Part shown: piece by piece, positions 1 to 64,000 of the stretch
How positions within the stretch are numbered: the stretch's first letter is position 1
Layout of the letters: each line of letters begins with the position of its first letter
Source: an uncultured Chloroflexia bacterium
GTDB lineage: Bacteria > Chloroflexota > Limnocylindria > Limnocylindrales > CSP1-4
DNA length: 64,000 bases
Direction of reading: 5' to 3'
Assembly: GCA_963748625.1 (NCBI GenBank)
Contig: CAVVJT010000002.1
Coordinates: 128,001 to 192,000, forward strand
Translations under genes and position numbers: made by a program
Notes under the pieces: model-generated
What the model saw: the letters and a program-made list of their open reading frames with translations, nothing else
Told to the model about the DNA's origin: nothing
The model's database searches: none

Positions 1-75
1 TTCCCGAATGTCCCCGAGCGCGTGTTCCTGGAGAGTCGGCGGGCACAGTCGATCGCCCGGGGATCCTCGGGCTGA
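1..75 (+). CDS. possible 3' end of a gene entering from the left edge
   Basis: Frame 1 is open with high GC3 (FPNVPERVFLESRRAQSIARGSSG) to TGA at 73-75; too short to assign. Confidence 0.3.
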   Translation, partial: FPNVPERVFLESRRAQSIARGSSG

Positions 76-137
76 GGCGCGCTGGAACCAGCCCGCGACA
101 GGCGCCCTCCCTCTCGCACCACATAGCGCTGCGGCGG

Positions 138-407
138 TCAGTCGCCGCCGAACAGCTTGGCGTAGGCGACGGCGATGCAGATCTTGGACTGGTACCCGGA
201 GCCCTCGCGGCCCATCGAGACCGCGGAGTGGCGGAGCGGCGTCGAGCTCATCGAGAGCAGCCGCAGGCCGCGTTCCGCGGAGAGGCGGGCCGCGTCCTCC
301 GCGATGAAGGTGTAGAGGGCGAGCGGCGCGATCTCCTCGCCGGTGTCCTCGGGCTGGTACAGGACGATGACCTGGCCGTCGCCGGCCGGGAGCTCGGAGC
401 GGTACAT
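138..407 (-). CDS. hypothetical protein (89 aa)
   Basis: C-terminal part of ORF 138..920 (MYRSELPAGDGQVIVLYQ...) has protein-like composition; ATG at 407. Confidence 0.6.
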   Translation of the reverse strand: MYRSELPAGDGQVIVLYQPEDTGEEIAPLALYTFIAEDAARLSAERGLRLLSMSSTPLRHSAVSMGREGSGYQSKICIAVAYAKLFGGD

Positions 408-493
408 GGCGCTGACCCCATCCTGCGGTGATGCCCCGATGATGCGCCGGTCCGCGGGCCGCCGCCCGGCGGGCGCGGCGTAGACTGCGCGCC

Positions 494-1339
494 ATGTCCA
501 CCCTGCGGGTCGCCATCGTCCAACTTGAGGCGCGCGACGACGTCGCCGCCAACCTCGCCCACGCCGCGGCGCTCGCCCGCGAGGCCGCCGCAGGCGCGGA
601 CCTCGTGGTCCTCCCGGAGTACGTCCAGTACCGCGGCTCCGCCGAGGGCTATCGGGCATCCGCGGCGCCCATCCCGGGGCCGACCACCGAGCCGTTTGCG
701 GCGGTCGCGCGTGCGACGGGGACCTGGATCCTGGCCGGCAGCCACGCTGAGGCAACCGCCGATCCGGCCCGCCCGTACAACACCGCCGTCCTGCTCGGCC
801 CCGACGGGAGTGCGGTCGCCACGTATCGCAAGCTGCACCTGTTCGACATCGCCGTGGTGGACGGCCCGGCCGATACGGAGTCGGCGCGCGTGACCCCGGG
901 CGAGGAGGCGGTGGTGGCACAGGCGGCGGGTGCGCTCCTGGGCCTGACGATCTGCTACGACCTGCGCTTCCCGGAGCTGTACCGGGCGCTCGCGCTCGCC
1001 GGCGCGCAGGTCCTCGCGGTGCCCGCCGTCTTCACCGCCCGCACCGGCCGTGACCACTGGGAGCCGCTGCTCCGGGCACGCGCGATCGAGAACGGGGCGT
1101 GGGTCGTGGCCGCCGGCGGTTGCGGGCCGGGCGGCCCGGGCGCGATCCCGGCCTGGGGGCATTCGATGATCGTGGACCCGTGGGGCCGGATCGTGGTCGA
1201 GGCCGGTGACGACGAGGCGATCCTGCGCGCGGAGCTGGATATCGAGCTGGTGGCGCAGACGCGCAGCCAGATCCCCGTCCTGGCGAACCGTCGGCCGGAC
1301 GCGCTCCCGCCGGAGCGCGAGGTCCGCCGGGCAGGGTAG
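494..1339 (+). CDS. carbon-nitrogen hydrolase (nitrilase/Nit1-like amidase)
   Basis: Catalytic triad motifs LPE, YRKLHLFD and TICYDLRFPE; GHSMIVDPWG. Confidence 0.93.
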   Translation: MSTLRVAIVQLEARDDVAANLAHAAALAREAAAGADLVVLPEYVQYRGSAEGYRASAAPIPGPTTEPFAAVARATGTWILAGSHAEATADPARPYNTAVLLGPDGSAVATYRKLHLFDIAVVDGPADTESARVTPGEEAVVAQAAGALLGLTICYDLRFPELYRALALAGAQVLAVPAVFTARTGRDHWEPLLRARAIENGAWVVAAGGCGPGGPGAIPAWGHSMIVDPWGRIVVEAGDDEAILRAELDIELVAQTRSQIPVLANRRPDALPPEREVRRAG

Positions 1340-1421
1340 GCGGCAGGATGGACGCCGCGCGAGCGCGTGGCCCGACGCGGGCCACGCGCGAGGTGGGCCG
1401 GGCGCCCGCAACGCCCGACGA

Positions 1422-2708
1422 TCAGGCCTCGCCGGGGAGCGGCCCCGCAGCGTCCAGGGCGAACGCGAGCACGGCCCTGAGGACCTCGTCGCGCACGGGT
1501 GCCTCCTCCGACGCGAGGTCATGCCCTGCGTCCAGTTCGACGTAGGTCGCTGGTGCCGGGAGGCGTGCGAGGAGACGCCTGGTCTGGGCTGGTCGGCTGA
1601 CCGTGTCCTGCCCGCCCTGGATCGCCAGGACGGGTGCTCGCACGCCCGGCGCGGCGACCTCTGCTGCGTGCGACACCCGGAACAGCTGCTCCAGGGCCAC
1701 GGTGGGAATCCGCAGATCGCGCAGGCCCGCCACGACCGCGGGATCGTCGAGGTCCATGCCGGGCAGGAGGCCCTCCATGCCGCGGCGCACCTCGGCGTCG
1801 GCCAGGTCCATCCGGGAGAACACGGCGAAGCCGGGCGGCAGGAAGACCCGTGCGAGCGGCCCGATGGCCCGCTGCCAGGCCCGCGTGGACCAGCAGAACG
1901 GGGCGAGCAGCACCAGGGCATCGGGGGTCACCTGCGCCGCGGTCGCCAGCGCCAGCGCCCCGCCCACCGAGTGCCCGACCACCACCAGCCGGCGCACCCC
2001 GGCCTCGCGGAGGTGGCCCGCGCCGGCCATCACCGTGGCCGTCCAGTCCTCCAGCCGGTAGTCGGCGATGGCCCGGATGTCCGGCCCGTGACCGGGCAGG
2101 CGCGGCACCTCCACCAGGAACCCGTTCGAGGCGAGGACGGCCGCCAGTGCGCGCATCTCCTTGGGCGACCCGCCGAACCCGTGGACCAGCAGCGCGCCGT
2201 CGACCGGGGCGGAATCGGCGGGGGAGAGCCGGAACGGATCGTGGCCGGAGCCGGTGAACAGTTCCACATCGTCAGGGAGGAGCGGACCGGGCGCCGGGAC
2301 CCAGCGCGCATGCAGCACATCGAAGACCAGCAGGAACGCGCCCTGCACCACGATCCCCAGCCCGGCGCCCGCGCGCCACGGATCACCGCCGGCGGAGGCG
2401 GCGAGCCACACGCCCCCTGACACATAGAGGACGTCCAGCGCGGCGTTGACCAGCAGGATGCGCCGGATGCGCGCGGTCTCCCGGGCACGCGCGGGCTCGT
2501 CACCGATCGTGCGTCGTCGGCCCCGTTCCGCCCCGATGCGGGCCGCCACCCCGATTGCCCCATCGACCGCGCCGAACACCAGGAACATGGCCCCGACTCC
2601 CCGGGCGAACGCATCGCCCGTGGCGAGCATCCAGCTCCCGAGCACGATGGAGAGGAGGGCCCAGGCGATGAGGCGGCGACCAATGATGTCGGCGAAGGCG
2701 TAGATCAC
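1422..2708 (-). CDS. alpha/beta hydrolase (carboxylesterase) with N-terminal ~4-TM domain
   Basis: HGFGGSP oxyanion loop, GHSVGG nucleophile elbow, GGQD and AGHDL; GTG start at 2708; hydrophobic N-terminus. Confidence 0.85.
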   Translation of the reverse strand: MIYAFADIIGRRLIAWALLSIVLGSWMLATGDAFARGVGAMFLVFGAVDGAIGVAARIGAERGRRRTIGDEPARARETARIRRILLVNAALDVLYVSGGVWLAASAGGDPWRAGAGLGIVVQGAFLLVFDVLHARWVPAPGPLLPDDVELFTGSGHDPFRLSPADSAPVDGALLVHGFGGSPKEMRALAAVLASNGFLVEVPRLPGHGPDIRAIADYRLEDWTATVMAGAGHLREAGVRRLVVVGHSVGGALALATAAQVTPDALVLLAPFCWSTRAWQRAIGPLARVFLPPGFAVFSRMDLADAEVRRGMEGLLPGMDLDDPAVVAGLRDLRIPTVALEQLFRVSHAAEVAAPGVRAPVLAIQGGQDTVSRPAQTRRLLARLPAPATYVELDAGHDLASEEAPVRDEVLRAVLAFALDAAGPLPGEA

Positions 2709-2814
2709 GGGCGCGAGTAGACCACGATCAGGCCGTCCGTGGGGCGCGGACAACCGGCCCGCGGCGAGCAGACGGCCGCCGGGTGCGCGCGACCGGCGCA
2801 GCAGGGCCGTGACG

Positions 2815-3863
2815 TCAGGCGGGCACGGACCCCGTGGACCCGCCGCGAACCCAGAGCACCTTGTGGGTGAACGGGACCCGGAACTCGCGGAAGACCTCCT
2901 CGGAGACCAGGAAGCCGGCAAACAGGAAGACCACGCCCAGCAGCTCGCCCAGGAAGAACGTCTCGGTAATGCCGAAGCGCGACAGGCCACTGGTGAGCGA
3001 CGGGATGAAGCCGCCGATGGCGAGCAGGATCGTGGCCGGCACGCGGGAGTGCAGCTTGCCCGCGAACAGCGCCCGGACGTGCCCGGGATGGACGCGACCA
3101 GGTTCACCGGGAACGCCACCACCGAGATCGCCACGTTGGCGAGGAACGTCCCGACCCCGTGGCGGCGCGTCAGGTCGTAGCGGATCACGCGCTTCTTGGG
3201 CATGAACACGTACGTGCTGTAGAGCGCGCCCAGCGCGAGGGCGAAGCCGCCGGTCACGTTGAACAGAGGGGTCAGCAGGCGGACCGAGCCCGGCATCAGC
3301 GAGCCCACCGGGATGCCGTTGGGGTCGAGTGCGTAGCCGGGCGGGGGGAGCTGGGCCGTGAAGACGATCGGGATGGCGATGATGGAGCCGCCGATGATCA
3401 GCACGCCCGCGATGCGCGCCCAGTGCCCGGTTCCCCGGTACGTCTCGATGACGATGAGGATGGCGCCCAGGACGGCGATGCCGAAGGCGATGTAGGGCAG
3501 CATGCCGGTGTCCGTGTACTGCGCCTTCACCTGCGACAGGTAGGTGAACAGGCCCGCCAGCAGGACGCTGAATGCCGCCGCATAGCCGAAGCGGGTCTTG
3601 CCCAGCAGGTACATCGTGCCCAGGCCCAGCCACGCGGCCACGTAGATGGCACCGATGAGGTACCAGGTCTTGTAGAGGGGCTCGCTCCAGCCGAAGGCGC
3701 CGCCCCAGAACTCGGTGCCGGCCGAGATGCCGTACCACAGCATCCCGAAGGTCCAGATGAGCTGGTACGACCGCCGGCGCTCGAGCCACTGGTCCAGCAG
3801 GAACAGGGCGAAGACGAACGACAGCATGGACGACAGGAAGGGAAGGACGACGTTCCAGTTCAC
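2815..3863 (-). CDS. multi-pass membrane protein, frameshifted near 3080
   Basis: MNWNVVLPFLSS... continues in the other frame as VRALFAGKLHSRVPATILLAIGG...; stop at 2815. Confidence 0.75.
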
Positions 3864-3957
3864 CGGGGCACCTCATTGGGCCGGGACACGGCCGGTGCGG
3901 GCAGCGTAGTCAAGACACGTCGGATTGCGGCCGGGTCCACCGGACCGAAGGAGGCGG

Positions 3958-4030
3958 CCATCCGGCCCGACCCGTGCCCGATTCACCCAGGTTTCACGGG
4001 AACCCCATCCGCCGGTGCTGGAGGTGCGAA
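3958..4030 (+). promoter_or_regulatory. tandem SigK-like ECF promoters upstream of the fasciclin gene
   Basis: CCATCC-N15-GCGAA (4005-4030) and CCATCC-N14-CCGAT (3958-3982), similar to mycobacterial SigK consensus CCATCC-N15-CCGAA. Confidence 0.5.
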
Positions 4031-4112
4031 GAGTTGGGTGAGCCGGCGTCACCGCAAAGGCCACCGGATCACCAGCCCATCGCCAGCCATCACCTGACCA
4101 GGAGCCAGCACC

Positions 4113-4772
4113 GTGAACATCCGCAGGACCGTCTCGCTCGCCCTCGTCGGCGCCGCCCTTGTCACCGCCACCGCCGTTCCGGCCGTGTCGGCCGCGACGC
4201 CCGTCGACGGCCCGGCCGGCTCCGTTCTCGACGTCCTCGAGGCCGACGGCACCGCGTTCGACTCGAACTGGTACGACTACGACATCCTCGAGGCGGCAGC
4301 CCGAGCGGTCGTTGATGCCAAGGGTGTCGGCGGCACCACTGTTGCTGCTCTCGCGAACCCCGATTTCGCAGGGACTGTCTTCGCCCCCAACGACCGTGCG
4401 TTCCAGGTCCTGGCTCGTGAGTTGACGGGCAAGTGGTACGGCACCGAGGCCGGCGTGGTGAACGGCATCGTCACCGCGCTCGGCGCGGGCGCAATCGACA
4501 CCCTCGAGAATGTCCTGCTCTACCACGTCGTGGGCGGCAAGACGACCTTCGCCCAGGCGAAGGCCCTCAGCGGCGAGTCCGTGCCCACGGTCCTCGGCCC
4601 CACGATCAAGCTCAAGTACTACGGCTGGATCAACACGCTGGTCCTCGCCGACAAGGACACCAACGACCTCAACCCGTGGGTCGTGAACAGCAAGCGCAAC
4701 ATCGAGACCTCGAACGGCAAGAGCATCATCCACGGCATCTCCCTGGTGCTCCGCCCGGCCGACCTGCCCTGA
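4113..4772 (+). CDS. secreted fasciclin (FAS1) domain protein
   Basis: Signal peptide; TVFAPNDRAF, LLYHVV and IIHGISLVL are FAS1 H1/YH/H2 motifs; AGGAG RBS. Confidence 0.92.
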   Translation: MNIRRTVSLALVGAALVTATAVPAVSAATPVDGPAGSVLDVLEADGTAFDSNWYDYDILEAAARAVVDAKGVGGTTVAALANPDFAGTVFAPNDRAFQVLARELTGKWYGTEAGVVNGIVTALGAGAIDTLENVLLYHVVGGKTTFAQAKALSGESVPTVLGPTIKLKYYGWINTLVLADKDTNDLNPWVVNSKRNIETSNGKSIIHGISLVLRPADLP

Positions 4773-4813
4773 CCTCCCGCGGGCGTGTCCCCGCCCGCCT
4801 TCAGCGTCCCGCG

Positions 4814-4845
4814 ACGGGGCCGGCCACCAGGCCGGCCCCGTTCTC
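4814..4845 (+). terminator. intrinsic terminator-like hairpin
   Basis: ACGGGGCCGGCC-ACCA-GGCCGGCCCCGT followed by TCTC, after the fasciclin stop. Confidence 0.65.
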
Positions 4846-4953
4846 CTGTCCGCAGGTTGTCCACGCCGTCCGGCACCCGGCCCGGGAGCCCGATTAAGCC
4901 GCGCATGAGTGGGGATTGGGTCCGCGGTGAGTGGCCCTCGTCACGCTCGGGCC

Positions 4954-5652
4954 ATGAACGATCGAGACAGGCGACGAGCCAAGCGCCAGCGCAAGGCCGG
5001 CAAGGACTACACGACGGTAGACCTGGGCAACGGTGTCCAGCAGGCACGGCCCGACGAGGTGCTGCGGGCCATGGGCGGCCTGCCACCCGACCTCGACTGG
5101 GAGACCCTGGCGCCCAACGTGATTCCCATCCTCCCCAGGCGGCGGCCGCTGCCTCCGTCGGCAGGCGCCCCGTTCCGGGTCACGCTGCCGCCCGGCATCC
5201 CGACGGGCTTCGGCATCGACATCGGGCCCGCGTTCCTCGTGGTCGGCGAGTCGCTGCTCGACGGGTGGTCCGTTGAGGGCGTGGATCTGGTTGCCACGGC
5301 CCTCGAGAACCTCCGCGACCGCGTCCACGGCCTGCGGCCCCGCGACCTCCACCGGGACCGGATCGACGGCGTCCCCGTGCGCATCCTGCAGTCAGGGCTG
5401 GGCTGTGCCTCGGCGCTCATCCTGCTCCCCGACGAGCTCGGGCGCCTGTTCGGGCGCGAGCCCCAGCTGCTCGTGGCGCCCATGCGCGACCTGCTCATCT
5501 CGCTGCCGGCTGACGTGGACCGCGCCTTCGCGGCCTGGCTCAACGACGAGTTCGCGCAGATGGACCCCAACGGGCTCGCGCTCGACGCCTTCGCGTTCGA
5601 CGGTGCCGAGGTGCGCTACGAGCCCTTCGGGCCGCCGTCCACCGTCCACTGA
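4954..5652 (+). CDS. hypothetical protein (possibly DUF1444-like)
   Basis: Clean ORF with high GC3; ALENL and VAPMRDLL segments are reminiscent of the family. Confidence 0.7.
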   Translation: MNDRDRRRAKRQRKAGKDYTTVDLGNGVQQARPDEVLRAMGGLPPDLDWETLAPNVIPILPRRRPLPPSAGAPFRVTLPPGIPTGFGIDIGPAFLVVGESLLDGWSVEGVDLVATALENLRDRVHGLRPRDLHRDRIDGVPVRILQSGLGCASALILLPDELGRLFGREPQLLVAPMRDLLISLPADVDRAFAAWLNDEFAQMDPNGLALDAFAFDGAEVRYEPFGPPSTVH

Positions 5653-5728
5653 CCACCCCGCGCTCCCTGACCGCCTCCCGTGCCCTGCGGGGCGCTACCC
5701 TGCGACGAACGGGAGGCGGAGGGCGTCG

Positions 5729-6367
5729 ATGACGGGAACGGGCACGGGCCGGGGCCGGCCGCTGCGGTACGAGGGCTACCGGTCCTGGGGCTGGCTGGAG
5801 CCCGGCCGGGACGTCCGGGCCTTCGACCTGGCGTCGGAGACTGCGCGGGTGCCGCCGTTCATCGTCGAGGTCAGCGGGGCCCAGGAGGCCCGCGCCTGGA
5901 ACCTCCTCGCCGCGCATCCCGCCATCTCGCTGCACGACCACCTGGAGGTGGCGCCCGACGACATCCGCCTCCAGGACGAGTGGGTCCGCGATGGGCATCC
6001 GGCCACCGGCTACGAGGGGCTGGCGCGATCCGGCCTGGCGGCCGTGTTCGAGAACTTCGGGGACGGCAGCGCCACCATGCGCCACTTCGAGTACTGCGTG
6101 GACCTCGTGGGCATCGATGCGGTGACGTTCGGGCCGGACACGTTCTTCGGCGATCACGCGGGCTCGTACGGGATCCCGTCGGGTGCCCTGCTCGCGTCGG
6201 GCGACTCGGACTACGACGCCATCGTGCCCGAGTATGTCGTGGGGCTGGAGAACCCCGGTGACTACCCGAACATCGTCCGCTGGCTCGTGAAGCACGGGTA
6301 CAGTGAAACGGAGATCTCCAAGGTCATCGGTGGCAACACCCTGCGGGTGCTCGAGGAGGCGTGGTGA
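5729..6367 (+). pseudogene. membrane dipeptidase (peptidase M19) with large in-frame internal deletion
   Basis: N-terminal ISLHDH and C-terminal HFEYCVDLVGIDAVTFGPD...IGGNTLRVL are present, but the protein is only 212 aa; the central barrel is missing. Confidence 0.7.
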
Positions 6368-8535
6368 TCGCGGGCTCGCACCCCCAGGTTCCGGGGTGGC
6401 TCACCCGATCCGCGGCGGTCGGCTGGCGGATCGGCGCGCTCGCCGGCGTCGTCATCGTTGCGGGCGCAGTCGCGTACGCGGTGCCGGTGTCCACGACGGC
6501 CACGCTGGTGTCGCTCGTCATGGCCGCCGCCCTTGCGCCGACGACCCTGCGCCTGCGGCGGGCTGGACGCTCGCCCGCGGTCGCGGCCGCCGTGTCGTTC
6601 GGGGCTGGCGCCGCACTCGTCCTGGGCGCGGTCGCGTTGCTCGCCCTGGTGCTGGTGCCTGACCTGCTCGCCGTGACGGCGGCCGTGGAGCAGGGTCTCC
6701 AGACCGTGGGCGACCGGCTTGCCGAGGGCAATACGCCCGACGTGCTCGTGGACGTCCTGGCGGCCATCGGGGCGTCCCTGGGCGCCGCGTTCGAGCCCGA
6801 CCTCGGTGCCCTCGTGGGCACGGCGGCGAGCGTGATCACGGTGCTCGTGCTCGGGACCTTCCTGACCTACTTCCTGCTCGCCGACGGCGATCGGGGCTGG
6901 CGGTGGGCCACCTCCTTCGTGCCCGCCGACCGTGCCTCGGACCTGACCACGGCGGCCGGGGACGGCCTCAACCGGGTGGCCGCCTACGTGCGGCGGACCG
7001 CGGTCCTGGCCGTGCTCGACGGGGTGGTGGTCTGGGTGATCCTCGTGCTCGTGGGCGTCCCGCTCGCCGGCGCCCTCGCCGCGGTCGCGTTCCTGGCCGG
7101 GTTCGTGCCGTACATCGGCGCCGTGGTGGGCGGGGCCACGGTGATCCTGGCCGCGCTCGCCCTGGGCGGCTTCGGCCCGGCGCTCGCGGTAGCCGCGGGC
7201 CTCGTCCTCTCGTGGGTCGTGGGGACCCGGCTGCTCGAGCGCACCTCGATGAGCCGGGCCGTGGACGTGAACCCGGTGCTCGTGCTCGTGGCGCTGCCCG
7301 CCGGGATCGCGCTGTTCGGGGTGCTCGGCCTCCTGGCGCTGCTCCCGACCACCGTCTTCGTGCTGGCGGTCGCGCGCTCGGTCGTGGCCGCCATCGACCT
7401 GGCCCCGGCCGACACGATCAGCGCGGACTCCGCAGGACGCGAGAACGCGATTCCGCGCTGGCTCGACCGCCTGGCCCAGTGGTCATGGCGGCTGCTGGTG
7501 CTCGTCGGCCTCGGCTGGCTGGCGATCGCCGCGGTGGAGCGGGTGGCGTTCGTGGTGGTCCCGGCGATCATCGCCATCGTCGGCACGGCGACGCTCCTGG
7601 GAGCCGTGGACCGGCTCGCTGCCGGCGGACGGATGTCACGCGGTGTGGCAACCGTGTTTGCCAGCGCCGTCGTGCTCGGGTTCATCCTGCTGGTCGTCGG
7701 GGCCGCCATCGCGATGAGCCTGGGGCCGCTGCGCGAGGTTGCGGCCACGGCCGCCGAGGGCGCCGCAGATCTCGGCCTCATCGTGCTGCGCAACGCCGTC
7801 GTGGATCTGCTGGCCGGGCTGGAGGTGGGCGCGCTGCGCCTGGCCGCGAGCGCCGCGGGGCTCCTCCTCGGGACGGTCCTGTCCGCGCTGCTGACGTTCT
7901 TCCTGCTACGGGACGGGCGGACCTGGTGGCGGAGATCCCTGTCCCGCGTCGCCGGGCCCAGGCGGGCGCCACTCGCGACAGCGGGCCGCCTCGCAGTAAC
8001 CCGGATGGGCGGTTACATGAAGGGGACGGCGATCATCTCCGCGTTCGGCGCGATTACCAGCGGCCTGATGATGGTGTTCCTGGGCCTGCCGCTGGCGCTG
8101 CCGATCACCGTGTTCGGCTTCCTCGCAGGCTTCATCCCGTACGTCGGGAACCTCCTGACAACGGCGATCGCACTGCTCGTCGCAATCGCCGTGGGCACCA
8201 CCAGCGACATCGTCGTGATGCTGGTCTTCACCGTCGTGTTCAACATTGCGCAGGGGAACTTCGTCACCCCGCTCGTCTACGGAAAGAGCCTGGCCCTGCA
8301 CCCGGCGGTCGTGCTGATGGCCATCCCGGTGGGCAGCGAGATCGCCGGAATCCTGGGCATGTTCCTCGTGGTGCCGCTGGCCGCCATCGTGGCTGCGACG
8401 TGGCGCCTGGTGCTCGCCGCGATCGATCCGCCGGTCCCCGCGATCAGTGCGCCGCTTCCCCTGCCCGACGGCCCCTCGAACGGTGGCCCGGACCCAGTTG
8501 GCGCGTCTCGCTTGGGGGGTGGCCCGGGCGCCTGA
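6361..8535 (+). CDS. AI-2E family transporter, two fused tandem units
   Basis: Two repeats, each starting P.WL.R.A...WR and containing F(F)LL.DG, GF.PY.G and (N/H)P. Confidence 0.85.
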   Translation: MVIAGSHPQVPGWLTRSAAVGWRIGALAGVVIVAGAVAYAVPVSTTATLVSLVMAAALAPTTLRLRRAGRSPAVAAAVSFGAGAALVLGAVALLALVLVPDLLAVTAAVEQGLQTVGDRLAEGNTPDVLVDVLAAIGASLGAAFEPDLGALVGTAASVITVLVLGTFLTYFLLADGDRGWRWATSFVPADRASDLTTAAGDGLNRVAAYVRRTAVLAVLDGVVVWVILVLVGVPLAGALAAVAFLAGFVPYIGAVVGGATVILAALALGGFGPALAVAAGLVLSWVVGTRLLERTSMSRAVDVNPVLVLVALPAGIALFGVLGLLALLPTTVFVLAVARSVVAAIDLAPADTISADSAGRENAIPRWLDRLAQWSWRLLVLVGLGWLAIAAVERVAFVVVPAIIAIVGTATLLGAVDRLAAGGRMSRGVATVFASAVVLGFILLVVGAAIAMSLGPLREVAATAAEGAADLGLIVLRNAVVDLLAGLEVGALRLAASAAGLLLGTVLSALLTFFLLRDGRTWWRRSLSRVAGPRRAPLATAGRLAVTRMGGYMKGTAIISAFGAITSGLMMVFLGLPLALPITVFGFLAGFIPYVGNLLTTAIALLVAIAVGTTSDIVVMLVFTVVFNIAQGNFVTPLVYGKSLALHPAVVLMAIPVGSEIAGILGMFLVVPLAAIVAATWRLVLAAIDPPVPAISAPLPLPDGPSNGGPDPVGASRLGGGPGA

Positions 8536-8611
8536 AAGGACCGACACTGGGGGGCGACGGGTGCCCGTGACCGATGTCCGGGCCCGTCTCTGCGGGAGGC
8601 TACCGCTCGCC

Positions 8612-9613
8612 ATGCTCAACGGCCTGATCCTGTTCGCCGGCATCGTCATCCTGATCGCCAGCCTTGCCTACGGCCTCGTGCTCCCGATCGCCCGATCGGC
8701 TGCCGACGTGCGAAGCGGCTCCCGCAATGTGAGCCCGGGAGCCGGGCCGGGCAAGAAGCACCTCGCGGGCACGGTGGCAGGCTCGATCGTGGGCGCCGTG
8801 CTGATCACGATCGGCATCGCGGGCCCATTCGTCGAGGTCCCCGCGGGCAACGTGGGCGTCGTCATGAACTTCGGCTCGGTCCAGGAGGGGACGCTGCAGC
8901 CGGGCCTCCACATCGTCACCCCGATCGTGCAGTCGGTCGCGCTGGTGGACACCCGCGTGCAGCCGCACCAGTTCCAGGAGATCGACGCGGCATCCAGCGA
9001 GTATCAGACGGTCAAGCTGACCGGCACGATGAACTATCACGTGGACGGCCAGTTCGCGTCCGACCTCTACCAGCGGGTGGGCACGGAGTTCGCCTCGCGC
9101 GTCATCGACCCGGCCTTCAACGACTACATCAAGACCGTCGTGCCGCGCTATGCGGTGGACGACATCCTGGGCAAGCGCGATGAGATCCGCATCCAGGCGA
9201 AGAGCGCCCTGTCCGAGAACCTCGCCCAGTACCACATCATCGTGGACGACATCTACATCGCGAACATCTCGTTCTCGCCCGAGTTCCAGGCGGCCATCGA
9301 GAGCAAGCAGGTGGCCCAGCAGCAGGTCCAGACCGAGCAGCAGGTCCTCGCCCAGAAGCAGATCCAGGCGCAGCAGGCGGTCGTGGCCGCCCAGGGCCAG
9401 GCGGACTCGCAGGTCATCGTCGCGAAGGGCCAGGCCGAGTCGAACCGCCAGCTGGCAGCCTCGCTGTCGGATCCGGTCCTCCAGTACCAGTTGATCAACA
9501 AGCTGAGCGACAAGATCAACGTGATGCTGGTCCCGTCGGGCAACGGGTTCATCCTCGACCTCAAGAGCCTGACCGGCCAGACGTCCACGCCGAGCCCGTC
9601 CGCCGCCCCGTGA
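8612..9613 (+). CDS. SPFH/prohibitin family membrane protein
   Basis: N-terminal TM helices; VPAGNVGVV..FG, PGLH, FSPEFQAAIESKQVAQQ and a coiled-coil. Confidence 0.92.
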   Translation: MLNGLILFAGIVILIASLAYGLVLPIARSAADVRSGSRNVSPGAGPGKKHLAGTVAGSIVGAVLITIGIAGPFVEVPAGNVGVVMNFGSVQEGTLQPGLHIVTPIVQSVALVDTRVQPHQFQEIDAASSEYQTVKLTGTMNYHVDGQFASDLYQRVGTEFASRVIDPAFNDYIKTVVPRYAVDDILGKRDEIRIQAKSALSENLAQYHIIVDDIYIANISFSPEFQAAIESKQVAQQQVQTEQQVLAQKQIQAQQAVVAAQGQADSQVIVAKGQAESNRQLAASLSDPVLQYQLINKLSDKINVMLVPSGNGFILDLKSLTGQTSTPSPSAAP

Positions 9614-9620
9614 CGGCCGG

Positions 9621-11030
9621 GTGACGCCACCGCCGACGCCGCCCGGGCCGGCCCCCGCAAACCCCGAGCCCAGGCCCCGACGCCTGGGCTCGCTGCTGGT
9701 CGATCCCGCTCCACTCCGCCTCGATCGCGACTTCCGCAACCTCTGGCTGGGCCAGGCAGTCTCCACCGCGGGCCGGATGATCACGTTCGTGGTGCTGCCG
9801 TACCAGGTGTACGTGCTCACTGACTCGTTGGTGGCCGTGGGGGCGCTGTCGATCGTGCAGCTCGTGCCCATCCTGGTCTTCGCGCTCGGCGCCGGGTCCC
9901 TGGCAGACGCGGTTGACCGGCGGCGCCTGCTGCTCGTCACCCAGGTCTCGCTGGCCCTGACCACGCTTGCGCTCGCGCTGGTCGCCCTGATGCCGGACCC
10001 GTCGCTGTGGGCGATCTACGGGCTTGCGGCGGTCTCGGCGGCACTCTCCGCCGTGGACCAGCCCGCGCGGTCCGCGGCGATCCCGCGGCTCGTCCCTCCT
10101 GAACGGCTCCAGAGCGCCATCGCGCTCAACCAGGTGATGTTCAACGCGGGTGCGGTCGTCGGGCCGGCGATCGGCGGGGTGATCCTGGCGGTGGCGGGCG
10201 TCGCGGCGGCCTATCTCGTGGACGCGGTGACCTACCTTGCTGCGATCGCGGCGCTGCTTGTCATCTCGCCGATCCCGCCGGCTCCCGGGGCCGTGCGGCC
10301 AAGCCTCCACGCGGTGGCCGAAGGGCTCCGGTTCGCCCGCCGCCGCCGGCCTGTGCTGGGGACCTTCGTTGTGGACCTGGTCGCGATGGTGTTCGGATCG
10401 CCCCGGTCGCTCTTCCCGGCGATGGCGCTCGACGTGTTCATGGTGGGGGCCGCCGGGGTGGGGATCATGTCGTCGGCGGTGGCGTTCGGCGCGGTTGTGG
10501 CCTCGTTCCTCACCGGCTGGACGACGGGGATCCGGCGGCCGGGCCGCGCGGTGCTGATCGCTGTGGCGGTCTGGGGGATCGGGATCATCGGCTTCGGCCT
10601 CGCCACGTTCAGCTTCCCGCTGGCGCTGCTGTGCCTGGCGGTGGCCTCCGGGGCCGACGTGATCTCCGCGGTGCTCCGGTCGTACATCGTGCAGACGCTC
10701 ACGCCCGATGCCCTCCGGGGCCGGGTATCGGCGATCCACATCCTGGTGGTGACCGGTGGTCCGCGGATCGGGGACGCGGAGGCGGCGGCGGTCGCGGCGG
10801 TCACGTCGCCGGCCGTGTCGGTGGTGGCGGGCGGGGTGCTGACGCTCGTCGGGCTGGGGGTGATCGCGGTGGCGATGCCAGAGTTCGGGCGGCTCGACAT
10901 GCGCGATGAGCTGGAACGGATCGATGTGGACGAGGCGGTCGACGCGGGCGAGATGGTCGAGGCGGTCGACGCGGGCGAGATGGTCGAGGCGGTTGACGCG
11001 GTCGACGCAGCGGCGGTCGGCCCGCCCTGA
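9621..11030 (+). CDS. MFS transporter (EntS/DHA3-like exporter)
   Basis: 12-TM pattern; GSLADAVDRRRLL motif A; TPDALRGRV. Confidence 0.9.
   Translation: MTPPPTPPGPAPANPEPRPRRLGSLLVDPAPLRLDRDFRNLWLGQAVSTAGRMITFVVLPYQVYVLTDSLVAVGALSIVQLVPILVFALGAGSLADAVDRRRLLLVTQVSLALTTLALALVALMPDPSLWAIYGLAAVSAALSAVDQPARSAAIPRLVPPERLQSAIALNQVMFNAGAVVGPAIGGVILAVAGVAAAYLVDAVTYLAAIAALLVISPIPPAPGAVRPSLHAVAEGLRFARRRRPVLGTFVVDLVAMVFGSPRSLFPAMALDVFMVGAAGVGIMSSAVAFGAVVASFLTGWTTGIRRPGRAVLIAVAVWGIGIIGFGLATFSFPLALLCLAVASGADVISAVLRSYIVQTLTPDALRGRVSAIHILVVTGGPRIGDAEAAAVAAVTSPAVSVVAGGVLTLVGLGVIAVAMPEFGRLDMRDELERIDVDEAVDAGEMVEAVDAGEMVEAVDAVDAAAVGPP
10931..11001 (+). repeat. 27-bp coding tandem repeat (~2.6 copies, EAVDAGEMV)
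   Basis: CGAGGCGGTCGACGCGGGCGAGATGGT twice plus a partial copy. Confidence 0.85.
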
Positions 11031-11075
11031 GGCGGCGGTCGGCCCGCCCTGAGGCGGCGGTCGGCCCGCCCTGAC
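11010..11075 (+). repeat. 22-bp tandem repeat x3 spanning the MFS stop codon
   Basis: GCGGCGGTCGGCCCGCCCTGA(G/C) three times. Confidence 0.9.
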
Positions 11076-11086
11076 GCGGCGGCCGT

Positions 11087-11290
11087 CCCTCGCCCGCCAA
11101 AGGCGGATTCCATCCGCACAAGGATCACTTGGCGGATCCATCGGCGCAGGGATCGGATCGGGGCAGTCCGTGCAGGGCTCGGGCCACGGACTTGAGGTTC
11201 GGTGCGTGACCCACGCAGACCGGGGGCGATTCTCACCACGGGGATTGTTGGCCAATTCCATCCGCGCAGGGATGGAATCCGGGGCGAGGG
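11087..11290. repeat. intergenic inverted-repeat element (REPIN/MITE-like)
   Basis: CGGATTCCATCC (11104-11115) and GGATGGAATCCG (11270-11281) form a perfect IR; outer pair CCCTCGCCC/GGGCGAGGG. Confidence 0.6.
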
Positions 11291-11371
11291 AGCACGGGCA
11301 TGCCAACCCGCGACCTTGCCCGACCTGACCCGGCCCGGCCCAGCCTAGCCCGGCGACCCTGCGCGCCGGCC

Positions 11372-12661
11372 TCAGACTCCCGGATCCTCGAGCACGTCGG
11401 CGAACATCCCGTCCGCATCGAAGGCGATCTCGTGCAGTGGCTCCACGATCTCGCAGCGCCCCGTGGCGAGCACCTCGGACAGGGCCGCCTCGGACACCAG
11501 GACCACGCCGAGGTCCTTCGTGCTGCGCACCCGCAGGATTCGGGCCGTCGGCGCCTCGACCCGCACGCTGGCGGCGATCGCCACCGCGAGGGCCTCGCGA
11601 TCCGAGTCGAGCGTGATCGGAATGCGGCCACCCTCGGGCGTCTTGGCGGTGATCTCGTTCATGTAGGTCTTGCGGGCATCCATCGCGTCCACGGCCCGGC
11701 GCAGCGCGACGTCGGCAACGCCGATGCCGCAGGCATTGCCCTCGGTGGCGTCGGTCAGGCCGCGCACGACGATCCGCCCGATCGCGGGTCCACCGGGCCG
11801 CGCACCGTCGTGACCGCGCCCGACGACGTTGGGATCCATGCCCACGCCGCTGACGTCCTTGCCGATCTCGTCCACGACGAGCACGTCGCAGGAGGTGACC
11901 GGGAGGCGGGCCATCAGGGCGCGGGCCCGGGCCAGGAGCTCCACCTCGCGCTGCAGGATCTGCTCGGCCGGAACGGCCTCGATGTGGGCCAGGTGCGCGG
12001 AGCCGTCCTCCACGAGCGCCAGCCCGAAGCGGATCGGCGCGTGCGCGATCGTGTGCCGGGCGACCGCCGGGATCAGCTCGCCGAAGCGGGCATAGCCCTG
12101 GCGGTGGAACACGTCGGCGCCCTTCTGCTTGCCAAGGCCGATGGCGATCATCTTCTGGAGGCCGCTCTCGGTGGGCGCCGTGAAGCCCGTGTGGGGCTTG
12201 ATGCGATTGAGCGGGATGATCAGGTCCGCGGCGGCGGCGTTCCGGTCCAGGAACACGGGGACGCCAGGCTCCACCTCGCCCAGCTCGACGGTGTCCATCG
12301 AGGCGAGGATCTCGCACCCCATGGTCTCGGGGGTGATGCCGTACCCGGCGAGGACGGCGAGCTGGCCCGCGGCGGTCGCGCCGCCGTGGCTGCCCATCGC
12401 GGGCACGATGAAGGGGGAGGCGCCCCGCTCGGCGATCCGCTGCACGACTGCCTTCGTGACCTCCGCGATACGGTCGATCCCGCGGCTCCCGCCGGTGATG
12501 CACACGCGCATCCCGGGTTCGACGCGGTCCATGACGGGCTCCAGCGCCGCCCGGACGGCGGCAGCGGCATCGTCGATCGAGGTGCCCTCCATCCGCTGCC
12601 GGACGAGGGCCCAGCGGGGGAAGGCCGGGGGGATGAACTCCGGGAGGAGCGGCTCGTGCAT
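11372..12661 (-). CDS. lactate racemase (LarA)-like / DUF362-type domain protein
   Basis: GSRGI, PAMGSHGGAT, NRIKPHT, ESGLQKMIAIGLGKQKGA and GKDVSGVGMDPNVVGR motifs. Confidence 0.85.
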   Translation of the reverse strand: MHEPLLPEFIPPAFPRWALVRQRMEGTSIDDAAAAVRAALEPVMDRVEPGMRVCITGGSRGIDRIAEVTKAVVQRIAERGASPFIVPAMGSHGGATAAGQLAVLAGYGITPETMGCEILASMDTVELGEVEPGVPVFLDRNAAAADLIIPLNRIKPHTGFTAPTESGLQKMIAIGLGKQKGADVFHRQGYARFGELIPAVARHTIAHAPIRFGLALVEDGSAHLAHIEAVPAEQILQREVELLARARALMARLPVTSCDVLVVDEIGKDVSGVGMDPNVVGRGHDGARPGGPAIGRIVVRGLTDATEGNACGIGVADVALRRAVDAMDARKTYMNEITAKTPEGGRIPITLDSDREALAVAIAASVRVEAPTARILRVRSTKDLGVVLVSEAALSEVLATGRCEIVEPLHEIAFDADGMFADVLEDPGV

Positions 12662-12761
12662 GCCGCGATCATGCCGGATTGGCGCAACTGGCCGATGAAC
12701 GGCCGCGCCGGGGCCGCTAGACTCCCGCAATCGAGGGGCCGAACACATCAGGGAGAGGTGG

Positions 12762-13790
12762 ATGACCGACCAGCCCGGAGTGCCGCCCGACGGCACGCCC
12801 GCAGCGTCCCCTGGCCTGACGCCGGCCTCGCCGCCCGTCGCACCGCCTCCGATGCCTGCTCCGCCCGCTGCCGCCCCCGGGTGGGCCTCGGCAGCTCCGA
12901 CACCGCCGTCGCCCGCAGGCTGGGGTGCACCCGCCCAGGCACCGGCCGCACCCGCCCCGACGCCTCCCGCCGCCGGCTGGGGCGCACCGGCATCGGCCAC
13001 AGGCTGGAGCGCACCCGCCCCGGCACCGCCGGCCACCCCCGGCTGGGGCCCGCCGCCCGGCGCCACCCCCGGCTGGGGCGCACCGGTCCAGGTCATGGCC
13101 AGGCCCAAGCTGATGGCGCGGACCGGCATGAAGACGACCCTCGCCGTCGCCGCGATCATGGTCGGCGTGGTGGTCGGTGTGAACCTGGTCAACGCCGCCG
13201 TCCCCCTGCCGACGGAGTTCGTGGACCCCGGCACCAACCCGGCCATCCAGGTCGTCCCCACCGAGGAGCCCGGCCAGCCGACGCAGCCGCCGGAGCCCGC
13301 CCAGACCCTCGAGCCTGGCCAGACCGCGGAACCGACGGCGGCGCCCATCGATCCGGGCCCCGTCAGTGGCGGTACATCCGTCACCGTCAACGATGCCTAC
13401 ACCGTGGTCATGCCCGACGGATGGGTCCTCGTGGAGGAGGGCGACGGGGCCCTCCTGTTCCAGAAGGGCAGCGTCACCTTCGTCGTGGGGGGGGCCTCGT
13501 TCGAGGGGACGGTCACCGAGCTGGCCAGCGCGTATCGCGATGTCTTCTTCCAGAACGGCAACCTCACGGGCACGGAGCCCGAGGCGGGCGCCACCAGCAC
13601 CGGGATCCCGATCGCAGGCCTCAACTACACGGGCACGCTCGACAACACGCAGGTGGACGGCTTCATCTTGGTCGCCCTCGAGGGGGGCTCGGGATTCATC
13701 AGCAACGCCTTCGGGCCGACGGGCGCGCTGCAGGCCGTCTCGGACGACCTCTCGATGATCCTCAACTCGATCCGGCGCGTGGGGGAGTGA
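12762..13790 (+). CDS. single-TM protein with Pro-rich GWG-repeat N-terminus and extracytoplasmic domain
   Basis: GGAGAGG RBS; repeated P.GWGAP units, one TM helix, then a globular domain. Confidence 0.8.
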   Translation: MTDQPGVPPDGTPAASPGLTPASPPVAPPPMPAPPAAAPGWASAAPTPPSPAGWGAPAQAPAAPAPTPPAAGWGAPASATGWSAPAPAPPATPGWGPPPGATPGWGAPVQVMARPKLMARTGMKTTLAVAAIMVGVVVGVNLVNAAVPLPTEFVDPGTNPAIQVVPTEEPGQPTQPPEPAQTLEPGQTAEPTAAPIDPGPVSGGTSVTVNDAYTVVMPDGWVLVEEGDGALLFQKGSVTFVVGGASFEGTVTELASAYRDVFFQNGNLTGTEPEAGATSTGIPIAGLNYTGTLDNTQVDGFILVALEGGSGFISNAFGPTGALQAVSDDLSMILNSIRRVGE

Positions 13791-13791
13791 C

Positions 13792-15411
13792 ATGACCGCC
13801 CAGACCGCACCCACCCTTGAGCCCACCGCTCCGGCGATCGCGTCCGCGCCAACCTGGGGCACGCAGACCGGCTTCTTCCAGAAGCGCCAGCCGGCGTTCT
13901 GGCTCTTCGTCTTCACCCTCGCCGCCACCGGCCTCGCCGCGCTCGCGGAGCAGCTGAGCTTCCTCGCGGGTGCCCCCGGCGCCTGGTTCGTCACCGTCCT
14001 GCTGCTGGTCCCATACGCGATCCCGGTGATCGCGATCATCTACTACCTGGACCTCTACGAGCGGGAGCCGCTCTCGATCCTGGTCGCCGCCGTCCTGTGG
14101 GGCGGCTTCGTGGCGACGACCCTATCCATGTACACGAACACGCCGCTCGACGAGTTGATCTTCAAGGTCACCGCCGACCCCCAGTTCACGCTGGAGTGGA
14201 GCGCGGCGCTCACGGCGCCATTCGTGGAAGAGGGGTTCAAGCTCCTCGGGATCATCCTGCTCGTCTCGATCGCCCGCGACGAGATGGACGACCTCCTCGA
14301 CGGCTTCATCTGGGGCGCGATGGTCGGCATCGGCTTCCTGCTGGTCGAGGACATCTTCTACTTCATGCGGGCCTACTTCGAGCAGGGCAGCTTCGTCGAC
14401 CTGTTCTTCATCTGGCTGATCCGCATCGTGGGGGCGGGCCCGTACAGCCATTTCCTCTACACCGGTCTTGTCGGCATGGGCGTCGCGTACTACTACACCC
14501 AGCTGGACAAGCCGAACAGCCGACGCCTGGCAATGGCGGCCGGTTACATCGCGCTGGGCGTCGGCGCCCACTTCATCTGGAACTCGCCGCTCCTGAGCGG
14601 GCTTGCCGAGGGCGGGCTCATCGGGTTCTGGCTGATGCTGACGATCAAGGGCCTCCCGATGCTGATCGGGCTGGTGATCCTGATCCGCCTCGCCCGCAAG
14701 CGCGAGCGCAAGTGGTTCGCCACGTTCAGCACGACCTTCCATGACGATGGGGCGGTCACCGAGGCCGAGGTTGGCGAGCTGTCCGGACTCCGGGCCCGCC
14801 GGCGCGCCCGGAAGGCTGCCCTGCGCGCAAAGGGCCCGATGGGCGAGCAGCTCAAGGGCCAGATCCAGCGGGAGCAGATGACCCTGGTCCAGCTGATGAG
14901 CCGGCACGGCGCCGAGGACAACCCCGAGGTCGCCGTGCAGCAGGCCAAGGTGCACGCGCTCAAGGCCCAGTACGACGCGCTTGCCGGTCCGACGCCGTAC
15001 TCGGCGCAGCCGACGTGGGTGCAGCCGGCGGTGGGCGCGCAGCAGGCGTGGGGACAGCCGGCGCCCGTGACCCAGCCTGCGGTGGCCCAGCCGGCACCGG
15101 CCCAGCAGGGGTGGGGGCAGCCGGTGGTCGCGCAGCCCGCTCAGCCCGCTCAGCCCGCGGTGGTCGCGCAGCCCACGGTGGTCGCCCAGCCTGCGGTGGT
15201 GGCCCAGCCCGCGTGGGCTGCGACGCACCTCGTGCCCGATGGCGGCCTGCCCGCCTGGCCTGCGCCCGACCCCGCACAGCCGGTCGCGGCCAGCCTCAAC
15301 CCCGGCCTCGAGGTCGCGGTGACGGAGCGGGCCGGCGACTGGGCCCGGGTCGTGGCCGTCAACGGCTGGAGCGGCTGGGTGGACGGCCGGAGGCTCCTCG
15401 CCCGGGGTTGA
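13792..15411 (+). CDS. PrsW-family intramembrane protease with Gln/Pro linker and C-terminal SH3-like domain
   Basis: EREP, APFVEEGFK, GFLLVED and H..WN motifs; terminal GDWARV..NGWSGWVD. Confidence 0.9.
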   Translation: MTAQTAPTLEPTAPAIASAPTWGTQTGFFQKRQPAFWLFVFTLAATGLAALAEQLSFLAGAPGAWFVTVLLLVPYAIPVIAIIYYLDLYEREPLSILVAAVLWGGFVATTLSMYTNTPLDELIFKVTADPQFTLEWSAALTAPFVEEGFKLLGIILLVSIARDEMDDLLDGFIWGAMVGIGFLLVEDIFYFMRAYFEQGSFVDLFFIWLIRIVGAGPYSHFLYTGLVGMGVAYYYTQLDKPNSRRLAMAAGYIALGVGAHFIWNSPLLSGLAEGGLIGFWLMLTIKGLPMLIGLVILIRLARKRERKWFATFSTTFHDDGAVTEAEVGELSGLRARRRARKAALRAKGPMGEQLKGQIQREQMTLVQLMSRHGAEDNPEVAVQQAKVHALKAQYDALAGPTPYSAQPTWVQPAVGAQQAWGQPAPVTQPAVAQPAPAQQGWGQPVVAQPAQPAQPAVVAQPTVVAQPAVVAQPAWAATHLVPDGGLPAWPAPDPAQPVAASLNPGLEVAVTERAGDWARVVAVNGWSGWVDGRRLLARG

Positions 15412-15425
15412 TCAGGCCTGCCGCG

Positions 15426-18245
15426 TTACCGGTCCGATGCAGGGCCGGGACCCCATGGTCCGGTGAGCCCGGCCGGCTCCGGTCCAGGTTGTCCGGTGGC
15501 GGCCTCCACGACGGTGGCTCCGCTGTCGGCCGATCCGCCGGCAAGGGCAGGGGCCATCCCTGCGGTCGCTCCACGGAACAGCGTGGTCTGCAGCGCAGTT
15601 CCGAACCTGTTGACGAGCACGTAGCGTTCCGTCGCCGACGTCCACACGATCGACGGCATGTCGTTGTACCGGGATGTGTCGCTGGCAAGGGCGATGCGGT
15701 CAGGGCTGGTCCACATGGCGCCGTTCGTGCTCGACTCCGACCACACCAGGTCCGAACCGTTGCCCGGGTCGCAGCCACCGCAGAAGGTGTACTCGCCCGA
15801 TGCGGCGGCCGCGATGCCGGCTGTCCCGAACAGCGCGATCGCCGGCCCGTACAGCTGGTAGGTGCTGGGGCTGCCGTTCTCGTCGAGACCCCAGCCCGTC
15901 GGCACGACCCGCTTCGGCCCCCAGGTCCCGCTGGTCCGGATGCGGACGTTGAGGTTGCCGTCGAGCCAGGCGACGCCGATCCGGCTGCCGGCGATCGCCA
16001 GCCCGGCCATGTCCTGCGCCCCGGGGAGGGACGTGGCCGTCCCGAAGCTCGTCCCGGTGTTCGTGGAGATGCGCACCTTGGTGGACCCGTGCAGCGACGC
16101 GATCCACGCGACGGCGATGGTCTTCCCGCTCACCGCCACGTTCACCAGGCCTGTCCTGCCGCCGAATCCCTTGACCGAAGTGGTGCCCACCTTGACCGTC
16201 TTCCACGTGCGGCCTCGGTCCTTGCTGGTGGCGACCTTGACGTCGCCCGTGGCGGCATTCGTGTAGCCCACCACGACCGTGGATCCGCTGATCGCAATCG
16301 ACGGATGGTCAACCCGGCCACTGGTGCTCGTGATGCGCTGGGCCGATCCCCACGATCCGCTGCCGGAGTTCGTGCTCACGCGGACCCATAGCACGCGGGG
16401 CGCCGTCGCCCCAAGGTTGAAGACCTTCGCTGCTGAGACCCAGGCGACGGCGACCTTCCTTCCGCTCGCTGCGGTGACCGGCCAGAAGCCGTGCTTGTTG
16501 CCTGGGTTGACACGGGTGCTGGACGACCACGACGCGCCGCCGTTGGTGCTGCGGTTCAGGTACACGGGCATGTAGGGGCCGGTGTTCTTCACCGGCTTCG
16601 AGCCTGCGTACCCTGACGAGCTGACCTGGACGAGCGTCGTCGTCCCACCGTCCACGGCCCGCGCAAGCGCGCCACCGAGGTTCCATCGGCCCCCGAGCGA
16701 TGCTCGCGCCGTCCACGTGGCGCCGAGCGCCGGGAGCGCGTTGCTGCCGGTGATCTGCGACGCTCGGTGACCGACGAACCCCGGTCCCTCGACGACAACG
16801 TCCACCGACTGCGTGTTCCCGTCCCATGGCGATGGGATTGCCGGCGGCGCATAGCGCACCGTGATCGAACATGATCCAACCGCCGGGATGCCCTCGGTGC
16901 AGCCGTTGCCGATTACGGAGAAGAGGTCGGTGCGCCCGTTCGCGAGCACCACCGAGGTGATCGGCTGGGCGATCGCGGCCTCCGACGTGAGGGTCACCAC
17001 GGCATCGGCGGTCTGGCCCGGGCGGATGGTGTCGATGACGACCGACGGGGTGATCGACACCGGGTTCGTGCCAGTCACGCTGAGCGCCACCACCTTCGCT
17101 CCCTGGTTCGGCCCCAGGTTGACCGACAGGGTCGCTGAGGCCTCGGCCACGCCCGGAGGCGTCGCCGTCACGTCGATCGTGCAGGTCTCCCCGCCGGCGA
17201 TCGGCACCCCGGTACAGCCGTCGGCATCGATCGAGAATGCGGATGGCGTGATGCCGCCCAAGGTCACGCCCTGGACCGTGCCAGTGCCCGGCCCGGCGAA
17301 GGCGACGGTGATCGCCCCCGGCCCCGAGGTCGTGGTGGCGGGAGCGCTGCCGAGCGGGAGGGAGGACGGTGCGACCGCCCACGGGTCCATGACGGGAATC
17401 GACAGGTGGCCATACCAGGTGGCCCGCTCGAGATCCGTGACGACCCGGATGGAGCCGGACTGGAGGCCGGGCCCGATCGGCGCGATGTGGACCGCCGCCG
17501 TGCAGGTCTCGCCCGGGTCGAGCGTCACGCCAGAACATGTCTCGGCATCGAGCGTGACGGGGGGCCCGCCGGAGGTGAGACCCAGCTCGCTGATCGCAAC
17601 CGGCATGGTGCCGTGGGCGGTGAGCGTCCAGGTCCGGTCCGTTGTCTCGCCGGGGTACATGGCGGGAACGGCTGGCATGGTCGCAGACAGCCATGCGTAG
17701 GGGTGGCTGGAGTTGATCCGGACCGTGTAGCTCGCCGCCTCGTTGGGGCAGGTCGCGTCCATGGCCAGCTTCGTGACGGCGTTGGTCTCCAGCACGGCCT
17801 CGAGCTCCCAGACCGTGATCGTGGCCTGCTCGCAGTTCGCGCCGGCGCCAGCGCCCCGGTTGTACCAGAGCGGGAGGCCCGTGTAGGTGTGCCCCAGCTC
17901 GACCTCCTTGCCGGCACCGGCCCAGAGCTGGACTCTGACGCTCGTGGACGTTGCCTGGTCCCAGAAGCCGGCGGTCAGATAGCCCTCACCGTTCTGCGCC
18001 ACCGTCCATGCCGCCGCATCAACCGTTGACGCCGGGGCGCGGTACTCCGTCCGGCGGTCCGCCTGGAGGTCCCCCTGGCGCCGGTCCACCGTGACGAAGG
18101 TCTCGGCTGCGAGGGGAGCCTGTGCGGTTCCGGCGTCTGCCGCGCGGGCAGCACCTGACAGGGCAGCCGCAGGCGCCGACCCGGCGCTGACGAGCAGGAT
18201 CGCGGACAGCATGGCCGCGACGACGCCTGTCGTACGTGTGTGCAA
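15426..18245 (-). CDS. large secreted protein with Ig-like (choice-of-anchor D-like) domains and BNR/Asp-box propeller
   Basis: Signal peptide; three C..C Ig-like repeats; S.N/D.G..W boxes (STNGGASW, SKDRGRTW, STNGAMW); TTG start with GGAGG RBS. Confidence 0.85.
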   Translation of the reverse strand: MHTRTTGVVAAMLSAILLVSAGSAPAAALSGAARAADAGTAQAPLAAETFVTVDRRQGDLQADRRTEYRAPASTVDAAAWTVAQNGEGYLTAGFWDQATSTSVRVQLWAGAGKEVELGHTYTGLPLWYNRGAGAGANCEQATITVWELEAVLETNAVTKLAMDATCPNEAASYTVRINSSHPYAWLSATMPAVPAMYPGETTDRTWTLTAHGTMPVAISELGLTSGGPPVTLDAETCSGVTLDPGETCTAAVHIAPIGPGLQSGSIRVVTDLERATWYGHLSIPVMDPWAVAPSSLPLGSAPATTTSGPGAITVAFAGPGTGTVQGVTLGGITPSAFSIDADGCTGVPIAGGETCTIDVTATPPGVAEASATLSVNLGPNQGAKVVALSVTGTNPVSITPSVVIDTIRPGQTADAVVTLTSEAAIAQPITSVVLANGRTDLFSVIGNGCTEGIPAVGSCSITVRYAPPAIPSPWDGNTQSVDVVVEGPGFVGHRASQITGSNALPALGATWTARASLGGRWNLGGALARAVDGGTTTLVQVSSSGYAGSKPVKNTGPYMPVYLNRSTNGGASWSSSTRVNPGNKHGFWPVTAASGRKVAVAWVSAAKVFNLGATAPRVLWVRVSTNSGSGSWGSAQRITSTSGRVDHPSIAISGSTVVVGYTNAATGDVKVATSKDRGRTWKTVKVGTTSVKGFGGRTGLVNVAVSGKTIAVAWIASLHGSTKVRISTNTGTSFGTATSLPGAQDMAGLAIAGSRIGVAWLDGNLNVRIRTSGTWGPKRVVPTGWGLDENGSPSTYQLYGPAIALFGTAGIAAAASGEYTFCGGCDPGNGSDLVWSESSTNGAMWTSPDRIALASDTSRYNDMPSIVWTSATERYVLVNRFGTALQTTLFRGATAGMAPALAGGSADSGATVVEAATGQPGPEPAGLTGPWGPGPASDR

Positions 18246-18385
18246 CGTTGCCTCCCCTCCCGATCCCCGGACGCGCGCTGAGCATACGTCAGGCGCGTGG
18301 CCGTTCCGACACGTGACCGCGCCGGCGGAGGCGCAGGCGTAGCATCGTGCGCACGAGCGTCCGCCGCCCAGTCCGAGGAGTTCCG

Positions 18386-18685
18386 ATGTTCAAGGCGATG
18401 ATCCTGCTGACGAAGCGCGACGACCTCACCACCGAGGAGTTCCGCCGCTGGTGGCTCGAGGAGCACCGGCCCCTGGCGCTCGGGCTGCCCGGCCTGCGCA
18501 AGATGGTTGTGAACATGGTCGACGAGGGTCCCGAGGACGGGATCGATGGTGTGGCCGAACTCTGGTTCGACACCCGGGACGACTTCGTCGCGGCCTACGC
18601 CACGGACCATGGCAAGGCTGTCGCTGCCGACTCGATGGCCCACAACAAGGCGCGGGTCCGCTACTTCATCACCGAAGTCGAGTAG
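18386..18685 (+). CDS. EthD family protein
   Basis: EEFRRWWLEEH, LPGLR and DGVAELWFD; GAGGAG RBS. Confidence 0.9.
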   Translation: MFKAMILLTKRDDLTTEEFRRWWLEEHRPLALGLPGLRKMVVNMVDEGPEDGIDGVAELWFDTRDDFVAAYATDHGKAVAADSMAHNKARVRYFITEVE

Positions 18686-18721
18686 TCGGGGGGCACCGCC
18701 CCGCCCCGGACTCCCGCAGTT

Positions 18722-18832
18722 GCCCCACCTGTGGGCCGAATCTGCAGCTCGCACGCACGTACTGCGTCGCAAACCCTGACTTTCGTGCCCGGACCACGCT
18801 CACGACCCGCGGAATTGGCCCCCACGTGGGGC
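18722..18832. repeat. imperfect palindromic intergenic element (REPIN-like, subfamily B)
   Basis: Arms GCCCCACCTGTGGGCCGAATC and GAATTGGCCCCCACGTGGGGC are inverted; similar to 43167-43275. Confidence 0.55.
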
Positions 18833-18996
18833 GGACCGCAGGTCCGGCGCTGTGCGAGACGGGGCACGGCCGCGCGGTTCGCGCCGACGCGGCCGCACGG
18901 ACCGGAACTGCCGCGCCGTGGACCGGTGGCCGCGCTGCGGGCCGGTGACGCGCGCGTCGACCGTCACCGCCGTGCGCAGGCCGCACCGTGGATGGG

Positions 18997-19689
18997 TCAG
19001 TGTGCCCCGTGGCCTCCGGGGCCGGCCTCGATCGCCGGTGCCGCGTCGATGTCCGGATCCGCGTGGCCCCATCCGGCGATCGCCCGGCCCACGGCGGAGA
19101 TCGCCAGGAGGAGGCCCAGGATCAGCACCGGCAGCGTCGCCACCGGCTGCTCGCCCGTGGCGGGGTCGGCGGGCGGCAGCGCGATCAGCCCGATCGCCGT
19201 GATCAGCACGCCCAGCCCGAACTGGATGACGATGGAGACCGAGCGGCGGTGCTTCTCATACCAGCCGATCGCCGGGTCAGGGCCGTCGGTGGCGTGCCCG
19301 TCATCCTCCCAGATGCGGATGCCGTTGAGCACCGTCCCGATGCCGATGGTGAGCCCCACCAGCAGCATCGGCAGGTTGAGCGTGAGGCCCAGCGTGCCGT
19401 CCGCCGCGGAACCGCCGGTGACGAACGCCAGGGCGCACAACGCTATGGCGAGGAGCATCCCGCCCGCGTGCATCACCAGCAGCGTGCGTCCGTTCGGGCG
19501 CCACCGCAGGCGCCGCGGCAGCGCGCGGCGGTAGCCCGACCACGACCGGTACAGCCAGAACAGGTAGACCAGCACCAGCCCCAGCAGCAGGATCGGGATC
19601 AACAGCACCAGCTGGCCCCAGTCCGGCGTGATGAGGGGCGTGAGAAGCTCGATGAAGCTGTTGAAGAGCGAGGTCAGGGCGTCCATCAA
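18997..19689 (-). CDS. oxidase-operon membrane protein (possible subunit IV/CtaF-like)
   Basis: About 5 TM helices; last gene of the oxidase operon, abutting the previous stop. Confidence 0.75.
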   Translation of the reverse strand: MMDALTSLFNSFIELLTPLITPDWGQLVLLIPILLLGLVLVYLFWLYRSWSGYRRALPRRLRWRPNGRTLLVMHAGGMLLAIALCALAFVTGGSAADGTLGLTLNLPMLLVGLTIGIGTVLNGIRIWEDDGHATDGPDPAIGWYEKHRRSVSIVIQFGLGVLITAIGLIALPPADPATGEQPVATLPVLILGLLLAISAVGRAIAGWGHADPDIDAAPAIEAGPGGHGAH

Positions 19690-20261
19690 GCTGCCTTCTC
19701 GAAGTCCATGTCGTCGTTGTCCAGCATCCGGAAGACCGTCCAGCCGGCGAACAGCACGAGGCTGATCGGGATGCTGACCATGAAGACCACTAGGATGGCA
19801 TCGATCAGGCCCGGTCGGGGGGTGACGATGAGGCCCAGCGATCCGGACGGGTGGATCGTGCAGGCGAACACGTTGACGGCCGCAGCCTCAGCCACGATCG
19901 TGAGCGCCTGGCCCGGGTTCACCTGCCAGCCACCCAGCGTGTGGACCACGATGTCCTGGTTGTCCAGCACGAGGCGGTCCCCGGAAACGAGGCGCACTTC
20001 GGACGGCAGCGATGCCGGCCGACCCGCGGCGATGTCATCGGCTGTGCCGCGCGGGATCACGAGCGACACGTCCTTGGGCGGGGCGACCTGGTCCACGCCG
20101 AACGAGGTCCAGGCCACCACCGTCAGCAGGGTTCCCAGGGTGAACCCGAGGACAAGCGAGCCAGCGAGGATGCGCAGCGAGACACGCTCCGCGACGGTCC
20201 GCCGCCAGCCCGAGGGCTGGGCAGGCGTGGTCGCGGCGAGCGGCAGGCCGGCAGGTGTCAC
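19686..20261 (-). CDS. membrane-anchored cupredoxin-like protein
   Basis: TM, then NQDIVVHT...FACTIHPSG (His...Cys-x2-His), then TM. Confidence 0.75.
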   Translation of the reverse strand: MTPAGLPLAATTPAQPSGWRRTVAERVSLRILAGSLVLGFTLGTLLTVVAWTSFGVDQVAPPKDVSLVIPRGTADDIAAGRPASLPSEVRLVSGDRLVLDNQDIVVHTLGGWQVNPGQALTIVAEAAAVNVFACTIHPSGSLGLIVTPRPGLIDAILVVFMVSIPISLVLFAGWTVFRMLDNDDMDFEKAA

Positions 20262-20271
20262 GGGACGCGGA

Positions 20272-20886
20272 TCACAGGATGTAGAGCACCGGGAAGACGA
20301 TCACGAGCCACATGATGTCCACGAAGGTCCAGAACCGGACGACGCCGGTCGCGCCCCAGTGGTCACCCGGGCCGAAGTGGCCGCGAATGCCCAGCCAGAA
20401 CAGCAGGCCCATGGCCAGCAGGCCCTGGAGCAGGTGGAACACGTGGAGGCCGGTCATCGCGTAGAACGCGGTGCCGTACGGGGAGCTCATGGAGAACTCG
20501 GCGGTGGTCCACTCGACGACCACGCCGCCGATGAAGATGACGCCCAGGACGAAGGCCGCCGCGATCGAGAGCACGAACTGCGTCCGGTTGCCCTTGGAGA
20601 TGCCCTTCACGCCGCGGTAGCCGAACCACGACGACAGGAGGAGGATCCCGGTCATCGCGATACCGAGGGGCATGTTGACATGCTCCTTCTCGGTGCCCGC
20701 GAGGTAGAACCGGGCCGCCGCCATGGCCAGGAAGAGCATCGTCTCCGAGGCCATGAAGAACAGCAGACCGAGCCGGTTCATGCCCGGCACATCGTGCTCG
20801 TGCTCGTGCTCGTCGCCGTGCGCCACGGCGTGGGTGTCGTGGTGGAGGGCGGACTCGGCCGCCGGCTCCAGCGTCAGCGCGGTCAT
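20272..20886 (-). CDS. ctaE: cytochrome c oxidase subunit III
   Basis: LFFMASETMLF, FYAMTGLHVFH and FWTFVDIMW. Confidence 0.93.
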   Translation of the reverse strand: MTALTLEPAAESALHHDTHAVAHGDEHEHEHDVPGMNRLGLLFFMASETMLFLAMAAARFYLAGTEKEHVNMPLGIAMTGILLLSSWFGYRGVKGISKGNRTQFVLSIAAAFVLGVIFIGGVVVEWTTAEFSMSSPYGTAFYAMTGLHVFHLLQGLLAMGLLFWLGIRGHFGPGDHWGATGVVRFWTFVDIMWLVIVFPVLYIL

Positions 20887-22784
20887 GCCTTCACCTCCTC
20901 GTCAGCAGCGCCGGCGACGCCCATGATGGCGTGGGGCCGGGCACCGGGGATGCCGTAGCCGTAGGGGGACCCGACCACGATGGGCGTGGACGGGAAGTTC
21001 TCCACCGGCGGCGGCGAGGGGATGAGCCACTCGAGGGTGCGGGCGCGCCACGGGTTGGCCGTCGCACGCTCCGTCTTCTTGGAGAGCAGCGAGCGCAGGA
21101 CGTTGAACGTGAACACGAGGAACGACGCGCCCAGGGCGAACGCCATCAGCGAGATGAAGACGTTGTACGGCACCAGGTCCGCCGGGTAGACGTAGATGCG
21201 GCGGTTCATGCCGTTCAGGCCCACCCAGAACATCGGCAGGAATGTCAGGTTGAAGAAGATCATCGCCATCCAGAAGTGGACCTTGCCCAGCTTCTCGCTG
21301 AGCATGCGTCCGGTCATCTTCGGCCACCAGAAGTAGAAGGCCGCGAAGAGCGCGAAGATCTCACCGCCGATGATCGTGTAGTGGAAGTGCGCCACGACGA
21401 AGTAGGTGTCGTGGAGGGAGATGTCGGTTGGCACGTCGGCGAGGAAGATGCCGGTGATGCCGCCGATCACGAAGTTGAACACGAAGCCCAGCGCGAACAG
21501 CATCGGCGTGCGCAGCCACAGCTTCCCGCCCCAGATCGTGCCCAAGGCGGACAGGAAGATGATGCCCGTGGGGATCGAGATGAGCTCGGTGGTCACCAGG
21601 AACGGGCCCAGCAGAGCGTTGGGCATGCCCGACACGAACATGTGGTGTGCCCACACGATGCCCGACATGCCCACGATGCCGATGAACGCGGCCACCACCC
21701 AGCGGTAGGCATACAGCGGCTTGCGGCTGAAGTGCGCGAGCACCTCGAGCGCCATGCCGAAGCCCGGCAGCACGAAGATGTAGACGGCCGGGTGGCTGTA
21801 GAACCAGAACATGTGCTGGTAGAGGACCGGGGCGCCGCCGCTGCCCTGGAAGAACGAGGTCCCGAACAGCCGGTCCAGCAGGACCATCACCAGGCTCGCG
21901 GCGAAGAACTGGGTGAAGAACAGGGCGAGCCAGCTGGCTGCGAACACCGACCACACGAAGATCGGCAGGCGGCCCCAGGTCATGCCCGGCGCGCGCATCT
22001 TGATGATCGTGACGAGGAAGTTGAGGCCGCCCGCGATCGAGGTCAGGCCGAACACGATGATCGCGAGGTTGAAGATGACCTGGCCGGACGCGTTGATGAC
22101 CGACAGTGGCGCGTAGGCCGTCCAGCCGGAGTCCCAGCCGCCCAGGAGCTGGGTGGCGAGGAGGCTGACGATGACCACCGGGATCAGCCAGAACGTGAAC
22201 GCGTTCAGGCGCGGGAACGCCATGTCCTTGGCGCCGATCATGATCGGCACGAAGTAGTTGCCGAAGGAGCCCATGACCGAGGCCACCGCGACCGCGACCA
22301 TCGCGATGCCGTGGAAGCTCATGGTCCGGTTGTACGTGTCGGCGTCCATGAGCGGGTTGGCGGGATCCATCAGCTGGAGGCGCATGAGCATCGCGCCGGC
22401 GCCTGCGACGAGCAGCAGGACGATGAAGGCGGCGAGGTACTGCAGGCCGATGACCTTGTGGTCCACGCAGAAGGTGAGGTACCGGCGCCAGTCGGTGGGG
22501 ACCTCCTTGACGGGCAGGCCCACCCACTCGCGGCCCCAGGTCTTCCACATGCCCACGCCGAACAGCCAGCCGGGGACGGCGAGGATGTAGCCGGCGGTGA
22601 CGCAGTGGTCGGTGGACCAGGGCTCCACGCCCATCGAGGCGCGGAGGGCCATCACCAGCCCGGCGCCGATCACGAAGCCGATCGTGGCCATGAGGATGCC
22701 CTTGAGGATCGGCACGAAGGCCGAGATCACCGAGGGCTTCTTGGAGGCCGCGGAGACGTTGGCCGCGGCGACGGATGCGGTCAT
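20883..22784 (-). CDS. ctaD: heme-copper oxidase subunit I (A2-type, atypical K-channel)
   Basis: FHG, DMAFPRLN, FWFYSHPAVY, WAHHMF and HDTYFVVAHFHY. Confidence 0.96.
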   Translation of the reverse strand: MTASVAAANVSAASKKPSVISAFVPILKGILMATIGFVIGAGLVMALRASMGVEPWSTDHCVTAGYILAVPGWLFGVGMWKTWGREWVGLPVKEVPTDWRRYLTFCVDHKVIGLQYLAAFIVLLLVAGAGAMLMRLQLMDPANPLMDADTYNRTMSFHGIAMVAVAVASVMGSFGNYFVPIMIGAKDMAFPRLNAFTFWLIPVVIVSLLATQLLGGWDSGWTAYAPLSVINASGQVIFNLAIIVFGLTSIAGGLNFLVTIIKMRAPGMTWGRLPIFVWSVFAASWLALFFTQFFAASLVMVLLDRLFGTSFFQGSGGAPVLYQHMFWFYSHPAVYIFVLPGFGMALEVLAHFSRKPLYAYRWVVAAFIGIVGMSGIVWAHHMFVSGMPNALLGPFLVTTELISIPTGIIFLSALGTIWGGKLWLRTPMLFALGFVFNFVIGGITGIFLADVPTDISLHDTYFVVAHFHYTIIGGEIFALFAAFYFWWPKMTGRMLSEKLGKVHFWMAMIFFNLTFLPMFWVGLNGMNRRIYVYPADLVPYNVFISLMAFALGASFLVFTFNVLRSLLSKKTERATANPWRARTLEWLIPSPPPVENFPSTPIVVGSPYGYGIPGARPHAIMGVAGAADEEVKA

Positions 22785-22786
22785 CG

Positions 22787-23839
22787 TCACTTCACCTCGA
22801 GGGTGCCGGTCATGGTGGTCGGGTGCGCCTGGCACAGGAAGTTGTAGGTGCCGGCGGGCAGTGGATCGATGTTGAGGACCTGCTCGATGGCGCCTGGCTG
22901 GAAGTCGGTGGCGCCCAGCGGCTTGCCGTCGGCGCCGAGGACCGCGATGTTGTGGATCACGCCCTCGTCGTTGTTGCTGAACGTGATCGAGATGGGCTGG
23001 GCGGGCACGGCGCTCAGGGTGTTCGGATTGAACTTGAAGTCCACGGTGCCGGCCGGGTTGTTCGCCTCGATCGCGAGCAGCTGGGCACCCTCGACGGGCC
23101 CGCCACCGCCGCCGCCGGTCTTGTTCTCCTCGACCCAGGCGGTGAACTCAGCCTCCTCCACGACGCGCACCGGGACCATCATCCGCGCGTGCTCGCCGCC
23201 GCACAGCTGCGAGCACTGCAGGCGGAAGTTCGCGTCGCCCTCGTAGGAGCCCGTCTCGGTGGGCGTCATCGACATGTAGGTGGTGAGGCCGGGGACGGCG
23301 TCCCAGCGCATGCGGAAGGCGGGGACCCACACGGAGTGGACCACGTCCGACGAGGTGATCTCGAAGCCCACGGACTTGCCCACCGGCAGCACGAGCTCGG
23401 TGCTGCTCTTGGCGCTCTGGCCGGGATAGGTGATGGTCCAGCCCCAGCGGAACCCGTTGACCTGCACGACGACGTCGGGCTGTTCCACGAGGGCCACGAC
23501 CTTCGGCAGCTCCGTGAGGCCGGGGTAGACCATGACGCCCACGGCCATCAGCGAGGTCACGATGAACCAGGCGAGCGGGATCGGGCCGCGACCGGTGATC
23601 GGCGCACCATCCTCGGCCGGCTGGCCCCGGTGGCGGAAGGCGAAGACGGAGTACCCCAGGCCTGCGATCACGAACGTGAACACGGGCACCGACATGATCA
23701 GGAGGATCTTGAACGTCTCATCGATCATCTCGCCCTTGTCGGTCGCGACGACGGGCTGGAACGGGACGTTGGCCAGGACCAGGCCGATGGCGGTGAGGAC
23801 CAGCCAAAGCAGGCCCACGATCAAGATGTGGCGCCTCAC
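22787..23839 (-). CDS. ctaC: cytochrome c oxidase subunit II with fused C-terminal plastocyanin-like domain
   Basis: DVVHS...CSQLCGGEHARM CuA motif; second domain HN...CQAHPTTM; GTG start after AGGAGGAGG. Confidence 0.94.
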   Translation of the reverse strand: MRRHILIVGLLWLVLTAIGLVLANVPFQPVVATDKGEMIDETFKILLIMSVPVFTFVIAGLGYSVFAFRHRGQPAEDGAPITGRGPIPLAWFIVTSLMAVGVMVYPGLTELPKVVALVEQPDVVVQVNGFRWGWTITYPGQSAKSSTELVLPVGKSVGFEITSSDVVHSVWVPAFRMRWDAVPGLTTYMSMTPTETGSYEGDANFRLQCSQLCGGEHARMMVPVRVVEEAEFTAWVEENKTGGGGGGPVEGAQLLAIEANNPAGTVDFKFNPNTLSAVPAQPISITFSNNDEGVIHNIAVLGADGKPLGATDFQPGAIEQVLNIDPLPAGTYNFLCQAHPTTMTGTLEVK

Positions 23840-23931
23840 GGACGCGCGACCTCCTCCTGGATGCGTGGGTGAGTGGGGGACAGGGACGCGACGGGCGGCG
23901 CCAGCAGGCTGCGACACCGCACAGGGAGGGG

Positions 23932-23996
23932 AGTATGGGAACGGATGTGCCTTTCGGCACGTCCAGTTGGCCTAGCCATTCTGGGACCTTTGGCCC
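23932..23996 (-). promoter_or_regulatory. oxidase promoter with two DosR/NarL-like palindromes
   Basis: GTGCCTTTCGGCAC (23947-23960) and GGGACCTTTGGCCC (23983-23996); minus-strand CATACT -10 at 23932-23937. Confidence 0.45.
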
Positions 23997-24153
23997 CCAA
24001 GTGCGAGCACTAATGTAGCAGGAGGCCGATTTGCAACCCGGCCGCACCCTTCTGGCGCGCCCGACGCAACACATGGGGCAGTCCGAATCGCCTGCAACGC
24101 TTGCGCGCCGGACCGCCCAGCGCCGGACGCCTGGGCCGTGGAATGATCCAGCC

Positions 24154-25014
24154 ATGCCCGACATGACCGCGCAGACCAACACGCTGATCGCCTGGTTCCA
24201 GGCGAACGCGCTGGGACTCCTGCTCATCGGGGTGCTGGCGCTGGTCGCCTTCCGCGGTCTCCGGCCGTGGCTCCACCGCCTTCTCGTGCGGGTCATGCAC
24301 GCCCAGGCGCGGTCGCTTGACGGCGAGGCGGCCTCGAAGGTCGAGGTGGACCGCCGGGTGACCACGATCGAGGACCTGCTGCTCAAGGTGTTCAGGACCC
24401 TCGTGGTCATCGGGATCGTGGCCGTGCTCCTCGGCATCTTCGACCTGTGGTCCGCGCTCACGGGCCTGGGCCTCGTCCTGGCGGCCCTCACGCTGGCCGG
24501 GCAGAGCATCATCCTCGACTACCTGATGGGCATCCTGATCCTGGTGGAGGGCCAGTACTTCAACGGCGACGTGGTCCAGATCGGGACGGTCGAGGGGACC
24601 GTCGAGGAGGTCGGGCTGCGCCGGACGGTGGTGCGTGACGTGCGCGGCACGCTGCACTCGATCTCCAACGGGACGATCCGCCAGTCCGCCAACCTCACCC
24701 GCACGTTCGCGCTGGTCGTGGTGGAGATCGACGGGGTGGCGGACCGGGACGTGGAGACCGTGATCGACGTGCTCAACGAGGTCGGCGCCGACATCGCCGC
24801 GGATCCCGAGTTCACGGACCGGTTCCTCGACACGCCGGCGTACGCCGGGACCACACGCCTCTCCTCGGCCGGGGCCACGCTGCGCCTGTCCGGGCGGGTC
24901 CGGCCTGAGGGTCGTGCCCACATCGAGCAGGAGATCAGGCGCCGGGTGGCGGCTGCGCTTGCGGCGCGCGGCGTGGAGCTGATCCGGCCGGGCGCCCAGT
25001 ACCCGCGGGCCTGA
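24154..25014 (+). CDS. mscS: small-conductance mechanosensitive channel family protein
   Basis: TM helices; GDVVQIGTVEGTVEEVGLRRTVVRD and ISNG. Confidence 0.9.
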   Translation: MPDMTAQTNTLIAWFQANALGLLLIGVLALVAFRGLRPWLHRLLVRVMHAQARSLDGEAASKVEVDRRVTTIEDLLLKVFRTLVVIGIVAVLLGIFDLWSALTGLGLVLAALTLAGQSIILDYLMGILILVEGQYFNGDVVQIGTVEGTVEEVGLRRTVVRDVRGTLHSISNGTIRQSANLTRTFALVVVEIDGVADRDVETVIDVLNEVGADIAADPEFTDRFLDTPAYAGTTRLSSAGATLRLSGRVRPEGRAHIEQEIRRRVAAALAARGVELIRPGAQYPRA

Positions 25015-25070
25015 CCGGCGCCCGAGGTTCCCTGGGCCCACCTCCGCTCCCGAGCCTGGCTTCCCGCTGA

Positions 25071-25200
25071 GCGGGCCCTGCGTGCAGGATTCCGCACGCT
25101 CTGACCGCCCAACGGGACGAAGTGGCCTCCGGGATGCAGGATCGACGGGATCCTGCCGCTGAGCGCGAGGTCCGTGCAGAACTCTACGCAGAGCGCCCGC
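25071..25200. repeat. 130-bp imperfect palindromic element (REPIN-like, subfamily A)
   Basis: 28-bp inverted arms; left arm is 23/28 identical to 58381-58408. Confidence 0.65.
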
Positions 25201-25254
25201 GGGGCGGGATGTTCGGTCTCGGCCTTGGCCGCGGCCCCGCCGGCCCGCCCACGG

Positions 25255-27072
25255 TCAGTGGCGGGAGGTCGACCAGAGCTCGCGCACGTTGTCACGCAGG
25301 ATCAGGATGCCCACGATCAGCAGCACCAGCGCGATCGACCAGGACACGTAGTCCTTGATCACGATCACCGCGCCCACGATGGCCAGCACGATCGTCACCT
25401 GCAGCAGCAGCTGGAGGAACCGGCGCCGGACGACGGCCTCGATGACCGAGTAGGCGACGATCACGACCAGGAGGCCGATCCACCAGTGGCCGACGTCGGT
25501 GATGAGCAGCCCGCCCATGATGGCCAGGGCCAGGGCGACGCTGACGGCAGACCAGATGTCGAGCACGCGGCTGCGCCGGATCGTCGCCGGATCCTGCGGG
25601 TGGACGACGTGGCGGAGATGGGCCTCCGGGTCACCCTGCTCTCCGGCCGCGAGCGATGTCAGCTGCGCCTCGCAGTCAGCGATGGCCGCGCGGATCCCGT
25701 CGATGCCCATGCGCGTCGTGCGCAGCTCGGCGATGGCGGCCTCGCGCTGGGTCACAAGCGCCGCAACGTAGGCTGGGGAGCGGCCTGCACGCTCGGCGGC
25801 GGTCACACGGACGCCGAGGCGCTGCGCGTCGATGGCCTGCCGCTCGAGGCCGCCCTCGATCTCCGCCAGGCCGAGCCGCAGGTCGGCCAGCTCTGCCTCG
25901 ATCGTCTCCACGGCTCTACCCGGCGGCGGCGTCGTGTCGAGGCCCGCGAAGGCGATCGGGTCGATCCAGGACTGGCGCGGCCTGCCGTCGCGCGCGAACT
26001 TCGGTCCTGCCGGCGCCCGCTCACCCGCCATCCGGTCGTTCGTGTCGAGCCCGAACAGGCCGTCGTACGCGGCCACCCACGGCGTGTCGTCGTCGATCAG
26101 CACCGGGGTCCACGGCTGAGGCTGCGCGGGCCCCACAGTCACGCCGTCGCCTCGGGCGTAATCCACGAACGGGATCGCGGCGAACTGGCCGCCCGACCCG
26201 CCGCTGCCCTGGCCGAGCGTCTCGGTCCAGAACCCGTTGACGGCCTTGCCGAAGGCGCGCACGCGCTTGGGCAGCGAGAGCGGGACCGGGAGCAGGTACT
26301 CGCCTGGCTCGATGTACGCCGCGTGCGAGCCGGCCCCGGCAAAGATCACCGGGTGGGTCCCGTCCACGAGATGCACCACCGGATCGTCCCAGCGGCGGCG
26401 CAGGTCCGCCCCCACCTCGTCGTGGGCGGCCCGTGCGAACCAGACCGGGGTTGTCGTCCCGTCCTCGTCCTCCTCGAGGAACACGAAGCACTGCTCCCAG
26501 TCTGCCTCGTGGTCGTTGGCGCCCGCGAACGACGAGCGCCAGTCGTTCATCGCGTAGAAGAACAGGTAGTGGCAGATCGTCCAGCCGGCGTTGCGGACGA
26601 CGCGGCCGTGGTAGACGAAGTGCGGATCCCGCGCGCGGGCCGCGTGGTACTTGATGTCGGCTGCCGCGACGGTGCCGCCCGGGACGGTACCGCGCACCAG
26701 GAGGGAGAGGTCGAAGCCGGCGTCGATCAGCCGGGCGGCGATGCCCACCCGTGACAGGCGGCTCGGAGCGCTGAACCGTGTCCGGGTCGGGCGGTCCTTG
26801 CGCTGGGCCAGCGCGACGCCGGACAGGGGCTGCTGCACGTACCGCAGGAAGAGGGCACGGTCCGGGTAGCGGCGCCGCCAGCCGGGCAGGTCCTGGAGGG
26901 CGAGGTTGCCTTGCGGAACCACCAGGGTCCGCCGGCCGCCGGAATCAACCGCCCAGAGGTCGCAGTCGGCAACGTAGGCCGCGGCATCCATGGGGAAGAA
27001 GAACTCGCCCTTGGTGAACTTGATCACAGGCTCGAAGCGACGCAGGAGCTCGAGGTCGCCGTCGGCCGTCAT
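25255..27072 (-). CDS. hypothetical protein, Vps62/NPP1-like domain plus coiled-coil and C-terminal TMs
   Basis: FEPVIKFTKGEFFFP, YLFFYAMNDW, NDHEADWE and GSHAAY. Confidence 0.8.
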   Translation of the reverse strand: MTADGDLELLRRFEPVIKFTKGEFFFPMDAAAYVADCDLWAVDSGGRRTLVVPQGNLALQDLPGWRRRYPDRALFLRYVQQPLSGVALAQRKDRPTRTRFSAPSRLSRVGIAARLIDAGFDLSLLVRGTVPGGTVAAADIKYHAARARDPHFVYHGRVVRNAGWTICHYLFFYAMNDWRSSFAGANDHEADWEQCFVFLEEDEDGTTTPVWFARAAHDEVGADLRRRWDDPVVHLVDGTHPVIFAGAGSHAAYIEPGEYLLPVPLSLPKRVRAFGKAVNGFWTETLGQGSGGSGGQFAAIPFVDYARGDGVTVGPAQPQPWTPVLIDDDTPWVAAYDGLFGLDTNDRMAGERAPAGPKFARDGRPRQSWIDPIAFAGLDTTPPPGRAVETIEAELADLRLGLAEIEGGLERQAIDAQRLGVRVTAAERAGRSPAYVAALVTQREAAIAELRTTRMGIDGIRAAIADCEAQLTSLAAGEQGDPEAHLRHVVHPQDPATIRRSRVLDIWSAVSVALALAIMGGLLITDVGHWWIGLLVVIVAYSVIEAVVRRRFLQLLLQVTIVLAIVGAVIVIKDYVSWSIALVLLIVGILILRDNVRELWSTSRH

Positions 27073-27581
27073 GCCCGCTCCTCCAGCTCGGCGGCCACGT
27101 CGTCGGCCGGGTGCCCGATCCCGAACGCGGTGCGGACCTGGCGCTGGTTGAGATAGAGGACGGTGATCACGCTGGTGAGCATCAACACGGGCACCAGGTC
27201 GCCCTGGGTCACGTACAGGAAGATCTGGGAGGACAGGGACAGCCCGGTGACGAGCATGGTCATCGTCCAGCCCAACTGCTTCATCCGCAGCAGGAGGATC
27301 GCCGCGGCGAAGGCGACCACCGTGAGCACGGCGAGCATCGCGATGACGGTGGCCGTGATGACCATGTCGCCCTGGATGGCCTGGATGCTGTCGAGCTGCA
27401 TCGACTCGATGACCGCGCCGGAGATCCCGAGCAGGAACAGCAGGGTCGCGAGATAGCCGATCCCGCTGAGGATCTCGATCGCGGCGAGGATCGTCACGGG
27501 CGCTGGGCGGCGGCGTCTCGCGGGCCGGCCGGCGGCCGTCATGGCCGCCGCGGGGCGGCTCGGATCGTCAGGGAGCTGCAT
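27069..27581 (-). CDS. small 4-TM membrane protein (DUF2127/DUF7144-like)
   Basis: RPAPVTILA start and LYLNQRQVRTAF end; similar in pattern to 37693-38121. Confidence 0.75.
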   Translation of the reverse strand: MQLPDDPSRPAAAMTAAGRPARRRRPAPVTILAAIEILSGIGYLATLLFLLGISGAVIESMQLDSIQAIQGDMVITATVIAMLAVLTVVAFAAAILLLRMKQLGWTMTMLVTGLSLSSQIFLYVTQGDLVPVLMLTSVITVLYLNQRQVRTAFGIGHPADDVAAELEERA

Positions 27582-27593
27582 GGACGGTGGTGG

Positions 27594-28595
27594 CTACGCC
27601 TTTCCGGCCTTGCTGGACTTGGATTTGGACTTGGTCGAGCCCTTGCCCGACTTGGACGAGCCCTTCCCCTTGTCCCTGGGCTCGGCCGGCGCAGGCTCAC
27701 CGCCCTCGGCCACGAGGCCGGCACGGGCAGCCTGGAGGGCCGCCTTGTCCTCGTCGGAGACATCGGGGAACTGCGGATCCAGCCGGATCAGCGCGTCGGC
27801 GATGACCGCCCCGGCGGCGACCCGCGCGAACCACTTGCTGTCGGCCGGGATCACATACCACGGTGCCGCCTTCGTGCTCGTGTGGCTGAGCACTTCGCTG
27901 AAGGCCGCCTGGTAGTCGTCCCAGTAGCCCCGCTCCTTGACGTCGCCCGCGGCGAACTTCCAGTTCTTCTCGGGCTCGTCGATCCTGCTGAGGAACCGCT
28001 CGCGCTGCTCCTCCTTCGAGACGTTGAGGAAGATCTTGACGATGGAGAAGCCCTGGTCGACGAGGTACGCCTCCCAGTTGTTGATGTGCCTGAAGCGGCG
28101 GCTCCAGACATCCTTGCCCTTGAGCCTGGGTGGGATCTTCTGGCCGTCGAGGATCGCGGGGTGGACGCGGACGACCAGCGTCTCCTCGTAGTAGGACCGG
28201 TTGAAGATGCCGATGTTGCCCCGCTCCGGCAGGCGCTTGGCGTAGCGCCACAGGAAGTCGTGGTCCATCTCCTCGGTGGACGGCACCTTGAAGCTGCTGA
28301 CCTGCACGCCCTGCGGGTTGACGCCGCTCATCACGTGGCGGATCGTGCCGTCCTTGCCTGCCGCATCCATCGCCTGGATCACCACCAGCAGGCCCGCGGT
28401 GTTCTGGGCGTACAGGCGCTCCTGGTAGTCCGCCAGCAGCTCGATGCCGCGCTCGAGGACGTCGTCGGCGTCATCCTTCTTCAGTTCGTGGGTGAACGCC
28501 GGGTCGAAGTCACCGGGCAGGACAACCTTGCGGCCCGGATCAACCCGGAACGGCTCGATGAAGTCGGCGATGCGCTTCGGGTCGGGCTTCGGCAT
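27594..28595 (-). CDS. ppk2: polyphosphate kinase 2 family protein (class III-like)
   Basis: QAMDAAGKDG Walker A, FNRSYYE, KNWKF and APWYVIPADSKW. Confidence 0.95.
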   Translation of the reverse strand: MPKPDPKRIADFIEPFRVDPGRKVVLPGDFDPAFTHELKKDDADDVLERGIELLADYQERLYAQNTAGLLVVIQAMDAAGKDGTIRHVMSGVNPQGVQVSSFKVPSTEEMDHDFLWRYAKRLPERGNIGIFNRSYYEETLVVRVHPAILDGQKIPPRLKGKDVWSRRFRHINNWEAYLVDQGFSIVKIFLNVSKEEQRERFLSRIDEPEKNWKFAAGDVKERGYWDDYQAAFSEVLSHTSTKAAPWYVIPADSKWFARVAAGAVIADALIRLDPQFPDVSDEDKAALQAARAGLVAEGGEPAPAEPRDKGKGSSKSGKGSTKSKSKSSKAGKA

Positions 28596-28657
28596 GGGAT
28601 CCCCTCTCGCATGGCTGCGTGGTGGGGGCCATGATTGCACCCGCATGCATGATGGGT

Positions 28658-28682
28658 GAAAGGATTCGGCAGGTGCCGGACA
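28658..28682 (+). promoter_or_regulatory. putative autoregulated ECF promoter
   Basis: GAAAG-N12-GCCGGACA, repeated with the same spacing at 29196-29220. Confidence 0.6.
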
Positions 28683-28693
28683 CTACGACCGCG

Positions 28694-29254
28694 ATGACCC
28701 ACCCCGACGCGGACGCGAGCGCGCGCTTCGAACGACTGTACGCGGAGGCGCGCGACCCGCTCGTGCGCTACCTCGCGCGCCGCGCGGAACCGGCTTCGGT
28801 GGAGGACCTGTTCGCCGAGACGATGGTCCTCGCCTGGCGCCGTCTGGACGCCATTCCAGAGGGCGTCGAGATCCCGTGGCTGTACGGGACGGCGCGGCGG
28901 GTGCTCGCGAACCACCGGCGGGCCAGGGGCCGGTTCGGCCGCCTGCTCGAGCGGGTGGCCCTGTTCAGCCACGACACCGATGCCGCGATTGCGCTGCCGC
29001 CCAGCACTGACCCGGACCTTGCCGATGCCCTCGCCGCGCTCCCCGCAACCGACGCCGAGATCCTGCGGCTGTGGGCGTGGGAGGAGCTGGCACCCTCGGA
29101 GATGGCCGTGGTCCTGGCGATCACGCCGAACGCCGCCTCGATCCGGCTGCACCGGGCGAAGGCGCGCCTTCGGGAACGGCTGGAGGCCGGGGGCCGAAAG
29201 ACCACGCTGCCTGCCGGACATGTACCGGGCGTAGAGCGGAAGGAGGCTCGGTGA
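28694..29254 (+). CDS. ECF RNA polymerase sigma factor
   Basis: Region 2 (EDLFAETMVLAWRR, WLYGTARR) and region 4 (IRLHRAKARLR). Confidence 0.93.
   Translation: MTHPDADASARFERLYAEARDPLVRYLARRAEPASVEDLFAETMVLAWRRLDAIPEGVEIPWLYGTARRVLANHRRARGRFGRLLERVALFSHDTDAAIALPPSTDPDLADALAALPATDAEILRLWAWEELAPSEMAVVLAITPNAASIRLHRAKARLRERLEAGGRKTTLPAGHVPGVERKEAR
29196..29220 (+). promoter_or_regulatory. second ECF promoter copy upstream of the anti-sigma gene
   Basis: GAAAG-ACCACGCTGCCT-GCCGGACA inside the 3' end of the sigma gene. Confidence 0.55.
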
Positions 29255-30348
29255 TGGACGATCGACTGCAGCGACGGCTCCGGGACGCGGATCCGCTCAC
29301 CGTCGGCGATGGGCAGCTGCCCGCTCCGGCGCGACTCGACGCGATCAAGGAGCAGCTGATGCTCAGCGAGACACAGGGTGCGGGCCGGGTGCCCGGAACG
29401 CCCGAGGCACCCGGCACACCGGGGACACCCGCACCCCGTCGGCACGTCATGCGCCCGCGGGCGATCGGGATCACCGCCCTCGCGGCCTCTGGCCTGGCCG
29501 CGGTGCTGGTGGCGGGGACGCTCTTGCAGCCCACCGGATCGGCGCTTGCCTGGGATCCCAGCCCCACGGCGGCCACGCCGGCCCAGGAGGCCGCGGCGAA
29601 GGCCGCCTGCGCGATCCCGGAGATGGTGCCGCCGGCCGGTGAGGCGGGGACGGTCGAGGGCGGCCAGGTCACCGTGGGCGGCCCGTCCGTGACCCTGCCC
29701 GACGGTGCGCAGGGTGGTGCCGTCGGCGTCACCGGCGGCGCCCAGGTCCCGGGGGGCGTGATCACCGAGTCCACGGGTGGGGTCATGCCTCCGCCGTTCC
29801 CGACGGAGCTGCCGCCGCTCGTCTATCTCGAGCTCCACGGCACCGGTGCCGTCGCGATCCTCGCGGACGAGGACACCACGGCGTACTGCCTGCTCGTCAA
29901 GCGCGACGACGGGTTCGAGCTGGCCGGCCTTCACATGCCGCTCGGGGATGGCGGCTCCGCCGGCGTCGGCGTCATCGGAGCGATCGGTGTCGCCGGCGGC
30001 GTCGATGGCGCGAGCGCGGGCCCGACCATGTCGGGCATGACGCTGGCCGGCGAGGGCGACTTCCAGGTCATGGCGATGGCCACCGACTACGGGAACGCGA
30101 AGGTCGGGATCATGGCCGGAAGCGCACCGGAGGGCGCCGCCAAGGTCATCGTCAAGGGCGGCGCGGCCGACGGCGCAACGGCGAGCGTCACCGATGGCCG
30201 GTTCGCGCTCTGGGCGCCCAGGGCGCTCGACACCGAGACCACGATCGTGGCGCTCGACGCCTCAGGTGCGGAGATCGGCAGCGTGAAGATCAGCGGGGCG
30301 CCACCCGAGGGGGCCCCGGTGATGATCGAGCTCGAGCCGGAGCCGTAG
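29254..30348 (+). CDS. putative anti-sigma factor (single TM)
   Basis: Overlaps the sigma stop (TGATG); AGGAGG RBS; LRDADP N-terminus, TM, extracytoplasmic domain with two Cys. Confidence 0.8.
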   Translation: MDDRLQRRLRDADPLTVGDGQLPAPARLDAIKEQLMLSETQGAGRVPGTPEAPGTPGTPAPRRHVMRPRAIGITALAASGLAAVLVAGTLLQPTGSALAWDPSPTAATPAQEAAAKAACAIPEMVPPAGEAGTVEGGQVTVGGPSVTLPDGAQGGAVGVTGGAQVPGGVITESTGGVMPPPFPTELPPLVYLELHGTGAVAILADEDTTAYCLLVKRDDGFELAGLHMPLGDGGSAGVGVIGAIGVAGGVDGASAGPTMSGMTLAGEGDFQVMAMATDYGNAKVGIMAGSAPEGAAKVIVKGGAADGATASVTDGRFALWAPRALDTETTIVALDASGAEIGSVKISGAPPEGAPVMIELEPEP

Positions 30349-30378
30349 CGGATCGTCTGCGAACCAGCCCGGGAATCG

Positions 30379-30414
30379 AAGAGCCGGCGCAGCCCTGGGG
30401 CCGCGCCGGCTCTT
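30379..30414. terminator. bidirectional terminator-like hairpin
   Basis: AAGAGCCGGCGC...GCGCCGGCTCTT between convergent genes. Confidence 0.7.
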
Positions 30415-30434
30415 GGGTGTTCCGGTGACGGAGG

Positions 30435-31169
30435 CTACGCCTCGGGGGCGGCGCCCGCCTCCTCGGCGGCCTTCTTGACCGTTGCGGCGGCCTCGTCGGT
30501 CACGGCAGCGGCCTTGACCTCCTCGGCCTCCGGCAGCGCCTTCTGGACCTCGTCCACCTGGGCGAGCTTGGCCAGGGCGATGATGCCGCTGGAGCCTGGG
30601 GTCAGGACGGCCGCGAGGTCCTTGGCGACCTTGTTGCGGGCGCCCAGGTTGCGGAGCTTGCCGATGGCTGCACCACCGACGCCCATCCACAGGGCGCTGG
30701 CCAGGATGGCCGGCGGGAACAGGATGCCGATGACGCCGCCCGCGACGGCGCCGGCCAGGAAGCCGTTGCGCGTCTTGTGGTCGGTCATCTTGACGATGTG
30801 GATCTTGCCCTCGGCGTCGGCCTGGGCGACGAGCACGCCCTCGATGTCGAGGGCACCGCTGGCTTCGGCCTCGAGGAGGCTCGTGTAGGCGCCCTTCGCG
30901 GCGTCCTCGTTGGCGAAGCGGGCGACGACGATCGCGTAACCCTGGTCGTTCACGCCGACCGCGCCCTCGGCGAGGATCCCGTCCTCGTCGGCGACGATGC
31001 CGGTCATCAGCGCGCCGTGGGCGTCGGCGTCGAGCGTGGCGGCGGTGACGATGCCGGTCTCCTCGTCCACCGCGACCATGGCGGCGGAGATGCCGGTGAT
31101 CTCGACCTCGGCCGGGGCGGCGGGCTCGACCGCAGCCTCCTCGGCGGGGGTGACCTGGTCCTCGGTCAT
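30435..31169 (-). CDS. DUF1269-like membrane protein with acidic N-terminal extension
   Basis: GAVAGGVIGILFPP glycine zipper; LTPGSSGII; GGAGG RBS. Confidence 0.8.
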   Translation of the reverse strand: MTEDQVTPAEEAAVEPAAPAEVEITGISAAMVAVDEETGIVTAATLDADAHGALMTGIVADEDGILAEGAVGVNDQGYAIVVARFANEDAAKGAYTSLLEAEASGALDIEGVLVAQADAEGKIHIVKMTDHKTRNGFLAGAVAGGVIGILFPPAILASALWMGVGGAAIGKLRNLGARNKVAKDLAAVLTPGSSGIIALAKLAQVDEVQKALPEAEEVKAAAVTDEAAATVKKAAEEAGAAPEA

Positions 31170-31274
31170 GGGTGACCTCCTCATGGGTGGTGGTGCGATG
31201 GCACGTCCGGTCCGTGACGGTCGCCGGACGGGGGACGATCAGTGTATGCCGGGCGTCCGAGGCAGGCGCTGTGC

Positions 31275-33074
31275 CTACCCGGGCGGGGGCTCCGCAGCCT
31301 TGTCGAGGGACTCGGCGTGCGTGACGGATGACGATGCCCCGTCATCGGCGGGATCGACGACGCCGAAGGCGGCCCGATAGGCCTTCACCGCGCTCTTGGT
31401 GGTGGGGTAGAAGGCCGCGCGATCCGTGAACCACTCGTCGTCGTACTTCTGGATCTTGAGGCGGACCACATCCTTGAGCTCGGCGAATACGAGGTGCACG
31501 TCCTTGGCGTGCAGCTCACCGTCGAGATCCTCGAGCATGTCCGACGCGGTGGTGTCGATGTCGGTGATCGGCTCGGCGGCGATGACGATCCAGCGTGGCT
31601 TCGGCTCCTGGTTGGCGAGGTGGCGGACCTCGTTGCGGAACGTGTTGGCGTTGGCGAAGAACAGCGGGCCGTCGAAGCGGAACATGACCAGGCCGGGCAG
31701 CTGCTCGGCGTCGGGGTACATGCGGATGTCGTGGTAGCCGGGGACGCCGGGCACGTCGCCCAGCACTGTCCGGTACGGGTTCCAGACCCGTCGGAAGACG
31801 GTCAGGATCGAGAGGATCACGGCGATGGCGATGCCTTGCAGCACGCCGAGCAGCGCCACGCCCAGGAAGGCCGCCATCGACAGCCAGAACTCCGCCCGCC
31901 GCTGCCGGTAGAGCTTGACCGTGCCCGGGATGTCGGCAAGGGACAGGGAGGCGACGATGACCACGGCGGCCAGCGTGGGATTGGGCAGGTAGGCGAGCAG
32001 GCCCGGCAGGAAGACGAGCATGACGGCGATCAGGCCTGCACCGACCAGGCCAGTCAGCTGGGACTTCGCGCCCGCCCGCTCAGCGACGGCGGTTCGCGAG
32101 CCGCTGGTGCTGATCGGGAACCCGCCGAAGAGACCGGCCGCCACGTTGGCTGCGCCGATGCCGATCATCTCCTGGTCGGCGTTCACCTCCTGGCCCGTCC
32201 GTGCGGCGAACGCGGACGAGGTGGAGATGGTGTCGGCGAGGGACACGACCGCGATGCCGACGGCGCCCGCGAAGAGCAGGGCGAGGTCCTCGACCGGAAC
32301 CAGCGGGAGGACGAAGCGCGGCAGGCCCTCCGGCAGGACGCCGACCAGGCTCACGCCCTTGGCCGCGAGGTCCAGGCCCCACGCGAGGAGCATCGCGGTG
32401 ATGACGCCCGCGAGCACCGCCGGCACCTTCGGCGCAATCCTGCCCAACACCAGCATCAGGACGAGGCTGAACAGGCCGATGGCCGCGGCCGCCGCGACCA
32501 CCTCGCCCGCCTGGACGCCGGCGATGAAGGCCTGGGTCTCACCGATCAGGCCGTCGGCGTCGGTGGAGAAGCCGAACAGCTTGGGCAGCTGGCCGACGAG
32601 GATGGTGATCGCGAGGCCGTTCATGTAGCCCATCTGGATCGGCTTCGAGAGGAGCTCCGCGATGAAGCCGAGCCCGGTCTTCGCGCCGATGAGCATGAGC
32701 GCACCGACCATGACCGCCAGCATCGACGCGTAGAGCACGGCGGCGCTCGCATCGCCGTCGGCCGCCACGAGCGGGAGCACCGTGGCCGCGATCATCGAGC
32801 CGAGCGCGGAATCCGGGCCGAGGACGAGGATCCGCGACGGGCCGAAGATCGCGTAGGCGATGAGGCACAGGATCGAGGTGTAGAGGCCGGTGATCGCGGG
32901 CAGGCCCGCAAGCTCCGCGTAGGCCATGCCCTGGGGCACGAGCAGGCTGCCCAGCACGAGGCCGGCGACCAGGTCCTTGGGCAGCCAGGCACGCTGGTAG
33001 GTGCGGACTGCCGTGATGCCCGGGATCACCGATCCCGCCTTTGCGACCAGCCCCTGGGCCACAGGCTCCTCCAT
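31275..33074 (-). CDS. sulP: SulP/SLC26 anion transporter with STAS domain
   Basis: DLVAGL, PQGMAYAELAG, GLYT, SGSRT and FRFDGPLFFANA. Confidence 0.95.
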   Translation of the reverse strand: MEEPVAQGLVAKAGSVIPGITAVRTYQRAWLPKDLVAGLVLGSLLVPQGMAYAELAGLPAITGLYTSILCLIAYAIFGPSRILVLGPDSALGSMIAATVLPLVAADGDASAAVLYASMLAVMVGALMLIGAKTGLGFIAELLSKPIQMGYMNGLAITILVGQLPKLFGFSTDADGLIGETQAFIAGVQAGEVVAAAAAIGLFSLVLMLVLGRIAPKVPAVLAGVITAMLLAWGLDLAAKGVSLVGVLPEGLPRFVLPLVPVEDLALLFAGAVGIAVVSLADTISTSSAFAARTGQEVNADQEMIGIGAANVAAGLFGGFPISTSGSRTAVAERAGAKSQLTGLVGAGLIAVMLVFLPGLLAYLPNPTLAAVVIVASLSLADIPGTVKLYRQRRAEFWLSMAAFLGVALLGVLQGIAIAVILSILTVFRRVWNPYRTVLGDVPGVPGYHDIRMYPDAEQLPGLVMFRFDGPLFFANANTFRNEVRHLANQEPKPRWIVIAAEPITDIDTTASDMLEDLDGELHAKDVHLVFAELKDVVRLKIQKYDDEWFTDRAAFYPTTKSAVKAYRAAFGVVDPADDGASSSVTHAESLDKAAEPPPG

Positions 33075-33114
33075 GTGTGTTCGCTAGTGAAGGATGCCAC
33101 TGCAGCGCATGGCC

Positions 33115-33134
33115 GCGTCACCCGCCTGGGACGA
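33115..33134 (-). promoter_or_regulatory. putative operator shared with 38196-38215
   Basis: TCGTCCCAGGCGGGTGACGC (minus) versus TCGTCCCAGCAGGGTGATGC, 17/20 identical. Confidence 0.5.
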
Positions 33135-33166
33135 GGGCGCGACCTGGCGGCCGGGTTCCGCCGGGA

Positions 33167-33244
33167 ATCGCAGAACCCGGCACGTGGCCGGGTTCTGCGA
33201 TGGACCTGTTGGAGGGTGGGTCGCGCCGGAGGTCCGGCGCGACC
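33167..33244. terminator. two perfect hairpins downstream of the DUF4397 gene
   Basis: 15-bp stem at 33167-33201 and 12-bp stem at 33219-33244. Confidence 0.6.
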
Positions 33245-33256
33245 GCGTGGCGAGGA

Positions 33257-33944
33257 CTAGAGCTCGACCCCTGCCTGGTTGATGACGATGAACCGGTAGT
33301 TGGCGGCGCTCGTGCCGACGGCGAGGATCTGGTAGGCGCGACCGTCATTGAGCTCGGCAACGCGCGGCCCGATCACCGGGGCGTAGGCCACCGTCAGCGG
33401 ACACCCACCAGGAGTAGACGCCTGGCCAGGCGACGGCAACCGGACCGGCGGAGCGCTGACGGGCGAGGTTCTCGATGGCCGGGGCGGCGCCGCCGTTGAG
33501 CCACACGTCGACCGTGGGGGCCTTGGCGGTGTGGCGGACGGTGATCGTCGCCTTGCTGGCGCTGGTGCCCGTGAGGTCGTTGACGAAGATCGAGAGCGCG
33601 GGCTTGCCGGCGACGTAGTTGGCGACCGCGGTCGCGTTGAGGCCGTCGGTCAGCGTGACCGACTGCTTGATCAGCACGGTGCCCTTGCACGTTGCGGCGT
33701 GATCGGCCGCCCTCACCCGGATGGTGTAGGTGCCGGCGGGCAGCTGGGCCTTGAACTGCTGGCCGTACTTGAAGTCGGTCTTGACGGCCGACCCGGCCAC
33801 GCACACGTCCACCTTCACGCCCGGGATCCCGTGGGCCACGTTCACGGTGGCTCCGGCCGGGGCGGCGGACGGCCGTACCTGCGAAGGCGGTCAGGGCAAG
33901 CGCGGTGGCGGCGAGCGGTGAGGCTCGAGTCTTCGGAGCTTCAT
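33257..33944 (-). CDS. secreted DUF4397-like protein, multiple frameshifts
   Basis: VAHGIPG..VDV and VRHTAKAPTVDV repeats; signal peptide and C-terminus split across frames; GAGGAG RBS. Confidence 0.75.
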
Positions 33945-33996
33945 CAGGCAGCTCCTCTCGCAGTGCTGCCGGGCATCGTGCCCGTCTGGTCCCTTC

Positions 33997-34022
33997 TTCG
34001 GGGCCGGACGCTGGCCGGATTG
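33997..34022 (-). promoter_or_regulatory. SigK-like ECF promoter
   Basis: CAATCC-N15-CCGAA on the minus strand upstream of the DUF4397 gene. Confidence 0.5.
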
Positions 34023-34085
34023 GGGGGCGGTGCAGATTGTGCGCCGCGGACAGTGCGGCGCCTTGGGGCTGGCGCGCTCGAACCC

Positions 34086-35763
<1,678 letters not shown>

Positions 35764-35870
35764 GATGCGCAAGGGTACTGCCGCACGCGCCGCGGGACAC
35801 CCGCACGCACGTTGAAGCGCCCGGGCGGCGTGGGCCGTCCGGGCGCTTGCTGGCTTGATGCGATTGGCGG

Positions 35871-36852
35871 TCAGCCCGCGCTGGGCATCGCCTGGTAGGG
35901 GCTGCCGGCGTCCAGGACCGGCTCCACCGGCGCGACCGGCTGCTCGGGCTTCACCGCGTCCCAGCCCGCGAGGAGCATCGCCCCCAGCCCGAAGACCGTG
36001 GCGACTCCGGAGACCAGCGGCAGGATGGATGCGGCGGCGAGGACCACGACGCCCAGGACCGCGGCGCGGTACGGATGACGGACCTCGCGGGCCGCTCCGC
36101 CACGGGCCAGGAGCCAGTTGCCAACCCAGATCGCCGCCACGAGCCAGCCGATGAAGGCGAGCGCCGGGACGCCGACGAGCAGGAGGAACAGGCCGATCGG
36201 GGCGCCGATCACGGTGGAGGACCAGCAGGCCGCCGACGAGGGGCAGGGCGATCGTGCCGACGATCCCGGCGAGCAGCACCTGGCCCGGCTGGCGCGAGAT
36301 GCGCGTCTCGAGGTCGCGCACCTGCCGTGCACCGAACGCGGCCACGAGGAGGCCGGCCACGAGCGCTGCGAGCGCAAGCCCGACGGCGAACAGCAGGGCA
36401 AGCGGCACCAGGATCAGGGCGATGGCCGCGGCGGCCGCCTCCACCTCGGCCGTCTGGCCGGACGCGATGACGGTGCCGTCGCGTGCCACCGTGCCACCCA
36501 TGGTCGTGATCTCGCCCACGGTGGTCGTGCCAACCAGGTCGACGTGGCCGTCCACGACGAGCAGCTGGTCGACGGTCGCCCCGTCGAGGGTGGCGGTCCC
36601 GCCGATCACCATCAGCGCCTCGGTGGTCCCGGCCACCGTGGCCGTCCCGTCGATCACGATGGCCGCGCGGACGGAGGTGCCGGCGGGGATGTCGAGCGTG
36701 CCCCGGACGGCCAGCGCGACGTCGCCGGTGGAGGTGACCGCCGTGCCGGACGTGCCTGGGACGGTCCCGACAGGGTCGGCAGCGAACGCCGCGGGCACCA
36801 GGGCGAGGAGGAGGATCGCGACCGATGTCGCGGCGAGAAGGAGACGGCGCAC
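35871..36852 (-). CDS. membrane protein with bactofilin-like beta-helix N-domain, frameshift near 36220
   Basis: Signal peptide, V.G.A.V.G repeats, then TM bundle continuing TVIGAPIGL...FGLGAML. Confidence 0.75.
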
Positions 36853-37043
36853 GGGAGTGTCCTTTCGTGGGCTGGCGGTACTGAGCCGTATCGCTCTGTG
36901 TGTCTCCACGCTAGGCCGCGCACCGCTCGTCTCCCAGCCGGGTGGCTGGCATTTTGGTGGTGGGGCTAGCACCAGTACCCCCGACCCCCGCCCGGTGGCA
37001 GGGGGCGTACGCTCACCCCGAGACCCGCCACCGGAGGACCGCC

Positions 37044-37503
37044 ATGCCCGTCCACCCCGACGACCAGCGCTTCCTCGAGGTCGCCATCGAGCAGGCCCGC
37101 ATCGGGCGCGACGAGGGCGGGGTTCCCATCGGCGCCGCGCTCGTCGCCGACGGTCGCGTCCTGGGGGCCGGCCGCAATCGCCGCGTCCAGCAGGGGAGCG
37201 CCATCCGCCACGGCGAGACCGATGCGCTCGAGGTGGCCGGGCGCCTGCCAGCCTCCGTGTACCGGCGCGCGACCATGTACACGACGCTCTCGCCGTGCGA
37301 TATGTGCACGGGCGCGATCCTGCTTTACGGCATCCCGACGGGTGGTGATCGGCGAGAACCGCACCTTCATGGGCGGCGAGGACTACCTGCGCTCGCGCGG
37401 CGTGGAGGTGGTGAACCTCGAGGCACAGCGGTGCGTGGACCTCATGGACACCTTCATCGAGGCGCATCCCGACGTGTGGAACGAGGACATCGGCGAGGAG
37501 TAG
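37044..37503 (+). CDS. cytosine/nucleoside deaminase (FCY1-like), frameshift near 37340
   Basis: EGGVPIGA, HGE, SPCDMC, then VVIGEN...WNEDIGE. Confidence 0.88.
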
Positions 37504-37692
37504 GCCGCCCCGGCGCTCGAGAACGTTGCACGGGGGCTTGTGCCAGCCCCTAGACTGGCGCGCATTCGGGGGGTGCGTCCTACGGGAGGGTTGACCAGCG
37601 ACCGATCCCCTGAAGCCCAAGACCACGACGTGGATGGAACCTGCCCTGTCCGGCTGGGAGGCCGAACGGGGCCGAACGGAGGGATTGATCTC

Positions 37693-38121
37693 ATGCAGCG
37701 CCCGACTGGCGTCACCATTCTTGCAATCCTCGCCCTGATCGGCGGGGTCTTCGGCATCATCGCGGGCCTCGGCGCCATCGCCGGCGGCGCCCTGTTCGGC
37801 GGCATCGCGGCCGGCGCGGGTGCCGATGCGTCCACCGCCGCCGGCATCGGCGGCTTCTTCTTCATCATCGGCATCCTCACCCTGATCGGCGCCGTGCTCG
37901 AACTGGCGTTCTTCTTCGGTGCCTGGACGGCCAAGGCCTGGGGCTGGATCCTCGGCACGATCGCCGCCCTCTGGTCGATCGCCGTGGGCGTCATCGGCGC
38001 CCTGCTGAGCGGCGACATCGTCTCGGGCCTGATGGGCAACATCATCAGCTTCGCCATCGCCGGCGTGATCCTCTACTACCTGAACACCCCGGCGGTGAAG
38101 CAGTACTTCGGCCGGGCGTAA
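37693..38121 (+). CDS. small 4-TM membrane protein (DUF2127/DUF7144-like)
   Basis: MQRPTGVTILA...YYLNTPAVKQYFG; GGAGG RBS. Confidence 0.8.
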   Translation: MQRPTGVTILAILALIGGVFGIIAGLGAIAGGALFGGIAAGAGADASTAAGIGGFFFIIGILTLIGAVLELAFFFGAWTAKAWGWILGTIAALWSIAVGVIGALLSGDIVSGLMGNIISFAIAGVILYYLNTPAVKQYFGRA

Positions 38122-38164
38122 CCCCCGAGCGGGCGTGCCCTCGCCCGCGAACCGCAGCCTGATC

Positions 38165-38195
38165 GAACGCGGCCCGGAGCCCCCGGGCCGCGTTC
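38165..38195 (+). terminator. terminator-like hairpin
   Basis: GAACGCGGCCCGG-AGCCC-CCGGGCCGCGTTC. Confidence 0.65.
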
Positions 38196-38215
38196 TCGTC
38201 CCAGCAGGGTGATGC
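38196..38215 (+). promoter_or_regulatory. putative operator shared with the sulP upstream region
   Basis: TCGTCCCAGCAGGGTGATGC imperfect palindrome. Confidence 0.5.
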
Positions 38216-38300
38216 TGCCGACCCCTGTGCGGTCAACGCTCCTGCGGTACTGTCGGGGCGGGTGCCCGGGGCGTTCTCCCGGGCTGGGTGAGGAGTGAGG

Positions 38301-40426
38301 ATGTCGCGGCTGCTTAACCTGTACCGGACGCAGTTCCGGATCATGCGCGAGTGGCGCGGCGGCAAGTGGTCGCTGGTCAAGCGTCTGATCATCGTCACGC
38401 TCGTCGCGGCGATCTCCTTCTTCCTGACGTCCTGGATCCTGCCCGGGATCACCCCGGCGACGCTCTGGATCTCCGTCCAGGTCATCGTCGTGATGGCGGT
38501 GTTCAACGCGCTCATCCGGCCCGCGGTCCTGGGGTTCATCGCGCCACGTTCGCTGGTATGGACCGGCGTGTCGGTCCTCCTGCTCCAGATCCTGACCTTC
38601 TCGGTCGCCATCCGGATCGTGCCGGGCATCGACACGCAGGGCATCCTCACCCCGCTGATCGGCTCGTTCGTCTACGCGATTCTCAACACCATCCTCACCT
38701 CGATCTTCGCGATCGACTCCGGGGACTCCTTCTACGGGCTCCTCGTCCAGCAGTTGATGATCAAGCGGGCCGCGCCCACGTCGGACAAGCCCGGCCTCGT
38801 GATCATCCAGATCGACGGTCTCGCCCACCCCATCCTCGCGAGCCGCGTGCGTGCCGGGCTCCGTGAACAACATGGCGCGCTGGGTACGCAGCGGCACGCA
38901 CAGGCTCGAGCAGTGGGAGGCGATCCTCCCGTCGATGACGTCCGCCAGCCAGGCCGGCATCCTCCACGGCAACAACGACGGGATCCCCGCGTTCCGGTGG
39001 TACGAGCGGGACCGCCAGCACCTGATGGTGTCCAGCAGCCCGGACGATGCGGCGCTGATCGTCAAGCGCGTGTCCAACGGCGAGGGCCTGCTCTCGAACA
39101 ACGGCGCCAGCATCTGCAACCTGATGACCGGTGATGCGACGCGGGCCTACCTCACCACCGCGGCGATCAAGGACCAGTCGCAGGGCATCGGCGACAGCAA
39201 GGCCTTCATCGGCTTCTTCTTCAGCCCCACCGGCTACCTGCGCTCGTTCACCCTGTTCCTCGGCGAGTTCATCAAGGAGCTCATCCAGGCCCGTCGGACC
39301 CGGCGCGCAGGGATCCAGCCCCAGCAGCACCGCGGCATGAAGTACGCCGGCATGCGCGCCGCATCGAACGTCCTCCTGCGCGACGTCAACACCTCGTTGA
39401 TCATCGAGGAGATGTACCGCGGCACGAATGTCATCTACGCGGACTTCACCGACTACGACGAGCTCGCCCACCACTGCGGCCCCGAGCGCGTCGAGTCCTT
39501 CGAGGCGCTCGACGGCATCGACAAGGCGCTCGGCGTGCTCGAGCACGCCGCCAAGGACGCGCCGCGCCCGTACAAGTTCGTGATCCTCTCGGACCACGGC
39601 CAGAGCCTCGGCGCCACGTTCAAGCAGCGCTACGGCCAGAGCCTGGGTGAGGTCGTCCGCGACCTGATGTCGGGCAGGGCGACCATCTTCCAGACCAAGA
39701 CCCAGGCGGAGGGGTCGACCTTCGTCAACTCCTTCCTCTCCGAGGTCACCCAGAGCAAGGGCATCGGCCCGTCCGTGGCGCGCGTCGCGCTGGGCAGCCG
39801 GACCACGGACGGCGTCGTCGACCTGGACAAGGAGGACGTGCCCCCGCCGGCCGACGAGTCCGCGATCGCGGTCGTCGGATCCGGCAACCTGGGCCTCGTC
39901 TGGTTCACCGGCAACGACCACCGGCTCACGCTCGAGGAGCTCGAGGCCAAGCACCCGGGCATGGTCGCGGCGCTCGCGCAGCACCCGGGCGTGGCGATGC
40001 TCATGGTCCGCACCGAGAGCGCGCGGCGCCGTCGTCCTCGGTCATGACGGCCTGCGCTACCTCGACGAGGACGTCGTGGAGGGCGTGGACCCCACGGAGA
40101 TCTTCGGCCCGCACACCGTCATGAGCCTCAAGCGCGAGGACGCGATGGAGCACGCGCCCGACCTGCTGTTCATCAGCCAGTACGAGCCCGGCCTCGGCGA
40201 TGTGGCCGCGTTCGAGGAGCTGATCGGGTCGCACGGCGGCCTCGGCGGCTTCCAGACGCAGCCGTTCATCCTCCACCCGGCCGAGTGGGAGCTGGACGAG
40301 GAGGTTCCGCTGGGCGCGCCCGCGGTGTACCGCAACCTGCGGCGCTGGCTCTCGGGCATGGGCATCGAGCTGGGCAAGCAGCCGGCCAGCGGGAGCGGAG
40401 CGGCGCCGGCGGGAGAGCAGGGCTAG
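38301..40426 (+). CDS. phage-holin-like (YvlD/4-TM) domain fused to alkaline phosphatase/NPP domain; frameshifts near 38860 and 40020
   Basis: FNALIRP TM domain; QIDGL, SMTSASQAGILHG, YDELAHH, LSDHGQ and GSHGGLGG. Confidence 0.85.
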
Positions 40427-40446
40427 GCCCGGGGCCGACGGGCGGC

Positions 40447-42198
40447 ATGCGCAGGCCCGCCGGACGTCCCCGGCCCACCACCGCAGCCCGGCCCGGCCGC
40501 GCTTTCAGACCACAGGACCACAAGGTCACCCGGAACGCCCGCAAGGGTGGCGGGCGCCCGCTCGATGCGGTCGTCCTGCCCGAGCGCCGCATTCCCCGCC
40601 GGGTCACGGCGCACCTGGGGCCCGCCAACAGCGGCAAGACCTACGCAGGGCTCGAGGCGCTGGTCGCCGCCGGCTCGGGCGCGTACGCGGCGCCGCTTCG
40701 GATGCTCGCCAACGAGGCCTACGTCCGTCTCGCAGAGCGTCTCGGCTCCGAGCGCGTCGGCCTTGTCACCGGCGAGGAGCGGATCAACGAGCGGGCACCC
40801 GTCGTCGCCTGCACCGTGGAGATGCTCTCGCCCGCACGGCGGGGCGTCATCGTCCTGGACGAGGTCCACTGGGCCGCCGATCCGGAGCGCGGCTCGGCCT
40901 GGACGCGGGTGCTGTGGAGCTCGGGCGCGGACGAGCTCTACGCTGCCGGCTCCCCCGACGTGGAGCCGATGCTGCGGGCCGCGTACGGCGAACAGCTCGA
41001 GGTGGTCTGGACGGAGCGCCTCACTGGGCCGCTTGCGCTGGTGGGCGGCGTGGACATCGGCCGGCTGGAGTCCGCCACGGTGGTGGTGGCGTTCTCGCGT
41101 GCCGCGGTGATCGCACTCGCGGCGCGGATCCATGCCGTGCGCGGTGGCAGCGTGGGCGTGCTCTACGGCGCGATGCCGGTCGCGGCCCGCCGGGACCAGG
41201 TGGACGGGTTCACGACCGGCCGGACCGAGGTGCTGGTCGCGACGGACGTGCTGGGCCACGGCGTGAACCTGCCCTGCCGCACGGTGCTGTTCGCCGAGAC
41301 CACCAAGTTCGACGGTGTCGAGCGGCGCGACCTCCACGGCTGGGAGGTGGCCCAGATCGCGGGCCGGGCAGGGCGGTTCGGGTTGCACGAGGAGGGCCTG
41401 GTCGGCTGGCTGACGGGGCTCTCGTGGCTGCGCCCGGACGGCCGGGTGGTCGCGAGGGGCCTGGAGCCGCAGGCGGGCGTCGGGCCGGGCGGGGAGATCC
41501 CCGCCTACCGGCGCCTCTCGCGGGCCCAGCTGGGTCCCGCCCGCGCCGACCTTGGCTCGCTGCCGCCGCATCGCTGGCCCGATGCGCTGGAGGCCTGGTC
41601 GCGGGCAGCCCATGCCGCCACGCGCGACGCCGGCTGGTTGCGCACGGCGCCGGTCGCGCCGATCCGGGACCGCCTGCTGGCCGTCGGCCTGGCGCGCCTG
41701 CGCCGCCTCCCGCCCGACGACGCGTGGTCGATCGCCCTGGCGCCGGTCGATGCAGGCGACCAGGGCCCGCTCCTGGTGCGCCTCGCGGAGGCGCTGGTCA
41801 CCCGGCACTCGCTCGCGGACCTCGTGGACCTGCGCGACGTGGCGGGCGCCGCGATCGGGGAGGCCGAGGCGCTCTCGGCACGGGCCGCGATCCTGCGCTG
41901 GTTCACCCGCCGCCACCCGGGCGTCGGCGGCATCTCCGCCGCGCAGGCAGATGCGCTCGAGGCTGCCGCATCGGCCAGGGTGATCGAGCTGGTGCCGCTG
42001 ACGATCGAGGGGGCAGGCGCCGGGCGCTGCGAGGTCTGCGGGCGCGAGGCGGCCCCATGGTTCTCGCGGTGCGACGCCTGCCAGGCGCAGGCGGGCGCCA
42101 GGCCCCCGGCCGCCAGCCCCGCGGCCGCATCGGGGGCCCGGCCGCCCAAGCCCCCGCCCAACCGCGCGGAGCGACGCCGCCGCGCCCGACGCGGCTGA
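40447..42198 (+). CDS. SUV3-like SF2 RNA helicase with C-terminal Cys4 zinc ribbon
   Basis: GPANSGKT, PLRMLA, DEVH, ATDVLGHGVNL and QIAGRAGRFG; CEVC...CDAC. Confidence 0.88.
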   Translation: MRRPAGRPRPTTAARPGRAFRPQDHKVTRNARKGGGRPLDAVVLPERRIPRRVTAHLGPANSGKTYAGLEALVAAGSGAYAAPLRMLANEAYVRLAERLGSERVGLVTGEERINERAPVVACTVEMLSPARRGVIVLDEVHWAADPERGSAWTRVLWSSGADELYAAGSPDVEPMLRAAYGEQLEVVWTERLTGPLALVGGVDIGRLESATVVVAFSRAAVIALAARIHAVRGGSVGVLYGAMPVAARRDQVDGFTTGRTEVLVATDVLGHGVNLPCRTVLFAETTKFDGVERRDLHGWEVAQIAGRAGRFGLHEEGLVGWLTGLSWLRPDGRVVARGLEPQAGVGPGGEIPAYRRLSRAQLGPARADLGSLPPHRWPDALEAWSRAAHAATRDAGWLRTAPVAPIRDRLLAVGLARLRRLPPDDAWSIALAPVDAGDQGPLLVRLAEALVTRHSLADLVDLRDVAGAAIGEAEALSARAAILRWFTRRHPGVGGISAAQADALEAAASARVIELVPLTIEGAGAGRCEVCGREAAPWFSRCDACQAQAGARPPAASPAAASGARPPKPPPNRAERRRRARRG

Positions 42199-42332
42199 CC
42201 GGCGCGGCTGACGGTTCGCGCACGTCCGCGGCCGCGACGTGCCGCGGCCATGGCTGGGGGCCATTCCGCCCTTGCCAGTCGGGTCTTGTGGATGCCTGCA
42301 GCATCTGCCAGCGTCTGCGGAGGAGGTGCGAC

Positions 42333-43133
42333 ATGCGCGCAGCGGGCAAGGTGATTGTCGTCACGGGTGCAGGCAGCGGCATGGGGCGCGAGGTCGTCCT
42401 GGAGCTGCTGCGGCGAGGGGCGAAGGTCGCGGGCGTGGACATCAACGAGGCGACCCTCGCCGAGACCGTCACCCTGTCAGGAGCGGGTCCGGACCGGATC
42501 GCGACGTTCGCGCTGTCCGTGGCCGACCGGGCCGCCGTCGAGGCCCTGCCCGAGGCCGTGGCCGGGAGGCTCGGTGCAGTGGACGGCCTCATCAACTGCG
42601 CCGGGATCATCCAGCCGTTCGTGCGGCTCAAGGACCTCGATTACGCCGCCATCGACCGCGTCTTCGACGTGAACTGGCGCGGCACGCTCTACATGACCAA
42701 GACGTTCCTGCCCGGCCTCCTCGCGCGGCCCGAGGGCCATGTGGTCAACGTCTCGAGCATGGGTGGCTTCCTGCCCGTACCCGGCCAGACCATCTACGGC
42801 GCGTCGAAGGCCGCCGTGAAGCTCATGACCGAGGGCCTCAACAGCGAGTGCAAGGGCACCGGTGTCCGGGTGACGGTCGTGTTCCCCGGTGGCGTGGCCA
42901 CGAACATCACCACCAACTCGGGCGTGGCGATGCCCAACATGCCGGCCGGCGGCAAGATGCCCAAGACCACCACGGCGCCCGATGCGGCGCGGATGATCCT
43001 CGACGGGATGGAGCGGGACGCATTCCGGGTGCTCGTGGGCGGCGACGCGAAGATGATGGACCGCTTCTACCGGCTCAGCCCCAAGCGCGCCGCCGGTCTC
43101 ATCGCCGACAAGATGAAGGCGCTCCTGGGCTAG
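42333..43133 (+). CDS. short-chain dehydrogenase/reductase
   Basis: TGAGSGMG, NCAG and YGASK; GGAGG RBS. Confidence 0.93.
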   Translation: MRAAGKVIVVTGAGSGMGREVVLELLRRGAKVAGVDINEATLAETVTLSGAGPDRIATFALSVADRAAVEALPEAVAGRLGAVDGLINCAGIIQPFVRLKDLDYAAIDRVFDVNWRGTLYMTKTFLPGLLARPEGHVVNVSSMGGFLPVPGQTIYGASKAAVKLMTEGLNSECKGTGVRVTVVFPGGVATNITTNSGVAMPNMPAGGKMPKTTTAPDAARMILDGMERDAFRVLVGGDAKMMDRFYRLSPKRAAGLIADKMKALLG

Positions 43134-43166
43134 CCGGCCGATCCCGGGCTGGGTTCTGGGTCCATC

Positions 43167-43275
43167 GCCCAACCATGGGGCGAAACGGTCCGTGGCCCAC
43201 GGGGCTCGACCCACGCATCGACCGTCGGGGCCTCCAGCCCAGCGTGGAGCTCCTCGATTCCCCCAGACGTGGGGC
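43167..43275. repeat. imperfect palindromic intergenic element (REPIN-like, subfamily B)
   Basis: GCCCAACCATGGGGCGAA...TTCCCCCAGACGTGGGGC; right arm is 14/18 identical to that of 18722-18832. Confidence 0.5.
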
Positions 43276-43316
43276 GTCGCCGGCTGCAACCTGATCATCG
43301 GGTCGACCAGGCGCGG

Positions 43317-44000
43317 TCAGGCCGGCTTGAGGCCCAACGCTCCGCGCAGCTCCGAAGGCAGCGCGGAGAAGTCAGCGACGGTGGCCATGGCGCCTGCCTC
43401 GAGCAGCGCCTCTGCTGACTGCGAGGACGTGATGCCCAGGACCGTCGCCCCGGACGCAACGCCCGCGCGCACCCCGTTCACCGCATCCTCCACGACCAGG
43501 CAGCGCGCGGGCTCCACGCCGAGTGCCGCCGCCGCCACGAGGAACGTCTCCGGGTCCGGCTTCTTGCGGGTCACCTGCTCCGCCGACACCACCGCATCGA
43601 AGGCCGACTCCGGGATGCCGATCGCCGCCAGGTTGCCATCGAGCTTCGGTCGTGACGAGCCCGTCGCTAGGGCGATCCGCACCCCTGCCCCACGCAGGGC
43701 GGCGAGGAACGCGGCCCCGCCCGGAACCGGCTGGAGCGCGCCCGCGATCAGCTCCAGGTAGACCTCGTACATCAGCGGCTTGTCGACTGCGAGATCCACC
43801 GCGATCCCGTGGGCCTCGGCGGCCCCGGCCAGGAACCGGTCGTCGCCGGCCCCCACGAACGGCGCGAAGTCCGCGTCCGTGACCGGTATGCCGTAGCGGC
43901 GGCGGAGCGCCTCGGCGGCGGCTGCCGCGATGAACGGCTCCGAATCGCACAGGACGCCATCGAGGTCGAAGAGGACGGCGTCGAAGCGGCGGTCGATCAC
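43317..44000 (-). CDS. HAD-superfamily phosphatase
   Basis: FDLDGVL, ATGS, KKPDP and VEDAVNG. Confidence 0.92.
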   Translation of the reverse strand: MIDRRFDAVLFDLDGVLCDSEPFIAAAAAEALRRRYGIPVTDADFAPFVGAGDDRFLAGAAEAHGIAVDLAVDKPLMYEVYLELIAGALQPVPGGAAFLAALRGAGVRIALATGSSRPKLDGNLAAIGIPESAFDAVVSAEQVTRKKPDPETFLVAAAALGVEPARCLVVEDAVNGVRAGVASGATVLGITSSQSAEALLEAGAMATVADFSALPSELRGALGLKPA

Positions 44001-44057
44001 GGGCCGACCCTAGCACGCACACCCGCTCGGTCGTTCCTGCTCCGTGCGCGAATCCCC

Positions 44058-44123
44058 TTGACATCGACGAACCGACGGAGCATCGTACGCACCGTTCCGC
44101 AACTGATCGAAGTTTCGATTAGT
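44058..44123 (+). promoter_or_regulatory. sigma70 promoter and palindromic operator of the rhamnose operon
   Basis: TTGACA-N17-CATCGT; ACTGATCGAA-GT-TTCGATTAGT inverted repeat at 44102-44123. Confidence 0.65.
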
Positions 44124-44150
44124 ACCGACTTGCTTCTATTCCGGAGCGAA

Positions 44151-44978
44151 GTGACAGCAAACCTCGAGCAGCAACCGGCGAGCGCATCGGTCTTCGCGCC
44201 CGAGCGGCAGGAGGCGATCGCGCGGCTCGTGGCTGACGTTGGGCGCGTGCGCGTGACCGACATGGCCTCCCGCTTCGGCGTCTCACAGGTCACCATCCGC
44301 AAGGACCTCGAGGCCCTCGAGCTGGACGGGCGCGTCACCCGCACCCACGGTGGGGCGATCCCCGGCCGGACGGCGGCCCGCCCGGAGCCTGCCTTCGGCG
44401 TGCGCGAACGGCTGCAGGCGGACGAGAAGACGGCCATCGGCCAGACCGCCGCCGGGTACATCAAGGACGGCGACAGCATCGTGTTCGACGCCAGCTCCAC
44501 GGCGCTGTATGTCGCACGCCAGCTGCTCACCCGGGACTGGCATCAGCTCACGATCCTGACCAACAGCATCCGGATCGCCCTCGAGCTCGCCGGCAAGCAG
44601 GGGATCACCGTGCTGATGCTCGGCGGCCGCGTGCGCGCCGAGGCGCTCTCGGTGGTCGGCCCGCTTGGCGACGGCGTCTTCCGTCGCGTGAACGTCCAGA
44701 AGGCCTTCGTGGGCGCCGTCGGGCTGACGATCGACGTCGGCCTGTCGGACGCCATGGAGGAAGAGGCGCAGATCAAGCGGTCCATGGTTGCCGCGGCCCG
44801 GGAGGTGTACGCCCTGGTGGACCACACGAAGTGGGGCCGCGACGCCGCCGCGACGTTCTGCCGGACCGATCGGTTGACGGCCGTGGTGACCGACGAAGGA
44901 GCCCCGGGCGCTATGGTGGCCGCGTTGCGCGCGGCCGGGGTTGACGTGATCCTGGCAGCGGGAGAGGTCGCCCGATGA
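44151..44978 (+). CDS. DeoR/GlpR family transcriptional regulator (RhaR-like)
   Basis: VSQVTIRKDL HTH, RTHGGA, DASST and DHTKW. Confidence 0.93.
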   Translation: MTANLEQQPASASVFAPERQEAIARLVADVGRVRVTDMASRFGVSQVTIRKDLEALELDGRVTRTHGGAIPGRTAARPEPAFGVRERLQADEKTAIGQTAAGYIKDGDSIVFDASSTALYVARQLLTRDWHQLTILTNSIRIALELAGKQGITVLMLGGRVRAEALSVVGPLGDGVFRRVNVQKAFVGAVGLTIDVGLSDAMEEEAQIKRSMVAAAREVYALVDHTKWGRDAAATFCRTDRLTAVVTDEGAPGAMVAALRAAGVDVILAAGEVAR

Positions 44979-46474
44979 CGACCCCGCGCGTCGAGCTCCG
45001 CGGCATCTCGAAGCAGTTCGGGGCCACGGCGGCGCTCACCGACGTGTCGCTCGACCTGCTGCCGGGCGAGGTCCACGCGCTTGTCGGCGAGAACGGCGCC
45101 GGCAAGAGCACCCTGGTCAAGATCCTCGCCGGCGTCCACCAGCCCGACGCCGGCACGATCATGCTCGACGGGACGCCGATCCAGCTGCATGGGCCATCGC
45201 AGTCCCGCGGGCTTGGCATCGCGGTCGTCCACCAGGAGCCGCGCCTCTTTCCCGACCTGTCCGTCGCGGAGAACGTCTACATCGGCCACGCGCCGTCCGG
45301 CGTCATGGGGTCGATCGACTGGCGCGCCATGCGCAAGGCGGCTCAGGCACTGTTCACAGAGCTCGACGTCCAGCTTGACGCCGGTGCGCCCGTCCGTGGC
45401 CTGTCGATGGCCGACCAGCAGCTGATCGAGATCGCAAAGGCCCTCTCGGTCGAGGCGCGGGTGCTCATCCTCGACGAGCCGACCGCCTCCCTCTCGGCCC
45501 ACGAGGTCGAGCGGCTGTTCGCCATCGTCCGCCGCCTGCGGGACCGTGGTGTGGCGGTGTTGTTCGTGAGCCATCGCCTGGACGAGGTGTTCGCCCTCTG
45601 CGATCGAGCCACCGTCTTCCGCGATGGCCGCCACGTCATCACCGCGCCGACGGCCGACTTCACGACCGCCGACCTGATCCGCCACATGGTCGGGCGAACG
45701 GTGTCGCTGTTCCCGAAGATTGAGAACCCGATCGGCGAGGTCCTGCTCGAGGTCTCGAATCTGACCCGGGTCGGCGTGTTCCGGGATGTCTCGTTCAGTG
45801 TGCGGGCGGGCGAGATCCTGGGGCTCGCGGGCCTCGTGGGCGCCGGCCGCTCCGAGGTGGCCCGGGTCCTGTTCGGGATCGACCGGCGCGACAGTGGCAC
45901 GGTGACACTCGAAGGACGGCCGGTTGACTTCGCGGCGCCGTCGGCGGCGATGACCGCAGGCATCGCCTACCTCCCCGAGGACCGGCACCAGCAGGGCCTC
46001 GTGCTCGACTTCTCGATCGCCCAGAACGTGACGCTGCCGATCCTGCCCCGCCTGTTTCCCCGGCTCCTCGTGCGTGCGTCGACCGAGCGTGCGGTCGCGA
46101 CCGAGCACACCGAGCAGTTCAACGTCCGGATGACAAGCGTCGACCAGGAGGTCGGTGCCCTGTCGGGCGGCAACCAGCAGAAGGTCGTCCTGGCCAAGTG
46201 GCTGGCATCGGGCCCCAAGGTCCTCATCCTTGACGAGCCCACGCGCGGCATCGACATCGGGGCAAAGGTGGAGGTTCACCGGCTTATCGCGGAGCTCGCA
46301 GCCAAGGGGCTGGCGATCATCCTCATCTCGAGCGACCTGCCCGAGGTCCTGGCGATGTCCGACCGGATCGTCGTCCTCCACGAGGGCCGCGTCTCCGCCG
46401 AGATCTCCCGGCAGGAAGCAACCCAGGAGCGCGTCATGTTTGCCGCCACCGGCACCCAACCGACCAATGGCTGA
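44975..46474 (+). CDS. rhaT: L-rhamnose ABC transporter ATP-binding protein
   Basis: GENGAGKST, LSGGNQQK and DEPTRGIDIG; rhamnose operon context. Confidence 0.92.
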   Translation: MTTPRVELRGISKQFGATAALTDVSLDLLPGEVHALVGENGAGKSTLVKILAGVHQPDAGTIMLDGTPIQLHGPSQSRGLGIAVVHQEPRLFPDLSVAENVYIGHAPSGVMGSIDWRAMRKAAQALFTELDVQLDAGAPVRGLSMADQQLIEIAKALSVEARVLILDEPTASLSAHEVERLFAIVRRLRDRGVAVLFVSHRLDEVFALCDRATVFRDGRHVITAPTADFTTADLIRHMVGRTVSLFPKIENPIGEVLLEVSNLTRVGVFRDVSFSVRAGEILGLAGLVGAGRSEVARVLFGIDRRDSGTVTLEGRPVDFAAPSAAMTAGIAYLPEDRHQQGLVLDFSIAQNVTLPILPRLFPRLLVRASTERAVATEHTEQFNVRMTSVDQEVGALSGGNQQKVVLAKWLASGPKVLILDEPTRGIDIGAKVEVHRLIAELAAKGLAIILISSDLPEVLAMSDRIVVLHEGRVSAEISRQEATQERVMFAATGTQPTNG

Positions 46475-47483
46475 GGCGGGCAGGCCGGCGCGGGCCGGGA
46501 GTCGCAACCTGCTGATCACGATCGGGCGTCAGCGCGAGCTGACCCTGGTCCTGATCATGATCGTGATGGGCACCGGCGTGGCCCTGATCGCCCCCCAGTT
46601 CCTCTCGGTGAACAACTTCAGCCAGGTCGCGGTCCTCGCGTCGATCACGGCGATCGCCGCGCTTGGCCAGGCGATGGTGATCATCACCCGGGGCATCGAC
46701 CTCTCGGTCGAGGCCACGATCGGCCTGGTCGCGTACAGCATCGCCCGCTCGCTCGAGCTGCAGCTGGTCGATCCGGTCGGCGCCCTGGCCATGGGGCTGC
46801 TCATCGGCCTGGGGCTGGGCATGGTGAACGGCTTCATCATCGCCGTGCTCAAGGTGCCGGCGATCGTCGCCACGCTGGGCACGCTGAGCATCTTCCGCGG
46901 GATCGACTACATCATCGCCGGCCCCGACCAGGTGCCGCTCGCCGGCCTCCCCGAAGGGTTCACCGACATCGCCCGCGCCGACGTGTTGGGGATCCCGGTG
47001 TTCGTCATCGGCACCGTCGCCATCGTCATCGTCGGCTCGCTGCTCCTGAAGTCGACGCGCTTCGGCCGCCAGATCTACGCCGTCGGCAGCAACCCCGAGG
47101 CGGCCGAGATCCTCGGCATCCCGTCCCGGCGGGCGATCTTCGTCGCCTACGCGGTGTGCGGCATGCTCGCCGGCCTGGCGGGCGTCATGTGGGTCATCCA
47201 GTTCGGGACGATCAACGGCACCGCGGCCACGGGCGCCACGCTCGCGATCGTGGCCGCCGTCGTCGTCGGCGGGGTGAACACCCTGGGCGGATCCGGGACG
47301 CTGGCCGGCGCCGCCATCGGCGCCCTGTTCCTGGGCTTCATCGCCAACGCGCTGATCCTTGTCGGGCTGTCGCAGTTCTGGCTGCAGGCCATCTATGGTG
47401 TCGTGATCCTGCTCGCGATCAGCAGCGACCAGCTGATCCGGCGCGGCGTGGAGCGCGCGAACACCCGGAGCGGCGCCCGATGA
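46467..47483 (+). CDS. rhaP: L-rhamnose ABC transporter permease
   Basis: GIDLSV, VATLGT and GRQIYAVGSNPEAA. Confidence 0.9.
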   Translation: MAEAGRPARAGSRNLLITIGRQRELTLVLIMIVMGTGVALIAPQFLSVNNFSQVAVLASITAIAALGQAMVIITRGIDLSVEATIGLVAYSIARSLELQLVDPVGALAMGLLIGLGLGMVNGFIIAVLKVPAIVATLGTLSIFRGIDYIIAGPDQVPLAGLPEGFTDIARADVLGIPVFVIGTVAIVIVGSLLLKSTRFGRQIYAVGSNPEAAEILGIPSRRAIFVAYAVCGMLAGLAGVMWVIQFGTINGTAATGATLAIVAAVVVGGVNTLGGSGTLAGAAIGALFLGFIANALILVGLSQFWLQAIYGVVILLAISSDQLIRRGVERANTRSGAR

Positions 47484-48553
47484 CGACGACCGCCCCGTCC
47501 ACTCCCGCCGTGTCGACCCGCGAGGGACCCCCGCGCTGGGTGCGCGCGCTCGCCCGCTGGGAGACGGTCCTCGCCTTCGCCCTCCTGGGCATGATCGCGA
47601 TGGGCAACGCCCTGTCGCCCTTCTTCCTGACCCCTCAGAACTTCTCGAACCTGCTCGCCGCCCTCATGGAGGTGGCGATCATGGCCCTGCCCCTCACGCT
47701 GGTCATCATCCTGGGCGAGATCGACCTGTCCGTGGAGTCGATGGCCGGCCTTGCCAGTGCGGCCCTCGGCTTCATGTGGGCCGCAGGCGTGCCGCTCGAG
47801 GTGGGGATCCCGGTGGTCCTGGTCATCGGCGCTGTCGGCGGGCTCCTGAACGGGACGCTGGTCGCCCGCGGCGGCCTCCCGTCACTTGTCGTCACGCTGG
47901 GCACCCTGGCCCTGTTCCGGGGCATGGCGCTGATCGTCCTCGGGCCGCTCGGCATCAGCAACTTCCCGCCGGCGTTCACGGAGCTCGGCTTCGGCGACGT
48001 GCCGGGGACGGTGATCCCGTGGTCCTTCGTGATCTTCCTCGGCCTCGCCCTGGTGCTGGGCATCGTCCTCCACCGCACGTGGATCGGGCGCCAGACGTAC
48101 GCCATCGGCCGCAACGCCGGCACCGCGCGCTTCTCGGGTGTCCGGGTCACCCGGCTGCGCATCGCCCTGTTCATGCTCTCCGGGACGATCGCCGCCTTCG
48201 CCGGGATCATCCTCACGTCCCGCCTCTCCAGCGCCCGCGCCGACGCCGGCGCCGGGATGACCATCACCGCCGTGACGGTCGTCCTGCTTGGGGGCGCCAA
48301 CATCTTCGGCGGCCGGGGCACGATCCTGGGGACCGTGCTGGCCGTCCTGACCATCGCGGTCATGCAGAACGCCCTCCGCCTCGCCAGCGTGTCGGTCGAG
48401 GTCCAGAGCATCGCGCTCGGACTCCTGCTGATCCTGTCGGTCCTCATTCCCACCTTTGCTCACCAGGCCAGGAAGGTCATCGATCGAGCCCAGAGGCGCC
48501 GACGCCCGTCGGCCGACTCGATCCCGGGTGAGCCGGAGCTCGCACAGAAATAG
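47480..48553 (+). CDS. rhaQ: L-rhamnose ABC transporter permease
   Basis: WE motif, GEIDLSV, TLGTLALFRG and ARFSG. Confidence 0.9.
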   Translation: MTTTAPSTPAVSTREGPPRWVRALARWETVLAFALLGMIAMGNALSPFFLTPQNFSNLLAALMEVAIMALPLTLVIILGEIDLSVESMAGLASAALGFMWAAGVPLEVGIPVVLVIGAVGGLLNGTLVARGGLPSLVVTLGTLALFRGMALIVLGPLGISNFPPAFTELGFGDVPGTVIPWSFVIFLGLALVLGIVLHRTWIGRQTYAIGRNAGTARFSGVRVTRLRIALFMLSGTIAAFAGIILTSRLSSARADAGAGMTITAVTVVLLGGANIFGGRGTILGTVLAVLTIAVMQNALRLASVSVEVQSIALGLLLILSVLIPTFAHQARKVIDRAQRRRRPSADSIPGEPELAQK

Positions 48554-48564
48554 GAGGAACACTC

Positions 48565-49617
48565 TTGAAACTCAACGCAGCTGGGCGATGGGTCGCCATC
48601 GTCGGCACTGCAGCGATCGTGCTGTCCGCATGCGGCAGCTCGGCGGCCAGCCCTTCCGCAGCCGCCCCGGCCACCGCGGCCCCGGCCGCAGACGTGGCCG
48701 TCGGCTATCTGCCCAAGGACATCGTCAACCAGTACTTCGCCGCCGCCAAGACCGGCGTCGACAAGGCAGCCGCTGAGCTGGGTGGCACCGTCACCCAGGT
48801 CGGGCCGAACGAGGCCAAGGCCGACCTCCAGATCCCGTTCATCACCGACCTCACCACCCAGGGCGTCGACGCGATCATCATCTCCGCCGACGGCAAGGAC
48901 GAGGTCGCCCCTGCTCTCAAGGAGGCCATGGCCGCCGGCATCAAGGTCGTCGGCTTCGACTCCAGCCCGGCCGTCGGCGCCTATGACGTCTTCGTCAACC
49001 AGGTGGACTTCAGCGGCGTCGGCGTGAACCTCGCCGATTGGGCCTGCGAGCTCGCTCCGGACTGCAAGGGCCAGATCGCCGTCCTCTCCGCGGCCGCCAC
49101 GGCGACCAACCAGAACGAGTGGATCGCGCTCATGCAGGAGACGCTCAAGGACGCCAAGTACGCGGGCCTCGAGCTCGTCGAGGTCGTCTACGGCGACGAC
49201 GACGCCACCAAGAGCACCCAGCAGGCGCAGGCGCTCCTGACCAAGTACCCGGACCTCAAGGTCATCGTGGCCCCGACCACCGTCGGCATCCTCGCGGCGG
49301 CGCAGGTCGTCTCGCAGGAGGGCAAGTCGGACAGCGTCAAGGTCACCGGCCTGGGCTTCCCCAACGACATGAAGCCCTTCGTCAAGGACGGCACCTCTCC
49401 GGTCTTCGGCCTGTGGAGCGTCCCGGACTTGGGCTACCTCTCCTACACCATCGCCGACAAGCTCATCAAGGGCGAGATCACGGGCAAGGAAGGCGAGACC
49501 TTCACCGTGAAGGGCCTCAATGGCGACCAGCCGTACACGATCGGCAAGGACAGCGTCGTCATCCTCGGGCCGGCGTTCCGGTTCGACTCCACCAATGTGG
49601 AGCAGTTCGACTTCTAG
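48565..49617 (+). CDS. rhaS: L-rhamnose ABC transporter substrate-binding lipoprotein
   Basis: Lipobox LSAC; LPK..N.YF, ATATNQNEWI, APTTVGI and LW..DLGY. Confidence 0.92.
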   Translation: MKLNAAGRWVAIVGTAAIVLSACGSSAASPSAAAPATAAPAADVAVGYLPKDIVNQYFAAAKTGVDKAAAELGGTVTQVGPNEAKADLQIPFITDLTTQGVDAIIISADGKDEVAPALKEAMAAGIKVVGFDSSPAVGAYDVFVNQVDFSGVGVNLADWACELAPDCKGQIAVLSAAATATNQNEWIALMQETLKDAKYAGLELVEVVYGDDDATKSTQQAQALLTKYPDLKVIVAPTTVGILAAAQVVSQEGKSDSVKVTGLGFPNDMKPFVKDGTSPVFGLWSVPDLGYLSYTIADKLIKGEITGKEGETFTVKGLNGDQPYTIGKDSVVILGPAFRFDSTNVEQFDF

Positions 49618-49630
49618 CTCTCTCTCCTCC

Positions 49631-49661
49631 CCGGGTCCCGGCGGTCCCCGCCGGGACCCGG
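49631..49661 (+). terminator. intra-operon hairpin after rhaS
   Basis: Perfect 14-bp stem CCGGGTCCCGGCGG-TCC-CCGCCGGGACCCGG with no U-tract. Confidence 0.6.
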
Positions 49662-49684
49662 TCAACACTCGCCGGAGCGAACCC

Positions 49685-49840
49685 ATGGAACGCGTGGCCT
49701 TCACGATGCGGCTCCTCCCGGGAGCTGAGGCCGAGTACAGGCGCCGACACGCCGACGTGTGGCCGGAGATGCTTCAAGCCCTGCGCGAGGGCGGGGTCTC
49801 CGACTACCGCAGGCTCGAGGAGGTCTTCCACCTTGACTGA
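49685..49840 (+). pseudogene. rhaM: L-rhamnose mutarotase with in-frame internal deletion (51 aa)
   Basis: EYRRRHADVWPEM...DY is joined directly to RRLEEVFHLD; about half the usual length. Confidence 0.8.
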
Positions 49841-51326
49841 GCGGCAGGGCCTGCGCCTGGCGGCGGTCGACCTCGGTGCCGAGAGCGGCCGGGTCCTCGT
49901 CGGCACGTTCGACGGCGGCCGGCTCTCCCTCGAGGAGGCCCACCGCTTCCCGAACGTCCCCGTCCGGCTGGGTGGCACGCTCCACTGGGACGTCCTGCGC
50001 CTGTGGGGCGACGTCTCGACCGGCTTGCGCAAGGCGGGCGCCACCGGTCCCGTCGCCTCCGTCGCGACCGACACCTGGGGCGTGGACTTCGGCCTGCTCG
50101 ACGCGCGTGGCCGGCTGCTCGCGAACCCGGTCCACTACCGCGACGCGCGCACCGTGGGGATGCCCGAGCAGGCGTTCGCCGTGGTGCCCCGCGACGAGGT
50201 CTACCGCACGACCGGTATCCAGTTCATGGAGCTCAACACCCTCTACCAGCTGCTGGCCATGGCGCGCGCGGGCGATCCGCTGCTGCACCAGGCTGACCGG
50301 CTGCTGCTCATGGCCGACCTGTTCGCCCACTTCCTCTCGGGGTCGTCCGTCGCGGAGTACACGCTCGCCTCAACGAGCCAGGCGCTCGATGCCCGGTCGG
50401 GGGACTGGGCACGGCCGATGCTCGAGCGCCTGGGCATCCCGACGGGGATCCTGCCCGAGATCGTGGCGCCCGGCACGGACGTCGGGGGGCTCGTGCCGGA
50501 CCTCGCCGACGCGCCGGGGCTGGGTGGGACGCGGGTCGTGCTGCCCGGGTCGCACGACACGGCGTCGGCGGTCGTGGGCACGCCGCTCACGTCCCCGTCG
50601 ACCGCGTTCCTCTCGTCGGGCACGTGGTCGCTGATCGGCCTCGAGGTGCCGGAGCCGGTCATCAGCGACGTGACCTTGGCCGCGAACCTCACGAACGAGG
50701 GCGGCGTCGCAGGCACGATCCGCCTGCTGCGCAACGTGGTGGGGCTGTGGCTGGTCCAGGAGAGCCGGCGCGCGCTCTGGCCGGACCGTGAGCCACCGAC
50801 GTACGAGAAGCTCGTCGGGCTCGCGGAGGCGGCACCGTCGTTCACGGCGTTCATCGATCCCGATGACGAGCGGTTCCTGCGGCCGGGCGACCTGCCGGCG
50901 CGCGTCCGCGAGTTCTGCGCGGAGACGGGCCAGCCGGTGCCGCAGGACGCCGGGACGCTGATCCGTGTGCTGCTCGAGAGCCTCGCCCTCCGGTACGCGG
51001 CGGCGGTTGGGCAGCTGTCGGCGGCCGCGGGCCGCCAGATCGACGGCGTCCATGTCGTGGGTGGCGGCTCGAACAACCGCCTCCTGTGCGGGCTCACGGC
51101 CAGCGCGACCGGCCTCCAGGTGAAGGCAGGCCCTGTCGAGGCAACCGCGATCGGCAATCTCGCGGTCCAGGCGATCGCGGCGGGCGAGGTCGCATCCGTG
51201 GCCGAGGCCCGCGATCTCGCGGCCCGCTCCTTCCCCATCACCACCTATGACCCCGTCGGCGACTGGACCGAGGCAAGGGAGCGGTTCGCCGCCGTCTGCG
51301 CCCGTCGAACTGCCGCATCCACCTGA
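49833..51326 (+). CDS. rhaB: rhamnulokinase
   Basis: DLGAESGR, DTWGVDF, YRDART, SHDTASAV, SSGTWSL, TNEGG and GPVEATAIGN. Confidence 0.95.
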   Translation: MTERQGLRLAAVDLGAESGRVLVGTFDGGRLSLEEAHRFPNVPVRLGGTLHWDVLRLWGDVSTGLRKAGATGPVASVATDTWGVDFGLLDARGRLLANPVHYRDARTVGMPEQAFAVVPRDEVYRTTGIQFMELNTLYQLLAMARAGDPLLHQADRLLLMADLFAHFLSGSSVAEYTLASTSQALDARSGDWARPMLERLGIPTGILPEIVAPGTDVGGLVPDLADAPGLGGTRVVLPGSHDTASAVVGTPLTSPSTAFLSSGTWSLIGLEVPEPVISDVTLAANLTNEGGVAGTIRLLRNVVGLWLVQESRRALWPDREPPTYEKLVGLAEAAPSFTAFIDPDDERFLRPGDLPARVREFCAETGQPVPQDAGTLIRVLLESLALRYAAAVGQLSAAAGRQIDGVHVVGGGSNNRLLCGLTASATGLQVKAGPVEATAIGNLAVQAIAAGEVASVAEARDLAARSFPITTYDPVGDWTEARERFAAVCARRTAAST

Positions 51327-51343
51327 GCACGAGGAGTCTCCCC

Positions 51344-52561
51344 ATGGCCGCCATCCCCGCCGTCACCCTGCCCGCGTCGGCTCCCGCGATCGATCGGGTC
51401 GCGTGGGCCGTGGACGGGCTCAACATCGAGATCCCGTCCTGGGGCTTCGTGAACACCGGGACGCGGTTCCGCGTCTTCCCCCAGCAGGGCGTGCCGCGCA
51501 GCGTCTTCGAGAAGCTCGACGACGCGGCGACCGTCAACCGCTACACGGGCATCGCCCGGACGGTGAGCCTCCACATCCCGTGGGACAAGGTGGACGACTG
51601 GGCCGAGCTGAAGGCCCATGCCGACGCTGTCGGCCTCACGTTCGGCGGCATCAACAGCAACACCTTCCAGGACCTCGACTACAAGCTGGGCTCGGTCTGC
51701 CACCCCGACGCGGATGTGCGCGCAAAGGCGGTCGGCGCGATCGTGGAGTGCAACGAGATCGCGTCCGTGCTCGACGCGCAGGCGGTCAAGGTCTGGCTGG
51801 GCGACGGCACCAACTACCCCGGCCAGGACGACCTGCGCAGCCGCCACCGGCGCCTGCTCGCAGGCCTGCGGGAGGCCTATGCGACGCTGCCCGCGGACAC
51901 CCGCATGTATCTCGAGTACAAGTTCTACGAGCCTGCGCTCTACAGCACCGACGTCCAGGACTGGGGGCAGTCGCTCAACGTCACCCGCCACCTGGGCGAC
52001 CGGGCCGGCGTCTGCGTGGATACGGGCCACCACGCCATGGGCGTGAACATCGAGCAGATCGTGGCCCTGCTTCTCGCCGAGGGGAAGCTCTTCGCCTTCG
52101 ACCTCAACGACAAGAAGTACGGCGACGACGACCTCATGGTCGGCTCGATCGACCCGTACCAGCTGTTCCGCATCACGCACGAGCTCGTGAACGCCATGCG
52201 CGACGACGCGGACCCGGTCGCGCAGGCCACGGCGAGCAACACGGCCTACATGCTCGACCAGTGCCACAACATCGAGCCCAAGGTCCCGGCCATGATCCGC
52301 TCGGTCATGAACCTCCAGGAGACGATCGCCAAGGCGCTCCTCGTGGACCGCGAGCGGCTGGTCGCGGCGCAGGCCGCGGGCGACGTCCTCGAGGCGAACT
52401 CGTGCCTGTGGGATGCGTTCAACACCGACGTCCGGCCGCTGCTCTCCGAGCTGCGCGTCGCCCGGGGCCTCGCGGCCGACCCGTACCGCGCCTACCTCGC
52501 CTCGGGTGAGGAGCAGGCGAAGTACGCCGCCCGCGTCGGCGGCACCGCGGCCAGCTGGTAG
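51344..52561 (+). CDS. rhaI: L-rhamnose isomerase (RhaI type)
   Basis: IEIPSWGF.NTGTRF, LHIPWD, EYKFYEP, DTGHH, KYGDDDL and DQCHNIEPK. Confidence 0.94.
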   Translation: MAAIPAVTLPASAPAIDRVAWAVDGLNIEIPSWGFVNTGTRFRVFPQQGVPRSVFEKLDDAATVNRYTGIARTVSLHIPWDKVDDWAELKAHADAVGLTFGGINSNTFQDLDYKLGSVCHPDADVRAKAVGAIVECNEIASVLDAQAVKVWLGDGTNYPGQDDLRSRHRRLLAGLREAYATLPADTRMYLEYKFYEPALYSTDVQDWGQSLNVTRHLGDRAGVCVDTGHHAMGVNIEQIVALLLAEGKLFAFDLNDKKYGDDDLMVGSIDPYQLFRITHELVNAMRDDADPVAQATASNTAYMLDQCHNIEPKVPAMIRSVMNLQETIAKALLVDRERLVAAQAAGDVLEANSCLWDAFNTDVRPLLSELRVARGLAADPYRAYLASGEEQAKYAARVGGTAASW

Positions 52562-52568
52562 ACCCGTC

Positions 52569-53393
52569 GTGCCCCTGACCGCTCCGCTCCCCGAGCTCGA
52601 CGAGATCCTCGCCTCCATGGGCGAGGGCGGCCGCCGCATCGCCCTGATCGACGCGGGCGAGGGCGCCGCGGGCAACATCAGCACCTGTATCGGCTGGCCG
52701 ATCGAGGTCCGCCGCCGGTTCCCCGTGGGCGAGCCGATCGACCTGCCGGTCCCGGCCCCGCACCTCGCGGGCCACACGATCCTGGTCACGGGCTCTGGTC
52801 GGCGCCTGCGTGACATCGCGGCCAATCCGGCCGCCACCACCGGCGCGGTCGTGATCGCCGCCGATGCGGTGTCGGCCACGCTCTGGACCGCGCACGGCCG
52901 CCTGTTCGAGCGGCTCACGTCGGAGTGGAACAGCCACCTCGCGGTCCACGAGGACACGGTCGCCCGGACGGGGACCAACTTCCACGCGGTCGTCCACGCC
53001 CAGCCGCCGCACATCACGTACCTGTCCCACGTCCCGGCCTACCAGGACGAGGCGTACTTCAACGCGCGGGTCATGCGCTGGGAGCCCGAGACCATCGTCC
53101 AGTTGCCCGCGGGCATCGGCGTGCTGCGCTTCATGATCCCCGGGTCGGCAGAGCTCATGGCAGCCAATGTCGAGAGCCTGCGCACCCACCGGATCGACGT
53201 CTGGGGCAAGCACGGCGTCATGGCCCGCAGCGACATCTCGGTCACGCGGGCGGTGGACCGGATCGAGTACGCCGAGGCCGGTGCCCGCTACGAGTACATG
53301 GACCTCGTCGCCGGCGGCCGCGCGGAGCGGATGACCGATGCGGAGCTGCGCTCGGTGGTCGAGGCGTTCGCGATCAGCACGGACCTGGTGTGA
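52569..53393 (+). CDS. rhaD: rhamnulose-1-phosphate aldolase (class II)
   Basis: EGAAGNIS, TSEWNSH, VHAQP and WGKHG. Confidence 0.85.
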   Translation: MPLTAPLPELDEILASMGEGGRRIALIDAGEGAAGNISTCIGWPIEVRRRFPVGEPIDLPVPAPHLAGHTILVTGSGRRLRDIAANPAATTGAVVIAADAVSATLWTAHGRLFERLTSEWNSHLAVHEDTVARTGTNFHAVVHAQPPHITYLSHVPAYQDEAYFNARVMRWEPETIVQLPAGIGVLRFMIPGSAELMAANVESLRTHRIDVWGKHGVMARSDISVTRAVDRIEYAEAGARYEYMDLVAGGRAERMTDAELRSVVEAFAISTDLV

Positions 53394-54604
53394 CGGTGAC
53401 CGACGTCGGCGAGTCGACTCCGCAGCGGCCGGTCGTCAACACCCACGTCCACGTGCCGCCGAACTTCTCGGCGTTCGCCGACGCCGAGGATGTCATCGCG
53501 ACCGCGCGCGCCGAGGGCGCCGCCGTCATCGGCATCTCCAACTTCCACGACCACCGCGTCTACCGGCGGTTCGGTGAGGCTGCAACCGCCGCCGGCATCA
53601 TCCCGGTCTACGGCGTCGAGTTCATCACGGTCGTGGATCACCTTCGTGCGGCTGGGACCCGGATCAACGACCCGGCGAACCCCGGGCGCATGTACCTGTG
53701 CGGGAAGGGCGTCGATCCGTTCAAGGTGCCGACGCCGGTGGCCTCCCGCATCGACGCGGCGGCGCGGGGCGCGAACATCACGCGAGCGGCCCGGATGACA
53801 GCCCTGCTGCGCGAGCGCTTCGGTGCGGCCGGCATCCAGACCGGGCTCGACGACGTGGCGATCACCGCCGACGTGGCCGCCCGGGCCGGCGTGCCGGCGG
53901 ACTGGGTCGTCCTCCAGGAACGGCACCTCGCGATGGCATTCCAGCGGGCACTGTTCGAGGCGGTGCCTCCGGAGCAGCGGGCCGAGCGCCTGGCCGTCGT
54001 GTACGGCGCGACCCCGAAGGCGCCCGTCGACGACGCGGTTGCCGTCCAGGGCGAGATCCGCTCGCAACTCATGAAATCGGGCGGCCCCGCCTTCGTGGAC
54101 GAGTCCGCGCTGACCTTCGAGGAGGGCCGCCGTCTGGTGCTCGAGTGGGATGGCATCCCGTCCTACCCGACCCTGGCCGATGGTGCCAATCCCGTGTGCC
54201 CGTTCGAGGCCGGTCCGACGGACCTCGCCCGGCGGATCCTCGACCTCGGCCTGCACGCCGCGGAGCTCATCCCGGGCCGCAACGAGCCTGGCATGGTGGA
54301 CGCCTACGTGGAGGCGTTCCGATCGGCCGGGATCATCGTCACCGCCGGCACCGAGCACAACACGCTCGACCGCATCCCGCTCGAGCCCGCCGCCAAGGGC
54401 GGCGCCCGCCTGTCGGACATGGCCCGGACCGCCTTCGTTGAGGGGGCCTGCGTAGTCGCCGGTCACCAGGCGGAGCGCGCCGCGGGCCGGCCCGGGTATG
54501 TCGATGCCGATGGCAACCCCGGCCCCGGCGATCGCGAGGCCTCGATCCGGCGGTTCGCGGCGATCGGCGCTGCCCGCATCGAACAGAGGAGTTCCCCCGC
54601 GTGA
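53390..54604 (+). CDS. PHP-domain metallo-phosphoesterase
   Basis: NTHVH, GISNFHD, YGVE and AGTEHN; overlaps both neighbours. Confidence 0.82.
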   Translation: MTVTDVGESTPQRPVVNTHVHVPPNFSAFADAEDVIATARAEGAAVIGISNFHDHRVYRRFGEAATAAGIIPVYGVEFITVVDHLRAAGTRINDPANPGRMYLCGKGVDPFKVPTPVASRIDAAARGANITRAARMTALLRERFGAAGIQTGLDDVAITADVAARAGVPADWVVLQERHLAMAFQRALFEAVPPEQRAERLAVVYGATPKAPVDDAVAVQGEIRSQLMKSGGPAFVDESALTFEEGRRLVLEWDGIPSYPTLADGANPVCPFEAGPTDLARRILDLGLHAAELIPGRNEPGMVDAYVEAFRSAGIIVTAGTEHNTLDRIPLEPAAKGGARLSDMARTAFVEGACVVAGHQAERAAGRPGYVDADGNPGPGDREASIRRFAAIGAARIEQRSSPA

Positions 54605-56631
54605 GCCGCCACCGCGCCCTGCCCGACCCTGATGCCGCTTCGATCGCCGAGCTCATCGACCTGTCCAACCGGTTTGGCGTGGATCCCATGTACTCCCGCG
54701 CGGGCGGGGGCAATGCTTCGGTCAAGGCGGACGGGGTGCTCTGGATCAAGCCGTCGGGCGTGCCGCTGGCGACGCTCACCGCGGGCGATCTCGTCCCGCT
54801 CGACTTGCCGACGCTCCTCGCGGTGCTCGACGACGCCCCGCTGAACGCCGATCCCGACACGGACCCGGTGATGACGGCCGCTGCCGACGCCCGTCTGGAC
54901 GCCGCCAGTGGGCGGCGCCCCAGCGTGGAGCTGCTGTTCCACGCGCTGCTCTCTGAGCGGTATGTGCTCCACACCCACCCGATCGCGGTGAACGCCATCA
55001 CCTGCCACGCCGACGGTGCGGAGCTCGCGGCCCGCCTGTTCGGCGATCGCGTGCTCTGGGTGCCGTACACGGATCCAGGGCTGCCGCTGGCCCGGGCCAT
55101 CCTCGGGGCACGTGCCGCGTACGAGACCCGGGTCGGCCGTCCGGCTCCGGCGATCACCCTGTTGGGCAACCACGGCCTCATCGTCGCTGGGGCGTCCGCG
55201 GCGGCGATCGACGCTGAGACGGCCTGGCTGGCGAGCGTGATCGACGGCGCCCTCCAGGCGGCGCCCGCACCCCGCGAGTGGCAGGCCCCGGCCGATGCCG
55301 AGCTCACGACGGCGGCGATGGCGGTGATCGGCCCGGTGTTGCGCGCGCGGCTCGGGGGTGTGCGGCGCGGGGTCGTGCTGTTCGACGACGATCCGCTGGC
55401 CGCCTCGTTCGCCGGTACCGCTGTCGGGCGTGCCTTCGCTGCGGGGGGCGCGCTCATCCCCGACCACATCGTCTACGCGGGCGTCGTCCCGCTGCTCCTC
55501 GATGTTGCCGGGGTCGCTCCAGACGCGCTGGCCGGCCTTGTCATCGAGCAGCTCGGTGCCTTCGCGGCGGAGCACGGCGACCTCCCGATCGTCGCCCTGG
55601 TTCCGGGCGTCGGCCTGTTCGCCTCCGGCGAGTCCTGGGCCCAGGCCGATACGGCGCGCCACATCGCGCTCGACATGCTGCGGACCGGGGCACTCGCGAT
55701 CCGGCTCGGCGGCGTGCGCCACCTGGCCGGCGCCGAGCGGGGATTCATCGAGCAGTGGGAGGCCGAGGCCTACCGCAAGCAGATCGCCTTGGGCGAGGGG
55801 AGTGGCGGTCGCATCGCGGGGCGCGTCGCCCTGGTCACCGGCGCCGCCCAGGGGTTCGGCCTGGGCATCGCGGAGGGCCTGCTCGCCCACGGCGCCCACG
55901 TCGTCCTCGCCGACCTCAACGTCCCGCTGGCGGAGCGTGAGGCCGCGCGCCTGTGCGCCCAGCACGGGGAGGGACGTGCGATCGCGGTGGCCATGGACGT
56001 CACCGACGAGGCGAGCGTGGCCGCCGGGGTCGCCGAGGTGGTGCGCCGGTTCGGCGGCTTCGACCTGGTCGTCTCCAACGCCGGCGTTCTGCGCGCAGGC
56101 GCCGTCACGGCCCAGCCCGTGGACGAGTTCGACCTGGTCACCCGCGTCAACTACCGCGGCTACTGGCTGGTGGTGAAGCACACCGCGCCCGTCCTCGCCC
56201 TCCAGCACGCGGCCGACGACGCGTGGTGGGGCGACATCGTCGAGATCTCGTCGAAGTCCGGCCTCGTGGGGTCGTCCCGCAACAGCGCGTATGCGGGCTC
56301 CAAGTTCGGCGGCATCGGGCTCACGCAGTCGTTCGCCCTGGAGCTCGTCGGCGACGGGATCAAGGTGAACGCGGTCTGCCCGGGCAACTTCTTCGACGGG
56401 CCGCTCTGGAGCGACCCGGTGAACGGGCTCTTCGTCCAGTACCTGCGCGAGGGCAAGGTGCCGGGCGCGCAGTCCGTGGACGACGTCCGCCGCGCCTACG
56501 AGGCCAAGGTGCCGATGGGCCGCGGCTGCCTGCCTGCCGACATCGTCGAAGCCATCCTCTACCTCGTCGCCCAGCAGTACGAGACCGGCCAGGCCCTGCC
56601 TGTCACGGGCGGCCAGGTGATGCTCTCGTGA
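54601..56631 (+). CDS. class II aldolase domain fused to SrlD-like short-chain dehydrogenase
   Basis: GGGNASVK, PSVE, HTHP and NHG; TGAAQGFG, SKSG..GS..NSAYAGSKFGG and TGGQVM. Confidence 0.88.
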   Translation: MSRHRALPDPDAASIAELIDLSNRFGVDPMYSRAGGGNASVKADGVLWIKPSGVPLATLTAGDLVPLDLPTLLAVLDDAPLNADPDTDPVMTAAADARLDAASGRRPSVELLFHALLSERYVLHTHPIAVNAITCHADGAELAARLFGDRVLWVPYTDPGLPLARAILGARAAYETRVGRPAPAITLLGNHGLIVAGASAAAIDAETAWLASVIDGALQAAPAPREWQAPADAELTTAAMAVIGPVLRARLGGVRRGVVLFDDDPLAASFAGTAVGRAFAAGGALIPDHIVYAGVVPLLLDVAGVAPDALAGLVIEQLGAFAAEHGDLPIVALVPGVGLFASGESWAQADTARHIALDMLRTGALAIRLGGVRHLAGAERGFIEQWEAEAYRKQIALGEGSGGRIAGRVALVTGAAQGFGLGIAEGLLAHGAHVVLADLNVPLAEREAARLCAQHGEGRAIAVAMDVTDEASVAAGVAEVVRRFGGFDLVVSNAGVLRAGAVTAQPVDEFDLVTRVNYRGYWLVVKHTAPVLALQHAADDAWWGDIVEISSKSGLVGSSRNSAYAGSKFGGIGLTQSFALELVGDGIKVNAVCPGNFFDGPLWSDPVNGLFVQYLREGKVPGAQSVDDVRRAYEAKVPMGRGCLPADIVEAILYLVAQQYETGQALPVTGGQVMLS

Positions 56632-56653
56632 GACTCCCCCGAAGGAACGACCA

Positions 56654-58304
56654 GTGACCGAGCTCCCCGCCACGCAGCATGCGATCCAGTTCACCGGGCC
56701 GGGCCTGGTGGTGCACAACGCCGCGAAGTCGGTCCCCGTCCCCGGGCCGACCCAGCTGGTGCTCGCGGTGGAGGCGACCGGGATCTGCTTCTCCGACACG
56801 AAGCTGCTGCACGCCTGGACCTCGCACCCCCGCAAGGGGCCGGTGCTGGGCGGGGTGACGCCCGAGGTGCTTGCCGGGATCCCCTCCTACGTCCCCGGCG
56901 AGGCCCCGATCGTGCCCGGGCACGAGTGCTGTGCGCGGATCGTGGCCGCGGGGCCGTCCGTCGAGCACCACCACGTCGGGGAGCGCGTGCTCGTCCAGAC
57001 CGACTACCGCCACCTGCCCACCGCCAGCTCGAATGCGGCGTTCGGCTACAACTTCGAAGGCGGACTCCAGGAGTACGTGCTGCTCGACGAGCGGATGATC
57101 CTCGACCCGGCCACGGGCGAGCGGTTCCTGATCCCCGTGGAGGAGGGACCGTCCGGCTCCGCGGTGGCGCTGCTGGAGCCGTGGGCGTGTGTCGAGAAGT
57201 CGTACGCGAACCGCGAGCGGCAGGGGCTCCTGCCAGGTGGCGCACTGCTGGTTGTCGTGGACCCGGGGGCGAACCTCGAGGGGCTCGCGGCCCTGGAAGC
57301 GGCCTCGTCCGGCGCTCCGGCCTCGCGGGACATCGTGGGTCCGGCCTCGGATGCGGCCATCGCGGCGCTCGCGGGCCGGCGGTTCGACGACATCGTCTAC
57401 GCCGGCGCATCGGCCGAGCGGATCGAGGCGCTCCAGGAACTGCTGGCCCCGGGCGGCGTGCTGGCGATCGTGACCGGCGGGGCGGCCATCGACCGTCCCG
57501 TTGCCGTGGACGTGGGCCGCGTCCACTACGACCCGATCCGGTTCTGCGGGACCACGGGCACGTCCGTGGCCGAGGCCTACGCGCGCATTCCTGCCGACGG
57601 CGAGCTGCGTGACGGTGATCGCGTGGCGGTCGTGGGCGCTGCAGGGCCGATGGGCTTCATGCACGTGATCCGGGCGGCGACGATGGGGCTTGCCGGGGTC
57701 TCGCTGGCAGCAATCGACATCGACGACGCACGGCTGGCGCACCTGGCCGACGTGGCCGCGCCGCTGGCCGCCGGAGAACGGGGTCGAGGCGACCTTCGTG
57801 AACTCGCGGGTGACGGCGGTCGGGTCCGGGGCCTTCGACTACGTCGGGGTCATGGTCCCGGCGCCCGCGCTCGTGGTGCAGGCGATGGACATGGCGGCGC
57901 CCGGCGCACGACTCAACCTGTTCGCCGGGTTTGCCGTGGGGACGAAGGCGCAGATCGACCTGAACCGCGTCGCGGCCGATGGCCTGTACCTCTTCGGTAC
58001 ATCCGGGTCCGAGATCCGCGACATGGTCGCCGTGCTTGCGCGCCTGGAGGCAGGGCGGCTGGACACGAACGTCTCGCTCGACGCGGTGTGCGGCATGGAG
58101 GGGATCTCCGATGCCCTCGCGGCCGTGGAGGCGCGCACGTCCGGCGGCAAGATCGTGGTCTACCCGCAGCTCCACGACATGGGGATGGTCCGCCTGGCCG
58201 AGCTGCCGGAGCGGTTCCCCGCGGTGGCGGCACTGCTGGACGACGGCCGGTGGACGCGCGCCGCCGAGGAGGCGCTGCTCGCCGAGGCCGGCGCCCAGGG
58301 CTGA
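56654..58304 (+). CDS. Zn-dependent MDR, L-sorbose-1-phosphate reductase-like; frameshift near 57775
   Basis: GICFSD.K, GHE, LLEPWAC and GAAGPMG; continues in the other frame to GKIVVYP. Confidence 0.85.
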
Positions 58305-58380
58305 TCGTCAGGCGACGTGCGCGCGGGCGACGTGTCCGTCCAGGCCGCGGGCGGCGCCTCCCGGGAGTTCCTCCCTGCCA

Positions 58381-58510
58381 GCGGGCACTACGTGCGGAAT
58401 TCCGGACGATCATCCCGCCTGGTGGGCAGCGGCCTGCCCCACTGCCCCGAATTGGCCGCAGCCAACCGCCTGGCGGCACGTGTGCGCAGGACTTCGCACA
58501 CAGGGCCCGG
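58381..58510. repeat. 130-bp imperfect palindromic element (REPIN-like, subfamily A)
   Basis: Same length as 25071-25200 and similar arm sequence. Confidence 0.65.
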
Positions 58511-58634
58511 TGGCCGGTTGACTGAGGCCCCGCGGATCGGCAGTCATGGCTCACCGGGCCCATTGCGTCCGGGCCCTCGGCGAGCAACGATGCAGTCGGA
58601 CAGTCCTTCGGGCCGTCCACGCGGGTGATGCAGC

Positions 58635-58973
58635 ATGGACACCATCTCCGATCTCGAAGCCGGCGCGGCTGAGGCGTTCGACCCGGCCCGGCTGGCCGTG
58701 GGCCTGGGCGCGGCGATGATCGCGATCGCCATCTCGGCGATCGTCCTCTGGGCGCTCTGGAACCACCTGCGGCCGCTGCTTGGAGAGATCCTCGGACCGC
58801 CTGCCCGCAGGCTGGCGATGAAGTGGACGCGGACCATCCACGGCTCCAGCGGGGCCGGCGCCCCCTGGCTGTGCGTGCCCTGCCGCTCGTACAACGACGG
58901 CCGGCACGTGCACTGCTACCGGTGCAAGGCGGCGCGGCCGGAGGTGGAGGGGACCCCACCCGTCATCAACTGA
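58635..58973 (+). CDS. single-TM protein with RanBP2-type zinc finger
   Basis: TM helix then W-x-C-x2-C-x3-N-x6-C-x2-C (WLCVPCRSYNDGRHVHCYRC). Confidence 0.75.
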   Translation: MDTISDLEAGAAEAFDPARLAVGLGAAMIAIAISAIVLWALWNHLRPLLGEILGPPARRLAMKWTRTIHGSSGAGAPWLCVPCRSYNDGRHVHCYRCKAARPEVEGTPPVIN

Positions 58974-58989
58974 CCGGTCCCCTGTTTGT

Positions 58990-59051
58990 GTACTTGCGCA
59001 AAGACGCAAGTACCGGCTACAGTTGCGACAGCACTTGCGCAAAGACGCAAG
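58990..59051 (+). promoter_or_regulatory. duplicated palindromic operator overlapping the trxA promoter
   Basis: GTACTTGCG-CAAAGA-CGCAAGTAC, with its 19-bp core repeated exactly 41 bp later; TTGCGC-N18-TACAGT promoter. Confidence 0.75.
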
Positions 59052-59090
59052 CAGCCACGACACAGCCGTCACCACAAGGGACCCGCCAGC

Positions 59091-59438
59091 ATGATCACCA
59101 ACGCCACCGACGACACCTTCGTCGAGCTCGTCATCGAGTCGCCCCGCCCCGTCGTCGTGGACTTCTGGGCAGCGTGGTGCGGCCCCTGCAAGATGGTCGC
59201 CCCCGAGATCGAGCGGCTTGCCGCCAAGTACGACGGCGCCGTGGATGTCGTGAAGGTCGACGTGGACGCCAACCCGGAGATCTCCGCTGCCCTGGGCATC
59301 CAGAGCATCCCCACCATCGCGTTCTTCCCGGGCGGCGAGCAGCAGCCGATGGGTGTCGTGGGCTTCCAGCCGGCCGAGTCGCTCGAGCAGGCGTTTGGCC
59401 TGGAGAAGTACCTCCTCGAGGCCGTCCTGGAGGTCTGA
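59091..59438 (+). CDS. trxA: thioredoxin
   Basis: VDFWAAWCGPCK and SIPT. Confidence 0.96.
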   Translation: MITNATDDTFVELVIESPRPVVVDFWAAWCGPCKMVAPEIERLAAKYDGAVDVVKVDVDANPEISAALGIQSIPTIAFFPGGEQQPMGVVGFQPAESLEQAFGLEKYLLEAVLEV

Positions 59439-59452
59439 TCGGGACGTCCGCC

Positions 59453-59605
59453 CTACGGCGAGACGACCACCCACTTCCCGTACCAGCGCGCCAGGCCATC
59501 GGGCTGCCAGCACTGGCGGAAGCCGTACCGCCCGCCCAGGTCGGCGAGTGCGATCGGCCGGTTGACCGGGTCGTCCGGCTTGCCGAGTGAGCCCGACACG
59601 ATCAC
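59453..59605 (-). CDS. possible small protein or gene remnant
   Basis: 50 codons with strongly GC3-biased usage (GKPDDPVNRP...WYGKWVVVSP); no recognisable family. Confidence 0.3.
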   Translation of the reverse strand: MIVSGSLGKPDDPVNRPIALADLGGRYGFRQCWQPDGLARWYGKWVVVSP

Positions 59606-59699
59606 GTGCGCGCGCCGTGGGGACCGTTTGCTGGCGGTCCTTCCGGGTGCTGCGACGCTGCACCCATCGCCGCAATGGAACTTGTGCGAGAGTGCCGGC

Positions 59700-60017
59700 A
59701 TGGCTGACATCGACATCGAGTACCTGTGGTTCGAGGCTGCCCGAACCACGGGCCCGCCCGGGACCTGCTTGTCGCGGTGATCGCGGATCTCGCCCCGGGC
59801 ACACCCATCCGCGAGATCGACGCCTCGAATGTGGAGGTGGCCCGGAACCACCGGGTTCCCGGGATCACCGACGATCCGGGTCAACGGCATGGACGTGGAC
59901 CCCGGATTCCGGGATGAGGGTGACTACACGCCCCGCTGCCGGGTGTTCCACACGTCCGCCGGGATCAGCGGCGTGCCCGAGCGCGCGTGGATCGAGGCCG
60001 CGGTCCGGGGCGCCTGA
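59700..60017 (+). CDS. small thioredoxin-fold protein (DF/DUF2703-like), two frameshifts
   Basis: Reconstructed IEYLWFE(G)CPNH...FPGSPTIRVNGMDVDP...CRVF...GVP. Confidence 0.75.
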
Positions 60018-60040
60018 TTCGAGCGGGGTCGTGGTACCGG

Positions 60041-60772
60041 TCAGCCGTCGAGGGGCGCCACCGCGAACAGGACTGCGAACTCCTTGCACCAGATCACCAC
60101 GCTGCGAGCCGCGGCGACATCGATTCCGGCCGGGATCGGCGTGTTGAAGCTGCCATCGGTCGCGCGGAGGCGCCCCAGCCTGACGGCGTCCTTCGTCCAG
60201 CCCTTGGGATCCGGCGAGAGGTAGACAAAGAGGTCGGGGCCGTTGCGGACGGAGAAGTCGTCGAACCGGAGCGTGTGGCTGCCGTCCGGCGCCACCGTCA
60301 GGGTCGCCCGGCCACGCCCGAAGTGGAAGTCGTCGGCGCCGGTGAACCTGCCGGTGCGGACGAGAGGCGCGGGAACGGGCGCGGGCGTCGCGGCGGGGGT
60401 TGGCGCAGACGATGGCGCGGGCGCGGTTGTGAGGCCGGCCCGCTGCGTCGGGGCGGCCGCCGCGGGGCTCGCTGACGGTGCAACGGTCGTCGCTGGGGAC
60501 GCGATGACGGCGACGGGCCCAGGTTCCACGAGCTCGGTGCGGATGAAGAGCGGTGAGCCGAGGTACCAGGCGGCCGGCGCGAGGACCACGACGACCGCCG
60601 CGACGAGCGCACCCGTGCGGAGCGGGTGCCGTCGTGCGGCGGCGAGCCACCCGCGCCGGGCGGCCACGACGACGAGCACGACAACAGCGACAGCGGCGAT
60701 GGCGGCGATCGCGAAGCGCCACGGATACAGGCTTGTGGCGGCGAACCGCTCGAGGTCTCCGAGGGACGGCAT
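60041..60772 (-). CDS. DM13 domain membrane-anchored protein
   Basis: WYLGSPLFI, H.GRG.A, NGPDLFVYLS and VVIWCKEFAVLF. Confidence 0.9.
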   Translation of the reverse strand: MPSLGDLERFAATSLYPWRFAIAAIAAVAVVVLVVVAARRGWLAAARRHPLRTGALVAAVVVVLAPAAWYLGSPLFIRTELVEPGPVAVIASPATTVAPSASPAAAAPTQRAGLTTAPAPSSAPTPAATPAPVPAPLVRTGRFTGADDFHFGRGRATLTVAPDGSHTLRFDDFSVRNGPDLFVYLSPDPKGWTKDAVRLGRLRATDGSFNTPIPAGIDVAAARSVVIWCKEFAVLFAVAPLDG

Positions 60773-60826
60773 GGCGTTGGCTCCGGGTGCGGGGTCGGCG
60801 TGGCTCCGGCAGGATCGCAGGCCCGT

Positions 60827-60842
60827 GTGACTATGCGATGAC
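60827..60842 (-). promoter_or_regulatory. OmpR-type direct repeat upstream of the DM13 gene
   Basis: GTCATCG-CATA-GTCAC; same motif at 62938-62953. Confidence 0.5.
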
Positions 60843-61094
60843 GATCGGTCCACTCTCGCGCGCCCTCAGCGACTGCCGCCCAGCGAACGCTGCGGCGCGT
60901 GGGTTGCGCAGATGCGTCGCGCGGCGGAAAGCGCGACACGCGGACGGGTGTTGCAGGTGTCGGATGCGGCCGGTAGCGGCAATTCAGCGCGTGGACGGCC
61001 TGCAGCGTTCGCGGGGCGGGAATTCGACTTGGGGGCGGGAATTCGACGTGGGGGCGGAAGCCGCGAACGAGCCGGAGGATGATGGTCCGGGTGC

Positions 61095-62153
61095 TCAGGC
61101 CGGCAGGCGGAACCAGAACGTCGTCGAGCCGGCATCCGACGCGGCGCCGACGCGCCCACCCGCCTGCTCCACGAGCTGCTTCACGATCGCCAGGCCGACG
61201 CCGGCGCCGCCGCGCGTCCGATCCCGCGACTTCTCCACCCGGTAGAACCGCTCCCACACAAGGGGCAGGTCATCCGGCGGGATGCCCGGGCCCGAGTTGG
61301 TGACCTGGACGGTCACCCCGTCTGGGCCGCGTGCTCCGGCGACCTGCACCCGGCCACCCGCGGGCGTGTAGCGCACCGCGTTCTGGAGCAGGTTCCCGAT
61401 GACCTGCGCCAGCTCGTCGGAGAGGCCGCGCACGACGAGCTGATCATCGAGCGCGACCGTCAGCACGATCGAGCGGCGCGCCAGCGCGGGTCCGACGAGG
61501 TCGGCCGCCCCCCGGACGATCGGCGCCAGGTCGACCGGGCCCGGCTGCGGGCGGATGCCCTCGGCGCCGGCCAGGATGTCCAGCGATGCGGCCAGGCGCG
61601 TCAGCCGGTCCACCTCCTCGCGGAGCGAGTCGAAGGTCGCCGGGTCCGGAGGCAGGACACCGTCCCGGAGCGCCTCCAGATAGCCCTGCAGGTTCGTGAG
61701 TGGCGTCCGCAGCTCGTGCGAGGCGTTGATGACGAACTCCCGGCGGATCGCGTCCTGCTCGGCAAGCCGCTCGGCCATGGTGTTGTAGGCCGCCGCAAGG
61801 GACTGCAGCTCGGCGGGCCCGTCCTCGGGAACCCTGACCGAGAGGTCACCGTCGGCGATCTGGCCGGCGGCCACGGCGAGACGCTCGATCGGGCGGGCGA
61901 GCCGCCGGGCGAGGATGGCCGCGAGGACGACGGCGACCGTCGCCGCGACCCCGGCCGCGACCAGCAGCACGATGGTCACGCTCTCATCGAACATGGCGCG
62001 GGCGTGGTCGGCGGTGTCACCAGCAGCCACCATCAGCGAGGCGAACAGGTCGCCGCCGACGCGGAGCACGCCGACAGCGACAATCGCGAGCGCCACTGCC
62101 GCCACGGCCAGTGACGCGAGGAGCATCCGGCTGCCGATGCCGCGGGACCTCAT
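61095..62153 (-). CDS. sensor histidine kinase (HAMP-HisKA-HATPase, BaeS-like)
   Basis: SHELRTPLT, NLLQNAVRY and GGAGVGLAIVK; two TM helices. Confidence 0.94.
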   Translation of the reverse strand: MRSRGIGSRMLLASLAVAAVALAIVAVGVLRVGGDLFASLMVAAGDTADHARAMFDESVTIVLLVAAGVAATVAVVLAAILARRLARPIERLAVAAGQIADGDLSVRVPEDGPAELQSLAAAYNTMAERLAEQDAIRREFVINASHELRTPLTNLQGYLEALRDGVLPPDPATFDSLREEVDRLTRLAASLDILAGAEGIRPQPGPVDLAPIVRGAADLVGPALARRSIVLTVALDDQLVVRGLSDELAQVIGNLLQNAVRYTPAGGRVQVAGARGPDGVTVQVTNSGPGIPPDDLPLVWERFYRVEKSRDRTRGGAGVGLAIVKQLVEQAGGRVGAASDAGSTTFWFRLPA

Positions 62154-62890
62154 GCGGACACGTCCCGGCGCTCGACCGGACCCGCTGCCCGGTAGCCGGC
62201 ACCGCGCACGGTGGCCACGTACCGCGGCACCTCGGGGTCGTCGCCGAGCTTCTCGCGGAGGCGCTTCACGTAGACGTCGATGGACCGGTCCGAGACGTCG
62301 CCATCGGTGTGCCCGTACAACCCGTCGAGCAGGCGGTCCCGGCTGAGCACGCGTCCATCGGCGTCGAGGAGCACGGCCAGGAGCCGCAGCTCCAGGCTGC
62401 TCAGCGCAACCTCGCGGTCGCCCACCATCACCCGGTGGCGCGCCACGTCCACCGTCATGTCGGCCAGGACGAAGACCGTCGTCGCTTCGGCCCCGGTCGG
62501 GCGCTCCGTCCGCCGCAGGATCGTGCGCACCCGTGCCACAAGCTCTGCAGGAGAGAACGGCTTGGGCAGGTAGTCGTCGGCGCCCTCGCTCAGGCCCAGG
62601 ACCCGGTCGCCGACCGCGCTGCGCGCGGACAGCACCAGGATCGGCACGTCGCCATCCTCCCGAGCCCGCCGGATCACCGTCATCCCGTCCACTTCGGGAA
62701 GCATCAGGTCGAGGACGACGAGCCTGGGTGCATGCTCCTCGATCGCGCGCAGCGCGGCCCGCCCGTCGCCGGCCGTGATGACGGGGTACCGCTCCCGCTC
62801 GAGGTACGTCCGCACGAGCGCGACGATCTTGGGATCGTCGTCGACGACGAGGATCGGAGCGGAGGGGCGGGGCGGCACAGACGGGATCAT
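62150..62890 (-). CDS. OmpR-family response regulator
   Basis: VVDDD, LDLMLP, GADDYLPKPF and TVRGAGY. Confidence 0.95.
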   Translation of the reverse strand: MIPSVPPRPSAPILVVDDDPKIVALVRTYLERERYPVITAGDGRAALRAIEEHAPRLVVLDLMLPEVDGMTVIRRAREDGDVPILVLSARSAVGDRVLGLSEGADDYLPKPFSPAELVARVRTILRRTERPTGAEATTVFVLADMTVDVARHRVMVGDREVALSSLELRLLAVLLDADGRVLSRDRLLDGLYGHTDGDVSDRSIDVYVKRLREKLGDDPEVPRYVATVRGAGYRAAGPVERRDVSA

Positions 62891-62907
62891 CGCCTGTCAG
62901 AGGATGG

Positions 62908-62953
62908 GTGACAACGATGACGGGCCTGTGACACCGGGTCATCGGCGTGTCGC
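62908..62953. promoter_or_regulatory. divergent OmpR-type direct-repeat sites
   Basis: GTCATCG-GCGT-GTCGC (plus) and GTCACAGGCCC-GTCAT (minus), both with an 11-bp period. Confidence 0.5.
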
Positions 62954-63035
62954 GACCCGCAGCCGAGACTCCGGCCAACCCGGCCCGACCGGGACGGCAC
63001 CACCGGCGCACGGCCGGTCACCTGGAGGTTCGGAC

Positions 63036-63452
63036 ATGCTCCGACGACTCACCGGCGCGGCAGCGGCGACCGCGCTCCTTCTCACCATCGGCGCGACCGC
63101 GGTGGCCGCGGGCGGCCCGCCGCACATCGGCTTCTACGTGGACGGCGCCACGTACCGGACGGTCGGAACCCCGACCGACTTCAGCGCGACCGGGGCCCCG
63201 GCACGCTCGTTCGACAGGATCTACGTCCTGGGCGGCGGGCTCATGAACGTGGCCGAGGCGAAGCCCGGTGACCGCGACTACAACGGCGGCCGCTGGATGG
63301 TGCTCCCGGTGACCTGGACGGCGGGCGCAACGCCCGTCCAGCTGACCAGCGCCGAGCAGGTGGACGCGTATGCCGCCGCAGGCATGCTGACGATCGCATC
63401 GGCGCCGGTGAAGCTCTTCGAGTGCCCCGTGATCCCCGTTCCGGGCCGCTGA
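63036..63452 (+). CDS. secreted hypothetical protein
   Basis: GGAGG RBS, signal peptide, PGDRDYNGGRW and FECPV. Confidence 0.8.
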   Translation: MLRRLTGAAAATALLLTIGATAVAAGGPPHIGFYVDGATYRTVGTPTDFSATGAPARSFDRIYVLGGGLMNVAEAKPGDRDYNGGRWMVLPVTWTAGATPVQLTSAEQVDAYAAAGMLTIASAPVKLFECPVIPVPGR

Positions 63453-63555
63453 ACCGCACGACGCTGCGCCGGGCCATCGCCTGGCGCAGCGTTCCGGCGT
63501 CAGGACGCCTCGGTCGCAACCGGATTGACAGTGACGCTCCCCTGACCCTCGACCG

Positions 63556-64000
63556 TCAGGCGTCCAGCAGGATCCGGCGCAGGACCCGGCCGGTGACCGA
63601 GCGCCGGTAGTCGGCAGTGGACCGGATGTCGTCGATCGGGGTGATCTCGAGCCTCCACGGCGGCCGCAGCCTCCGCGGCGAGGGCGGGCGACGGGACGCG
63701 GCCCTCGAGGACCGCCTCGATCGCGGGACCCGGATCGGTCGCTCGGCCACGGAACCCAGGGCGACGCGGACGTCGCGCCAGGGCCCGGACCCGACGCCCG
63801 GCCCGGCACCGGCATCCCTCGTCCTCGCGCCAGGCCACGGCGACCAGCACCTTCGCGATGGACAGCGCGCGCCGCGTGCCCACCTTGCGGAACCGCACCT
63901 GGCGGCCCGGCACCAGCGGGATCCGGATGGCGACCAGGAGCTCGCCCGGACCCGACGGCGGTCTGCCGGTAGCCGGTCCAGAACGCATCGGCCGGCACCG
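63556..64000 (-). CDS. FAD-binding subunit of xanthine/CO dehydrogenase family (3' part, frameshifted)
   Basis: FWTGYRQT, GELLVAIRIP, FRKVGTRRALSI and ITPIDDIRSTADYRR spread across frames. Confidence 0.85.
   Translation of the reverse strand, partial: GAGRCVLDRLPADRRRVRASSWSPSGSRWCRAARCGSARWARGARCPSRRCWSPWPGARTRDAGAGPGVGSGPWRDVRVALGSVAERPIRVPRSRRSSRAASRRPPSPRRLRPPWRLEITPIDDIRSTADYRRSVTGRVLRRILLDA

Follow-up and report, generated by a model that had tools for sequence, protein, structure and literature searches.

To our knowledge, the K-pathway lysine is regarded as essential in every model A-family heme-copper oxidase, and its exact role, as a proton wire or as a charge compensator, is still debated. 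A COX1 group without it has been described as "A2 type without functional K-channel" or "2TM COX1" by Degli Esposti et al. (10.1101/2020.03.01.968255; PMC8239418, Front Microbiol 2021). The passages of these two reports that deal with the group describe the replacement of the lysine (K354 in P. denitrificans numbering) by Ile together with the loss of E78 of COX2, the loss of the CuA Glu, two extra transmembrane (TM) helices in COX1, and the inclusion of Actinobacteria and Chloroflexi MAGs; the relevant passage of the 2020 report calls the loss of the CuA Glu unique to proteobacterial iron oxidisers (10.1101/2020.03.01.968255). The group is also associated with type 0 CtaA and with an iron-oxidation system (Cyc2, rusticyanin), and a basal position has been claimed for it.

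We analyzed a window of 64,000 nucleotides (the whole stretch of DNA under study) from an uncultured Chloroflexia bacterium, in which a minus-strand operon of five genes (18997-23917) encodes oxidase subunits II, I, and III and two small membrane proteins (Table 1). Like the 2TM COX1 group of acidophilic Fe2+ oxidisers, as far as the passages cited above characterize it, the enzyme has a hydrophobic residue in place of Lys (Ile/Val), has lost the transmembrane Glu of COX2 and the CuA-site Glu, classifies as A2, carries two N-terminal helices, and groups with iron oxidisers. It differs from this group (i) by a complete D channel, whereas three of the D-channel columns are altered in the Acidiferrobacter row, (ii) by a CuA-site Gln shared with 79 of the 120 nearest subunit II homologues, the named members being Chloroflexota-type, and (iii) by the fusion of subunit II to a blue-copper domain.

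Both FastTree (162 rows) and IQ-TREE (56 rows) placed the query in a supported clade (99 in each, as local SH-like and SH-aLRT values, respectively) with the COX1 of Acidiferrobacter thiooxydans (P0132), Acidimicrobiia-type loci, and MAGs of Chloroflexota and Actinomycetota. We have high confidence in the identity of the enzyme and in its membership of this clade. The novelty implied by the first-pass annotation has to be tempered, since the sequence signature was published as early as 2020 and the lineage itself is not new; in the parts of the two reports that bear on it (10.1101/2020.03.01.968255; PMC8239418), the clade is nevertheless described from sequences only and not enzymatically. Hence, the enzyme is a further member of a known oddity.

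Architecture of the operon and its oxidase

Table 1. Features of the oxidase operon (window coordinates; residues numbered on the open reading frames)
Feature	Coordinates	Strand	Description
Subunit II gene	22787..23917	-	ORF of 376 aa; COX2 CuA domain and C-terminal cupredoxin domain
Subunit II Pro114 codon (CCG)	23576..23578	-	Site of the transmembrane Glu opening the K channel
Subunit II Gln237 codon (CAG)	23207..23209	-	Replaces the Glu of the CuA/Mg site; motif CSQLCG
Type-1 (blue) copper domain of subunit II	22790..23065	-	C-terminal; ligands H322, C362, H365, M369
Subunit I gene	20883..22835	-	ORF of 650 aa from GTG; Pfam COX1 3.7e-142
N-terminal extension of subunit I	22524..22727	-	Two extra helices, residues 37-67 and 75-104
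D-channel partner Asn codons	22257-22259, 22203-22205, 22020-22022	-	Partners of Asp204
D-channel entry Asp204	22224..22226	-	D132 equivalent
Helix VI motif Y346-S347-H348-P-A-V-Y352	21780..21800	-	A2 "YS" pair, CuB His, cross-link Tyr
Leu363 (CTC)	21747..21749	-	At the K-channel Ser site (S299, R. sphaeroides numbering)
Helix VIII segment E417-L-I-S420-I-P-T423-G-I-I426	21558..21587	-	New Glu and Ser, Thr, Ile for Lys
Asn454, helix IX	21474..21476	-	Clade-specific; N in 29/30 clade rows, L/M/T in Lys-bearing rows
Subunit III gene	20272..20886	-	204 aa; Pfam COX3 8.5e-19
orf4	19686..20261	-	191 aa; N- and C-terminal helices flanking a beta domain
orf5	18997..19689	-	230 aa, hydrophobic; start overlaps orf4 stop by 4 nt

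The genes are tightly packed. Subunit II (Pfam COX2, 3.5e-13; NCBIfam CoxB, 149.7 bits for a cut-off of 147.7) probably starts at GTG 23839 (codon 23837-23839), which would give a protein of 350 aa, homologues being of ~350 aa, and for subunit I the most likely start is ATG 22784, 2 nt past the subunit II stop, which gives 633 aa; residues such as Ile426 and Glu417 are numbered on the 650-residue ORF. The subunit I stop and the subunit III start overlap (ATGA). Downstream, orf4 matched no family in Pfam or NCBIfam. Its close homologues (31 and one fragment) share the invariant residues H107, C134, H137, and L142, and the top-ranked Foldseek matches shown for its AF2 model (pLDDT 70.9) are cupredoxin-fold chains, all with E values of at least 3.8e-3, so that orf4 probably encodes a membrane-anchored cupredoxin-like protein. 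For orf5, the Pfam and NCBIfam searches gave no family and the 80 related loci no match; its GC3 of 0.95 is coding-like.

The closest solved structure for subunit I is that of the T. thermophilus caa3 oxidase (2yev_A; HMMER E value, 4.1e-130), and the AF2 model (pLDDT 92.7) retrieved the R. sphaeroides aa3 and the caa3 enzymes as top Foldseek matches, with an rmsd of 1.2 to 2.0 A to aa3/caa3. All six His ligands (H175, H485, H483, H348, H397, and H398, i.e., two ligands of the low-spin heme, one of the high-spin heme, and three of CuB) are invariant in our 80-row alignment A1, likewise the cross-link Tyr352 and R545. The motif FYSHPAVY is conserved at all eight residues in 120/120 of the nearest subunit I homologues, as are D204, N193, and N211 of the D channel, N272 being invariant in alignment A1. 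Subunit I thus combines the D-channel residues of the A family with the Tyr-Ser pair that replaces the helix VI Glu in A2 enzymes. The motifs reported by the first-pass annotation were all recovered, four of them in subunit I (FYSHPAVY, DMAFPRLN, GGLNF, and TTELISIPTGIIFLS) and two in subunit II (GPIPLAWF and CSQLC).

Ahead of canonical helix I, the AF2 model shows an N-terminal extension (helices H37-67, H75-93, and H96-104) which is common to homologues of 620 to 640 aa; the solved A-family structures lack it, their matches to subunit I starting at residue ~121. The NCBIfam CtaD equivalog score (601.5) falls under its cut-off (670.75).

In subunit II, the CuA ligands H194, C235, C239, H243, and M246 are kept in 120/120 homologues. 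The Pfam Cupredoxin_1 match (2.4e-10) spans residues 293-373, and a cupredoxin tail is present in 109/120 homologues, among which H322, C362, H365, and M369 are kept in 109, 108, 108, and 108 of 109, respectively. The T. thermophilus caa3 oxidase (2yev) resembles this enzyme by its A2 "YS" pair, D channel, CuA, and overall fold (rmsd, 1.2 A), and in both of them an extra electron-entry domain is fused to subunit II. The fused domain of caa3 is, however, a cytochrome c, whereas it is here a Cupredoxin_1 domain with His-Cys-His-Met ligands, which led us to reject a caa3-type label. Both the lysine ("PTGVK") and the Glu of subunit II are retained in caa3, which also differs from the present enzyme by the absence of the two N-terminal helices and by the fusion of its subunits I and III. 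The blue-copper domain fused to subunit II is possibly a new point.

The K-channel positions of subunits I and II

The first-pass annotation had placed an Ile at the K-channel lysine, and the comparison with solved structures bears this out: by HMMER alignment, the Lys of "PTG(I/V)K" pairs with Ile426 in 2yev_A, in a plant COX1 (7jro_a), and in M. tuberculosis CtaD (8hcr_F). The codons are those which it had read, ATC for Ile426 (21558-21560, minus strand) and GAG for Glu417 (21585-21587). In 120/120 of the nearest subunit I homologues (61 to 100% identity), Glu is found at 417 and V/I/L/M at 426, so that Ile426 is neither a private mutation nor a sequencing error, in line with the earlier remark that it does not reflect a single-base error. 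The surroundings have changed as well: position 363 is L in 24/30 clade members compared with S in 84/87 Lys-bearing sequences, and the lower K path has become hydrophobic, with I426, F427, L428, and L363 at or beside the old Lys.

The loss extends to subunit II. The Glu of "LE(V/I)(V/A)W", which we take to be E101 in R. sphaeroides numbering, pairs with Pro114 in the caa3 (2yev_B) and R. sphaeroides (1m56_B) subunits II, and the 120 nearest subunit II homologues have P (117), Y (1), V (1), or L (1) at this site and never Glu (0/120). Among 80 genome loci, 12 had a non-Lys subunit I, all 12 with Glu at the 353 position; the entry Glu was kept in 0/10 of the non-Lys loci with an alignable subunit II versus 66/66 of the Lys-bearing loci with a subunit II. 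This co-loss in two subunits supports the real subfamily suggested at first pass. Of the A2 K-channel set, i.e., Lys, Thr, Ser, and Tyr of subunit I (as defined in PMC3084760, Table 2) and the entry Glu of subunit II, Thr423 and Tyr352 alone remain. Altogether, the sequence comparisons confirm that the usual Lys proton channel is truly missing from this respiratory heme-copper oxygen reductase.

The CuA/Mg site behaves otherwise. Gln237 aligns with the Glu of "C(A/S)ELCG" in 2yev_B and 1m56_B, and the Gln noted at first pass is therefore present, but it is not tied to the K-channel loss, as Glu is kept at this site in 41 of the 120 nearest homologues and in 6 of the 12 K-less loci.

Proton supply and chemistry at the binuclear centre

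On helix VIII, Thr423 is the retained equivalent of T359, and the new Ser420 and Glu417 lie one and two turns above it. Both are found in 30/30 clade rows, at positions where K-type rows have Ala and M/L/I, respectively. Glu at 353 never occurred together with Lys at 362 (0/162 rows, with 37 Glu without Lys and 87 Lys without Glu), an exclusion which largely reflects shared ancestry, since correction for phylogeny left just 5 independent pairs of Glu gain and Lys loss (~2 same, 0 opposite, 3 uninformative; p 0.5). Moreover, a Glu with Ser/Thr at 356 reappears in archaea, in a clade distinct from this one (5 of its rows served to name it), and an AU test, with groups named after the tree had been seen, rejected a single joint clade (delta lnL 302.7, p ~1e-49). 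This recurrence of the Glu/Ser gain is possibly a new point. Helix periodicity and general structural knowledge of these oxidases suggest that Glu417 lies near the binuclear centre, and a rewired proton path, as judged from these substitutions, is plausible.

We propose a model in which electrons would flow from the blue-copper domain to CuA, heme a, and heme a3-CuB, while N-side protons would be taken up via the D channel alone. The Glu417-Ser420-Thr423 stripe of helix VIII would adjoin the binuclear centre and replace the function of the lysine, acting as a local proton donor or as a charge-compensating group while the centre is reduced. As a whole, the operon is best explained, with slightly better than even confidence, as encoding a working heme-copper O2 reductase of the A family (A2 "YS" type) belonging to the K-less 2TM lineage. 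The D-channel-only supply with a Glu relay is put forward more tentatively, as a possibility to which we give less than even weight. As the lysine is needed for turnover in model A-family enzymes, a D-channel-only supply requires a compensating change, which is here guessed. In addition, P0132 of Acidiferrobacter carries Y/T/L at three D-channel positions in our alignment, so that this supply cannot cover the whole clade unless the alignment is wrong. In its broadest form, the proposal is speculative: the Glu-x2-Ser-x2-Thr stripe might be a third, independent way to feed the centre, with at least two origins (in bacteria and in archaea), each accompanied by the loss of Lys, allowing an A-family oxidase with blue-copper entry to run on the D channel alone.

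Two N-side channels would remain if a K-like path had been rebuilt, with water at Asn454, Thr423, and Ser420 leading to Glu417 and the Tyr. Asn454, conserved in the clade as Ser420 is, could provide a polar lining roughly as deep as we infer the lost Lys to have been, and the retained Thr423 would fit such a path. The B family provides a precedent, its K-analogue of Thr, Ser, and Tyr working without any Lys (PMC3084760, Table 2). The T. thermophilus ba3 enzyme of this family also has no Lys in the K-path region; the B family has no D channel (PMC3084760), whereas the D channel is kept here and Ile replaces Lys, and the match of subunit I to the B family is limited to ba3 chains and weak (E value, ~1e-8). 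A rebuilt path nevertheless appears unlikely, given that the old Lys site and its neighbours are hydrophobic and that the entry Glu is missing in all 120 subunit II homologues. Likewise, no new buried Lys, Arg, or His is found among the clade-specific switches, the sole clade-specific basic residues being R102 and R118, in or beside the N-terminal extension.

The K-path chemical protons might instead come from the P side via the Glu417 region, as in cNOR, a less electrogenic arrangement suited to high-potential, low-driving-force donors, e.g., blue-copper proteins. cNOR (P. aeruginosa NorB, 3o0r) has no N-side channels, including no K channel, and its buried helix VIII pair Ser277/Glu280, near the binuclear centre, lies in a hydrophilic pocket said to overlap the end of the K pathway (PMC3431322); a Ser and a Glu are also present on helix VIII here. 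Cupredoxin donors are associated with the clade, and 29/30 clade rows have gained an Asp at 467, close to where helix IX ends on the P side. By spacing from the His-His pair, however, Glu417 is 2 residues off Glu280 of cNOR, the intact D channel favours N-side uptake, and acidophilic members would presumably draw no pH homeostasis benefit from a P-side supply, which we therefore consider quite improbable.

A buried Glu close to the active site, as in NORs, and the CuA/Mg Glu-to-Gln change could also hint at an NO reductase or peroxidase instead of a respiratory O2 reductase, as raised at first pass. This change of chemistry is very unlikely. The CuB and heme His ligands and the cross-link Tyr are invariant (alignment A1), CuA is intact, and the enzyme is the only heme-copper oxidase of a genome in which heme A synthase and a cytochrome b complex are encoded as well. 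Unlike cNOR, whose FeB has a Glu ligand and which lacks the cross-link Tyr, the present enzyme has this Tyr and three CuB His; HPAVY holds the invariant Tyr without the Glu of the NOR motif "H-X-(Arom)-X-E" (PMC3084760), and with no FeB-binding Glu an NOR identity was rejected. The relevant part of PMC11214002 states that a redox-active Tyr is required for oxygen reduction chemistry and that NORs lack it. The predicted active site argues for O2 reduction over NO chemistry.

Genome context and significance

The genome of this bacterium (98.3% complete) holds one COX1, one COX2, one CtaA (in a 717-aa open frame on a different contig), one cytochrome b locus, and one cytochrome bd. The K-less enzyme is thus the sole heme-copper oxidase found, while all the relatives examined have the canonical Lys-bearing enzyme, a status which is possibly new. 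This very distribution, with the enzyme type in none of the relatives examined, could suggest an artefact (a sequencing error at Ile426, a decaying gene, or a contig from another organism in the bin), as could the estimated bin contamination (7.74%) and the operon composition, with a GC content of 0.677 and a tetranucleotide r of 0.933 standing at about the 6th and 3rd percentiles, respectively, of 4.9-kb pieces drawn at random from the genome. However, the residues recur in 120/120 homologues, the reading frames are uninterrupted and their starts coupled, and the contig (C2) matches the remaining genome (r 0.9994; GC, 0.710). Moreover, the neighbouring PPK2 gene tracks the taxonomic gradient, with identities mostly of 61 to 69% in same-genus genomes (weaker in just 2/18) and of ~50% in same-order genomes. 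An artefact is, therefore, largely refuted and extremely improbable.

As the lineage is already in print, the value of the window lies in a clean and complete example, with its operon, fused blue-copper domain, and genome context, and in the recurrent Glu/Ser pair. A natural lineage without the lysine could help to decide the role of this residue, and the K-less lineage provides here a free-living bacterium with its only heme-copper oxidase, the relatives examined all carrying the canonical enzyme. If the stripe is indeed a third solution, such enzymes would constitute natural "K362-minus suppressor" experiments on the purpose of the K pathway.

Residue replacements in the K channel of subunits I and II

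The first-pass annotation had read this A2-type heme-copper oxidase as devoid of its K channel, and every motif and codon it named was found in the sequence. Its alignment was upheld by alignments to solved structures, in which Ile426 of subunit I (numbered on the 650-residue ORF) pairs with the Lys of 'PTG(I/V)K' in Thermus thermophilus caa3, plant COX1, and Mycobacterium tuberculosis CtaD. In subunit II, Pro114 pairs with the transmembrane Glu and Gln237 with the CuA/Mg Glu of the caa3 and Rhodobacter sphaeroides proteins. The R. sphaeroides numbers used below (K362, T359, M353, S299, E101, E254, etc.) are those that we take to be customary. Judging from its sequence, the enzyme has all features needed for O2-reducing heme-copper chemistry together with an intact D channel, while the K-path residues are missing from both subunits.

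The replacements extend beyond the Lys itself, as seen when 30 members of the supported clade of Lys-lacking (K-less) subunits I that holds the query were compared with 87 Lys-bearing sequences. The K-channel Ser (S299) is Leu in 24/30 clade members and Ser in 84/87 Lys-bearing sequences. Moreover, Ala356 is replaced by Ser, Val423 (R. sphaeroides numbering, not Thr423 of the ORF) by Thr, and His472 by Phe in 30/30 members each, and Asn at position 390 of helix IX and Asp at position 403 each occur in 29/30. These switches thus reduce the K-path residues checked to Thr359 and the cross-link Tyr. Glu417, Ser420, and Thr423 of the ORF (positions 353, 356, and 359) stand at i, i+3, and i+6 of helix VIII. 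A C-family origin of this Glu (cbb3 'K^C' channel) seems unlikely, since the corresponding helix VIII site of CcoN/cbb3, judged by eye, carries no Glu; in CcoN of Paracoccus ferrooxidans compared with solved cbb3 structures, E323 lies in the later 'FEGP' helix. Degli Esposti 2020 (BBA) is reportedly the source for 'K^C-channel residues'.

Distribution, co-occurrence, and origins of the K-less pattern

The K-less pattern is, on the sequences compared, a lineage trait. Glu is present at 417 in 120/120 nearest subunit I homologues (61-100% identity), in which position 426 is Val (61), Ile (57), Leu (1), or Met (1), and the D-channel Asp/Asn and FYSHPAVY are unchanged throughout. The entry Glu is found in 0/120 nearest subunit II homologues (Pro in 117, Tyr, Val, and Leu in 1 each); all 120 keep the CuA ligands, and the CuA/Mg position is Gln in 79 and Glu in 41. 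Among the best 150 representatives (50%-identity clusters) of 18703 hits, the Lys is present in 92 and Glu at 353 in 17, with Lys in 0/17 of the latter. The claim of a joint loss in two subunits was borne out in 80 loci of species-representative genomes: 12/80 encode a non-Lys, Glu-353 subunit I, and the adjacent subunit II is without the entry Glu (P, Y, I, T, or S) in 10/10 alignable K-less loci, the other two being truncated frames, whereas the 68 Lys-bearing loci, with a subunit II found in 66, keep it in 66/66. The CuA Glu-to-Gln change occurs in 6/12 K-less loci versus 3/66 Lys-bearing loci and is uncoupled from the K-channel loss.

Two other variants were encountered in these sets. Gln at the Lys position marks a separate group, another A-family K-path variant, of 16/150 best COX1 representatives (P0142, P0158, P0163, P0173, P0177, P0180, P0182, P0193, P0195, P0198, P0215, P0218, P0222, P0229, P0248, and P0269), mostly of ~770-860 aa with four much shorter, in which position 352 is usually Ser and the first D-channel Asn is usually replaced by another residue. 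In two cyanobacterial loci with a Lys-bearing COX1 (L012 and L017), the adjacent subunit II reads DSQ(Y/F)SG where the CuA Cys normally stand, which points to CuA-less, quinol-oxidase-like paralogues.

In a FastTree phylogeny of 162 rows with the trait columns taken out, the query falls within a 33-row clade (support 99) made up of 30 Glu-353/no-Lys sequences, two Lys-bearing Chloroflexi-type sequences, and one gapped row, its members including the COX1 of Acidiferrobacter thiooxydans (P0132) and Acidimicrobiia-type A1-like sequences. A mixture-model IQ-TREE analysis of 56 rows gave the same arrangement. A second Glu-353/no-Lys set sits apart among A1-type enzymes, with Ser/Thr at 356 in 6/6 and Phe at 472 in 5/6; those looked up belong to Euryarchaeota, Thermoplasmata, and Hydrothermarchaeota, one cluster being tagged both Chloroflexota and Nitrososphaerota. 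Forcing the bacterial and archaeal sets together cost 302.7 log-likelihood units (p-AU ~1e-49), the groups having been named after the tree was seen. Glu-353 and Lys-362 coexist in 0/162 rows, a pattern that rests on about two origins and mostly reflects inheritance, because the independent-pairs test of Glu gain versus Lys loss has few independent pairs (only 5 usable, ~2 in the same direction and 0 opposite; p 0.5, not significant and underpowered).

The novelty implied for the variant fails in part, as the K-less lineage had already been published along with its three hallmark substitutions. The available part of a preprint (10.1101/2020.03.01.968255) describes in acidophilic Fe2+ oxidizers a COX1 with K354 (Paracoccus denitrificans numbering) replaced by Ile, a substituted COX2 transmembrane Glu (E78), and a CuA-ligand Glu that is lost in the proteobacterial iron oxidizers. 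Its published version (PMC8239418), in the portion accessible, adds a basal '2TM' clade of COX1 that has two additional helices at its N terminus, refers the classification of K-channel variants to a supplementary figure, and mentions membrane-bound 'Cup' cupredoxins for these systems. The query has the features of this '2TM' group: in the AF2 model of subunit I (pLDDT 92.7), helices 37-67 and 75-104 precede the canonical fold, and Foldseek matched the model to aa3 and caa3 structures with an rmsd of 1.2-2.0 A. As aligned here, the COX1 of the iron/sulfur oxidizer A. thiooxydans (P0132) carries Tyr, Thr, and Leu in place of the D-channel residues N121, D132, and N139, in a divergent sequence whose alignment may be wrong; this is at odds with the available preprint text (10.1101/2020.03.01.968255), which describes the D channel of such enzymes as essentially conserved. 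Enzymological work on a K-less A-family oxidase did not turn up in literature searches of limited coverage, though it may exist in print.

Operon and genome context

The oxidase genes belong to a set of five closely spaced minus-strand genes spanning 18997-23917. The neighboring genes, in which Pfam scans recognized an EthD protein, an MscS-type channel, PPK2, a PrsW protease, MFS and SulP transporters, and Band 7, with no family for three further genes, are unrelated to the operon.

Features of the oxidase region (positions in the window)
Feature	Positions	Strand	Remarks
Subunit II	22787-23917	-	Pfam COX2 + Cupredoxin_1; probable start GTG 23839
Subunit I	20883-22835	-	Pfam COX1 3.7e-142; probable start ATG 22784, 2 nt past the subunit II stop, preceded by GAGGTGA
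Subunit III	20272-20886	-	Pfam COX3; ATGA overlap
orf4	19686-20261	-	191 aa; no Pfam match
orf5	18997-19689	-	4-nt overlap; no Pfam match
Large flanking ORF	15426-18245	-	939 aa; coding-like GC3; no Pfam match
Large flanking ORF	25255-27072	-	605 aa; coding-like GC3; no Pfam match
Contig pile-up	21307-21471		all four runs; depth 120-590 vs 0-85 elsewhere

Three metatranscriptome runs yielded short contigs 90-97% alike over subunits I-III, which come from relatives and from libraries possibly containing DNA and thus give no evidence for transcription of this operon. The contig pile-up corresponds to the heme-ligand helix X region, conserved in the COX1 of many organisms, and is no sign of local expression.

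The organism's own genome (4.63 Mb, 98.3% complete, 7.74% estimated contamination) carries a single copy each of COX1, COX2, CtaA, the cytochrome b locus, and cytochrome bd. Its sole heme A synthase match (L083; G000:C5:22644-23489, on contig C5) lies inside a 717-aa open frame, suggesting a fusion, perhaps CtaA-CtaB, a form listed for Chloroflexi in the accessible text of PMC8239418. Among 30 related genomes (18 of the same genus and 12 of the same order), COX1 is present in 27, and all 29 relative loci examined have Lys362, Ser299, and Ala356, at only 43-47% identity to the query; the best match in any of the 30 is at most 49% identical. Since the relatives' loci are all canonical and the own genome has one COX1, the K-less enzyme stands instead of, not beside, a canonical one, which suggests a replacement, possibly by horizontal transfer. 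Mis-binning of the contig would also account for this contrast but is unlikely: contig C2 agrees with the remainder of the genome (r 0.9994), and the neighboring PPK2 is mostly 61-69% identical in same-genus genomes (weaker in only 2/18) and ~50% in same-order genomes. The operon composition is mildly atypical, ranking at the 6th percentile in GC and at the 3rd in tetranucleotide match, and fits membrane-protein bias or horizontal acquisition alike.

A fused copper domain, a putative cupredoxin, and a proposed working of the enzyme

The C-terminal end of subunit II is a type-1 copper domain with ligands H322, C362, H365, and M369, present with conserved ligands in 109/120 subunit II homologues, at the place where caa3 enzymes carry a cytochrome c. 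In orf4, a beta domain carrying the invariant residues His107, Cys134-x2-His137, and Leu142 lies between two terminal helices; the protein has 31 close homologues and one fragment, and its Atlas look-alike clusters are mostly Chloroflexota. Its AF2 model is modest (pLDDT 70.9) and its top-ranked Foldseek matches, though of cupredoxin fold, are all weak (E 3.8e-3 at best), so that orf4 looks like a putative membrane-anchored cupredoxin with Leu at the axial position. For orf5, no family was found in Pfam, NCBIfam, or Atlas, and no relatives in the related loci examined.

We propose that electrons would enter at the blue-copper domain and move on to CuA, heme a, and then heme a3-CuB, with N-side protons delivered via the D channel. 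Glu417, Ser420, and Thr423 would line the helix VIII face adjoining the conserved Thr416 (T352 equivalent) and, as the weakest step, could serve as a local proton donor or charge-compensating group, the role of the Lys elsewhere. Alternatively, an N-side path may have been rebuilt through Asn454 (position 390). By analogy with cNOR, protons might instead come from the P side, as the Ser277/Glu280 pocket of cNOR is said, in the accessible text of PMC3431322, to overlap the K-pathway end; tblastn of subunit I and CcoN against plasmids, and the 50 kb of pSymA scanned, provided no NorB as a cNOR reference. A changed chemistry, also raised in the first-pass annotation, is disfavored, the Tyr and CuB ligands being invariant. 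The earlier interpretation is partly right: it stands as to a real subfamily, and its rewired proton supply is plausible. Beyond this, the recurrent gain of Glu/Ser, the blue-copper domain fused to subunit II, and a K-less enzyme acting as the sole heme-copper oxidase of its own genome are worth specialist attention.
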